DNA of 64,000 nt from Eledone cirrhosa (taxonomy: Eukaryota). The stretch spans positions 17,794,001 through 17,858,000 of the forward strand of contig OZ024746.1 in the NCBI GenBank assembly GCA_964016885.1, given 5' to 3'. Position 1 is the first letter of the stretch, and each line of letters begins with the position of its first letter. A program made the position numbers and the translations under genes. Shown here in pieces: positions 1-64,000 of this stretch. The notes under the pieces are model-generated. The model had not been told where the DNA came from. It ran no database searches and worked only from the letters and a program-made list of their open reading frames with translations.

Positions 1-600
1 GAAAGAGGCCCACAAGATCAGTAATTTGGGCAGAATCGCTTGAACCCGTAGTAATATCAAATAGATTACTATATGTGTTTCTGGTCCAGTATTCATTCTG
101 AAATTCAATAAGTGTTAGTCTAGCATGTGTAATAATATTAATGTCATCCAAAGTTAAGTTAGATCTATTTTTAGCAAATATCAAAGCTTTGTTCAGGAGT
201 ATAGGTGATATAGAAGAATAGTAATTATCTATATCAAATTGTAGAAATGAAGCAGAAGATTTACATCTAATATTATTAAACCAGTTAATTACCTGGGAAG
301 TGTTTTCCCAGAGTGGTAAATTAACATGTTTTCTTATTTGTGGGATGACTCTATCCAAAATTTTTTTGCTAATTATTCCAATATCCGATTTGGAGGGACA
401 TATAAGTCTTATAGAAGGATTTGAGTTAAAGTTTGATTTATGATCTTTCAGGTTGAAGTGTGGTCTTTTCAATGCCAAAGGTTCAGTTCTATCTTCAATA
501 TTTAGTTTATTCACTATGTTGTGTGTTTTGTTGTTGATGTTGGTGAGTGGACATGGATTTTTTTAGACTTTTTTAGGTCCAATAGGGTAGAATCAATTAT
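1..600 (-). mobile_element. Penelope-like element reverse transcriptase fragment (runs off the window edge)
   Basis: Minus-strand translation gives LNIEDRTEPLALKRPHFNLKDHKSNFNSNPSIRLICPSKSDIGIISK...FLQFDIDNYY...FDITTGSSDSAQITDLVGLF, matching LKDHK/RLI.P.KS/FD.TxGS motifs of PLE RTs; frameshift or deletion near 550. Confidence 0.8.
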
Positions 601-1042
601 ATTTTTTTTTTATGTATATGCATACAAACAAGTTAATATGCGTGAGGTTAAGTATGTGTATGTGTGTGTGTGTACGTATGTATGTATCGAACGTATGGAT
701 GTGTAAATGTGCGTATGTATATAAGCATGTATATTTTATGTCTCTCTTTTATGTTTTTTTATATTTTTTTATATTTCTTTTGTGAGACATTCGCGTCTGT
801 ATATGTACGTACCCCCCCCCCCCTTATTTTTTGTTCCCCCGTTTTTAAGTTTTTTCCTTCTATAAAAATTTTTTTTTTATTTCTAACTTTATTGATACAT
901 TTTTATAAATATGTCGAGTTTGACACTTTCCTTTAATTACTTACTCCCTTACCTCCTTTACTTCTGCATCTGAATGTAAGTGTGTGTGGGCGTGTTTATG
1001 TGAGCGCCTCAATATCCATATAGTTATAATAATAATATATAC

Positions 1043-1088
<46 letters not shown>

Positions 1089-1439
1089 TCGTATGTATGT
1101 GTGTGTTTATGTATGTATATGTGTGTGTGTATGCATGTGTGTATATGTGTGTATATATGTATATATATATATATATATGTATATATATGTATATTTTGTC
1201 TGTAGATTGTAAACATACAGATACATTAGCCCTAAATTTTTATATTTACATACACTTTTTCGACATGCGTATGCATATCAACATACATTTTTATGCATAT
1301 CTGTGAGCGAATTTACTTACATATATACACACACCTAACTGTATTTTCTTGATGAATGTTCATGTATTTCATTGGTCTATTTAAAATCTGTTCCCAAACA
1401 GACCTGTAATTTTGAATTGTTATTATCAATAAATATACA

Positions 1440-1580
1440 TCATTATTTCTGAAGACAGCATATATATGTGATGGTATGTATATTCTCCTTGATAGTTTGT
1501 ATAATTTTGTACATAGATCTTTTGAATATGCATACCAATTCTAACACATATATGTCCTAGAAACGATCGTAAAATAATGA
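1440..1580 (+). ncRNA. Type I hammerhead ribozyme motif with long stem II (PLE-associated)
   Basis: tcattattt-CTGAAGA-(~104 nt with catatatatgtg/cacatatatg arms)-GAAA-CGATCG-TA-aaataatga; perfect 9-bp stem I, palindromic stem III. Confidence 0.7.
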
Positions 1581-1895
1581 ACTTTTTTTGTTTAATATAA
1601 GGAACTGTTTCTTTGTTTTATTCATTATTTTTTTAATATTTTATCTTGACTCTGTATTCCGTTTATCTTTCACCGAAAGTGATTTTTGAATGCATCTCTT
1701 CTTTTCATGATATCCGGATTACATTGAGTTCTTCATACGGATTGGACACTACCGTAAACTTTTGGTAGATTTATCTATATATATATATATATATGTATAA
1801 GCAAAATGAATAAATGAGGGAATTGCAGTTCGTTAAAAACAAAATTTTACGATATCTGCATTGCTTTATTGTACCACAATAAAACTCACCTCCTA

Positions 1896-1896
1896 G

Positions 1897-1992
<96 letters not shown>
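1896..1992. repeat. (TA)n(TG)n microsatellite
   Basis: Direct inspection; many similar tracts at 1045-1190, 6474-6575, 6977-7038, 10920-10963, 11198-11250, 22300-22490, 49400-49466, 62630-62670, 63530-63572. Confidence 0.95.
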
Positions 1993-1995
<3 letters not shown>

Positions 1996-2375
1996 TATCA
2001 TTTATTTTGTTTTGACCTGTTTAGCTTGATTTGCTTTTTGGCTTAGGTGGTTGATGCTTTCTTGACCACTATTTCAGTTTTGTATGGCCTCTTAACATAT
2101 TGTTTAGCTCTGGTTTTTTAACTATGGAGCGCTTGCCACCATTATTTCTGATTTTCGCCTTTTCTACCCGCCGAAATGCGATTCTCGCTAAATCTATATT
2201 TATATATATATATATATATATTTGTTTATTTCATCAATTTAAACGCCTTTATAGAACTAGTAAGCTGCTATAACTGTCATCAAGTAATCCCTCATTCCTT
2301 TTGATGTACAGGGAGCTATTACCAAAAGATGACCCAACCACTAAGGGACTTCCCTCTACCATAAGGTAACCCAGT

Positions 2376-2650
2376 TCAGGGTTGGCACAATTGATGCTGG
2401 TACACTGAAAGGTAGATTGAGTGAAATTGTAGAAATGCTTGAAAGGAGATTAGTAGATATGTGGAAGAGATAAGATAGAGAGGTGCATCAGCTAGACTCC
2501 TCATGGGCAAACATTTTAAATAGAAACTTTTCTGGGTAGGAAATGATACCAGAGTGGGTGGAGCAGGAATTTTGCTAACTGAGAAATAGATAGACAAAAT
2601 AATTGAGGAAGTTAGAATAAAGGACAGAATTATCAAGTTTAGATATTAAC
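2376..2650 (+). mobile_element. Degenerate RTE LINE AP-endonuclease fragment
   Basis: KLFWVGNDTRVGGAGILLTEK*IDKIIEEVRIKDRII, with stops. Confidence 0.6.
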
Positions 2651-3035
2651 TGAACATATGGTTCATCATCGTCATCGTTTAATATCCACTTTCCCTGCTA
2701 ACAAGAGATGGATGGATCTACATAGACAAAAGACTCTACTGAAGTGGGGCTACCGACCTCCCAGACAAGTCGAAGGGTCTGCATCATGCTTATGCATGGT
2801 CACACATTCTATCGAGTACAGAGAAGCTGTCCTGTCTTTTGTTACAGACTGAAGGGTTCTTATATAAAATTCTGTTGAAAGATTTTAATTTAAAGAAACC
2901 CATTAAAATGTGTGGTTTTGTGTCATAGAAACAGAATTGGTTTTGGTCGTGTTGTGTTGGGTTGGTATTAAAAGGGTTAATGACATTTTTTTGACATGCC
3001 TGAGCATTTGTTGTTGAAACCAACAGAGGTCTACT

Positions 3036-5097
3036 CTATAATAATAATGAAATTATTGTGTAAAGTGCTCAGGTACACTACAACTCGTCAAAGGTGCATG
3101 TATAGTACATAGAATAGTATACAAATGTCAGGGAAGTGAATAGTGTATGAGTCATGATATACATGTGTGTATGTGTATGGAGGGGGAATATTAGGTGTAG
3201 TGTTGGCGAATCTCAGGAAGCATGGAGGTTTTAAAGGATGCAGTGTCTCGACAGCTAAAAACTGATGCAGGTAGTTTGTTCCATGCTTCAGCAACTCTGA
3301 GCGTGAAAAAATGTTTCCGAAAATCATGGGAGCTGTGCCGTTTTCTGACTTTGTTGGCATGCCAACGTGTGTTAGACACATGGAAATCAAAAAGGTACTC
3401 AGGGTTGTTGTTGACAAGATGGTTAATAATTTTGTGGGTGTTTACCAAGTCACTTGCCAAACATCGGAGCTTCAATGTATTCATGCCCAGGGAAGCAAGG
3501 CGTTCAGAGTATGGTAGATGCCTGATGGAGGGTATTCGCTTGGTTGCACATCTCTGAACAGTTTCCAGGTGGTCAATGTTCTGAGCAAGATAGGGGTTCC
3601 AGACTGGTGATGCAAATTCAAAGTGTGGTTGCACCATAGCTATATACAACTTTAAATAGATAGCAGGAGAGTGGCTGACAAAGGTCTTGCTGAGTGATGC
3701 TAAGACACCTTCTTGACAATTTTAGAGACGTGCTTCGTCCAACGCAAATCGCTGCTGACCGTAAGACTTCTTGATATTAGTGTTGTGGAGGTAGTCTGTG
3801 GACACTGGGTTTTTACTCCCAAAATGCATGGTGGTAGACTTTTCCACAGCTAGCTTGAGTTGCCAGTCTGTGGTCCATTGTTGCATTGTGTCCAGGTCAG
3901 ATTGCAGCCAAGATCTAGAGTGTTCAGGATCTGTCCTTTTTATCTCAAGGTACAGCTTGATGTCATCTGCATATTTCAGTATTGTGGCATTCTTTAAGTT
4001 GGCATCTATGTCATCAATATATGTCACAAACAAAAGGGGGCCAAGAACAGATCCCTGAGGTACACCAGATGACATCTCATATGGTGAGGAATGCTGTCCT
4101 ATAACCGTGACTACCTCTCTTCGACTGAGAATGAAGGACTTCAACCAGTTAAAAAGATCATCCTTCACACCCATTGCAGAGAGTTTTGCCATAACTCTTT
4201 TGTGTGGCACAGAATTGAAAGCTTTAGCAAAGTCGAGGTAAACAACATTCACCCATGAGCTGCCATCAGTGATCCAGGTGATGTCTTCAAGAAACTCGAT
4301 AAGTTGATCACAGCAGCTGGAGTTAGGGATAAATCCAAATTGCGAGGGCGAGATAAGACTGAGAGTTCCAGAAGTTCCAAAGCGTTTCTCTGACACAGGA
4401 TTCCATCAGTTTGGCAATGCAGCTAGTAAAACTGATTAGACAATAGTTCACAGGTGATGTGCGGTCACCATTTTTGAACAGAGGAATGACACTGGCAGTT
4501 TTCCACTGTTCTGGAGTAGAACTATTGTTCAGACAGAATTGGAAGAAGCGTGATAGCTGGTGCAGAAGGAAGTACCCACAACATTTGAGAAGCAGGTACG
4601 TAACACCATCAAGACCAGGAGAGGCATGGTTGCGTTTATTTTTAAGGTGACATTGCAGCATTGCAGGTATAAATTCCATAGTTGTAATATAATCCGATGG
4701 GGTCATCAGTAACCTGGCTTGTGTGGGGATTGCGAAGAGGACCAACTGGAGAGTGAGGCCTCTGCTTTGAGTGAACATACTTCCAGAATACCTTACTGTC
4801 AGGGCTAGTTGCTATGCACTGCTCAAATTGAAGCACTGCCTTTTTTGTCACCTGTTTGAGATGGTTGGATGATTTATTTCACTTCTTCCTATTGATATCT
4901 GATTTATACAGTTTGTACTCACATTCAGCATTACAACGTTCTTTTCTGGCAAGACAGACTGCTGCAGTCTCCCAAATTGCACTTTTGGGATGTTTTTTCT
5001 ACTTACATGGCACCGATGCTGTCCATATTGAGCTCAGGATGTTCTGGAACTACTTCAGTTTTAACATCCTGTGCCACATGAAACCACATTAACAAGG
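3036..5097 (-). mobile_element. 5'-truncated CR1/L2-group LINE, frameshifted RT pseudogene
   Basis: ORFs 4323-4778, 3722-4396 and 3191-3649 give QFGFIP, YLDFAKAFNSVPH, SGVPQGSVLGPLLF, YADD and FFTLRVAEAWNKLP; flanked by a 33-bp direct repeat (2995-3027 / 5098-5130). Confidence 0.9.
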
Positions 5098-5199
5098 CAT
5101 GCCTGAACATTTGTTGTTGAAACCAACAGATCTACTTCAGACATTCTTGAAAAATATAAAACAACAAACACTATATCTGCATCACATTAAAAATTAAAG

Positions 5200-5950
5200 T
5201 CTTTATGCTAATACTGTACATTTTCACAATGATTTATCCACTAGTAAAAATATTATAAACATTTGATTAAACCAACCCATTTTAAAGTTATTTTCTGCTA
5301 AATTATTACAGAATATTAAAAATACTAACATTGGTAAGCTGCTTATCTCCACACAACACTTTTCTCCTTGATGAATACAGTCTTCTCCTTCATAAAACTG
5401 AATTTCATGTGATCATTCTTCACCATTCCCCACCCCACTAACCCATATCTTTCTTTGTCTTCCTCTTCCACAAGTTCCATACACTTCAAGTAATTGGTAC
5501 TTCAAATCTTCACAACAATCTGTTCACTTGTAAAAATACTATAAATATTTGAATTAACAAACCTGTTTTGAGAGATTTCTGCTAAATCATTACAGGATGT
5601 TATGGTTTAAGAAATTTATTTGTATTTGTATTTGCAACATTTAAAAAAAGTTTTTACTCTAATATTACAAATTTTCACAATGATCTGTCCACTAATAAAG
5701 ATACTACAAACATTTGAATTAACAAACCTGTTTTTAGATATTTCTTCTAAATCATTACAGTTTGTTTAAAAGTTGATTAATAAGCCTGCATATGCAACAT
5801 TTCAGAAAAATGACTATATCACATTAAAAATTAGAATCTTTACTTGAATATTACAAATTTTCACAACAATCTGTCCAGTAGTAATGATACTATAAACATT
5901 TACATTAACAAACCCATTTGTTAGATATTTTCTGATAAATTATTACAGGT
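5200..5950. repeat. Diverged tandem repeat, units of roughly 130-180 bp
   Basis: Recurrent ttttcacaatgat..tccacta..tactataaacatttgaattaacaaacc..ttttctgctaaattattacag blocks. Confidence 0.6.
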
Positions 5951-6361
5951 TGTAAAACATTAGTGACACATTTGTGAAACTTTTAATGGAATATTCATGG
6001 TTTCATTATATAGGCCTACACCCATTGCCACCTCAATCTATTCATAAAAATCAATTGATTTTGCATTTTACATTGTTAAATACATTCAGTGTTATTATAG
6101 ACAGACAGTGTATTTTGTGTAACCTTACAGCATGGAATCTACACAAATTAACTCAAAAGATCTAAAAGAAGATTCTGAAGAAACCATTCCTGAATTAAAG
6201 GGTGATAAAATATTTTCTTTTCTTTTTTTTATTTCCTTACTTTGTTTCTCTGTTCAAATGGCTGACTGAATCCACACGTGCTTTTTCTCAACAAAATTTA
6301 TTTTCCATTCCTTCTTCTTCTCACTCTCTATCTTTCTATTTCATCTTTTATTTCTCATTCT

Positions 6362-6398
6362 ATCCTCTGATGAAGGACTAGTGTCCGAAACGTTAAGA
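6362..6398 (+). ncRNA. Minimal hammerhead-like motif (PLE type), stem I degenerate
   Basis: CTGATGA-A-GGAC-tagt-GTCC-GAAA-CGTTA; weak stem I. Confidence 0.5.
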
Positions 6399-6471
6399 CT
6401 CTTTTCCTACTATATCAAGCATTCTTCATTGTATTGTGTTCTTTGCTTCGTTATTTCTGTTTACTTTTTGC

Positions 6472-6577
<106 letters not shown>

Positions 6578-6707
6578 GCAAAAGTTCTATTTAAATTGTT
6601 GGGATACAACAAACAAATATTTTTATAACTGATATAAAGCACTCGACAAGTATTTGGAGTAGATATACGATATTAATAAATGGAAACTGTATTTATAAAA
6701 CCATATT

Positions 6708-6772
6708 TATTTCATTATATATATTTCAAGGATACCAAGTTACATTATGGTATGCCTTCATCAGACAAAATA
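6708..6772 (-). ncRNA. Type I hammerhead ribozyme motif (mirror copy in the inverted repeat)
   Basis: Exact reverse complement of 6871-6935. Confidence 0.65.
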
Positions 6773-6870
6773 CAATATATAACAGTTTTATATCCTGATG
6801 GCCTCCAAAAGCAACGGTCAATTTTTTAAAGGGGTACGTCAATGTCTATTTATAAAACTGTTATATATTG

Positions 6871-6935
6871 TATTTTGTCTGATGAAGGCATACCATAATG
6901 TAACTTGGTATCCTTGAAATATATATAATGAAATA
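6871..6935 (+). ncRNA. Type I hammerhead ribozyme motif
   Basis: tattttgt-CTGATGA-aggcatacca..tggtatcctt-GAAA-TATATA-TA-atgaaata; 8-bp stem I with two G.U pairs. Confidence 0.65.
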
Positions 6936-6974
6936 AATATGGTTTTATAAATATAGTTTCCATTTATTAATATC

Positions 6975-7042
<68 letters not shown>

Positions 7043-8442
7043 GAATGGACCTTGGTAGTGAAAACATCATATTGGTCCATTCCATAGTCTTTAGCTTGTA
7101 TTGCATTGGCAACTTAACTTTATTGCATAAGATGCTGTCTGATGATGTTGTATTACTGGTTGCAATTATCTTTATTGTCTCTATTCGAGGAATACGGGAT
7201 TTGATTATTCATAACAGCTACTGGCCACGTTTTTTTCTGTTTATAGGGGTGTTTTACCTGATTTTCTAAGCTCTTATTTATAACAATTGACTGTTGTTGC
7301 AGTCTTTACTGCATTTGTGATTTCTACATTTTCTAAAAAGAATTTCTCATTACCCAACACTTTGATAGTTCATATAGACGGGTGTTTGCATGTTATTGGT
7401 TTCACATTGTTGGGTTTCACAAACACTTAGGAACAAATGATTGTGTCAAGCTTATAAGAATGGTAAGTATTAAGAAATTTGTCAAAAATTATGCAGCTTA
7501 TGCCACACACATACACACATCCACATCAAGGAATTATAAACATGGTTTTTATTATATATGCATACACTCCATATACATCACCTCAGTCTGAGGTTATGTG
7601 TAGAGTGAATGCATAGAAGTGAAAACTTTCATTGGCAGATTGAGGTAAACAATTGCGGGCTTGCTCAGTTAGACATTTGTATGTATGTATATATATTTGT
7701 ATGTATGTATATATATTTGTATGTATGTATATATATTTGTATGTATGTATATATATTTGTATCGACCCATAACTCTTATTGATGTTGTAGGGCACCAAAG
7801 TGACATATGGCATGTCTTGGGCATTTTATACCTGGTGGAGCCTATCTCCTCTCCAGGTTTGAACATAGCCAATTCCTTCTAGAATATGATGTCTATAATT
7901 ATTAGATAGATTATAGACATCATATTCTAGAATTAATCATGAAACGGCCATATAAGTGAACTTTACATTTAATATTCATAATTATATGTACATGATACTA
8001 GCTGTTCCTCAATTAGATATATGAAAGGCATTTTCATATATTATTTAAATTTGTATAAATTAGGGTGTGAGCTTAATGTTTATTGATCTTTCTTTGTTGT
8101 GTAACTTAATTAATATATATTATATATGTGTAGGTTTAACCAAATAATAATATATATATACATACACACACTCACAGGGGTGGGTGGAGCAGATTTGGAG
8201 CATGTCCTACTTTCCATGTAGGAGCTGAACATGGCCAGAATATACTATGGAGTGTGTAAGGTGGGGAGGGGAGTGAGTATGCAAGTTAGACATGGATTTC
8301 GTGAGTGGGGTATTTAGTTGGTGAGAGTGAGGGTATTAAGACTAGGGAAGATTATATAAACGAGGGGTAGTGAAATGCTTGTTGCCGGCTAGTGTCCTCT
8401 AAATAATAAATCTGATATATTATCTATATAATATATATAGTA

Positions 8443-9751
8443 TCTATATATATAAAACTGAGGATGTCTGTCTGTGTGTGTGTGAGTTCGAATCTCTAAA
8501 ACTCGAGAACCACCCAAACGACTGTTTTCAAACTTTACACATGTAATACTTATGTTTCAGTGAGTGTTCTTAGCAAATTATATTATCTATCTGTATGTCT
8601 GACTGTCTGCATTACGTCAGCAATACTTAGCTTATCTAAGGCGGTTATATATTTCACACAACACTAAAAATTAAAGCCGGTAACTATGTATTAGTCAGTC
8701 TCTTCTTCATACCGTGAGCAAGAAAATCCAACTTTTAGTGGAGCGAGTGAAATAAAGTCGACCCTGCTGCGATTCAAAAATCAGGTTTCACACAACACTA
8801 AAAATTAAAGCCAGTAAAGAAAAACCTCGCTGTAATAGCTTCAGTTTGTTACTTACGTGCCTTTACGAGAACCAAAAGTTACTATTTTACCGCTTAGTAT
8901 TATAGAGAAGCACCCAACCGACTGTTTTCAAACTTTATACATGTAATACTTATGTTTCAGGGAGTGTTCTGAGCAAAAAAAAATTCAAATTTTCAATGCA
9001 TTGGGCGATTTAGCGATCTCGCTCTATAATTCTTAGTCTTTCTCTTTTTAGATAGATACATACATATAACGTCACGCCCTTATACTATCTGTCTGTATGT
9101 CTGACTGTCTGCATTACGTCACTTCCCTGAGGATGTCTGTGTGTGTGTGAGTTTGAATCCCTAAAACCCGAGAAGTACCCAACCGATTTTTTTCAAACTT
9201 TACATGTGTATTACTTATGTTTCAGGGAGTGTTATGCACATAAAAATTCAACTTTTTTTTTATCTCCTAGGACCCGCATTAGGTGAAAAACTGCGTTTTT
9301 TTAAAACATTTTTAGGGGTTTTTTTAGGCGTTACGTCAGACCGATTTCCTTGAAATTGTAACTATGTATTAGTCAGTCTCTTCTTCATACCGTGAGCAAA
9401 GCAAATCCAACTTTCTTATGGTCTAGGGCCCGCATTAGGTGAAAAACTTCATTTTTTCAGCTTTTTAGGGCTTTTTGGAGGCGTTACGTCTAGCCGATTT
9501 TCCCGAAATTTCAAGGCATATTAAGCACATAAAAAAACTTCATTTTCTTGATCCCCTAGGGCCTGCATTAGGTGAAAACCTGAATTTTTCTTGCTTCATA
9601 GAGGAAAATCTTAAAGATTATCCAGCCATCAGAGTATTCGGTTTATTTTCTTTACATATTGTCCAGGCATGCAGTTTTTCCACGATTAGGTCTGTTGGCG
9701 GCCCACGTTCCAAAATACCTTATCCCGTGCAACGCCGGGTACCACTGCTAA
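8443..9751 (+). mobile_element. Non-autonomous Helitron
   Basis: 5' TCTATATATATAAAA; 3' hairpin CCCGTGCAACGCCGGG then CTAA (CTRR); inserted between A and T; internal sub-repeats at ~8461, 8910 and 9128. Confidence 0.75.
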
Positions 9752-10917
9752 TATATATATAATCATCATCATCATCATCATCATTTAACATCCATCTTCC
9801 ACGCTAGCTTGAGTTAGATGGTTTTGTTCCATTTGATGTGGGAATGGTCAGGAGACCATGTCTCGCTCGCACGGAAGCATCTCTGGCAGGTTTTCTACGG
9901 CTGGATGCTCTTCCTAACACCAACCACATTTACAGTGTGGACTGGGAGCCTTTTTACCGTGAATCCTACACAACCACTTTACATTTTTTTTTTTCCGTCC
10001 ACACAAATCTCGAACTTAAGTTCAGTAATTGATGTTGACTTTAATATTTTCTCTCTCTTCGAGTCGCTCACACACATGTGCTTCGGGTTTCCCTCTTCGG
10101 TTTGTGGTTTCCCGGGGGGTTTTTTTCAGGTTTTTTTCGCTGTTTTCTTCCTCTTTTTCCTTTTCTTCTGTTTTCCCTTCTGTTACTATTTTTTTCACTC
10201 TCTTCCCTTTTTTCCCAATAACTTCCTTGAGTTATTGACTCACTGGGGTGAGATATATTGTCTTTAATACATTGAAATATCCTGGAACCCCAGCAGACAA
10301 CTGATGAAGGAGAATTTCCTCCTGTTCTTGCTTTCCTCTTTTAGCCGTAGAAATAATAATAAGAAGAACATTAATATCAACAACAATAAAAATATGTGTT
10401 TGTATTTTTGTTGTAGCAGGAAAGGTATGGTTTTTGTTAGGCTAAAGTATAGCAGTTAGGGGTTTAGTTTTAATGTAACAGTTTAAGTGTGAGAGAAGCG
10501 AATGTTTGTGGAATTAGTCGTAAAGTCTTCGTTAACATTTTTACATGTTTTTATTCACAACTAATTACAAAGAGTTAGACATGTCAAACAAAGGAATAAA
10601 CAAATCAAGAGTTAAGAAGTGAATGTGGCATTGTGTCAGGCCTAAGGAGGCCGACAGGCCAAAGTGAAGATCTCACCATTACATAATAATGTCCGTTCCT
10701 TTCAACGTCCAAGCGGCAAGAGAGAGTATATACAAAAGAAGCGGGAAAATCTTTGTTTGGGCAGAAGTTGATAATATATATCCGTGTGTGGCTCGCAATT
10801 GGCCTGACTTAGCCAAATCACGCACACTTAGCCTACCAATGCGCCAAAGGCAAGTAGCTTGCTACACTCTTATTTATAAGTACACCTTATCCAGCAACTA
10901 CACAGCCCCTGTTCCTT

Positions 10918-10964
<47 letters not shown>

Positions 10965-10966
<2 letters not shown>

Positions 10967-11193
10967 TCAAGCACAGCAACATAAGAATCTTTCCAGATGA
11001 TTCCAGGTTCCAGAAGGTCATCAATGGAGTAAGAGACCAGACATGCCTTCGATCAGATCTACTTGCTGTTATCCAATGGGTGGAAAAACATGTTGCTGAA
11101 CAAAAATAAATTGGAACTAATCCACTTTGGAAAAGAGGATGCACAGAAACTCTCAAATTGCCTTCCTTCAAGTGAAACCTTTGTGGCATCCAA

Positions 11194-11197
<4 letters not shown>
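10965..11197 (+). mobile_element. Short decayed CR1-type RT fragment between (TA)n tracts
   Basis: WKNMLLNKNKLELIHFG resembles the W..M.FN.DK...LH.G RT segment. Confidence 0.45.
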
Positions 11198-11254
<57 letters not shown>

Positions 11255-11292
11255 ATTAAATAAATGGAAAACTATATTTATAAAACCATATT

Positions 11293-11358
11293 TATTTCAT
11301 TATATATATTTCGGGGATATCATATTAACAATATGCTATGCCTTCATCAGACAAAATA
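11293..11358 (-). ncRNA. Type I hammerhead ribozyme motif, same family as 6871-6935
   Basis: Reverse strand: tattttgt-CTGATGA-aggcatagcatat..atatgatatcccc-GAAA-TATATA-TA-atgaaata; stem II differs in sequence but still pairs. Confidence 0.65.
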
Positions 11359-12174
11359 CAATATAAACAGTTTTATAGATAAATATATTCGACATACCGT
11401 AATAAACATCAACTTCATTTGAAGAGGTTTACTCTAGCAGTCTATTTAATATTTAATATTTAATATTGTAAATATACTCCAAATATTTGTCGAGTGCTTT
11501 TATATCAGTTATAAATATTTACTAGTTGTAACCCAACAATTTTAAATATAACTTTACATATATATATATATATATATATAATAGAATAATCGAGTATCGG
11601 AAAATCAGCTCACGAATTAACGATAAACAAATCCGATAAATAATTTGGATAAATCAAAGCTATAACTATCGTTAAATTACCAACACATAAAGATTATGCC
11701 TAAAATCACCCATGCAGCCGAAAAAGAACGACCAGGAAGATTCGGATCACTCAAATAAAATATCAATAAATCAATAATTTAAATGAATGTAAAAAACTTA
11801 CCCGGACCCGCTAGAAGGGTGTTAAATCTAGTATATATATACATATTATAATTCAAATTAAAAGATATATGTACATATATAGAGAGAGAAAGAGAAAAAG
11901 AGCCATACATCGTTTGAGAAACACATAGTATTTTGTACATATATATAAAGTACATAATATTTAAGAAAAAATACATCCACAAGCTATTGGAATCAATTGT
12001 TCAATGCTATAACCATAGTAGCAGTAACAACAGCAACTGTGGCAACAACAATGGTAACAAGTTGTATAGCAATATCAACAACATCTGTGGTGATGAAAAC
12101 ATGCTCATTCACACAAAAGCACTCATGCATACAAGAACTGTATTGAAATTTGATTTAAAAAACTGGTATTGATG

Positions 12175-12570
12175 AAAGAGACCTCATCGTCTTGGCAGGA
12201 AACTTCAATAGACACGTGGGACAGTACCAGGTGGGATTCAGTGAAGTTCATGGCAGCTATGGTTATGGCTCATGAAATGAAGAAGGATTGAGACTCCTGG
12301 AATTCTGTGCTAGAAATGAACTAACCATTTGCAACACAAATTTTTGGAAATCTGCTAATCTTCTGATCTCATATCAATCAGGTGAACACACAAGCCAAAT
12401 TGATTACTTACTTGTAAGACGAGATAAATGGACTGTTTCAAATACTAAGGCCTTACCTAGGGAAGAATGCACTGCCCAGCACAAATTAGTTATTAGTGAC
12501 ATCAAAATTAACAAAAGACAGAACAAGACATGCTGGAGAATATGGAGATAGAGAGTTTGGAAGCTAAATG
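12175..12570 (+). mobile_element. Degenerate RTE LINE endonuclease fragment
   Basis: AGNFNRHVG..EVHGSYGYG..NEEGLRLLEFCARNELTICNTNF..SQIDYLLVR..QHKLVISD. Confidence 0.8.
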
Positions 12571-13366
12571 ACTTTTTGGTTAAATATAGGTGTAAAAAGG
12601 CCCTATGGGATGCATTTGATGAGAGAAATGATGAGCTAGATACATATTCTTATGTGACAACCTTTTGCGAACTACTGATGAGACTTTCTCCACCCCATTC
12701 TCACTCTGGCTCAGAATGTAAAGGACCATAACTAAATTTTGCAATCCATGTTGTTCGATGCTCAACTGATTCTCCCAATCCAAGAGTTAATAATGAGAAA
12801 GATTATATTACTAAATCTTTCTAAATTCCTGTTTATTTTCAAAATTATTTGAAAATCATAGGAAGTTGTTTTTCAATAGAAATATGGCAACAAAAGGATT
12901 AAAATATTTATATTTATCTAAAAACCTTCCATCACAATTTTATGTAGGAACATTTGCTAAGATATGTTCCAAACACCAGCTTCATCATCATCATCCTCAT
13001 TTTACATCTGCCATTCCCTGCTTGCAAGGGTGGGACAATAATAGCTTAATAATGAGAAAGTTATATTACTAAATCCCTCTAAATTCCATATTAGTTTTAA
13101 AATATTTCAAAATTATAGACAGTCTTTCATTAGAAATATAGTAATGAAGGTGTTAAAGTGTTTATTTATCTAAAAACCTTCCATCATAATTCAATGTAAG
13201 AACGTTTTTTAAGTTATGTTCTATTAGAAATATGGTAGCAAAAGGTTAAAGACAGACAGTGTCTTTCATTAGAACTATGGTAATGAAAGGATTAAAGTTT
13301 GTATTTTATTGGTAATCAATTATTGAAATAAAGTTGGTTTTTTTTTTGGTTTTTTTTCAATTTTAG

Positions 13367-13743
13367 ATTTGTCAAATTCTGAAATTACAGAAGAAATTCT
13401 AAAGAAATGTGGTGGATATGGTTTATTTCAAAGGAAGCTTACTGTCTTCATATTTATATATGTAGTAGCTGATGCCTTCTCATTCTTAACTATGGTGTTT
13501 TTAACGGAACAAATTCCATTTCGATGTTATCCTTCCAATTTTAATGAATCCCAGATCCCACCAAATATCAGCTTTGATGATTTCTTAAATAACATAACTG
13601 TTGAAGAAAGTCAATGTTCTGTGTATAACTTGGATGTAGGAGAAGAAGGATTTTATGTCCTTCCGACCAGAAACTCCACAAAAGAACCGTGTAATAATGG
13701 TCGAAAGTTCTACACCAAGGATCTGTCATCTATTGTGTCTGAG
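13367..13743 (+). CDS. SLC22 exon a (TM1 and large extracellular loop)
   Basis: ttttag acceptor, GAG|gtaagt donor; [21 protein letters not shown]. Confidence 0.9.
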
Positions 13744-16700
13744 GTAAGTAGACCTAATTTCTTCATTGTATAAAATTCTTACCAACCATATTTCTAATGA
13801 AAAACACTCTCTATGATGTTAACCCTTTCATTACCATATTTATAACAAAAGACACTGCTTATAATTTTCAAACCATTTTGAAAATAGTTAAGAACTTGGA
13901 AGGATTTGGCATTATAACTAATTTACTCATTTTTAAGCCAATGTTTAGAACATAACAAAAGTTCTTAAACAGAATTATCATGGAAGGTTTTTAGATAAAT
14001 ATCAACACTTTAACTCTTTCATTACTATATTTCTAATGAAAGACTGTCAACAATTTGGAACATAACAAAGATTCTTACATAGAATTATGATGAGAAGTTT
14101 TTAGATAAATATAAACACTTTAACTCTTTCATTTCCATATTTCTAATAGAACATAACCACATAACTTAACAAAAGTTCTTACATAAAATTATGATGGAAC
14201 GTTTTTAGGTAAATATAAACACTTTAACCCTTTTGTTATCATATTTCTAATAAAAGACACTATGGTTTTGAAATCATTTTGAAAATAATCAAGATTTTTG
14301 GAGGGATTTTAGTAGCATAACTTCCTTATCATTAAGTTGGTGTTTGGAGCATAACTTAACAAAGGTTCTTACATATGTATGTATGTATGACATATAACTA
14401 TGTATGTATATATGTATATATGTATGTATGTAACATACCTATGTATAAATGTATGTATATGTGTATATATATATATGCATGTTATATAACTATGTATGTA
14501 TGACATAATGTATATATGTATATGTGTGTGGTATAACTATATCATAACTTTGTATTCTGTTATTATATATATTCTAGTTTGATTTGGTTTGTGGCCGAGA
14601 ATGGATCAACACTATTGCCATTTCTGTGATGTTTGCAGGAACTCTAGTTGGAAACTTGATATTTGGTCCCATCTCTGATAAGTAAGTATTGTCAACAGGA
14701 ACCAAATATTTGGAACGATCTCTTATAAGTAGTGTTAATGAAATGTTTACTATTGTGAGGGTCACCTTCTTAAGGTCGGTCCTCACTACCTCATTCAGGG
14801 CTGGATTGATTGAGGGCGGGGTGAAGTTGGGGTGGAGGGATCAAATTCCCTGGGACCCCTTGTCAAATAGGGCGTCCTCTAGGAACAGCCAAGAGCCCCC
14901 ACCCCACACCACCACCTGAACTTTCCCATGCCTCCCAAGGTCTAAATATGACTCTAATCTCATTTCAAATCTTCCTGGCTCTATCTCATCTATGAGTACC
15001 AGATACTAAAATTTCTCTGCATTTCTTTGTCATTTTCCATACACATCTCATGTCTATACCAATGCAGTCTTTCCAATCCAATTTCTCTTAAACCAAGTTT
15101 TTCTTTGAGTTTGTTTATGCTACATTGTTCAAGCACATTGATTTTATACAACCATTGGAGCATAAATACTTTATTCATTTATAGCCTTCACAGGTCTTCT
15201 GCAGTCAAGGCTCATGTCTCACTGCCATGTAGCATTCGAGTTCGCACACATACATTTAATCATTCACTTTGTTGCTAGCAGAGCTTCAAACTCCCTAAAT
15301 TTCTTTCAGCCCATTCTTACACACTACACACACACACACATATATATATAGTTTATATGAAGTATCCTTAAATATGTGGTTAGGATTGTTTGATGAGACC
15401 CAGTGCAATGCAAGATAGAAGTAAAGGATTGAAAACTGAGTAACATAAAACAAACAAAGCAAAACAACAGTTTACACTTCTATCTAATATCTCATGATAT
15501 TTCAGGGTTATGATCTCTTTTTCAAAAAAAAAAAGAAAGAAACTTGGTATAACGATGGTGATGGGCTGAGCTGTTCTGTATAGATATTGGATCAGATGGT
15601 GGTGACATCTACAGACTGATATAATCATAATAGCTATTCAGCTTCATGAAATTCATCTCTACTGTTAAAGGAAAGACTTAATCTATTGTTGAGGATCATG
15701 ATCATCATCACTGTTTTATGTCTGTTTTCCATGCTGGCATGGGTTGGACAGGCTGTTGTGTCCTGAGACCAGACGGATTAAATAACATCTTTCTCATGTG
15801 TTTCATTTTGGCCTAGTTTCTATGGCTGGATTCCCTTCCTAACACTAACCACATTAAAGTGACATCAGAACTAAAACTTTACAGAGTGTAGAGGGTGCAT
15901 TTTATTGTGACACTATAACTACCTCTTTACAGGGTGTACTGGGTGTATTTTATTGTGACTCAATCACTACATCTTTACAACCACTTTACTGAGTGCACAA
16001 GGTATATTTTATCATGACTCTAGCACTACCTCTTTACAGAGTGCACTGGGTGTATTTTATCGTGACACCATCACTACCTCTTTACAGAGTGTACTGGGTG
16101 TATTTTATCATGACACCATCACTACCTCTTTACAGAGTGTACTGGGTGTATTTTATCATGACACCATCACTACCTCTTTACAGAGTGTACTGGGTGTATT
16201 TTATCGTGACACCATCACTACCACTTTAAAGAGTGTACTGGGTGCAGTTTTGATCAAATGTTATGTTTGATTTCTTTCTTTCTTTTTCTTTTTTATTTTT
16301 CAGATTTGGTCGATTTAAAACATTTTGTTTTTCAGAAATAGTCTTCATATGTTGCTCAATGACCAAAGTATCCTCACCAAATTATGTTGTATTTTTCATT
16401 ATATACTTCTTCGAAGGTTTCGGAAAATCATGCACTTATATAATTGCATTCACCATCTGTAAGTGTTTTTAATTTCTTTATATGGTAAGTTGGTAAGTTA
16501 GAGCTACAGAGGGGCACTACCAGTTCAAGACAAGTTCTACAGTCACAGAAAAGCCAACAGCCGAACCTATCTAAAATGAATGCAGGGTGATGAAACCATC
16601 CTGCATGCTTTTGCTTAGTGTCAGTACATTTCAGAAAAAAGAAGCTAATCACCAATGTTTCCTTTGGTCTTTCTATTGCTGATACTGTCCGTCAGTTACA

Positions 16701-17814
16701 ACTCCTAACAGAAGAAAGGAGCTGATCATCAGACCAGACCAAGGAAACAATGTTTCCTTTGGTCTTTCTATTGCTGATACTGTCCGTCAGTTACAACTCC
16801 TAACAGAAGAAAGGAGCTGATCATCAGACCAGACCAAGGAAACAATGTTTCCTTTGGTCTTTCTATTGCTGATACTGTCCGTCAGTTACAACTCCTAACA
16901 GAAGAAAGGAGCTGATCATCAGACCAGACCAAGGAAACAATGTTTCCTTTGGTCTTTCTATTGCTGATACTGTCCGTCAGTTACAACTCCTAACAGAAGA
17001 AAGGAGCTGATCATCAGACCAGACCAAGGAAACAATGTTTCCTTTGGTCTTTCTATTGCTGATACTGTCCGTCAGTTACAACTCCTAACAGAAGAAAGGA
17101 GCTGATCATCAGACCAGACCAAGGAAACAATGTTTCCTTTGGTCTTTCTATTGCTGATACTGTCCGTCAGTTACAACTCCTAACAGAAGAAAGGAGCTGA
17201 TCATCAGACCAGACCAAGGAAACAATGTTTCCATTGGTTTTTCTATTGCTGATACTATCTGTCAGTTACAACTCCTAACAAAAGGAGGTAAGATTTGAAC
17301 TTAGACTGCCCAGATCAGATCAGATACTGCAAATCATCTTGTCTGTCTCTTCAACAATTTTGGCAAACCCTTAATTACTCTTGGACAGGTATTTTATACA
17401 GTAATATTTATTGACCCTTGGAAGGATAAAAAACCCAATTAACTTCAGCAGGATTTGAACACAGAGTGCAGTGAGTCAGAACAAATACTAAGGCCTTTAA
17501 CTTCTTGCCTCCTAAATATGACTCTAGTCAACATTTAAACACCCTTGCTAATTCACGACCAAGAGTAAAAAAGTAAACAACATGAACTGAAACTTTCAAT
17601 ATGATACATGTTTCTACATTACAGTGCTAGAGTGTGTCTCCCAAGAATACAAATTGCCTTTGAATTTTGCTTTTCATGGATTCTTTGCCATTGGAGAAAT
17701 GCTTCTGGCTGGTGTGGCATACTTCATCCGGGATTGGAAATACCTACAGATTGCTACAACTTGTCCACATGTGCTGATTCTCATCATAGCACTGAAGTAG
17801 GTATATCTTTTAAT

Positions 17815-17853
<39 letters not shown>

Positions 17854-18800
17854 ATGTAGATTCCAAGTAAAAGCTTCTAATTCAATCAATCAGTGTTGTA
17901 TTATATATATATATATGTTCAATATGCAGAAAAGGAACTGGCATAAATTCTATAAAATGCACACAATGCAGATCCTGGGTACACAAGAGATGTAGCGGGA
18001 TAGCAGGCAAACTAGCAGGTAGGGAGAAATATGTATGCAGTAGATGTACAGGGAAATTAGACAGTAGAAGTCGCATTGATAGACACATTTTTCAAATGCA
18101 GGAGGGCGCTATAGAAGTGGTGGATAGCTTCCGGTACCTAGGAGATCAGATTAGCATGGGAGGAGGGTGTTCCGAGGCCATAGTATCTAGAATAAGGACG
18201 GGTTGGAAGAAGTTTAGGGAGCTGCTTCCTCTGTTGACGAAGAAGGGTTTCTCCCTGCGTACGAAAGGCCGATTGTATGATGCCTGTGTAAGAAGCGCGA
18301 TGCTGCATGGTAGTGAGACATGGGCAGCAACTGCAGAGGATATGTGACGGCTGGAGAGAAATGAGGCAAGCATGCTCCGTTGGATGTGCAGTGTAAATGT
18401 GCGTGAACGACCCAGCATAAATGTGTTGAGAGAGAAACTGTGTCTGAGAGGGATAGAATGTAGTGTACGGGAGAGGAGACTGAGGTGGTATGGACATGTG
18501 ATGCGCATGGTTGAAGAAGTGCCAGGAAATGCCAGTTGAAGGAAGACGTGGTAGAGGTAGACCACAAAAAACATGGGCGGAGGTGGTGAGAACAGACCTC
18601 AGATCATTGAAGCTCACGGTGGAGATGACGAAGGACCGTGACGAGTGGAGAGATGCTGTGCTGAATAAGACCCGTCCCACCCTTGCAAGCAGGGAAAAGC
18701 GGACGTAAAATGATGATGATGATATATAAGTTAAAACAATGAAATAAAAAATCAAGTCATTAGAGATATACACAACTTACAGTGGATACCTCTGTGTATA

Positions 18801-18838
<38 letters not shown>

Positions 18839-21800
18839 ATATTTGGGGAGGGTATATTGTTATAATATTGCCAGAAATAATAATAAAACACACTCACTGT
18901 TTGGTTTGGATTGGTTTTTTCGCTTCTGTATCCTTTATATCTCCATAGTTAATTTATCTGGCAATGAATGTTTATCATTGAATGACCAACAGTGAAAAAT
19001 ACAGATATACATATATATATAATGGAGGCACATGGCTTAGTGGTTAGAGCATTGGCCTTGCAATCGAAAGGTTGTGAGTTCAATTCTCAGACCGGGTGAT
19101 GTGTTGTTTCCTTGAGCAAGACACTTTATTTCACATTGCTCCAGTTTACTCAGCTGTAGAAATGAGATGATAGGGACTGGGGTCCCTATCATTCCACTGC
19201 AAAGTGGTCGTGGAGGTGCCACGGCAAATAAGCACCCAGCACTCACTGTAAATGAGGTTGGTGTTAGGAAGGGCATCTAGCTGTAGAAATCAAGCCAGAA
19301 TTAGTCCCCGTCCCACCCTTGCAAGCAGGGAAAAGTGGACGTATGATGATGATGATGATGATATATTGTTAATGTGTTTTTTTATTTGTTTATTTACTTG
19401 GCAGATATCTTCCTGAATCTCCCAGATGGCTTTTTAATACAAAGAAATTTGGGGAAGCCAAAAAGTTATTTAACAAAATAACAACAACAAATAACAATGG
19501 CAGTGATGATTCAGTGGTGAGATTTCTTAGAAAACTTGAAAGTGAAGCTGAAGATAAGTCAAATCTTGTACTTAGTAAAACTCCTTCAAATAAACAAACA
19601 ATTGAAAGCAAGATTTACACAGCTATTGATATGTTGAGAAAACCTCGAAGAGCAGTGATTTCTGTGACCATTTGGATTAACTGGTAAATATTTTATGCTG
19701 TTAAAAATTGATTGTAGAAATTGTAAATATTTGTAGCAAAATCACACATTAGCTAGATTGTTATTAACAAAACTGCAACTATGTTCATATTGTATGCTCT
19801 GGCATATTAATATTCATTTGGGACCCCATGGCAACTTGCACCTGGGGTTGTATACCCCATTCACCCACATTATTCAGTCTCCTATCATTGAGAGTAGTGA
19901 TGATTAAGTATTCTTTTTCATGTTTTATAAATCTTTTCATTATTTCTTGAATGGATTATAAGCAGGCCAGTCATTAACAGACTATATATAAACACATACA
20001 AACAACATTAAAAGGAAGGGGTTAGCTATTAAATATGGTTTCTTAATCAATATCTTTTTAATACAACAATTGTTATTGCAAATTAGTCTATAGTGAAGGT
20101 GCAAGGCTTAGTTGTTAAAGAATTAGATTAGCAATCACAAGGTTGCGAGTTCAATTCCAAAATTGGGTGATATGTTATATCCTTGGGCAAGATACTTTAT
20201 TTAACATTGCTCTTTCTGCCAAGGGCTACAACAGATAAATAGTATCAGCAATGGAAAGACCAATGGAAACATTATTTTGACAAGTTCCACCCCACTCAGT
20301 AAGTAAGTGAGATATGGGATCTTGTTGATTTATTCCTAGTCTATATTTATCTTTAATACAACCATTTTTATTACAGGTTTGTCAACGGTATGTTGTACTT
20401 TGGAATAACATTAAACTCTGTTGATATGTCTGGGAATCGCTACCTAAACTTCTTTTTGATGACAACAATAGAAATTCCAGCCAATATTCTTGGATTTTAC
20501 TGCTACCATTGGTTTGGTCATCGTAAACCATTGTGTTTCTTCATGATATTTGCAGGAATAAACTGTATAGTCTCAAATTTTGTTTCAAAAGGTAAATAAT
20601 GTGTGATTCTTACTACTACAGTATTTGTGAGGACATATCATTTCAAAATGAGACATTGCCAATTCAAAGTGAGATTAAGGATTTCAAAATGAGCCTTTAC
20701 AATTTAAAAGTGAGAATAGGGATTTCAAAATGAGATTAACAGAAAAAGATTTGACTATAATATTTTGAAAGATGAAAGGAAACATGAAATAACATTGTAA
20801 CATCTTTTGTAATGTTAATAATACAAACTTGCTGGTTAAATATAAGTTTTTATCAGCCAAGTAATGAGGTGAGAAATTTACCATGTGTAAATACAGCAAT
20901 GTACTAGGTGATACCAGCCCTAGAGAGGTTGTCAGGTGATTGACAAAACCAGATGATCTTTTCTATCACATGTTGGCTTGGTTCATTTTTCAGCCAACCC
21001 TGTCAACTGCATGATGAAAATGGTCCTAAAAACAGTCCTCTCCATTTCATGCAGCCTCATCACATTTACATTTAACATTGCTGTACCTGTACTGGTGAGC
21101 AGATCTTTTCACCACTGTGAGTCTCCAGTTGTCATGACCCTGTGTTATTTCACTATACTTGAACTGGTGAGCAGGTCTTTTCTATCACAGAGTCTCCAGA
21201 TGTCATGACCCTCTGTTATTTCCTTTTTGAGATTCAGTTTCTTGGGAGTCATTCTTCACAACTTCATCCCATATCTTCCTCGGTCCCCCACTTCCACAAA
21301 TTCCATCTACTTTAAGTAATCAGCCACTTCTTTATACAGCTCGCTCTCTCCCTCCTTATGGTGGTTGTTCCCATGAGGCTGGAGCAACCAGATAACCAGA
21401 TGACTCTCCTTATGCATCACATGTTTATACCATTTCATTATCTACAAAATATTTTTCAGCTAACTATTGGATTCCTCTGATATTAACCATTCTTGGGAAG
21501 CTGGGTGCCACAGTCGCAATAGATGCTATTTACCTGACATCTATAGAGCTCTTCCCTACAGTAGTACGGTAGGTGTGTTTTGGTCACTCTTCTAATCATT
21601 ATATCCATTTACAACAGAGCACAAAAAATCATAAACATATTTCAAATGATGTTTCATAATATTTAAAGTTGTGAATAGGTTGGGTTGTTCGAATATAAAA
21701 TAGAATAGTTTGTGGTATTGGTTATGGTTCTGTATGATTCGAGTTCAAATCATGGTCAACTTTGCTTTTCTTCCTTTTGAGATTGATAAGAAAGTATCTG

Positions 21801-22359
21801 TCCAGAACTGGGGCCAATTCATTCTCTCTCTCTCTCTCCCTCTCTTTATATATACACTAACTTCAAAGTGCTATATTTTTCCACACTATCTCCCCGTTGC
21901 TATAGGGGTCGCCCTAACTCCATATTTACATACAGTGTCACTGAAGCTCCCCAAGTCCATATTGTGTCACTCTAGCTCTGCAGTGCCTTAATACGGCACT
22001 CTAGCTCCGAAGTGCCATAGTGCGCCACTCTAGCTCTGAAGTGCCAAAGAGCGGCACCCTAGCTCCGAAGTGCTGTATTTTGCCACCCTATCTCCCCATT
22101 GCCATACTGCGACACCCTAGCTCCATATTTCCATACTCTGTCACTGAAACTCCCTAGTTCCATAGTATGTCACCCTAGACCGCAGTGTCATAGTGCGGCA
22201 CCCTAGCTCCGAAGTGCTGTATTTTGCAATTAGTCCTGTAGAAGCCATTTCTATATTATATATAAGGGAAAAGCGGACGTAAAATGATGATGATGATGAT
22301 ATATATATACATATACATATATATATATATACATACATATATATATATATACATACATA

Positions 22360-22409
<50 letters not shown>

Positions 22410-22410
22410 C

Positions 22411-22467
<57 letters not shown>

Positions 22468-23005
22468 TATAGATATATATAAATAAATATACACAGGTGT
22501 GTATGATTGTGTATAGAAGATTATATTAATAAAAGGAATTCCAAATTTGTCTGATTTACTCGTTTTATTTACAATCCTTTAAAATTATAATGATATTATA
22601 ATGAAATAGTATGGTAGAATTTTAAATGTTAAGTGTTAATTGAACAAGTACTTTCATGCTTTCGCAATCTTCAGGTTCATATTCAGTGGTGACAGTCAAG
22701 TTTGCAATTATGAATACATATATATATATATATATATATATACATACATACATACATATTATATGCATATATATAATTTTTTTTTTTTTCATTTCAGCAA
22801 CAGTGGTTTGGGAGTAGGTGCATCATTTAATGAGGCAGGGGCTCTGCTTTCACCAATAATTCTTGGACTTACTGTATATGGTTCCTGGATACCTCTCAGT
22901 GTCTATGGAATAATGGCAATCATTGCTGGAACTGTCGTTATTACATTTCCAGAAATGAAGGATTCTTCTTTGCTCCAAACCCTCGTAGACATGGATAACT
23001 TATAG
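13367..23005 (+). CDS. SLC22-family (Orct/OCT-like) MFS organic ion transporter; 8 visible coding exons, ~539 aa; start-codon exon not found
   Basis: GT-AG exons join in frame; motifs [58 protein letters not shown]; exon sizes 104/155/172/215/109 are typical of SLC22 genes. Confidence 0.93.
14578..14681 (+). CDS. SLC22 exon b (104 bp)
   Basis: ctag|[17 protein letters not shown]|gtaagt. Confidence 0.92.
14940..15320 (-). mobile_element. Degenerate RTE 3' fragment in an SLC22 intron
   Basis: [20 protein letters not shown] on the minus strand; similar to the 17916-18722 copy. Confidence 0.65.
15875..16245. repeat. 48-bp minisatellite derived from a SINE/RTE-tail module
   Basis: Unit actacctctttacagagtgtactgggtgtattttatcatgacaccatc; related arrays at 40745-40960 and 43805-44062. 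Confidence 0.85.
16304..16458 (+). CDS. SLC22 exon c (155 bp)
   Basis: tttcag|FGRFKTF..IIAFTI|gtaagt. Confidence 0.92.
16653..17283. repeat. 95-bp tandem array, ~6.6 near-identical copies
   Basis: caatgtttcc recurs at 16653, 16748, 16843, 16938, 17033, 17128 and 17223. Confidence 0.95.
17625..17796 (+). CDS. SLC22 exon d (172 bp)
   Basis: acag|[22 protein letters not shown]|gtaggt. Confidence 0.9.
17916..18722 (+). mobile_element. 5'-truncated RTE-clade LINE with a PHD finger inside the RT and a (GAT)n tail
   Basis: [20 protein letters not shown] in frame with [35 protein letters not shown]; GRGRPQKTW; ends cggacgtaaaatgatgatgat. Confidence 0.9.
19024..19361 (+). mobile_element. tRNA-derived CORE-like SINE with an RTE-derived 3' tail
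   Basis: A box TGGCTTAGTGG, B box GAGTTCAATTC, ccttgagcaagacacttta core; 3' cccgtcccacccttgcaagcagggaaaag..gatgatgat shared with the RTE at 18670-18722. Confidence 0.85.
19405..19683 (+). CDS. SLC22 exon e (279 bp)
   Basis: gcag|[21 protein letters not shown]|gtaaat. Confidence 0.9.
20377..20591 (+). CDS. SLC22 exon f (215 bp)
   Basis: ttacag|[30 protein letters not shown]|gtaaat. Confidence 0.92.
21460..21568 (+). CDS. SLC22 exon g (109 bp)
   Basis: tttcag|[23 protein letters not shown]|gtaggt. Confidence 0.92.
21960..22225. repeat. ~30-bp minisatellite
   Basis: Repeated ctagctccgaagtgccatagtgcggcac-like units. Confidence 0.75.
22641..22679 (-). ncRNA. Minimal type I hammerhead motif, antisense within the last SLC22 intron
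   Basis: Reverse strand: tgaac-CTGAAGA-ttgc-GAAA-gcat-GAAA-GTAC-TT-gttca. Confidence 0.6.
22798..23005 (+). CDS. SLC22 terminal exon
   Basis: tttcag|[35 protein letters not shown]. Confidence 0.92.
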
Positions 23006-23806
23006 ATGCTAAATTATTGTACAAAATATTGAACTTCAATAGGAATGTAGTGTGAAATATTTGACATTCAATTTACATATATATTTTGTCTTTTTTACAT
23101 TATTTTATTCATATACTGCTTTCTGTCATTAAGTTGAGGCCATACTGGAGCACTGAATTAAAGTAATTTTGTCTATCATATCTGCATCACTTCATATTTT
23201 TCAAAGTCTAGTATTTATTTATAATGATTGTTTTTTGTCAAACAACTAAGTTACAGGACTTAAACACTGATACAGACATGGACACATGCACATCATTGTC
23301 ATTTCACATTCATTTTTCATACTTGCATGATGTTAGATGGGTTGTCATGTTCTGGGGCTAGACAGACAGGTCAGATGACTGTCTTGCTCATACATTCCAT
23401 TTAAATGTGGTTTCTATGGTTAGATGTTCTTCCTAATGCCAACCACTTCACACCATGTACCAAGTTCATCTTCTCATGGCACTAGCACTCCCACCTTACA
23501 GTGTGCACTAGGTGCTTTTTTAGTGGTGCCAACATTACCACTTTACAGTGTATTAGATACATTTTTGTGACACCAGCACTAAACAGAGACATACATATAT
23601 ATAAAGACTCAAATCAGTAGAGCATCTGACAATATGCTTTATGGTATTTAGTTAAGAAATATATTCAAGTATATAGAGTTAAAAACATTCTTTCGTTTTG
23701 CCATTCATATTTTACTGTACCTTAGTTCCATATTTGTATTTCCTACATGCAGTACACCAGCTTTACCTATACTTTCTAATTATTTTAGTTTTGAAGGATT
23801 TTTTTA

Positions 23807-25337
23807 GGAGCCTTTCCAGAGATCTAGGTCACCCAGCACACATGAGTCAGCTAGATAATAGCTTCTCTATTTAAGGCTTTTAACATTTCTAGGCCGGATT
23901 TCATCCTCCTCGGCAGCCTTACCACATTTGAGCTCTTTAACTGCTCTTGTGACCTCAGCCTCCAAGAAATTAGTCACCACTCCCAAATGTACATCAGAAG
24001 ATGCTGTTGTGATTGGGTTTAGGAGATCAGCAAAGTATTCTCTCTAGCTCATGAAGATGCACCTCTCTGAAGCGAGAACCCCAGACTCGTTCCTAATACC
24101 AAGTGTGGAGGAGGACTTCTTATTATGAAGTCGGTGGATGGTCTGCCAGAACAGATCTGAAGTTGGATTCCAGCTTAACCCCAAAGTCCTCCCATGTCTT
24201 AACTTTGGAAGTCTTTACTGTCTCTGCTGCACAATCAGGTTGGAAGTAGTATCACAACTGGCAGGTGCAAAATCAGTCAGTTGGAATTTTCAGACAACAT
24301 GGTGTTACTTAAATCAACAGGAGAGCTCCAGCTTACACTTGATAGGTTTGATGCCAAGTGCTCCACAGCTGCAATGCAAATCAGTGTTGCAAAAACTGAG
24401 ACACTCAGCCTCTCAAGGAAGCCTGTGCAGTACATTCTACATGTGAATGGAGTTCCACTGAAGCAGATGGAGAAGTTCAAGTAACTCGGGGCAGGTGGCT
24501 TAATTAAGTACAAAATTTGCAGGAACTGATACAGTAATGCGCCAACTTCAGTATTCAGTAATCAGAAGAAGGGAGACAGTTGTTAAAGCTAAACTCACTA
24601 TCTTCAATTTGGTATTCATGCCAACCCTTACCTATGGTCATGAATCTTAGGTAATGACCGAAAGAATGCGAGTGCAAATACAAGCAGCCGAAATGGGATT
24701 CCTTCAAAGGGTCTTTGGAGTAATGTTATTCGATAGAGTGCATAGCTCAGAGATCAGAGAGACACTCCAGGTAGAGACGCTACTTCTCCGAATTGAGAGA
24801 TCACAGATCCAATACTATGGGCATGTGGTTAGAATATCTCAGGAAAGAATCGCTAGACAGATTTTACAGGCAAAACTAACTGGCAGGAGACCCAGGGGTA
24901 GACCCCGGGCAAGATGGTTGGATGACATCCATGAGTTTGGCTGGTCTCACTTGGGGGGATTCAGACGAATCAGTTGGAGATAGTTGCTTCTGACAGGACC
25001 CACTGGAAGGAGTGTTTGAGGTTTCTGTCCCCACAAGAAGAAGAAGAAGAAGAAGAAGAAAAAGAAAAAGAAGAAGAAAAAGAAAAAGAAGAAGAACAAG
25101 AAGAACAAGAAGAAGAAAAAGAAAAAGAAGAAGAAGAAGGACAAGAAAAAGAAAAAGAAGAAAAAGAAAAAGAAAAAGAAGAAAAAGAAAAAGAAAAAGA
25201 AAAAGAAAAAGAAGAAGAAAAAGAAAAAGAAGAAGAAGAAAAAGAAGAAGAAGAAAAAGAAGAAGAAGAAGAAGAAGAAGAAGAAGAAGAAGAAGAAGAA
25301 GAAGAAGAAGAAGAAGAAGAAGGACAAGAAAAAGAAG
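23807..25337 (+). mobile_element. RTE LINE with 5' inversion and an expanded (GAA)n tail
   Basis: 23807-~24230 reads on the minus strand (EVTRAVKELKCGKAAEEDEIRP); ~24235-25034 reads on the plus strand (LEFSDNMVLL, PTLTYGHES, GRRPRGRPRARW); purine tract 25035-25337. Confidence 0.85.
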
Positions 25338-25844
25338 TTTTGCTGAGTGCAGTGATAAGTCGGGTCATGTAACTGATAAGGGAGGTTACTCTATGTAAAC
25401 ACAGACGCTAGAATTTAAATCGTTCAGTTTGGCGGACCAGTAATATGGTATGGTCCTGTAACTCCCAATGGAGTCGTAGGGACACTGTATTGACATACAG
25501 CGTTTCTAGGGCATTATGCTTTTAAAACCTGGTAGAGCCCATTTCCTTTCCAGGTTTGAATAAGTCAGATTTCTTCCAGAGGAGGATAGAGAGTGAGATA
25601 AATGGAAGTGTGAAAGAGATATAAAGGAAAAATCGACGCAGTAGTAGACTGGTATTTTCTTTTATCGACTTTGAATGGATGAAAGGCAAAGTTGACCACA
25701 GCGAGATTTGAATAGAGAGAACGAAGAACTGAAACGAATACTGCAAAACATTCTATTGGTATTTATACCGAAACAGTAGAGTATGTGCATGTAAACACAC
25801 GCATTCATATATTTACGAACATGCCTGTAATATCTTTGAACATA

Positions 25845-26033
25845 TACGAGGCTCGGCTGAAAACTTCATAGGTTAACCAAAATATTCTCAAATGAGGTTT
25901 ATTTTTCAAGTCTTTGAAAAGAAAAAGCAGTTATTAATTTTTTTTTTTAAAGTTGAAATTAACGCATGCAATATTTCAAAACTCTAGCATCACCCCTTCA
26001 TAGTCGGCCTATGAACTTTTCAGCCGCCCTTTA
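25845..26033. mobile_element. Mariner-like MITE
   Basis: Terminal inverted repeats tacgaggctcggctgaaaacttcatagg / cctatgaacttttcagccgccc; second copy 57055-57458 interrupted by a SINE. Confidence 0.6.
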
Positions 26034-26904
26034 TAAATAAAATTTATATAATCCTAATCTTTAGAAAACTTGAATTGAATGGTTGGTCAATGTCGGATTT
26101 TCTCCGGAGTCCGTGACCAGGCTGCTTTGCCCAAACGATCTGGGACCTGGGTCTAAGTAAATGCTCCTCTGACCTGTCCTGTTTTCTTTCATTTATGCTT
26201 ACTCCCCTCCAACAAGGAGGTGGAAGAAGCTGGGATTTATTAGTTTCTGACACAGAGTAGGATTGATTGGGCAACTCAGTCTGGATGATTTCTATGTCGG
26301 AACCGATGTCATTTTAGTAGGCCCCTTGACTCTACACGTCTTCGTGAATTGTCGTACCGTCTGAACGCAAATAGTCTCGCACGACATACTGAGCTGAACT
26401 TAATTATCAAACGGCCCCTGGTTCGGGTCAATATCTTCTCAATTCTGGGGCTAGATGGTTCATGTCCAAGGTTGATGGAAAGAGGTAAGATCATTTCACC
26501 CTTTGCCCCTGGATAGGTTGATGTATTATTTGGGGTGCCACAGTAAGCGACTCTTTTGCTTCTGCCCACATACTGGATGCTACGGAATTAAATTTTAAAA
26601 TATGAGCAATTATCGTCAAATAATCTTTTCACTACGTGGCGTTCAAGACGTTTGAAGGACCTGACAACGAGGTTCTTGTTTATTTCAGCGTTTTAATATG
26701 GCTAAAACGTGTGGCTATATAAAGGGAGGAAACTCTTGTGAGCGAGTCTTCTCCCATTTTTTTCATTTTAAATTTATAGATCTACACCTACTTCGCGTTC
26801 TATGGCAAATTGTTATTCTTCCCAAGTGTTCCTCCCCTCCCATGTGTTTCAACAAATCTGACCCCAAAACCGTCAGAAAGGGTCTCATTTTTTAGAAAAT
26901 TGAG

Positions 26905-27595
26905 AGGGAATTGGGTACACAAAAGATGTAGTGGGATAACAAGTAGACTAACAGGAAGGGAGAACTTTGTATGTAGAAGATTTGCAGGACTAATTGAGAG
27001 GAAGAATGCAAATGATATAAACGTGATTGATAGCTTCTGCTATCTAGGTGGTTTAATTAGCAGCAGAGGAGGGTGCACTGAGAGTATATAATAATTAGAA
27101 TAAGGATAGAATGAAAGAAGTTTAGAGAGTTACTCTAACTGTTGATAACAAAAGATTTCTCCCTACGTACAAAAGGACGGCTGTAAGACGCCTGTGTGCT
27201 AAGTGTGATGTTGCATGGTAGTAAAACATGGACTGTGACTGCAGAAGACATGTGTAGACTGGAGAGAAATGAAGCAACCATGCTTTGTTTGATGTGCAAT
27301 GTATGTGTGTGAGAGAAAGGCAGAGTTTGGACAAGCTGAGGGAGAAGAATCCAAGGTGGTGTGCAGGAGAGAAGACTGTGTTGGTATGGACATGTGATGC
27401 GCATGGTCAATGATCGATGGGTGAAGAAGTGCCAGGAAAGCCCAGTAGAAGGAAGTCACAATAGAGGACGACCAAGAAAGACCTGGGCAGAGGAAACAAT
27501 GAAGGAACTGAACAAGTGAAGAGATGCTGTGCTGGGAAGGCACCATCCAACCCATGCAAGTGTGAAAAAATGGATGTAAAAACAATGATGATGAT
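26905..27595 (+). mobile_element. Degenerate RTE LINE 3' portion (same PHD-bearing family)
   Basis: [32 protein letters not shown]; (GAT)n tail. Confidence 0.8.
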
Positions 27596-27624
27596 AAATT
27601 GTGAAAAAAATATAACAAACTGGA

Positions 27625-27882
27625 TGGGAGGGAGACAACATGTCTTAGGCGATGTGGAGGGGAGGGAGACAACATATTGTCTTAGGCCATGTGGAGGGGA
27701 GGGAGACAACATGTCTTAGGCCATGTGGAGGGGAGGGAGACAACATACTGTCTTAGGCCATGTGGAGGGGAGGGAGACAACATATTGTCTTAGGCCATGT
27801 GGAGGAGAGGGAGACAATACTGTTTTAGGCCATGTGGAGGGGAGGAAGACAACATATTGTCTTAGGCCATGTGGAGGGGAGG
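27625..27882. repeat. G-rich ~40-bp minisatellite
   Basis: Six to seven copies of ttaggccatgtggaggggagggagacaacatattgtc. Confidence 0.9.
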
Positions 27883-27939
27883 TCACTTGACAAACAAGAA
27901 ATATGAAAACAGTTAAATTGGATTTTTTTTTAGTAAATA

Positions 27940-27945
27940 TTTATT
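27940..27945 (-). terminator. Candidate MTBP polyadenylation signal AATAAA
   Basis: tttatt on the plus strand, ~220 nt past the MTBP stop. Confidence 0.4.
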
Positions 27946-28164
27946 GTAAGACTTAAAATAAAATAAATAATAATATCACAGATATTCATCAATAAAGTCT
28001 GAAATAATGAATTTGTGTGTTTCAATTGTGTTTTTTTATGTTTATCTAACAATTTCATTTGGTTGAGTTATTGAAGTTACTTTGTACATCCTAGTCTGAA
28101 TTCTGGCTTTTTTGTTCACAAACACTTCTGATGAGTTTCTGTGAAGTTTCTGTGAATTATGAAG

Positions 28165-28242
28165 TTACTTTGCATTTTTGTCTGATTTCTGGATCTTTTT
28201 TGTGCTCAAAGACTTCTGACGGTGTGTTTCTATTTCAACAAC
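28165..28242 (-). CDS. MTBP: MTBP exon 20 (terminal)
   Basis: ttctag|VVEIETHRQKSLSTKKIQKSDKNAK-TAA. Confidence 0.8.
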   Translation of the reverse strand, partial: VVEIETHRQKSLSTKKIQKSDKNAK

Positions 28243-31200
28243 CTAGAAATAATACAAACAATTGTATAATTACAAGAATATTAAACATTAAAGTTATACC
28301 TCAATGCTGCTAATTACACACGATAATCACAAGATAGAATTTAAATTTTAGTTTTTTTATATCGCTGTATAAACTCTTTTGTCATGATTATACCATGACA
28401 ACTTTTCAAAAATACATTTACCCTGCCTCTTATGTCCAGTAACTTCAGTTTATGTGTCTACCGTAATACAGCTACGGTAATGTTTTATTTCTATTTTGTC
28501 ATGTTTTTAAAGCAGTATTCTACATTGGTAACACTAAGTAGAAAATCATTAATCCCAAAATGTGCCAGCTTCAGTAATCAGAAGAGAAGAGGTGAATGAG
28601 AAGACAAGACTCGCTGTTTTCGGCTCAGTGTTCGTGCCAACCCTTACCTGTGATCGTTAGTCTTGGGTGGTGGCAGGAATAATGTGATCGCTAGTACAGG
28701 CAACTGAAAGCAAATTTATACCCTGGATAAAATTTATCTCCAATTCTATGTGATCATCTAACCTGCTAAAAATAATAGCCTCATCATGCTTTGTTGTCTT
28801 AAATAAAGGACACATGATAAAATGCACTCTGCACATTCTGTAAAGTGGTTAAAGATAAGATGGAGACAAAATAAATATTTTATGAAAAACCTTTCAATTA
28901 TAAACGTCTCTGACTGAAGTATGATAATTAAGCAGTTATTTGGAAATAAGAAAACTCACATGTTTTACTTGGTTTTCAGCTAATCTTCTCATCTCTTGTC
29001 CTAGTTTGCGAGAGTCAGGAAGATCCTAAAATATATCAATATTATAGTAAAGTTGGCATTAATATATTTAATGTAGTCCAACCTGTAAAGTGGTCATGCT
29101 GGTGACATGACAAAAAGCACCCAGTCCACACTGTAAAGTGGTAGTGTTGATGACACAACAAAAAACCACCCAGGGGGTAGAGTCCTCGAGCACTCCTTCC
29201 AGCAGGTCCTATCAAAAACAGCTGTCTCCAACTGATCTAGCTGGATCCCCAATCTGATTTTTCTACTGCTATTATTGTGACTTCTGCTACTTGGAGTGAG
29301 CTAATCCAATGTTCATGTAGTTGTCATCTGGTGTACATGTAGTTGTCATCTGGTGTACATGTGGTTGTCATCAGGTGTATGTGGTTGTCATCTGGTGTAC
29401 ATGTAGTTGTCATCTGGTGTACATGTAGTTGTCATCTGGTGTATGTGGTTGTCATCTGGTGTACATGTAGTTGTCATCTGGTGTACATGTAGTTGTCATC
29501 TGGTGTACATGTGGTTGTCATCTGGTGTATGTGGTTGTCATCTGGTGTACATGTAGTTGTCATCTGATGTACATGTAGTTGTCATCTGGTGTACATGTAG
29601 TTGTCATCTGGTGTACATGTAGTTGTCATCTGGTGTACATGTAGTTGTCATCTGGTGTACATGTGGTTGTCATCTGGTGTATGTGGTTGTCATCTGGTGT
29701 ACATGTAGTTGTCATCTGGTGTACATGTAGTTGACATCTGGTGTACATGTAGTTGTCATCTGGTGTACATGTAGTTGTCATCTGGTGTATGTGGTTGTCA
29801 TCTGGTGTACATGTAGTTGTCATCTGATGTACATGTAGTTGTCATCTGATGTACATGTAGTTGTCATCTGGTGTACATGTAGTTGTCATCTGGTGTACAT
29901 GTAGTTGTCATCTGGTGTACATGTAGTTGTCATCTGGTGTACATGTGGTTGTCATCTGGTGTATGTGGTTGTCATCTGGTGTACATGTAGTTGTCATCTG
30001 GTGTACATGTAGTTGACATCTGGTGTACATGTAGTTAACATCTGGTGTACATGTGGTGGGGCTATGATTGAACTCCTGAGCTTTTATTTCAAGTTTCACA
30101 AAACTTTATTTCAGATATAAAGAGAAAGTAAACTGTTGAAAAAATGTTTTTCCATCACATCCCAACCACTGGTCCATCGTACCCCATCCTCCGGAATTAT
30201 ACATCTTTCCTTCCTTCTTAATCAATAGTAGTTTTATTTATTAATAAACAGCGAAGAATGTGGCCTTTCATAAGACCTGATTAGCTGACAACTCTTATAT
30301 GTTGGGCTTTCCAAAATTCTGAATTTTACTTAATATGTCTGGTTATTATGTTTATATCATTTCAGAATATTGATACACCGTACCCTCGTGTGTTGTACAA
30401 GGTGACTAAAATGGTTGGTGCCAGGGAGGGGATCTAGCAGTAAGACATTGTTTCAAAAAGGACCCTATCATTAGCATGAAACAATTCATGGGGTTCACAA
30501 GGCTAACTTTAATTATGGCAGGAGAAAATGGTCTTAAGTTTTTGTACTTAATTAAACCTCCTGCCTTTCATTACTCATGAACATGACCCCCAAGATACTT
30601 GAACTTCTCTACCTGCTTCAGTGGAACTCCACTCACGTATTGTGCACTCTGCAGGCTTCCCATCCCCACCAAAAAAAAATCCCATAATATTTGAATAAAA
30701 TAAACATGAAGACAACCTAATGGAATATTGTCTTAGTGACTAGACTTACCATGACATATAGTTTGGTCACCTTAAAGAGACGCTGGAAACAAGAGGGAAA
30801 TATTTCATCATTCTCTGAAAGACCTTCTCGCTTTAAAACAAATTTCACAATTGACTCCAGTTTCTGCCAATAAAAATAAAAAGGTTCCAATTTAGTAAAT
30901 ATCATAATTGGTTTCTTGTAAAAATATGCTCCTGAGTAGCACCTTGGACAAGTGTCTTCTACTGTAGTCTCAAGTTGAACAAAAACTTGAGTGAAATTTG
31001 GTAAATGGAAACTGTATGGAATCCTGTTGTGTATTGTCTATATGTGTGTGTGTGTGTGTATATGTATGTATTTATGTGTATGTGTGTATATATATGCATG
31101 ATGTATGTGTCTGATGTATGTTATGGCTTGGAGAACTATAATTAACATGAGGAGGGGGTGGCTCAGTACTAAGCCTTGATGAACACCCACCTGTACATTA

Positions 31201-34200
31201 AATTCTTCACTAAACTCATTACCTACTCTAACTTCACTGACAGCACCTCTGTACATTGCTTGAACTGCTCTCACAAGCCACTCATCTACACCCAGTTTCC
31301 TTAAGGACCACATAATAACAGATAAGAGATACATACTTGTTTATGTCTTTCAGAACGAGAAACTTTTTTCTTCTTCAATTCATTATCACTGGCTTTATTT
31401 GAATCCTTGCTGAACTTTACAAGAGAATTATCTTTGGATTGTTCTGTGGCATTTGGTAATGTTTCACCGATATCTCTGGCAGACATATGTCTTGTCATCA
31501 CATGAGAAGATGATTTCTTCTGTTTTGCATTTCTAGAATCTTGTAGTGTTGTCTCAGACATGCTTCGAGTTTCCATGCTGGAAATATTAGCACTTCGCCT
31601 GTGTAATAAAAAGTAAAAGGATCTCCATCAGTTTCCATGATGAGCATTCTACATGTAAATGGATCTTTGGTGGAACATGTACCTTTCATATATTTTTCAA
31701 TCAGAATTACCATATATAATTAAATATAAACTACCACCCCTATTTTATGTCTGAGAAATGAGCAAAAATCCAAACCCCGTTTATAAGTCGAGGCAGCTAA
31801 TCAACACATTGTTTAAATGGCATATATAAGCCGACACCCGATCCACTTACCACTGGTTGTTTTTGGTCACATATTCCTCGGCTTATATTCGAGTATATAT
31901 GGTATGAGCCTGAACTTTTGAATTATAGATACACTCCATTTGATGTGTACTGGGTGTGTTTATCGTGATGGTGACCTATACAATAAACACACCCAGTACA
32001 TGCTGTAAAGTGGTTAGTGATAGGAAAGAGCATCCAGCGATAATAAAGCCTGCCAAAGAAAGGGTTAGGAGGACATGCCAGTCGTGTCAAAAGACACAAC
32101 TTCTCCTCTGCACTTGGTAGAATGTATGATCATACATATGTGAGATGCAGATCCCCTCGGCATGTCTGTGAGTGAGGTCAGCAGCCACCACTTCAGTACT
32201 GACTCAGTCTATGTGGACCCGCCCAACCCTTGCTAGCAGGGAAAGTGGACATTAAAACAATGATGATTACTTACTTTATCCTGCAAGCATCTTTTGAATT
32301 GAAGTTCTTTGATATTCGAGGGTTACTGGTTGACTGCAAAGACGAGCTACGACAATTCTGTAGTGAACATGTAGTACTTGTATCGATTGTGATAAATTTA
32401 TCTCTTAATTTGTTCAGACGGTTCTGGATTTTTTCACATTGATTATCTTTGTTATAACTGGAAACCAGATGTATAGTAGCATCAGATAATATAATAGGTA
32501 CAATGTGGTAGTGTTAGATAATTTAACAAGTATGTGAGGTGGTGTTATATAACAGGTAACGGGGTGGTATTGTATAATAGGTACAGTGTGATGATGTTAG
32601 ATAATATAACAAGTACATTGTTGGGGTCTTTCTCTGAAAGTCTCACATCATTGCCTGACATACCTCACACATACACTCCCACACAAACACCTTCACCTCC
32701 ACCGCAAACATCACATCTTGACCCAGCATCATGTCACCAGGATTCGTTCGTATTTCTCGGATATTTACAAAACACCATATCGAATACAAGTCTTCATTTT
32801 ATTGTAACTCCGTTATAATTGTTGTACACAAATATCCTCGTACATATTTAGGTATAGTCCAAAGCCCGTGATTAACATGTTCATCTTCAGTGTTGTCGGT
32901 TCGAAGGAAAGGTGCCAAAGAGAGTAAGAGCTGGCTGTCTTGCCGCTATGAGACAACTGCCGTCTAACCCATGCTAGCGTGGAAGATGGACGTTAAACGA
33001 AGATGATGATGATGATAAACACACATACATGTAATATAGTAATTAGTAAACAGTCCTGTTAAGTGCTGTGTTTTTGAAAGTGTTACAATAGAAAAAAAAG
33101 AAAGAAATATTTACCAGATTCCAGGAAAACGAGCTTCTCGACATTGTGGCCAGTTCGTGAAACACATTTCATATTCATTGTGAAAGCTTGGAAATACATA
33201 ACTGCGAAGATTATGCTGCAAAATAAACAGTAACTATAAATTATGAAGGCTAGGAAATACCATATATACTCGAATATAAGCTGAGCCCCACCCCTATTTT
33301 ATGCTTGACAAAAATCGAAACCCCATTTGTAAGCAGAGGGAGTTAATCGTAAATAACACTAATGACAATTTAGTAAAAAAAAAAAAAAAAGAAACTGTTC
33401 CATTGAAAAATAATCACTCCAGATATTTTAGCATCTTATTTAATTTGAAGTTCGTGAAATTTGACAAAATATTAATCCTGAATATAAGCCACTCTCCACC
33501 CCCATTTTACCATCGATTTTTTGGGGGTCATATATTCCTCGGTTTATATTCGAGTATATAGGGTACATAGCTGTGCAGATTATGCTGTAAGACATGCAAT
33601 AAATATAAATCATAACATGGAAGTCCTTGGGACAGGATCAAACAGTCTCAAAAACAAAATATAGAAAATGTGGATACAGTTTTGTAGATTCTATGACAGG
33701 TTCTGGATAGAATATGGTAAAATCACAGATTATAGACCTTCAACTGTCCCATTTTATATTTATCCACCATATGCATTGATTGGGATTATATTCACCTCAA
33801 CTCACACCAAAATATTCATAATTCTTGAGTTAAATTCCCACCATTTTAAATTATTTTCCTGTCAGCATATTTCTTAATCTCCAACAATTCATAATCAATA
33901 CCAATTTTATCAAAGCCAGCCCCATTAACCCATAATCCAGCTTATAAATCTACATCTTTCTTCATATTTAGCTACTGTCTGTTGGCAGTATGGTAATTTC
34001 AATGCTTCACTATAGTTTTCAAAACAGTCATGGATACTGCCCTTTCCTCCTTGACTAAACTCTAATCTAATATTTTATTCTATGTAATATGAAAGAGAGG
34101 AAAAAATTCCAACATCTTAAATTGTATTACATTAGAAAGAGGAAATATTTACGACATTTTAACTTCCAGTAGATTAGAACAAAGAAATATTTACATTTTA

Positions 34201-37200
34201 ACTTCCAATAGATTAGAACCAGAAAATGTTTATAACATTTTAAATTGTAGTACAAGGAAATATTTACATTCTAATTGTAGTACATTAGAACGAGGAAATA
34301 TTTACAACATATTAACTTCCAGTAGATTAAAACAAGGAAATATTTACATTATAACTTGTAGTAAATTAGAACAAGATTTTCTTCATACCTGGCTAAGTAA
34401 TGGAGTAAGGGAAAAACTAGTTGCCATCCCATCCTCTTGAAAGTGACTCAAAATTTCTTCAATTTCTGTTGGAACTATGTCTAAAATGAGATCAATGAAA
34501 GTAAGGAGTACAATAACACACACAACTTTCCTACAAAATGAATATTTATATGAAGAGTAAAGGACATTTGTATCTATAAATATAAAAACATATAAAAAGG
34601 AACAGGTATGGTTTATGTGAGAATCAAACCCACACCTTTTATTGTCTGGATAAGTACGCTAGGCCAATTATAACAATTTGCTCGCTTAATTTTTCTCTGT
34701 GTGCTGATGCCCATTCTTTTACTCATTTTGGGGGCTTATATACCGTTATTAGACTATTTTCTGTAGTCAAAATACAACAAAAGCTTATAATTCTATTTTC
34801 AAAATTTCCAATTGCTGCCATATTCTAAAATACATGTGGAGATATATATAATATATATACATACACATAGAGGCTTCCTTACAGTTTCTGTTTTCCTAAT
34901 TCACTAACAAAAAGTATAGGTTGACCCAGGGCTATAGGAGAAAACATTTACCTAAGGTGATACACATATTGTGAGTTAAACCAAATTGAATTTTTTAACT
35001 ACACAGCCATGTCCTCACCGGCCTGACATTTTAATGTGAGATCCTACGAGAAAATGTCTTTAATAAGAGAAGTTTGAAGGGGGGGGGGGGTAAATACTTT
35101 GTGGTTTAGAACTCTAACTTACCTTGGAGAGGAACGTAGGGTGATGACAATGACATGCTGTCAAATGATCGAAAACGACAAATGGTCTTTTTCATGGATT
35201 CTAGTTGCTGGATGTAACATTTTTCTGGCCATTGTGCATCACTGGGTAGATCCAGTTCTTGAAATTGGAAATCATAAATACAAAATGAAATTGATAAATA
35301 TAAAATGAAACCACATACGCTACATAAGCAAGCCCATTCCTCAAACCATATAAAATACCCTAAGTAAAGCTTTAAAAGGCAAACCCATTCCTTGATAATC
35401 TATAACTCTTGCACCATTGCTGAACGATATCATAACTACTACTACTGCTGCTGTTTGTTAATTCCAATGTTTATAATATCTTTATAAGTGGACAGATTGT
35501 TATGAAAATTTGCATTAAATTAAAGAGCTGTTTTGTACTTTTCAAGAATGCTTTGCTAATGTGGTTTCGTATGGTACAGGACAGTTCCTCAAAATTTTAA
35601 AAGATGCTTACCACATGACAGACACCTGAATGGTAAAGTACCAAGGGGTTGGAAACAGTCTTGATGTTTCAGTTTAGATTTTAAGTTTTCCAGAAACCTT
35701 TTCTGTACATTGGAGAGAAATTGGAAAAGTTCTGCTGACTGTGTAGATGGAACTGCCAAGGAATCCATAGAATCACCTAAAATTGAATCAGAATTCAAGA
35801 TGAAATGAATATTTTAATAAAATTATCTAAATCAGTGGTTCCTAAAATTGGTTCTGAGAAACCTCAGGATTTCACAAAACAATTCTGACTCTACATAAGC
35901 TGTCTTCTAATAAAACATTTTTTTTAATGATTAAATTCTCTCCCTAAAACAATTTTTGTTTCATTCAAAGTCTAACTAAAGTTAGGGAGTTAAGGACCCT
36001 CCGTAAAATATAGGTATGGATCCGGTCATTTTTTGGGAAAACCACAGAAGAGTTCTGTAACTAAATAAGTCTGGGGACCACTGATCTAGACCTATCCATT
36101 TAAATGTTACTTCTACTCTGAAGTATGAATTAATATGGTCACCCAAGCTGCTAATAATAGCAGCTAAATATCCTTTATATCAATCCTACTGTCTTGATAA
36201 AAAAGAAGGGCACAATGGATAATGACAATTTGGCTATAGACCAACATCCCTATCAAGTTGACAATCTGGGGCTTTTTAACCCTTTTCTTGACATATTTGT
36301 AATGAAAGACTACCTTTGATTTACAAATAATTTTGAAAATAATCAAGAATTTGGAAAGATTTAATAAAGTAAGTAATTTTATCATTATTAAGTTGGTGTT
36401 TGGAACATAACTTTACAAATATTCTTATATAAAATTATGATGGAAGGTGTTTAGATAACACTTTAAAATAAACAGCTTTGTGTCATAGAACCAGAGGTAG
36501 TTTCATGTGGTTTGATATCAAAAGGGTTAAGAATATATATTTTTTAAAATATTTGTTTCACATTCATTTTTTCTCTCCACGCTAGTACAAGTAGGATGAT
36601 TTCCTTGTTGGAATGTTTTTTGAACAACTGGATGCACTACATATGGGTTTTTGGTTCAGTCAGAATAGTTGATGGCCTTGTTGGTTGTAAGATCTGAATT
36701 GAAAACCTTGTAGTTAGTAATCCCCCACCTTAACTTCAGTTGTTATGCTTGAAATGATTAGAATCAACAAAATCCCAGACCTTATTCGCTTACCAAGTAG
36801 AGGGAAACTCATCAGATCGGACCAAAGAAACAATGTTTTCATTGATCTTTTCAATTGCTGATACTATCTAATAGTCATAACTTCTGGCAGAAGGAGAAAC
36901 ATGAAATAAAGTGTCTTGCTCAAGGACATAATGCATTGCCCAGTCTGGGAATCGAACTCACAACCTCATGATTGTGAATCCAACTCTCTAACCCCTAAGC
37001 CACACACCTTATATATATGCTTGAAATAACAAAAGAAAAACAAAAAGCAAATTTTCAAATGAATACAGAATAGATTCAAATTACCTTTTAGATGATTTTT
37101 GATGCCGCTAACTTGTAATTTGGTTAAGTAAGAATTGACTTTAGAAAGCATTTTTCCATTAAATAATGGTAAAGCTGGAAAGTCTACATCTGAAGCGTTA

Positions 37201-40200
37201 CTTATAGGTGGGCTGTAGCTCTGATGTAAAACATCAAATATTTCACCACTAAGCTCTTCAGCTGGACGCATCATATAAGTATTGATATGATAATGCCTTC
37301 GTTTGTCAACCTCCACGTTAAAATCCAAACTGCTTGACTTACATGAACATTTTCGAGGAACCAAAATGAAAAGCATGTGGTCACCATCTTTGTTGTTATT
37401 GGCATATATAATATCTGAAAGAATAGCAAATAAATATTGTGATAATACAGCAGTATTTTAAGACAATTTTATCCTACGATAATTAAAGTTAGCCTTGTGA
37501 ACCCCATGAAATGTTTCATGCTAATGATAGGGTACTTTTTGAAACAATGTCTTAAATCTAGATCCCCTCCCTGGCACCAACCGTTTTAGTCACCTTGTAC
37601 AACACACAACGGTATGGTGTATCTATATTGTGAAATGATATAAACATAATAACCATAGGTATGCAAAGAAGATTTATTGTTGTTGTTAACATCACCACCA
37701 CTGTGTTTATTTGTTTATATATTTTTGTACAGTTTAGTCAGGGATGGAAAGGCCATGCCAGACTGGGATGTCTACATGTCCAAAATCTATAGAACATCTA
37801 AAAAACCTTAGGTAAATGGCAGCAGTATTGCAATATGGTTACAGTTCATGGGCTGAAACAAGTATAAGAATAAAATAATATAATATATAAATGTAAAGTT
37901 TATTGGCTGAATACAGGATGATGCTTACCTTGAGTAAAGTCAGCTAGGATGTATTCTTTCCAAGCTACTGTATTCAACTCTGACGTTTTATAAGATGTGA
38001 CCAGATGATCAACAGAATATTTAGGTACAGCAACTATCATTGCAAGCTGCTAATAGAGAAAATATAACAAATCTTTTGAACAAAAATATTACATTTATTT
38101 ACCATTACTGACACAGAAAAGAAAGAAATTTGGATGTATTATTATATGAGGAGAATGCATGGGAGTGTAAGGGTCTACTCCGAATAAACTCAACTGAGGG
38201 ACCAGACATCAATATGGTAGATAATGAATGACAGAGAAATGTTGAGTATAAGAAGAATTGAATGTAAAAATCAAGAGAAAAAATGGCACTAATATGGGTA
38301 TATGACGCTGAAGGAAAATGAGAGCACTTAAAGTGGATGGAAGATGTGGAAGAGGAAGACCAAGGAAGATATGAAATGTGATAACCTGCTCAACCCATGC
38401 CAGCATGGAAAATAGATGGTTTTACCAGTTACTAGACCATCATCACAAAGAAAGTATTGCTTTATCTGAGGATATAGTAGCGTGCAGGAGAGGAGACTGC
38501 ATTGTTATGGACATGTGATGCACATGGATGATGAGTGTTGGGTGCGTGGAAGGAAGCTGCAGTAGAAGACCAAAGAAAACCTGGGTGGAAGTGGTGAGAG
38601 CTGATCTCTGATTGCTAAAAGAACGCAACAAGTGAAGAGATGCTGTACTGAGAAGGACCCATCCAACCTATGCAAACGTGGAACAGGGGATGTAAAATGA
38701 TGATGAGGATAGTGGAAGACATTTGCCGAAAGTGTTGAGCAGTGAGACAGAACCTGATACTAAGTGGTTGGTTGTGAGTGAACTTCTTCACCACACAACC
38801 ATGTCTGTGTCTAAATAATGATGATGATAAAAATGTATAAAATATTTACTTACTTCATCACAATTTGATAAATATTCCAGAAGTTGGTGTGACTTTTCAT
38901 TTTGGTTAAGCAATACACTAGCTGTGGGTTATGGAAATAAACTGTTTATTTAAATGATCTCTTAACATTTATGTCTAGATTGGGATACTATTTCTACCAA
39001 CTAGAGATAAGGTACTATCAGAAATTAGTATTTACTAACTAGAGTCTAGGGCTAGGTGGTCGATATCAATCCTCCCCAAAAGAGGGGGGGAGTCAGCTGA
39101 ACTTTAGGGCCTAAACCTTTCATTTGTATAAGAAATAAAAATACATAAAATAATTGTTTCTGATTTAGACACAAGACCAGCGATTTGAGGGGTGGGTAAA
39201 GGTCAATTATATTGACCTCAGTACTTGAGTGGTACTGTATTTTACCAACCTTGGAAGGATGAAAGGTAAAGTTGACCTCGGCAGGATTTGAACTCAGACT
39301 GTAAAGGGGTGTAACTAAATGCTACAAAGCATTTTGCCTGATACTCTAACAATTCTACCAATCCACTGGACTGAAAATACATAAAATAGGGGTTTCTGAT
39401 TTAGGCACAAGGTAAAAAATTTTGGGCGTGGGGAAAGTCAATTGAATTGACCACAGTCTGTTACTGGCTCTTTATTTTATTAACCCTGTAAGAAAGGCAA
39501 AACTAACCTCGGTAGGGTTTGAATTCAGAACGTAAAGGGACGAAACTATATGCCACAAAGCATGTTGTCCAACACTCTACCGATTCTGCCAATCCAACTT
39601 AATACAGGTTTGTGATTTGCCTATAATTAGTTTTTATTGTTTATTTATTTTATATTTTGTTTACTGATTCATTTATTTACTTATTTATTTTTTGTATATA
39701 TTAGGGGCCAAGATGTATATAAAGGGTTTATGGTCTAAAAAGTTTGAGGGTCCGTTATAGAGTGCAGTAACTAAATAGTAGAAACCTCATTTGCAGATTT
39801 ACCCTCTGTGTAGCATGGACCTCATTTATATAAGAATGTAACTACGTCTTCTGAACTATTAGTAAAATATCTGAAAGTAGACACATCTGTTGTTGCAACT
39901 AAAAGGACGAGAAAGTGGACATTTGTGAAATACAACTAAATCAACAATTAGTAGACATATCAACAGTGAAACTTAAGGACTGCTCAGCAAAAAAAAGGAA
40001 GCAATGAAAATATCACCTAAGTGGTAAAACAAAGAAATTTTACAAGTTGTAGTGCACCTAAAAACTGTACACAAAAATTTCATTATTATTATAATTATAA
40101 TCTGAAGGTAAAGGATACAGTTTAAATATTTCAGGACAAATGGTGAAATGAGGAATAGTATGAAGATCAACTATGTCAAGGATTTTCATGTGTTGACCAA

Positions 40201-43200
40201 GTCGTAGAAGAGGGTTCTGTTAAAACAGAAATAATAATTTAATTCCAATCCAATCATAGCTTTTTTTTTTAAATGAAGGACACATACAGTGTAGTGTTGA
40301 ATATAGTTGGAACACATTTAAACATATTTACTTGATCAAGGCTGACCTGAGGCTAAACAACAATGACAACCCTATTAATATGCTTATTAATATTAAAATA
40401 TATTTACATTGGAGGAGGAAGTATTATCAACAGTTTCTGTCTTTGAACTTCCATCTTCATCTCTGTTGAACATAACTTGGATTGGAAAAGACTTCTGAGA
40501 AGTTTTCAGGGCAAAACCAGAAAAACAGTTATCAGTAGAGTTCTGGAAATTGTAAGAAAAATAGAAATATTTTGTAAATATTTGTAGTGCTTAAAGTAGT
40601 TTTATTTCTGTATCTTTAATATAAAAGACAGCTAAAGAGATACACCATCAAGAAATGATACTGTAGTGTTTCGGGATTACTGAAACCCCAATAATATATG
40701 TAAGAATAAAAATGAATAAAAATTATAAAATGAACTTTACATGGTGAACTGAGTGCATTTTATCATGGCACTAGCACTACCACCTCACAGGGTGGACTGG
40801 GTGATTTTTTCTCATGACACCAGCACTACGACTTTATAGCGTGGACTAGGTGCTTTATACTATGGCACCAGCACAACCACCTTACAGGATAGACTGGGTA
40901 TTTTTTATCATGAAACCAGCATTATTACCACCTTACAGGGAGGACTGGGTGCTTTTTATCACCACAAAATAGTAGAATCTGGTACTAGCTACTACAGAGT
41001 AGCTAGTACCAAATTCTACATTTAATGTCTGCTTTCCCTGTTAACAAGAGTTGGACGGGGTCTACGTAGACCAAGACAGTACTGAAGCAAGGCTACTAAT
41101 CTCTCAGATAGGCTGAGGGGTCTGCATCTCACTTATATATGGTTTCGTTCTGTACCTGTAATGGAGGACAACTCTGGGATAGTTTTGTGGTCTTCAAGGA
41201 TCATCAAGACATGCATGTCTAAACAGATCCCTACTCCCACCCAACAAAAGAATGAGAGCTGTGTAAGTAACCCACCTGTTTGTCAACTAAAATAATATTT
41301 CCTTTCCAAACAAGATTCTGTGGGATTGTCACTTGATCCAAAGATGGTAGACAGCATGCAGCCCAAACCTCCAGTAGTACATCAATATTGTTATTAGTAT
41401 CTTTTCCAGTATTTGGTATGTATATAATAAAGATGCTGGCACACAGCCATAGCTGATATCGCTTCAGAACACCATGTAGAATAGGAAGAAGGCTTTGTGG
41501 AGAAAATACATTATTTGATACAATCAATACATAATTTATCTTCATCAAACATTAAATACATAGTAATATTTTCATCAAACATTAAATACACAGTAATATC
41601 ATCAAACATTAAATACACAGTAATATCTTCATCAAACATTATAACACACAACTACAAAGTGAAGCAAATGGAGGCAGACACAACACAGAAGAGTTCAATG
41701 ATATACTAAGAAGTATTAGAAGCCATATACTTACTCTTCATCAAGGTCAGTCACCTCTGAAAAGTCAACAATAATGTCTACAATACTTCCTACAATATAA
41801 ATAAAAATATAAATCATATTATTTCATGAACAGATGTATGTTAAAAGTTACTTTTGTCATATAGGTCAATATATCACTGCAGCTGTATACACACTAAATA
41901 TTCTGAATACATTGTAAGTGTTGTGGGTTTATATGCACTGAATGTATTTCAATAACTTTTGTATGTATCTATGGTCCCGTAATTCATGCAGGAGTCATAG
42001 GGGCATCGTAGAGACATACAGCGTTTCTAGGGCATTTTTTTAACCCTGGCAGAGCCCATCCCTTCTCCTAAATACAGCAGCTTTCTTCCAGAGAAGGATA
42101 GAGTGAGAGAAAGGAAGTGAAAAAGAGATATAGAGGAAGAATTGACCCCAGTACTAGACTGGTTCTTTTTTATTGAAATGAGTATGGAATGCATTGCATG
42201 TACATTGTGAATGTATGTACATCTGTTGTAAATGTGTATGTGTTTTATACAAAGCTACATGTATGTTCTTCATAAGTATGTATATTTCAAACATATGGGT
42301 CATATGCATATATCTAATTTATATACATAAGTGCACATGTTAAAAGTGTCTGTATATATAAGGTAACAAGCAGTAGAGACTTCTGGTATTCTTGTCACAC
42401 CACCGAACCACCTCCCTCCTTAATCACTGCTATCGGAGCGGAGTTGGTTACCCACAAGTGTGAGCCCTGCAAGGTGGAGTGGCTGTTCCAATGCATCTCC
42501 CTCACCAGCCTCAGGGCAATATCTTCTCCACCCTTGTCCTCTACTGGGACCATGAAGCAAACAGACCTTTAAGTTTCTTAACTGAGCCTTTGGTAGCTTT
42601 AAGAGGCCTTGTGAAACATTTCTTAGGTTTCATAAGTTGGCATAATGGATTAACAACAACATATGGTGAAGGTGCATGGCTTAGTGGTTAGAGCATTGGG
42701 CTTGCAATCGAAAGGTTGTGAGTTCAATTCTAGGACCGGGTGATGGGTTGTTTCCTTGAGTAAGACACTTTATTTCACATTGCTCCAGTTTACTCAGCTG
42801 TAGAAATGAGATGATAGGACTGGGGTCCCTATCATTCCACTGCATAGTGGTCATGGAGGTGCCACGGCAAAAAAGCACCCAGCCCACACTGTAAAAGTGG
42901 ATGTGTAGGCGCCACGGAAAAAAAAGCACCCAGCACTCACTGTAAATGAGGTTGGTGTTAGAAAGGGCATCCAGCTGTAGAAATCAAACCAGAATCAGTT
43001 CCCGTATGAGCAAGACAAGGTCAGCCGACCGGACACTGCCCACAACAGGACAACCCATGCTAGCGTGGAAGAACGGACGTAAAACAGTGATGATGATGAT
43101 GATAATCCTAGAACAAAAAGAAATCATTTCCTCACCTGCTAAAGGTAAATTATCAGCAATTCTGTGCAGCAAATCACAAAGATTTTCTCTGTCCTTGTTG

Positions 43201-46200
43201 AATTCTTCATCTCTGTTGAACAAAAGTTGAGAATTATTTTTGTTTTTACCCTTGTAAATATTTCATAAGGTTGAATTCTGATGAAAAGAATAGACAATTC
43301 CATCAATTCCAATATATTATCAATAACAGGGTTACATGGCAGAGGTAAGTGAAGGATACAGTGATGATGAGAACGGTTCCTAAGGGGTTATGACAGGTGT
43401 GATTTAACAGGTTTGGGTATGAACGGGTCAGGTCACATCTGCATAGAGGATACTCTAGCAAAAATGAGTAGGGTGAGGATGGAGGTTATTAAGCATCTTG
43501 CTTTATACCAGAGAGCAAAGCAAGTCTTTTGTTATGGCAAATTTTATTTTTATATTATTTTTAAAAAGAATATCATCAATCTTAAAAAGTCTGGAAAGTT
43601 CTAGATTAAGGTACCCACAGATGGTGCCATACTTTGAAGCACATTGCCTGATTCAATGAAAGTAGTTGTCATCATCAGCACTGTTTAACATCCATTTTTC
43701 CATGCTAGCATGGGTTAGACAAGTCAGATCAGATGACTGTGTCTTTCTCATACAGAACTGTTTCTGGCTTGGTTTCCTACAGCTGGATACCCTTCCTAAC
43801 CCAATCACATTTACAGTGTGGACTGGCTGCTTTTTATTGTGACAAAACACAACCACTTTACAGGTTGGACTGGGTGTTTTTGTCATGTCCCCAACACTAC
43901 CACCTTACAGTGTGGACTGGCTGCTTTTTATTGTGACAAAACACAACCACTTTACAGGTTGGACTGGGTGTTTTTGTCATGCCCCCAATACTACCACCTT
44001 ACAGCGTGGACTGGCTGCTTTTTATTGTGACAAAACACAACCACTTTACAGGTTGGACTGGGTAATAATACAATGAAAAATATCCTTTTGAGAATTTACC
44101 GTTGAAGAGAAGATGTGTCTGGTGGATATAAGACATCTGGTGTGGTGGTATTAGTTACAGGTATCCATACATTATTATGGTTCACTGGCAGACACTGCAA
44201 TACAGAGATTAATAGACAGAATAATTAAATAGATTGATGCATATATTGAGTAATCACAAATTAGAGAAATGTGACAAATTGGTAGGGTCATTAGAGTTGT
44301 AATACTACTGATGTCACATTGGTAGGGGGTCATTAGAGTTGTAATACTACTGATGTCACATTGGTAGGGTCGTTAGGGTTGAAATACTACTGATGTCACA
44401 TTGATAGGGTCGTTAGGGTTGTAATACCACTGATGTCACAGAATCCCTCCTCCAGAAATGGAGGGGAAGCCTTGAGCAAAGAGTGACAGTGTTACATGTG
44501 TGACAAGTGCCATTGTTACAGGTGTGACAAGTGACAATGATTTTTATCAGAATTGAAAATTGAAAGTGGTTTTGGTCAATTGTTTGTCGTGTGATTTCTT
44601 CAAGTGTAAAGTTCAACAATTTTATAAACAGCACAAATAAATGAATAGATATAACATCTAGCTTACAACATACATAATATCATCATCACCATCATAATCA
44701 TTATTTTTTATGTCCATTTTTCTAGCATGGGTTTAATGAGAATTGTTGATGGGTACTTAACTAGTAATGTAGTACTTCAGGTTTTAGACTAGTGTTTATA
44801 CATTCTGACAGTATTTTCTATTCTTATTAAATAATTTGATATCATGGCATTGTTGTTTACTGTCTGTTTGGGACATTTTCAAACATAGTTGAATGATTGA
44901 TATCTGTCTACCTATGTTGTGTCTACTGCATGTCCAACTCTGTAAAAATAACAATAGCGCTGAGGGGGGGACAGCTATAAGAAAACCATTTCACATACTT
45001 AATACTCATATAGTACCTTCTCACAGTAGGTAATATTGTGAGATGAAAAACTTCAATTAACAGTGATTATCCTTTCAATTAGAAAACAACTAAAATCTGT
45101 CATGAGCCCAGCGGCTCATTAGGCCAATGCTTATCCCGGCTTCTGTGATGTGAAGTGGATAAGAGTATAAGACTCGCCTCTGGATCGGATGCCAGTCCAT
45201 CAGAGGGTTAAACCCCCAGCTATTGTTGGTACTCATTTTCAACTGAGTATACTGAAGCAACATGAAATAAAGTCTTTTTCTCAGGAACACAACACACAAC
45301 CCAGTCCAGGAATCAAACCCATGAAATTATGATCGTAAGTCCAACACCCTTATCATTAGGCCATGCACCTCCACATTTAAAAAAGTGGGTGTTCAAAATC
45401 TAAAAAAAATGAGCAAGGGAGATAACTGCAAAAATATCAGATAATCCAAAATTTTGGAAAATAATGACAATCCATTTAGAAGTGTGTGTATGCATGTGTG
45501 TTGCTTCTTAGAACAACTTACCTGAAGATTTTTCCAGTCTGTATAAATGGGGCAGATCATAGTGCTGGGAGGAAATCTTCCAAGGAGACCCTGAAGCTGA
45601 CATCTTGTATTATCTGAATCACCTAAAAGTAAATTTTAATCATTATATTTTTTTAAAAAGCTGATTACTGCATAAGATTGGCAGTAATCAGTAGAGCGTC
45701 GGACAACATGTTTTGTGGTATAGAGTTACAGCCTTTTATGTTCTGATTTAAAATTCCACCAAGGTTAGCTTTGCCTTTCATCCTTACAGGGTTGACAAAA
45801 AAAAACACCAGTAATGCATTGGAGTCGATTTAATCAACTATCCCCTACCCCCAAAATGGTTGGCCTTGTGCCTAAATCAGAAACCCTTATATTTAAAAAA
45901 AAAACTGACTTCAATGCAATAAATATGACCACCGCCAGCAACATGTTTTTGAGGCCCATTTTCCCTTGCAGCTGGTGGTAGTGGTCGAGGTAGATACAGA
46001 ACTTATTTCCTTCTTAATGTCTATAGATAGTGTTGCCTGAAGAGACTGGGTTGTAGTAGTGGTGGTTATAGTGGTGATGGTAGTAGTGGTGGTTACAGTG
46101 GTGATGGTAGTAGTTGTGGTGTCAGTAAAGTCTGGGTTGCCATGTAGCCATAGGAAGTTTTATTTTAAAGGACGTTTCTATTTCTTTATTCCTGGAAACT

Positions 46201-46825
46201 GGGCTGACATGGCATCACATATCTACAATATATATTGTGTGTATGTGTGTGTCTATATTGTATGTGTGCATAAGATTAAGGGCTAAAGGTTGTATTTATG
46301 ATTTCCTGGTAGTTAATCTGTAGATATAAAAGATATTATCACACATTATAGCGGCGGCGGTGGTGATCATTGCCGTCATAGTGGTGGTGGTGGTGGTACG
46401 ATAAACAAGGATAGTGGAGATTTACTTATAGACAGGCAACAAATAACAGAATTCCCCAAAGGTGGGGAACACAACCCAGGGTAATTTAGGAACCCCACGG
46501 ATTCGAAATCACCTTGATCTCCAAAAAATAAACATAGGAAAGAACCCTTTTCCTCTCTGAAATCTCCAGTCCTCACAAAAAAAAATCATCGCTATTCTCT
46601 CGTAATTCGAAATATAATTAGTTAAGGGAAATAACTAAAATGTGGCAATGGTATGGATTTGGATAATTAAAGAGTGAATAATGAAATTAAATTACCAAAT
46701 GCCGTTCCAAAAATAATTCCTTTAAATTTCCCTGAGAGTTGGAGAAATAAAGGGAGAAAACCTGAGGAAAGTGAAAATGAATTTAAGAGACGTTTCCGTC
46801 TATTAGATTCCACCAACCATTTCAT
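28165..46825 (-). CDS. MTBP: MTBP (Mdm2-binding protein, Treslin partner, Sld7-related replication-initiation factor); 20 exons, ~872 aa
   Basis: Exons join in frame (2619 nt). Collinear matches to recalled human MTBP: LHRIADNLPLAGSIVDII~LHQLSDKLPAPGRAMVDII; VWKGNI~LWRGKI; AWKEYI~KWKEYI; QWPEK~EWPER; SRSERHKQKL..FPSCFQRLFKVTKLYVMDL~SRSQKHTRIL..FTACSQRLFEISKFYLKDL. First exon uncertain. Confidence 0.9.
28960..29025 (-). CDS. MTBP: MTBP exon 19
   Basis: ttttag|DLPDSRKLGQEMRRLAENQVKH|gtgagt. Confidence 0.88.
29313..30055. repeat. 22/20-bp minisatellite in an MTBP intron
   Basis: tctggtgtacatgtagttgtca units interleaved with tctggtgtatgtggttgtca. Confidence 0.95.
30750..30863 (-). CDS. MTBP: MTBP exon 18
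   Basis: ggcag|KLESIVKFVLKREGLSENDEIFPSCFQRLFKVTKLYVM|gtaagt. Confidence 0.9.
31337..31598 (-). CDS. MTBP: MTBP exon 17
   Basis: acacag|..KKKKVSRSERHKQ|gtatgt. Confidence 0.85.
31708..31904. mobile_element. Tigger/pogo-like MITE
   Basis: TIRs taccatatata..aatataa / cttatattcgagtatatatggta; related copies 33258-33565 and 60063-60458. Confidence 0.6.
32275..32457 (-). CDS. MTBP: MTBP exon 16
   Basis: ttccag|YNKDN..LNKLRDKFITIDTSTTCS|gtaagt. Confidence 0.85.
33115..33215 (-). CDS. MTBP: MTBP exon 15
   Basis: ttgcag|HNLRSY..WPQCREARFPGI|gtaaat. Confidence 0.8.
33258..33565. mobile_element. Tigger/pogo-like MITE
   Basis: taccatatatactcgaatataag ... ttatattcgagtatatagggta. Confidence 0.65.
34389..34480 (-). 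CDS. MTBP: MTBP exon 14
   Basis: ttttag|EIEEILSHFQEDGMA..LTPL|gtatga. Confidence 0.85.
35123..35257 (-). CDS. MTBP: MTBP exon 13
   Basis: AQWPEKCYIQQLESMKK|gtaagt. Confidence 0.85.
35612..35776 (-). CDS. MTBP: MTBP exon 12
   Basis: ttttag|..SAELFQFLSNVQKRFLENL..|gtaagc. Confidence 0.8.
35833..36083. mobile_element. hAT-like MITE
   Basis: cagtggttcc..ggggaccactg ends with imperfect 8-bp flanks atctaaat/atctagac; similar element at 58714-59074. Confidence 0.55.
37085..37414 (-). CDS. MTBP: MTBP exon 11
   Basis: tttcag|..HMLFILVPR..ALPLFNGKML..KLQVSGIKNHLK|gtaatt. Confidence 0.85.
37929..38049 (-). CDS. MTBP: MTBP exon 10 (NAGNAG acceptor, 38049 or 38046)
   Basis: (Q)LAMIVAVPKY..ELNTVAWKEYILADFTQ|gtaagc. 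Confidence 0.85.
38854..38917 (-). CDS. MTBP: MTBP exon 9
   Basis: gctag|VLLNQNEKSHQLLEYLSNCDE|gtaagt. Confidence 0.8.
38918..40118 (-). other. U12-type (minor spliceosome) GT-AG intron
   Basis: 5' splice site GTATCCTTT; branch-point-like TTTCCATAAC ending 10 nt before the 3' splice junction; no polypyrimidine tract; flanking exons join in frame. Confidence 0.8.
40119..40216 (-). CDS. MTBP: MTBP exon 8 (followed by the U12 intron)
   Basis: taacag|NPLLRLGQHMKILDIVDLHTIP..EIFKL|GTATCCTT. Confidence 0.85.
40408..40542 (-). CDS. MTBP: MTBP exon 7
   Basis: ttccag|NSTDNCFSGFALK..SSSN|gtaaat. Confidence 0.8.
41276..41492 (-). CDS. MTBP: MTBP exon 6
   Basis: LLPILHGVLKRYQLW..LVWKGNIILVDKQ|gtgggt. 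Confidence 0.85.
41735..41789 (-). CDS. MTBP: MTBP exon 5
   Basis: ttgtag|SIVDIIVDFSEVTDLDE|gtaagt. Confidence 0.85.
42665..43103 (+). mobile_element. tRNA-derived CORE-like SINE with RTE tail (same family as 19024)
   Basis: Near-identical head and core to 19024-19290; (GAT)n tail. Confidence 0.85.
43136..43212 (-). CDS. MTBP: MTBP exon 4
   Basis: caacag|DEEFNKDRENLCDLLHRIADNLPLA|gtgagg. Confidence 0.85.
44100..44194 (-). CDS. MTBP: MTBP exon 3
   Basis: ttgcag|CLPVNHNNVWIPV..SSLQR|gtaaat. Confidence 0.7.
45522..45622 (-). CDS. MTBP: MTBP exon 2
   Basis: ttttag|..STMICPIYTDWKNLQ|gtaagt (cf. human FCSSDWQEI). Confidence 0.75.
46696..46825 (-). CDS. MTBP: MTBP putative exon 1 (uncertain; may be partly 5' UTR)
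   Basis: ATG..TTTG|gtaatt; phase 1 fits the next exon; no recognisable homology. Confidence 0.4.
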
Positions 46826-47876
46826 CTAGGCCTGCAAATAGGTGAATGACTATCTTCTCCACAAGCAAAACATTATCATAAGAAATAAATTCTTAATTTC
46901 TTGAAACTATCTTTGTTGCTAATAATTGCCATTATGTATTTTAATTTAAGGGCGGTGGATTGGCAGTATCAGTAGAGGGTCGGACGCCCTGCATTCCAGC
47001 ATAGTTACGTCCCTTTACGATCTGAGTTCAAATCCCGCCGAGATTGACTTTGCTTTTCATCCTTACGGGGTCGATAAAATAAAGTACCAGTAATGCACTG
47101 GGTAATTGCTGGCCTTGTGCCTAAAGTAGAGACAATTATTCCTGGGAGGATCGTGGCGGCAGAGTCCTCGGACACGCCTTCCGGAGGGTCCTGTCAGAAG
47201 CAATCGTCTCCAATTGATCCGGCTGGATTCTCAAGCGTGACTAACCAAGCTCATGGATGTTATCTAAACATCTTACTCAGGGTCTTCCTCTGGGTCTCCT
47301 ACTGATTGGTTTTGCCTGTAAAAATCTGTCAATTCTTTCCTGAGACATTCTAACCACATATCTATTGTGTCGGAGCTGTGATCTCTCAGTTCGGAGAAAT
47401 AGCAGCTCTACCTAAAGCGACTCTGATCTCTGAGCTACCCACCCTATCGAATATCGTTCCTCTAAAGGCCCTTCGCAAGAACCCCATTTCATGGTCGTAT
47501 TGTTCAATTAACTGAGAAATTCCTACGATACCGTTTTATCTTATCTTTCTTTAAAATTCATTTATTGTTTAAGTAACAAACCAATCAGAACATTTAAAGA
47601 CATTCTGTTTATATTAAGTCCTTAACTGTGGAATTTCCGGTTGAGTTAATGAAATGATATTGTTTATAAATAAACATTTCCGTTCGTGTATTTCAGTAAT
47701 GTAGGAATGGTTAGTAATCGTGACAAAAATAATAATTATATTATTTTTAATCGTAGTGAGTAGTTAGTACAAACAGCAGATCAACAAACCTAAATGAGGT
47801 CAAAAGGTGATTTATTTGTTTATTTATAAGTTATCTTCTACGGAATCACTTCACATTATTTGACCAAAGTAAACCA

Positions 47877-48066
47877 GGGCGGTGGATTGGCAGTATCGGT
47901 AGAAGGTCGGACGCCATGCTTTCCAGCATAGTTACGTCCCTTTACGATCTGAGTTCAAATCCCGCCGAGGTTTACTTTGCCTTTCATCCTTACGGGGTCG
48001 ATAAAATAAAGTACCAGTAATGTACTGGGATAATTGCTGGCCTTGTGCCAAAAGTAGAAACAATTA
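47877..48066 (+). mobile_element. Second tRNA-like SINE family (~190 bp), many copies
   Basis: ggcggtggattggcag..gagttcaaatcccgccgagg..gcctttcatcct..ggggtcgataaaataaagtaccag..ccttgtgccaaaagtagaaac; copies at 46950-47139(+), 45675-45885(+), 49886-50070(-), 51895-52011(+), 53953-54131(-), 57149-57330(-), 59590-59697(+), 39160-39600 (two, -). Confidence 0.85.
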
Positions 48067-48442
48067 TTTGACCGAATGATTTTCATTGAATAATGGGTTA
48101 AAGGCGAAGCAGATCCATTCGAGGGGCATGAAAATTATTAATAAATAAAAACGTAAAATATAAGTTTGGTTTCATTTTTTTTTTTTTTTTTTTTTTTTCC
48201 TCCTGGTTAGACCAAACTATAAAGAAAAGGTGAATGTAGCGGACTAAATTTCCTTATTTTGACACCGATAATGTCATCATAACATGAATGTTAAAATAAT
48301 AATTGCCGAATGGAAAACATGCAATATGTGTATTAAGCGAAAAAGGCTCCAACACTGAATGAAATAGTAACATAATTTGATAAAAACTAGGTGATCGAGA
48401 AGAGATAATGTCCGCGATGAGAAGTCGTCAAACTTAAGTCAT

Positions 48443-48673
48443 CGTTCTCTAGTCTGGTAATATTAGTGATATACAAGCAGTGTCTAACAACTTCCACTCA
48501 CCGTTCTCTAGTCTGGTAATATTAGTGATATACAAGCAGTGTCTAACAACTTCCACTCACTGATCTCTATTCTGATAATATTAGTGATATACAAGCAGTG
48601 TCTAACAACTTCCACTCACCGTTCTCTAGTCTGGTAATATTAGTGATATACAAGCAGTGTCTAACAACTTCCA
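48443..48673. repeat. 59-bp tandem repeat, 4 copies
   Basis: cgttctctagtctggtaatattagtgatatacaagcagtgtctaacaacttccactcac at 48443, 48502, 48561 and 48620. Confidence 0.92.
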
Positions 48674-49087
48674 TAATAGTCACCACGTTCAATTTAAAAA
48701 GTGCTTCGTTAACATGACATCCAAAATTGGCGCCAACAGCCTCGTTTTGGCATAGCAACAGACATTTCATAAATAAAAACATTTCTGTCTTTTTTTTAAC
48801 TTTGAACCAGATCGTTGTTGTTTTTATTTATTTATTTATTTTTAATTATGTCAACAAAGCAACGGTCTTGTTTATATAAACTCGCTGATAAAATGGAAGA
48901 TACACAAACACATAGATATATTTATATATACCCTTGAAATATATATATATATAAATGAAAAGTATATATATATATTTCTTTGGGAGAACTGCTGTATTCT
49001 AATCTACCAGTCTCTTCTTAGCGCTGAGGGAGACCATCACCATTCTGTTAATGTCGATATAATTCTTATATCGTTATTGATTGGACA

Positions 49088-49211
49088 TCCACTGATGAGT
49101 TTATAAGAGCCCGCTTGTGTATAAAGCTATGGATAATATACAAGTTTCTACATAACCTGGAAATTATTTATCCCAAATTGTAGAAATCTTATAACGAAAC
49201 GGCCGTCTGGA
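49088..49211 (+). ncRNA. Type I hammerhead ribozyme motif with long stem II
   Basis: tcca-CTGATGA-Gtttataaga..(~80 nt)..tcttataaC-GAAA-CGGCCG-TC-tgga; canonical G10.1-C11.1 pair and GUC cleavage triplet. Confidence 0.78.
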
Positions 49212-49391
49212 AGAAATGAGATATGTATTTAATAATGTCTCATATAAAATAATACAACCAATTATCCACGAAATACTGATTAGTTAGCACCCCAAACACT
49301 AAATTGGAATAATACTTAAGTATATCCTAATGTTTGTTGAGTGAGATGGCGTTGGTCGGAGTATCGCTTAAGGCTTTCTCTGTTTATGTAT

Positions 49392-49463
<72 letters not shown>

Positions 49464-49466
49464 TAT

Positions 49467-51738
49467 AAATAACAGGAGGCTAGACTGGTGTAAATCCTTG
49501 AAAGGTTTATTATACTATGATTATTTTAATGACCAGGTTCCATATGAATCCGGGGATTTCATCAAGTATTCGAAATATAACAAAGGAATATGTAAAAACC
49601 ATGGGTCCGAAAAATCAGAGACAAAGAGGACGACTGGCCAACTAGCTGCTTTCACCTCGGCCTGTCGCCCTCAAAGTGATGGCTACTCATTCTGCTAATA
49701 ACCATCTGGTGAGGGGGCGAAGGCTTATAATGTACTACCACCTCTCCGTCAAAGAATAAAAAGGGGGAAGAAAGAAAGAAGAAAAAAAAAGAAAGAAGTC
49801 AGCGTAAGGGTCACACTACAGTCAAGCTAGAAAACGCCGCGAAAAATGTTTTTCTAAAGAATCTATATTTTAACAAAGTCATATATAATTGTTTCTACTT
49901 TTGGCACAAGGCCAGCACATACCCAGTACATTACTAGTACTTTATTTTATCGACCCCGTAAAGATGTAAGGCAAAGTTAACCTCGGCGAGATTTGAACTC
50001 AAATCATAAAGGGACGCAACTCTATACTTCAAAGCATGGCGTCCGACCCTCTACCGATACTGCCAATCCAAGGAATATATAATTGGTGTCTGTAAGGTCT
50101 AATGTGTGAACAGAAAATTGGAAGGTTAACCTTATGTTACGAGTTATAGGATGAAATTAAATTGAAAATTGGAAAATAAATAAAAAATTTATTTAATGAA
50201 CTTACAGAGAGAGTCTTATATTTAAAAGTTACTCTCAATAAGATATCAGGATGGATAATAGAGTAAAGATTAAAGCCTTCGATTGTGAATCCCAGCCAGC
50301 ACCTCCTAACCACGTGTCAGCCAGTTTCGAGTGGTATCGTCCAGCGAAAGAAATGGAAATTAATTTTTCCGCGTACTCTAGGAACGTAGCTACCCTAGGA
50401 CCCAGGTGTGCTAGCGGGAAGTCTACAATTTCGACAGGCCATCGTCAATACCAAACGAATACTATTAATTCACATATGAGGGGTTTATTTACGTGCCAGT
50501 AGAGGCATGATACAGCTAACAGTTGTGCCTAAGCCTAGAGTTTATAGGGATAAGTATAATATGGCGGCCAAAACAGGCGGCACGGCGGGCCTGGGGCAAA
50601 GTAAGCCACTCCGAGTAATTTCGTTTACCGAAAGAGGGGAAATTTATTTTTCCAAGCACTCAAAGAAGGGTGAACTTTCCGAGCGCCCATCGCGCAGCCG
50701 GGAAAAGCCACCACATCAATCGAAGGTAGCAAAACCCAATAAAGAGTGCAAATAGACTATAATTATTTTAAATTCCCAGTTAGTCCGGGTTATAAGTAGT
50801 GTGGTTCCTTGGTGGGTAGGGGGCTATGAAAGGTGCATAATGACCTGAGTAAGGAAAGTTACATATAAATAAAAACAGGATACAAAGATAAAGAATACAT
50901 TGATAAAAATACATTAATAAACTAATAAAAGTAAAAAGTAAATAAAACGTCTTCATAGCTAGGGTAGTGGTGTAGTAAGACGGAAGTATATAAGAACATA
51001 TTGGAGGAATCAGAGCAAAGGGGAAATACAATATAGATCAAGTTGTAGTAAGATAATACAGGTTGTACATATAGATAAAGAGGATGGAAGAGATGGAATG
51101 GTAACAGGTGATACCTAGCGTAAAGTTTGGGTCTCCGAATTCAGTGTAAGTCACAAAAAAGTCCTGAGGTATAGAGTAGAGAATTCAGTCAATACAATAC
51201 ATGATTTAGTATAATACGTAGAATTTTGTCGGAATCCGAATATTCCCAACAGGAAAGCAGCATCGGGTGGGTGGTAGACAAAGCACAGAGCAGCCAAAAT
51301 CCGAATGGTAAGCAGATCAGTTAATCCCATGCTGGCAATAGCTGTACACTGAAGTCAGTGCCGCTGTTCAATATTACATTTGGAAGTGCTCAACATTATT
51401 GGAGCATTATTTCTTTAAGTTTGTTGGTTCACCACTGGATAGAATTCCGTATGGTCAATCTCGGTGTAATATTGTGGAGACTACTCAACGTAGTGCAGTT
51501 CACTCGTCTTTGTTTGTGTAGTTGGTGGTGTGAATACGGAGTTAATTATCAATAAAAATAACAGGAGGCTGGACTGGTGTAAATCCTTGAAAGGTTTATT
51601 ATACTATGATCATTTCAATGACCGGGTTCCATATGAATCCGGGGATTTCATCAGGTATTCGAAATATAACAAAGGAATATGTAAAAACCATGGGTCCGAA
51701 AAATCAGAGACAAAGAGGACGACTGACCAACTAGCTGC
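49467..51738. mobile_element. Unclassified 2.3-kb element bounded by 183-bp direct repeats
   Basis: 49467-49649 and 51556-51738 differ at six positions, all transitions; GC-richer interior with a nested SINE. Confidence 0.6.
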
Positions 51739-54700
51739 CTTGAAGAAATGTTTTTCCACAGTTTTTTCCTTTTCCCTTACGTACACAGCCATCAAGTGAC
51801 ATGCGACTTCGCAGAGAAGACATTAGATAAATTCTCCTAATGGTAGGATTTACAGCACCAGTCATCTGTTATCTATAAAAATAACTAGCCATCATTTGAG
51901 TTCAAATCCCGCCAAGGTTAACTTTGTCTTTCATCCTTACGGGGTTGATAAAATAAAGTACCAGTAATGTACTAGGTAATTGCTAGCCTTGTGCCTAAAG
52001 TAGAAACAATTATAAATAGGCTGTCCTGCGGTCCTAACATTCATCTGCCTCTTCTAGACAACACAGTTTACTGCCACTTCGCTTGTACAACTCAACCTCA
52101 CCATATAAGAGTTTATTACTACCTCTGCTGGTACATACTGTCTGGCTTGTGACTCATCAATATATCCCACCTCTTGAGATGCATTAGGCAGCCAACTTTC
52201 TCCAATGACCATGGACAGTTGCATCTATCAATGCATCCAACGTCTTGTGATCCATGAGGCAGCCAAAGTGCTCCAATGACCACAGTCAGTTGTATCTATC
52301 AATTCATCCCACAGCTTGTGATCCATGAGGTAGCCTAAGTGCTCAAATGACCATGGTCAGTTACATCTCTCAATATATCGATCCAACTTTTGTTGATGGG
52401 TTTCAGGTCTTTGTTGATTGTCTGCTGCCAGTTCATCTTGGGACATTCTCTTAATAGAGTTTGCAAATACTTTTATTTCACATAATTATGCATACAATTA
52501 AACACAATTCATATTGGTGGGGTGGATTAGGAAAAACAGGAGAAAACCTGCATACACAATCACTTGCCACAATAAAGGGCGCTGGAGTTTCCTTCTAATA
52601 ATTTTTAAAGCAAGCCAACATACAGCATTGCTGTGAATGATAGCAAGGCTAAAACGTTGGAATAACCAAGCAACCCCTCCATGGACGTCCCCTGATATGT
52701 TGGTAAAATGAGCCACCAACACTGAAAAGACCCCCATTGTCAGTGACCCAGCTTCCCCAAACATTTCGAACACCAAAGGTAGAAAAAAATTAGTTGGCCA
52801 AAATTTTTGATATTTTAGGATTTTATCCTAACAAAAAAAATAGAACAAAAAGAAATACTAGAAGAACAATTGCTTGGATTACATGAAGCTACTGGCTGTA
52901 TTTTACCGACATGCATTTTACTGGGCAGTTGTAATACAGATCACATGTCAACAAACTTCCAATCACATTCTCAATATAAGTTAGTTCTTCTTCCTCTTCT
53001 TCTTGCCGTTTGCCTGATCAAGATCAGGGATCAGTTTCCCGGACCCCTAGTGAGGAGGTCGTCAAACTTGGACCCCATGTAAGTTAGTCTATCATAAAGT
53101 TAGTCTATAATAACTTAAATGAACCCTCATTTATTACTGGTATTATTTGGGGTGAGAGGTTAAAAAGCAGAGCTGATCCTGGTAGAATTTCAACTTAAAA
53201 CAGATTGCTGAGCTAAATTTTGTGCCCTCAGTTTTGGATTCAAAACATTTTGATAACTCACTCGACATTCATCAATAAACCTGTATTCATAAACAGAGTT
53301 CAACCCTTGCTAGCAGGAAAACAAATATTAAATGATGGTGATGATGATGATAGCTAGATATAATGGTACAAGTTTTCGTGTATTAAGTCAAACTATCAAA
53401 GTTTATTTATAATGAAATACTTTCCTGTCATTGAGTTGAAATAAAAACAATATTTCAGGACTATTTGTTCATTCTGCCTTAATGACCTCAATTAATCTTT
53501 TTTTAGAGATGAGATGTTTGTGTTTAACTTACCTTCAACAATAAAATATGAGCCAGTTGGGGAACCCCTATATAATTGCTCAAGCTCCAAGAAACAACAA
53601 CCAATTCTCCCCCAAAACCTCACTTTAATGTCTCAGAAAGAATGAACCATTGGCTAATGTGGTCTAAGGAAAAAAAAAAAGACAGAATAATTATGGCTGG
53701 AATCCAGAGTTTTATTTTAAGGAAATTTTAGATCTGCACAAATTTGTGATGGCTATTTTTAACATTTTAGGGGTGTTTTAAATCTATTAACTATCATTTA
53801 CCATGTTAGTACGTATAGTATTGACACAAAATGAAAACTTACTGCACAAAATTAGACTTAGAACTATACAAGCCAGGATCAACTGTGTCTTAAAATAATC
53901 ACTGCTGGAATTCTTTTAATCATGAGTCTACTCAATCACAGCTAATCAATAATAACTGTTTCTACTTTTGGCACAAGGCCAGCAATAACCCAGTACATTA
54001 CTGGTACTCTATTTTATCGACCCCGTAAGGCTGAAAGGCAAAGTGAACCTTGGCGGGATTTGAACTCAGACTGTAAAGGGACGTAACTATGCTGGAAAGC
54101 ATGGTGTCCGACTCTCTACCAATCCACTGCCAGCTAATCAATAATAACTACAATGAAACAGTTTCAATTCAAATTTTCTGGGTGTGAAAAAAAGTTTGCC
54201 TTGGTGTGATTTGAACTAAGAACATAGAGGGACACAACTGTATGTCATCAGTTATCTGATAATAAAGAAGGTCAGCATAATAAAAAAATAAATAAAATAA
54301 ATAGTGTCTAGCTTTAAATTAAAATGATGAGAAAAAACATCAGCTTAATATAAATTCAATACAATTTTCTAAATACTGATTACTGAATTAATATAATTTA
54401 CTCCACTCATTAAGATTAGTTTACTCCACTTTCTCTCTCTCTCTCTCTCTAAATTTGGTTCTATTGTATTCCAGTCAAGACTAGCTTTTTCAACATTGTT
54501 GATGTATTGAAATGTGAACTGAAATTTTAAATTGTAGATAAATGTGAATACAAGCAACTAAAATGGGGTTCTCCAAGGGGTCTTTAGGGTAACATTACTT
54601 GATTGTGTGCATAGATCAGAGAGTCGCTTCAGGTAGTGTCACTACTTCTCTGAATTGAGATATCACAGTTCTGATACTACAGGCATGTGGTTAGAATGTC

Positions 54701-56119
54701 TAAGGGAAAATTTGCTGGACAAATTTTATGGGCAAAGGCAACTGGCAAAAGACCCCAGTAAGATAGTTGGATAACATCCATGAGCTCAATTGGTTTTGCT
54801 TGGAGATCCAGCTGGATCAATTGGAGGACATGGCCTTCTAGAAGTGTTTGAGAACTCTAAACCTCCCTGGAAGAAATGGGTTATAAAGAAGGAGGAGGAG
54901 GAGGTGACACTGAATTGTCTATGGTAATACTTGTACCATATTGTGTGAACAATGAAATTAGATAAGCTAAACATTATATTAATAGCTACATCAGTAAACA
55001 TTGTTTTATGAAATAAATGTCACATACATATGCTTATGTGTTGTCCCATATATATGTGAATATATAGACACATGTATATGTATAATTATGTACATCTTTA
55101 TTACATTGTGTATGTGTTGTCTGTCTGCCAGGCTTTGACCTGATTTTCACCTGAATTTTCACCAGATATTTTCTCAATGAAGCATATGTAGGAAGAGGTG
55201 GTCTTTTATTTCTTTATTTTATTTCACTTGCACTGTATATTGAGTAGGGGAGATTGATTCTCCTAAACCCACACATAATTTGTGATCCATGAAGCTTTGG
55301 AGGTTTGTGAGGATAGCACTGGGTTTCTCTGAGCTTATTGAGTAGACTAACAAACCTTTCAAAAGCCTGAATGGAGTCCAAGGGAAAATACATTTAAATA
55401 AATAGAATCTTTCTTTGTGAAAAGGTTGGGAACCATTGATTTATATAAGATAACTATGAAGAGCTGACTATGCAAGAATCTCAATGTCTACATAAACAAT
55501 TGGTGTTTACTAACAAAGAATAGTCAACAGCAAAAGGGAAAAATTAATTTAAGTCTGTGATTTCATCTGTTGGTATAAAGCACAAAAAATGTTAAGATTT
55601 GTGCATGAAACTGTTGATCACACATTGCATGAACTTCTACAAAATTTCTTACACTTTTGATGATAAGATCCTGGTGTTTCTAACTGATTTTCATCTAACA
55701 CTTCCGATCTAGCAGAGCTGTTTTAGCTGTTAGGACCCATTCTTTATTTTGAAAGAGAAACTTATCATGAGACTTACCAGTATATAGTATCAGCAATGGA
55801 AACACCAATGGAAATAGTGTTTCCTTGGTCAGATTTTATGAGTTCCACTTCACTCAGTAATTGAATGAGGTCTGCGATCTTGTCAATCAATTGATAAATA
55901 TTATCATGTAATTTAGAAAATCAAGAGGATAGTACACGAGCTGGTTTTCTGCTTCATGTTGATGAAGAAAAAAAAAACGAATTCTAGTCGCAAGATTGAG
56001 TTTCTAAATGATGTTGTAGCTACATCAACTGAACATGATATGATAAATCAAGATTTTGGCAGCCCAAGATATCATGGAAACTTCACAGACCAACGAGTAT
56101 TATCCCCTATGAATGTGAT

Positions 56120-56408
56120 GTTTATTCTCTCCGAATTGAGAGATCACACTACTGTAGGCATGTGGTTAGAATGTCTCAGGAAACAATTGCTGGACTAATT
56201 TTATGGGCAAAACCAACCAGCAGGAAACCCCAGGGTAGACCATGAGCGAGATGGTTGGATAACATCCATGAGCTTGGCTGGTCTCACTTGGGGATCTAGC
56301 CGGATCAATTGGAGACAGTTACTTCTGACAGGACCCACTGGAAGGAGTTTGGGGAGAAGAAGAAGAAGAAGAAGAAGAAGAAGAAGAAGAAGAAGAAGAA
56401 GAAGAAGA
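56120..56408 (+). mobile_element. RTE 3' fragment with (GAA)n tail
   Basis: Similar to 24785-25050; related pieces at 54610-54900 (+) and 47140-47480 (-). Confidence 0.75.
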
Positions 56409-58227
56409 GAGCTATGCTTCAACACTAAAGGGTGGTATTCTACTTAGGAGTATTCATAGTTGGTAATAACAACTAGTAGGTGTATGTTTATATGTGTGTA
56501 TTTCTATGTCTATGTTTCTATGCATGTGTTTATATGTGTGTGTTTATATATGTACATTTATGTGTATGTTTATATTTGTGTGTATATGTGTGTGTGTATA
56601 TGTGTGTGTGTATATATGTATGTTAATATGAGTACATGAATGTGTGCAACATTTACAGCTGACAATTAACCAATGACATTTTGAAATTTGTATTGTTTCT
56701 AAACAAATTAGGTCCACATTCATTATTAGAACATGATATTGTCGAGAGAACCTCTTGTTTATTCATTTATTTAATCTAACAGGGTACTGAATTCATATTC
56801 AAACAATAAACTCATTTGTTATATTGAAAGTTAGAACTACACATAATATTACTACTTTTAGTTGGTTGTTATTTGTTATGTACTTATATCATCTTTTCTC
56901 TCACTACCACCCACCCCCTCCTCCACTGTAGTTGCTCTCTTTCTCTCTCTCACCCCACCCCTGCAATATTTGCTCTCTGTCTCTTTCATATTTAAGATGG
57001 CAAAAGTCATTTCAAGGAAATGAAATCACTTGCTTATTTCTATCTGAGGTTATATACGATGGTAGGCTGAAAAGTTCATAGGCTGACTATGAAGGGGTGA
57101 TGACAGAGCTGTGAAATCTTGTATGCATTAACTTCAATTCTTCTTATTAATTGTTTCTACTTTTGGCACAAGGCCAGCAATTATCCCAGTACATTACTGG
57201 TACTTTATTTTATCGACCCCGTAAGGATGAAAGGCAAAGTGAACCTCGACAGGATTTGAACTCAGACCGTAAAGGGACGTAACTATGCTGGAAAGCATGG
57301 CGTCCGACTCTCCACCGATACTGCCAATCCATTCTTCTTATTAATAACTTAATAACTGCATTGTTTCTTTCCAGAGACTATGTTGAAAAATAAACCTCAT
57401 TTGGTCATTCCATGAGAGTATCTTGGTCATCCTATGAACCTTTCAGCTGACCCTCATATACAAAGCCAAGTCAGAATATTGATTTACAGCATAGAGGTTC
57501 AGTAGTTTCCATAGTTATAATATTTAAATCTTGATTGATCCAGTTCTATCTAGTTGTAAACAACTACACTACAGCTTCTGTTAAAGCATGTCTCTTGCCA
57601 TATTGAAATAATGTTTATTGAGATAGTTTCACTCTATTTTCTTTTTTCAAAGAAATAGTAGATAATGTTATATACAATATTGAAATAAGAACTAAGTTGC
57701 AGCCTTACACCACAAACTTTAAAAACATATTGATAGAGTTCGATTAATAAGATCCCAGACTTCATTTGCTGACCAAGTAGGGTGAAACTCATCAAATTGA
57801 ACCAAGGAAACAATGTTTCCATTGGTCTTTCCATTGCTGATACTATCTACTGGTTGCAAAACAAAATAAAATCACACAATCATTTCTTTCCCAAACTCTA
57901 ACCCTCTCTACCTGAATCCAAACCTAAGTTTTCTCTTTAACCTGTATTATCTATAAGAGTTAATATGAAATGTCAACCAAATTAAAATCTGATCCAATTA
58001 TTTTTATCTTGATTTTGGTTGGATTTGAATTTGAAAATTAAATATCTCAAAGTATTATGTCTGCTTCCATCTCTTTAGCCAGCATTAATGCTATATAACT
58101 TCTACAGATAAATTATAAATCATTATTACTCCACCCTCATCACACTAACTTATAAAAACCAACAGCAAATACTGTCAATGGCAGACAATGAACTCCTGCT
58201 TTATCAGATCATCAATAAGTACCTCAA

Positions 58228-58600
58228 GTCTCTCTCTCTCTGTATCATCAACAGGTCCTTTCACTCTCTCTCTCTCTATCATCAATAGGTTCTCTCTCTC
58301 TCTATCATCATTGGTCCTCTCTGTGTATCACCAATAGCTCCTCTCACACACACTCTCTCTGTATCATCAATTGGTCCTCTCATTTTCTCTCTCTCTCTCT
58401 CTCTGTGTATCACCAATAGCTCCTCTCACACACACTCTCTCTGTATCATCAATTGGTCCTCTCATTTTCTCTCTCTCTCTCTCGGTATCATCAATAGGTT
58501 CTCTCACACACCCTCTCTCTGTATCATCAATAAGTCATCACTCTCTCTTCCTCTCTCTGTCATCAATAGGTCCTCCCTCTCTGTCTTTCTGTCATCAATG
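58228..58600. repeat. CT-rich imperfect tandem repeat
   Basis: Repeated ctctctgtatcatcaataggtcctctc units. Confidence 0.8.
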
Positions 58601-61399
58601 AGTACCTTAAGTAAGTAAAGTTCACAACTTTAGTCAGTGAGAGTACTGAACAATTTCCAAAAAAAAGTTTTTTTAATTATACCCTCTCCAAAAGATCTTG
58701 TAAAGAGCTAGACCAGTGGTCCCCAACTTTTTGTACTCCATACACCAACTCAACATTTCAAAAATTGTTATGCTCCTCTTTGATATGAAAACAGCAAAGT
58801 GTAAACAAATTGGTGTATAGGTGGTGCCAGATTCACAATAACATGTGGTGAAGGTGAGACAGGAGTTACTGACAGTAATGTGTACCAAAGTTGCTTTGGT
58901 GTAGGTGGTACCAGATGCACAGTATCATGTGTGGAGGAGGAGGTGAGACAGGAGTTTGTGACAGTAATATGTACCAAAGTTGCCTTGGTGTTAAAGTAAT
59001 AAGGTGAAAACTCATTAACACCATTTTCAAATTGCCCCCACTGTGGAGCATGCACCCCACGTTGGGAATCACTGATCTAGCTCATTCATTGAACTTTCCT
59101 GTTAACCCTTCAATAATATAATATTGTTAAGAAGAAAATATAAATAATAGTTATATTTCTGAGTCTTCTTTAAGACTGTGTATTTATTGCGATCCAAGTA
59201 TCTACTTTGAAGCAAACACATTTTGTCAGAATTTTCATGGTACTATATAAAAATAATCAGGAAATATCTGTGAGAACCCAATAAAGGCTATTATTTAAAT
59301 GAAGCCCTAAATATACTTCCGATACAAAAAAAAATATTCGAGAATTTGTGCGCGCACGCGCGTACTGAAGAAAAATTAACAAAACCAAAATTCCTTTCCA
59401 CAAAATATTAGCATTTTAAGGGTTGTTTATTGAAACAATCTTTTATAAAATAAAATGAAACTAAATATTACACGTTAAGTATTAAAAAACTTCTAAAAAT
59501 TCCTTTGAAATGAATTTCACTTTTGATTTAATGTTGACGATTTTGAGATTTTTCATTTAATCAACAAGAGTTCTTTTAAACAGGTTTTAATCCTCCCGAG
59601 GTTAACTTTGCCTTTCATCCTTAGGGGGTCGATAAAATAAAGTACCGGTAATACACTGAGTTATTGCTGGCCTTGTGCCAAAAGTAGAAACAATTATTTT
59701 ACCTTAAATTTTCTGGTTATTGATTTTTCTATTTAAAATCTTATTATTATATTATATTTTTAGCTTTACAAAAACATCATGTAAAGTGTGGTGGTATTTA
59801 CTGAAAGTCAATTGATGCTGTCAATCGTCGACTATCGGGTATAATTCTGATCCCCAAAATCAAAAACATATTTCCTTCCAGGTGACAAATTTTGCGATTT
59901 TGTTTAAATAACGATGCAATGTTCTATAGAAGCTTCTATCTAAATTCTAAAATGAATTGTGCGACGTAAGAAAATAAAAAAAAGATGTTAAATTAACCGA
60001 ATGTGTGAGCTCGTATATGTTGTGAACCCCAATATTTTTATAGAAGGCCTAACAACAATAAATACCGTGTTTCCCCTGATATAAGACAGGTTTTGTTTTC
60101 CCTTAAAAAAAAGCAATAGGATTTATTTTCGAGATATGGCTTATATTTTTACACAAAAAATAATAGCACAAGAGTTTTGAGAGAAGTATCATTATACAGA
60201 TGCCAAAAACAAAGGATATATATTATAGAGTTAAAAACAATATCACTAAAAGAATGTATTATATTAGTAATCAGTAAGACCGGAAATCTGCGTTTTATAT
60301 TAATTTTTCCCCCAAAAAAGGCACGGGTTTATATTAGGGGAAGCAACATAAACAATATACTAGGACTTATATTTGAAATAGTTCTTATAAGGGAAAGAAC
60401 ATAAATAATGCTATGGTTTATTTTTGGAGTAGGTATTTTAATAAGTGAAACACGGTACATGTATCCCATGTGGTTGATAACACAGGAATGAGTTGTAATC
60501 CTAAAATGGTTCTACCGTCGAGGTACTTATGTTAAAAATGTAACTAAAATATATACCGTGTTTCCGTCTACCACACCGGTTTATTATCTATTTAACATCC
60601 CCCTACTCTCATTTTCCCACTATATTTCACCGTACTAAATTCAGTTGACCGTTTATTATAATATTTTTATCCAGCCGATACAGTAAACAATGGCAACTTA
60701 TATCCCAAAAGCAACATGTGTTGTTTCATTAAATTTACAAATAACTACAAAATGTTACTTGTAGCAACAGTACAAGTTTCTCTGTTTAATTACTGCTTAT
60801 ATAATAAACAACAGCAATATTAGCCATTTCGTTTTTGTTTATCATTAACATGAGAGCAATAAGAAGTCTCACTCGAGATGGAACCGGCATAATGTATATA
60901 AACATAAACAGCTGCCACCGGCATATATAAATATACACACACGCATAAATATATATGTATCGTTACATCTTATTAAAATGACTAGTTTGAAATTGAAGTA
61001 AATTTCTATATGAGTTCAACCGTGTTTATTTATATAGAGAAATAGTAATAAAACAGTATAGAAATAAAAATATCGAGGTTGAAGTGGGGAGGAGTTATTA
61101 AATATGATATGTTTACTGAATAAATAGCTAGCGAGTAGTAGATTACGCCATTACCGATGCTTTGTTTACAAAATAAAATAATTTATTATTCAATGGTTGT
61201 TAATAAAGTATGAAAATAATGGTTAATAAGAATCTACCGGTTTATATTAATATGCAATTAAAAGGAAAATTTTCCAATTACATGGAAAAAATAAAAAAAA
61301 AACAATGGGTTTATTTTCTGACGCGTAATAATTCGAGGTCTATGTCAACAGACAAACCACAATGCCATTCAAAAGTGAAGCGTTCAAATTTCTAGCCAG

Positions 61400-61530
61400 T
61401 TCAAAGGGAAGTAAGTAACGAGAATTTTTAATTGACGTATACGTGTCGTTATTGGTCGTGGCTAATTGTAAGTGGTTGTGTATTGGCTGTTTAGTTGAAC
61501 AAGAACCTTTATCAATGTAAAATATAAATA
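61400..61530 (+). promoter_or_regulatory. Putative core promoter of the FRAT-like gene
   Basis: TATAAATA 61523-61530; two ATTGG (reverse CCAAT) boxes at 61451 and 61482; CRE-like TGACGTA at 61433; TCF/LEF-type TTCAAAG at 61400-61406. Confidence 0.6.
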
Positions 61531-61579
61531 GGCCACTATTCCTTAGTTACGCTGTAGGAGAGACTCCGTCGTAGCAAAT

Positions 61580-62416
61580 ATGCCGATCAAGTTAGAAAGC
61601 ATGGGGGCGATTAATGTAAACTCTTCGAATCAAACGGATTTAAAAGATATCGAATGGTTGACTAGAGGCATCGAGGAAACATTACAGCTACATCAACATA
61701 ACCATTGTGAAACCGGTCACCATTTAAAATCGTCGGTTTCTCCTTCAGCAGTAAGTAGCATGCCGAGTCGCCATCCTAGTGTTAGTGGCGGCAATAAGAC
61801 ACATGTGCCCATGGACCACGACAACATGGTGATAGCAACGAAACCTTGTAAAGCTGCTACGGCGGCCGCTGCAGCTGCCGGCACCTGGTTACCTTATGTT
61901 TTACCGTCCGTTCGAGGAGATAGACATCATCTAAACCGAGCAAAAAGTAATTGGCGACATGGCAACTTCAATGACAACAATAATAGATTGGTTGTGAAAC
62001 GACTGAACCACAGAAACGTGGTTAGTAAAAGAAGGAAATCTTACGTTTATATCGAAGATGTTCGGACTAGAAACGGTTGCAATACAGACTACAGACATCA
62101 TCAGAAATTGCTTTCAACACAGACTTTAATTCAGGAAGCTGTACGACGGTTGTATGGATTACACAGAAACACTGGTTCTACCACCATTAATAATGATACG
62201 AACAATAACAATACAAATAGTGGCACCATAATGACTACCACCACCACTAATAATAACAGTAATAATAATACTACTTTAGGACACAATGGCCTGGTCTCTG
62301 TTGGGACCGGCAGCTGCTGTACATTACAGCAAGAACGTCAACAACAACAATTACTGTTATTTCAACAAAACAATTTTAGGGACAAATGTGAATTATTTTG
62401 CAATCTAACTGTATGA
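61580..62416 (+). CDS. FRAT: Intronless FRAT/GBP-family GSK-3-binding protein, 278 aa
   Basis: DIEWLTRGIEETLQL ~ FRAT1 EVDRLVAQIGETLQL; central PY motif (WLPYVL ~ AAPY); HQKLLSTQTLIQEAVRRL ~ GSK3-binding QQLVLSGNLIKEAVRRL; single exon as in vertebrate FRATs; TATA/CCAAT promoter. Confidence 0.85.
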   Translation: MPIKLESMGAINVNSSNQTDLKDIEWLTRGIEETLQLHQHNHCETGHHLKSSVSPSAVSSMPSRHPSVSGGNKTHVPMDHDNMVIATKPCKAATAAAAAAGTWLPYVLPSVRGDRHHLNRAKSNWRHGNFNDNNNRLVVKRLNHRNVVSKRRKSYVYIEDVRTRNGCNTDYRHHQKLLSTQTLIQEAVRRLYGLHRNTGSTTINNDTNNNNTNSGTIMTTTTTNNNSNNNTTLGHNGLVSVGTGSCCTLQQERQQQQLLLFQQNNFRDKCELFCNLTV

Positions 62417-62629
62417 TATCTTTTCACTACATTTTATGCAGACAATTATTTCAGATGTGAGTGTTATACTTACAGACATGCACTTTTACACACACACACA
62501 CACACACACATATATGTATATGTATACATACACACACACACACACATACAGAGTTAATCTAAGGACATAATTTATCCGTGTAACTGAAATTGCAGTGAGA
62601 CAAATTCGTGTACATGTGCCATTAACACA

Positions 62630-62672
<43 letters not shown>

Positions 62673-63526
62673 ATGCGTGTGTGTGTGGTTTTTTTTGTAT
62701 ATATTATGTGGTTATGTTGTGTGTGTGTATATATATATATTATATTTTAAATCATTAAAAGGGAGAAAGTTGCTGGTTTCAGTAGCCATGGTAAATATCA
62801 GTATGAGCTGCACAACCCGGTTACACTGGTGGCTATATATTACATATATTTGTGTGTGGCTTGACTCATTTTTATATATAATGACTGATTTCTGAATGAC
62901 CAGTTTAACTCACAATATTATGCTGAAAGTCTGTCTTATTAAAATAATTTCCACTACAAAAATAATATCTGTGATTTCCAACAAAAATTACATTATTAAT
63001 ATTATTATTGATAATAATAACAATAAATATTTTGAAAAAAAAAAAAGGCAAAAGGTCAGGAAGGAAGAAATAATGTATATTTTGTTGGTAAATATTTTAT
63101 TTAATGTGTAAATTATAGCTGCGTTCTCTGAACGTCAAAATATCCAGTACTTGTTTACTGTCAACTATTTTGGTCCAGATATTATCACCATTATTATTAA
63201 AGTACCAAATGAAGTACCCAGAGTCGATTTTAATCAACTTTACCCTTCCCCCTAAAATTGTTGGCCACGTGCCTAAATTAGAACCATTATTATTATTATT
63301 ATTATCATCATCATACATTATTTTGTCCTTTAAAAATATGTAGATGTTTCCTTTGTCAACAACATCGTAACATACAATACACTCACACATGATAAAAATG
63401 TAAATATGCATTTATAAGTATTTATGTACTTGTATATATATATATATATATATATATGCCTATATAAGTATTTGTGCTTTGTATAAGTGCAAATATGTAT
63501 GCACATATTTATGTACTTGTATATAC

Positions 63527-63575
<49 letters not shown>

Positions 63576-64000
63576 CATATACTGTTACTGAATATTCAAA
63601 AGAAACAATATATTCAAAAAAGTTAACCGATCATTTGAGTTTTGTCTTTGTGTTTATATATATATATTTATTTATATATGTATTTCTACATTTTTCCCGC
63701 AGTTCTCTGTTTGTCTTTGTCTGGTTTGATATGTGTGGGTGGTTAGTCTCCTTTAATATGCTTCAGCGGTCACACCAGTCAGTTGTATCAACAACACATA
63801 TCTTCCACCACAACAAAACTGTTTGTCTGTGTCTAGATTTCTTTACCTTATCAACATCCCTCGTGGTTTTCTGGGAGAAAGGTTTTAGAGAAAATAATAT
63901 ATTTGTTGGTGGGGCGGGGGGTATCTCGCTTTAGCTAAATAAGCCGGCACAGTCTATGAAACGAAAGATACCTGCATCATTTTCGTTGTAAATCTTCGAC

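What the first reader, a model, noticed from the sequence alone, without database searches (positions are those of the whole stretch)
61580..62416. Intact invertebrate FRAT/GBP gene (GSK3-binding Wnt activator)
Seen: a 278-aa single-exon ORF with all three FRAT blocks in order, namely IEETLQL, a PY motif and LIQEAVRRL (~62087-62152). Known: vertebrate FRAT1/2 and Xenopus GBP are intronless, bind GSK3 via LIKEAVRRL and compete with Axin; the family is absent from fly and worm and is often called vertebrate-specific. Inferred: this apparently cephalopod locus keeps a functional FRAT arm of Wnt/beta-catenin control, with lineage-specific Asn/Thr/Gln-rich extensions and a Cys-containing tail.
Basis: partly seen in the sequence, partly recalled or inferred. 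Interest (0 to 1): 0.75.

Follow-up and report, generated by a model that had tools for sequence, protein, structure and literature searches.

The report
Divergent octopus FRAT/GBP GSK3-binding gene
This octopus genome carries one intact, uninterrupted gene that is likely a highly diverged relative of the vertebrate FRAT proteins, which would switch on Wnt signalling by binding the kinase GSK3; related genes occur in many invertebrates, so the family is not vertebrate-only, but binding by the octopus protein is untested.

Summary
The 278-aa ORF (61580-62416, +) is real. It is intact, single-copy in the searches made, conserved in octopods, and covered without a joint by one contig of a run that splices GSK3. 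It is most likely a divergent FRAT/GBP. Its Pfam PF05350 hit is below the cut-off (14.3 against 25 bits). A profile of 24 invertebrate FRAT-like ORFs found here hits human FRAT1 (E 1.3e-13) and scores this protein 29.6 bits; support beyond the motif used to select those ORFs is moderate (93 of 5000 shuffles). The two blocks best conserved among cephalopods match the family's two blocks, and the GSK3-binding block is predicted to fold as helix-turn-helix. The 'vertebrate-specific' framing fails: ant and cockroach members are already named GSK-3-binding protein in NCBI/UniRef, although a 2020 paper reads as saying FRAT is absent from invertebrates. What is new: the octopod genes are unnamed or misnamed, and they replace near-invariant residues of the first helix and turn (Leu to His, Gly to Gln, Lys to Gln). 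The PY block is weak, and the C-terminal Cys is shared with other invertebrate members. GSK3 binding and Wnt activation remain untested.

The parts
61580..62416 (+). Uninterrupted 278-aa ORF, FRAT/GBP-like, starting Met-Pro
   Evidence: Met-Pro start in 20 of 24 invertebrate-type members; one contig of run X4 spans it without a joint
61637..61690 (+). Block I (aa 20-37, ending IEETLQL), predicted helix; counterpart of the N-terminal FRAT block (a role in nuclear export is recalled, untested)
   Evidence: helix 20-34, pLDDT 83 for aa 21-30; aligns with the family block; human FRAT1 has I-x-E-T-L-Q-L at this block (printed); not significant when scored alone
61889..61897 (+). LPY, possible remnant of the family's SPY/APY middle block (weak)
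   Evidence: aligned to the profile's PY in P0002 and P0003 but not in P0008; absent in P0004; not significant alone
62027..62089 (+). Basic cluster KRRK and a cephalopod-conserved extension (aa 150-170) just before the GSK3-binding block; function unknown, the basic cluster may be a nuclear import signal (inference)
   Evidence: 12 of 20 residues of aa 161-180 identical in all four sequences of A2; not shared with the invertebrate set
62087..62152 (+). Block III, GSK3-binding ('IKEA box') region D170-L191, predicted helix-turn-helix; L177, L183, I184, E186, A187, V188, R190, L191 kept; H174, Q181, Q185 replace L, G, K
   Evidence: Pfam PF05350 E 0.028 over aa 148-193; 14 of 32 identical to FRATtide 1gng_X (counted); position table; helices 169-179 and 183-197, pLDDT 83-87 for aa 171-190
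62168..62284 (+). Asn/Thr-rich low-complexity stretch, aa 197-235, poorly conserved
62399..62413 (+). C-terminal Cys at -5 with a hydrophobic end; shared with many invertebrate members; possible lipidation or PDZ-type signal (inference)
   Evidence: Cys at -5 in 7 of 24 (0.5 expected from Cys frequency; rows are related, so not independent); absent in P0004
61451..62478 (.). Stretch covered by one contig of run X4 (likely transcript including 5' UTR, ORF and start of 3' UTR); further X4 pieces at 62753-63275, 63323-63420, 63690-63765 may be 3' UTR
   Evidence: X4 shows three GT..AG joints on the GSK3 gene that run X1 lacks; AATAAA at 63022

Best explanation
The window holds an intact single-ORF gene that is likely the octopod orthologue of FRAT/GBP; its mostly disordered protein is predicted to fold a helix-turn-helix at aa 169-197 that would dock in the Axin/FRAT groove of GSK3, displace Axin and so likely stabilise beta-catenin. 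Shown: intact ORF, one copy in the searches made, conservation concentrated in two blocks plus the start, cover by one contig in a run that splices GSK3, and a GSK3 gene in the same genome whose groove region is 38 of 40 identical to vertebrate GSK3. Inferred: family membership (about 0.88), GSK3 binding through the second helix L183-L191 (about 0.75), competition with Axin and a Wnt output as the main role (about 0.55-0.6). The replaced residues H174, Q181 and Q185 would weaken or reshape the contacts of the first helix and turn, so binding may rest more on the second helix than in vertebrate FRAT.
For: PF05350 is the only Pfam family hit by the whole protein, on the C-terminal binding part of the model, also in P0002, P0008 and P0009. 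A profile of 24 metagenome ORFs with no octopod or named vertebrate sequence (A5) hits human FRAT1 5oy4_X at E 1.3e-13 over three blocks in order and scores P0001 29.6 bits against at most 11.0 in 2000 shuffles. With the 15 pattern-defined residues held fixed and the rest shuffled, 93 of 5000 shuffles reach P0001, 1 of 2000 reach P0002 and 3 of 2000 reach P0003. With block III removed from profile and protein, 8 of 5000 shuffles reach the N-terminal score. All 8 block III columns invariant in A5 are kept. Features not used for selection are shared: Met-Pro start (20 of 24) and Cys at -5 (7 of 24). AlphaFold2 gives helices 169-179 and 183-197; FRATtide binds as two bent helices (10.1101/2020.06.18.159665, passages). 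GSK3 groove region conserved. FRAT competes with Axin for GSK3 (PMC6974163 Introduction; PMC2169372 passages).
Against: The Pfam score is 14.3 bits against a cut-off of 25. P0003 has no Pfam hit and P0004 and P0005 no PF05350 hit. The direct match to FRATtide is not significant (E 0.78), and the cephalopod profile A2 did not find FRAT in PDB at E<=10. Block I alone and the PY block alone do not score. For P0004 the score outside the selected motif is not significant (206 of 2000). The profile-profile match covers only block III (24 columns, probability 86%), which is partly circular because A5 was selected with that motif. Three near-invariant positions are replaced: L in 22 of 24 by His, G in 22 of 24 by Gln, K in 23 of 24 by Gln. 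FRAT is dispensable for Wnt signalling in mice (PMC6974163 Introduction). Axin in this genome was not looked for.
Confidence: 0.6

Rival explanations
1. A true FRAT that binds GSK3, but whose main job is Wnt-independent: it moves GSK3 out of the nucleus or alters its choice of substrates, with block I as export signal and KRRK as import signal.
For: FRAT1/2 promote nuclear exclusion of GSK3 (PMC9122323 passages); FRAT is dispensable for mouse Wnt signalling and has GSK3-independent activities; block I and the basic cluster are conserved out to P0004.
Against: No localisation data; block I as export signal is recalled, not tested; binding in the Axin groove would displace Axin whatever the main role.
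Confidence: 0.2
2. Descended from FRAT but no longer a GSK3 inhibitor: the rewired first helix, turn and new conserved extension serve a different partner.
For: H174, Q181, Q185 replace near-invariant residues; a new stretch (aa 157-170) is conserved among the cephalopod-type sequences only; the GSK3 groove shows no matching change.
Against: All 8 invariant block III columns are kept; the helix-turn-helix is still predicted; Gln at the Lys position occurs in 1 of 24 and Arg at the Gly position in 2 of 24 other members.
Confidence: 0.12
3. An unrelated cephalopod-specific disordered protein whose LIQEAVRRL helix resembles the FRAT box by chance or convergence.
For: Below Pfam cut-off; searches of 5.8 and 1.8 billion proteins found only three close homologues and no bridge to FRAT; blocks I and PY not significant alone.
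Against: Nine-residue box with eight identities to FRAT1, unique in the genome; block order, Met-Pro start and terminal Cys agree; score beyond the selected motif significant in 3 of 4 sequences; no other FRAT candidate in G000.
Confidence: 0.07
4. A processed pseudogene or chance ORF.
For: No intron; lies among repeats.
Against: Intact in several octopods with conservation concentrated in blocks; no second copy; covered in a spliced-type run.
Confidence: 0.01

Closest known systems
Human FRAT1 / FRATtide (PDB 5oy4_X, 1gng_X; Pfam PF05350 GSK-3_bind)
   Same: N-terminal I-x-ETLQL block, C-terminal LI[KQ]EAVRRL box (8 of 9 identical), same order, similar length (278 against 279 aa), two-helix binding block.
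   Different: First helix and turn read HHQKLLSTQT against LLQQLVLSGN; Asn/Thr-rich tail; below Pfam cut-off; no significant pairwise match.
Insect 'GSK-3-binding protein(-like)' records (e.g. Atta cephalotes XP_012054949.1 / Acromyrmex XP_011067508.1, Diploptera punctata UniRef A0AAD7ZUD5) and unnamed invertebrate-type members L016-L108
   Same: Met-Pro start, block I, block III core, uninterrupted ORF in the contigs used, Cys near the C-terminus in many.
   Different: They keep P-[YF]-x-x-L-Q-E-L-x-x-x-G-x-L-I-K, 14 of 24 pass the Pfam cut-off, most have a clear PY block, and many have a YDSD-type acidic stretch that the octopod protein lacks.
Xenopus GBP
   Same: Family prototype that blocks Axin binding to GSK3 (PMC2169372 passages).
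   Different: Sequence not compared here; maternal axis role untested in cephalopods.
Axin GSK3-interaction domain
   Same: Binds the same GSK3 site, as a single helix; works-like comparison for binding by the second helix alone.
   Different: Not homologous on any test here; a scaffold, not a competitor.

Membership tests
FRAT/GBP (PF05350) | Score above the Pfam gathering cut-off (25 bits) | tested here: not met
   14.3 bits, E 0.028, only family hit. 10 of 24 invertebrate-type members also fall below it, so the cut-off misses divergent members; filed as a likely divergent member, not a database-grade one.
FRAT/GBP (PF05350) | C-terminal GSK3-binding 'IKEA box' core LIKEAVRRL | tested here: met
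   8 of 9 identical, Lys to Gln; all 8 invariant columns of block III kept; name of the box from 10.1101/512426
FRAT/GBP (PF05350) | First helix and Gly turn ahead of the box (two-helix binding unit) | tested here: inconclusive
   helix-turn-helix predicted; Y171, Q175, L177 kept but Leu to His and Gly to Gln
FRAT/GBP (PF05350) | N-terminal conserved block (…I-x-E-[TN]-L-x-L) | tested here: inconclusive
   aligns and matches human FRAT1 at 6 of 7 by eye; N-terminal part without block III reached by 8 of 5000 shuffles; the 15-column block alone does not score
FRAT/GBP (PF05350) | Middle PY block | tested here: inconclusive
   LPY present; not significant alone; absent from P0004
FRAT/GBP (PF05350) | Significant match to a family profile that also recovers human FRAT1 | tested here: met
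   (partly circular for block III; residual support 93 of 5000 for P0001, 1 and 3 of 2000 for P0002 and P0003, not significant for P0004)
FRAT/GBP (PF05350) | Coding region without introns (recalled for vertebrate FRAT; no paper read on it) | tested here: met
   continuous ORF; X4 contig spans it with no joint
FRAT/GBP (PF05350) | Binds GSK3, displaces Axin, stabilises beta-catenin | not testable with these tools
   needs binding and reporter assays
FRAT/GBP (PF05350) | Orthology by conserved gene neighbours or a supported tree | not tested
   no informative neighbour among 145 ORFs scanned; no tree built, the alignable part is about 40 columns

The most novel reading that the evidence does not exclude
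FRAT/GBP is an ancient bilaterian GSK3 regulator that the literature searched here still treats as vertebrate-only. Cephalopods keep a rewired form in which the first helix and Gly turn are replaced and a new conserved extension is added, so that it grips GSK3 mainly by one Axin-like helix, with changed affinity or substrate selectivity; invertebrate members also share a C-terminal Cys signal that may tether them to membranes.
Probability: 0.3. Interest if true: 0.65.

Novelty: new member of a known kind. Interest (0 to 1): 0.4.

Why it matters
[quoted passage not shown] It gives a name to genes listed as hypothetical, uncharacterized or 'mef2A-like' in three Octopus species and Argonauta. FRAT is essential for the frog axis but dispensable in mice; invertebrate orthologues allow its ancestral role to be tested. 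The cephalopod substitutions are a natural test of which FRAT-GSK3 contacts matter.

Tried and rejected
ESM Atlas look-ups gave no answer for P0001, P0003, P0004. Foldseek of the low-confidence model (mean pLDDT 55) against PDB: 0 matches, uninformative. PF05350 search of G000 did not pick up this locus and gave one weak match elsewhere with a stop inside (E 4.24). Word-based search with aa 155-198 had only 2 candidates, so it cannot reach distant relatives. The search for related loci in metagenomes: 154 pattern matches, none confirmed. Cephalopod profile and block I peptide against PDB: no FRAT. No run is on record as RNA; X4 was judged RNA-like from splice joints only. X4 has little or no cover over 60000-61450, where X1-X3 are continuous; this is a part without cover and is not used as evidence. 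ATTGG at 61451 and 61482 and TATAAA at 61523 lie inside the X4 contig, so no start site is claimed. Synteny: 145 of 158 ORFs of 75 aa or more in the window and the next 40 kb were scanned; no informative neighbour. One search aligned the locus to itself and shows nothing. Three papers asked for by id were not held. Earlier findings of this scan: nothing.

Full report
Observation. 61580-62416 (+) is an intact 278-aa ORF, the longest in the window; shuffles of its bases give at most 138 aa. In the 3.0 Gb genome G000 a search with aa 1-200 finds only this place significantly, and a degenerate pattern for the box matches once, here. These searches score only the best candidates, so 'single copy' means within them.

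Conservation. Searches found P0002 (unnamed source, 77%), P0003 (Argonauta hians hypothetical protein, 62%) and, with a profile over 1.84 billion representatives, only P0004 in addition (99 bits; 41% identity; organism unnamed). P0002's cluster holds Octopus vulgaris 'hypothetical' (130 aa, lacking block III), O. sinensis 'transcription factor mef2A-like' and O. bimaculoides 'uncharacterized': none is named as FRAT. Across four sequences, identity is concentrated in aa 1-40 (17 of 40) and aa 161-200 (25 of 40), against 2-7 per 20 elsewhere. That is the pattern of a constrained coding gene with two motifs.

Expression. No run is on record as RNA. Run X4 is small (88 million letters of contigs) and joins the exons of the genome's GSK3 gene by three GT..AG joints that run X1 lacks, so I read it as RNA. 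One X4 contig covers 61451-62478, the whole ORF, with no joint and no other letters. This is one run of one study, and for a gene without introns carry-over of DNA cannot be excluded by splicing.

Family, direct tests. PF05350 is the only Pfam hit of the whole protein, 14.3 bits, E 0.028, under the cut-off of 25; also weak in P0002, P0008, P0009, and absent in P0003, P0004, P0005. The match to FRATtide is E 0.78 with 14 of 32 identities. On these alone the identity would be a lead.

Family, through intermediates. A pattern scan of metagenome contigs for the box gave 93 stretches; 92 showed the motif in my script; 74 of 92 also passed a FRAT-like filter, in 30 distinct cores; 18 were dropped. 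I took 24 ORFs as representatives (a 25th, L028, was dropped because the start finder gave an 8-residue piece). 23 of 24 hit PF05350 at E<=0.1 and 14 of 24 pass the cut-off, partly by construction. They share an upstream block and mostly a PY block that the pattern did not ask for. Their profile A5 finds human FRAT1 at E 1.3e-13 with the three blocks in order. Of 10 looked up, 8 were in the collection; two clusters hold named insects: termites and cockroaches, with Diploptera punctata named 'GSK-3-binding protein', and ants named 'GSK-3-binding protein-like'. The 9 ORFs looked up gave no organism names (5 in the collection), so the other members are of unnamed origin and I call them invertebrate-type by inference.

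The octopod protein against A5. P0001 scores 29.6 bits (2000 shuffles: at most 11.0), P0002 36.6, P0003 36.2, P0004 16.9. Because block III chose the set, I controlled for it. With the 15 pattern residues fixed and the rest shuffled, 93 of 5000 reach P0001, 1 of 2000 P0002, 3 of 2000 P0003, and 206 of 2000 P0004. With block III cut from both sides, P0001 scores 9.5 bits, reached by 8 of 5000. Block I alone and the PY block alone do not score, and the profile-profile match spans block III only. Unselected shared features: Met-Pro start in 20 of 24, Cys in the last 7 residues in 15 of 24 (3.5 expected), Cys at -5 in 7 of 24 (0.5 expected), with related rows not independent. Taken together I put membership at about 0.88.

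What differs. All 8 invariant block III columns are kept, as are Y171 and Q175. But H174 stands where 22 of 24 have Leu, Q181 where 22 of 24 have Gly, Q185 where 23 of 24 have Lys, K176 where 21 of 24 have Glu; human FRAT1 has Leu, Gly, Lys at the first three. These changes are shared by every cephalopod-type sequence that has the block, with a conserved extension at aa 157-170 not seen in the others.

Structure and partner. AlphaFold2 on the 25-row alignment gives a largely low-confidence model (mean pLDDT 55) with helices at 20-34, 169-179 and 183-197, the last two at pLDDT 83-87. FRATtide binds GSK3 as two bent helices and Axin as one, in a site formed by a helix and a loop (10.1101/2020.06.18.159665, passages). 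The genome has a multi-exon GSK3 gene; the stretch that I take, from recalled numbering, to be this site is 38 of 40 identical to vertebrate GSK3 rows. That L183, I184, A187, V188 and L191 face the groove is recalled from the FRATtide structure, not read here. Binding itself is untested.

Mechanism. Most likely the second helix occupies the Axin site of GSK3, so beta-catenin escapes phosphorylation, as described for FRAT/GBP (PMC6974163 Introduction; PMC2169372 passages; PMC3529405 passage). Rivals: a mainly Wnt-independent role such as nuclear exclusion of GSK3 (PMC9122323 passages), loss of GSK3 binding, or chance likeness.

Literature. [quoted passage not shown] Ten full-text searches listed no paper whose title or abstract start describes an invertebrate FRAT; only the top 5-40 of each were listed and subscription journals are not held, so this is weak. 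No supplements were read.

Verdict. A real, probably expressed, unannotated and unusually divergent octopod member of a known family. The invertebrate occurrence is already in databases though apparently little noted in print. Interest 0.4.

Noticed in passing
L016-L108 (metagenome contigs): At least 30 distinct FRAT-like cores in contigs of unnamed origin, two clusters tied to termites/cockroaches and ants; a ready seed set for a pan-animal FRAT survey.
   Followed up: partly
C-termini of A5 rows and window 62399-62413: Cys at position -5 followed by a hydrophobic end in 7 of 24 invertebrate-type members and the octopods; possible lipidation or PDZ-type signal.
   Followed up: partly
P0006 (O. 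vulgaris CAI9724285.1) and P0007 (O. sinensis XP_036359875.1): The O. vulgaris model ends at 130 aa without block III and the O. sinensis model has another C-terminus and the name 'mef2A-like'; likely gene-model or assembly errors.
   Followed up: no
L077:862-1062: FRAT-like core preceded by unrelated hydrophobic residues; may be an intron inside block III, i.e. a spliced family member.
   Followed up: no
window 19373-19684 (+): Exon-like piece with Pfam Sugar_tr hit above cut-off (E 1.4e-05): a transporter gene upstream.
   Followed up: no
window 17871-18344 (+): PHD-finger hit (E 6.3e-07); gene exon or retroelement ORF1 piece.
   Followed up: no
window 3191-4811 (-): Broken LINE-type reverse transcriptase pieces (RVT_1 E 7.3e-31).
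   Followed up: no
L008:2148-5576 (-), about 22 kb beyond the window's end: Open 1143-aa LINE-type ORF2 with endonuclease, reverse transcriptase and zf-RVT domains; a young non-LTR element.
   Followed up: no
G000:C1:144789000-144829000 (L015, L013, L010, L011): Multi-exon GSK3 gene; mRNA contig of 4909 bases in X4 with a long 3' part.
   Followed up: partly
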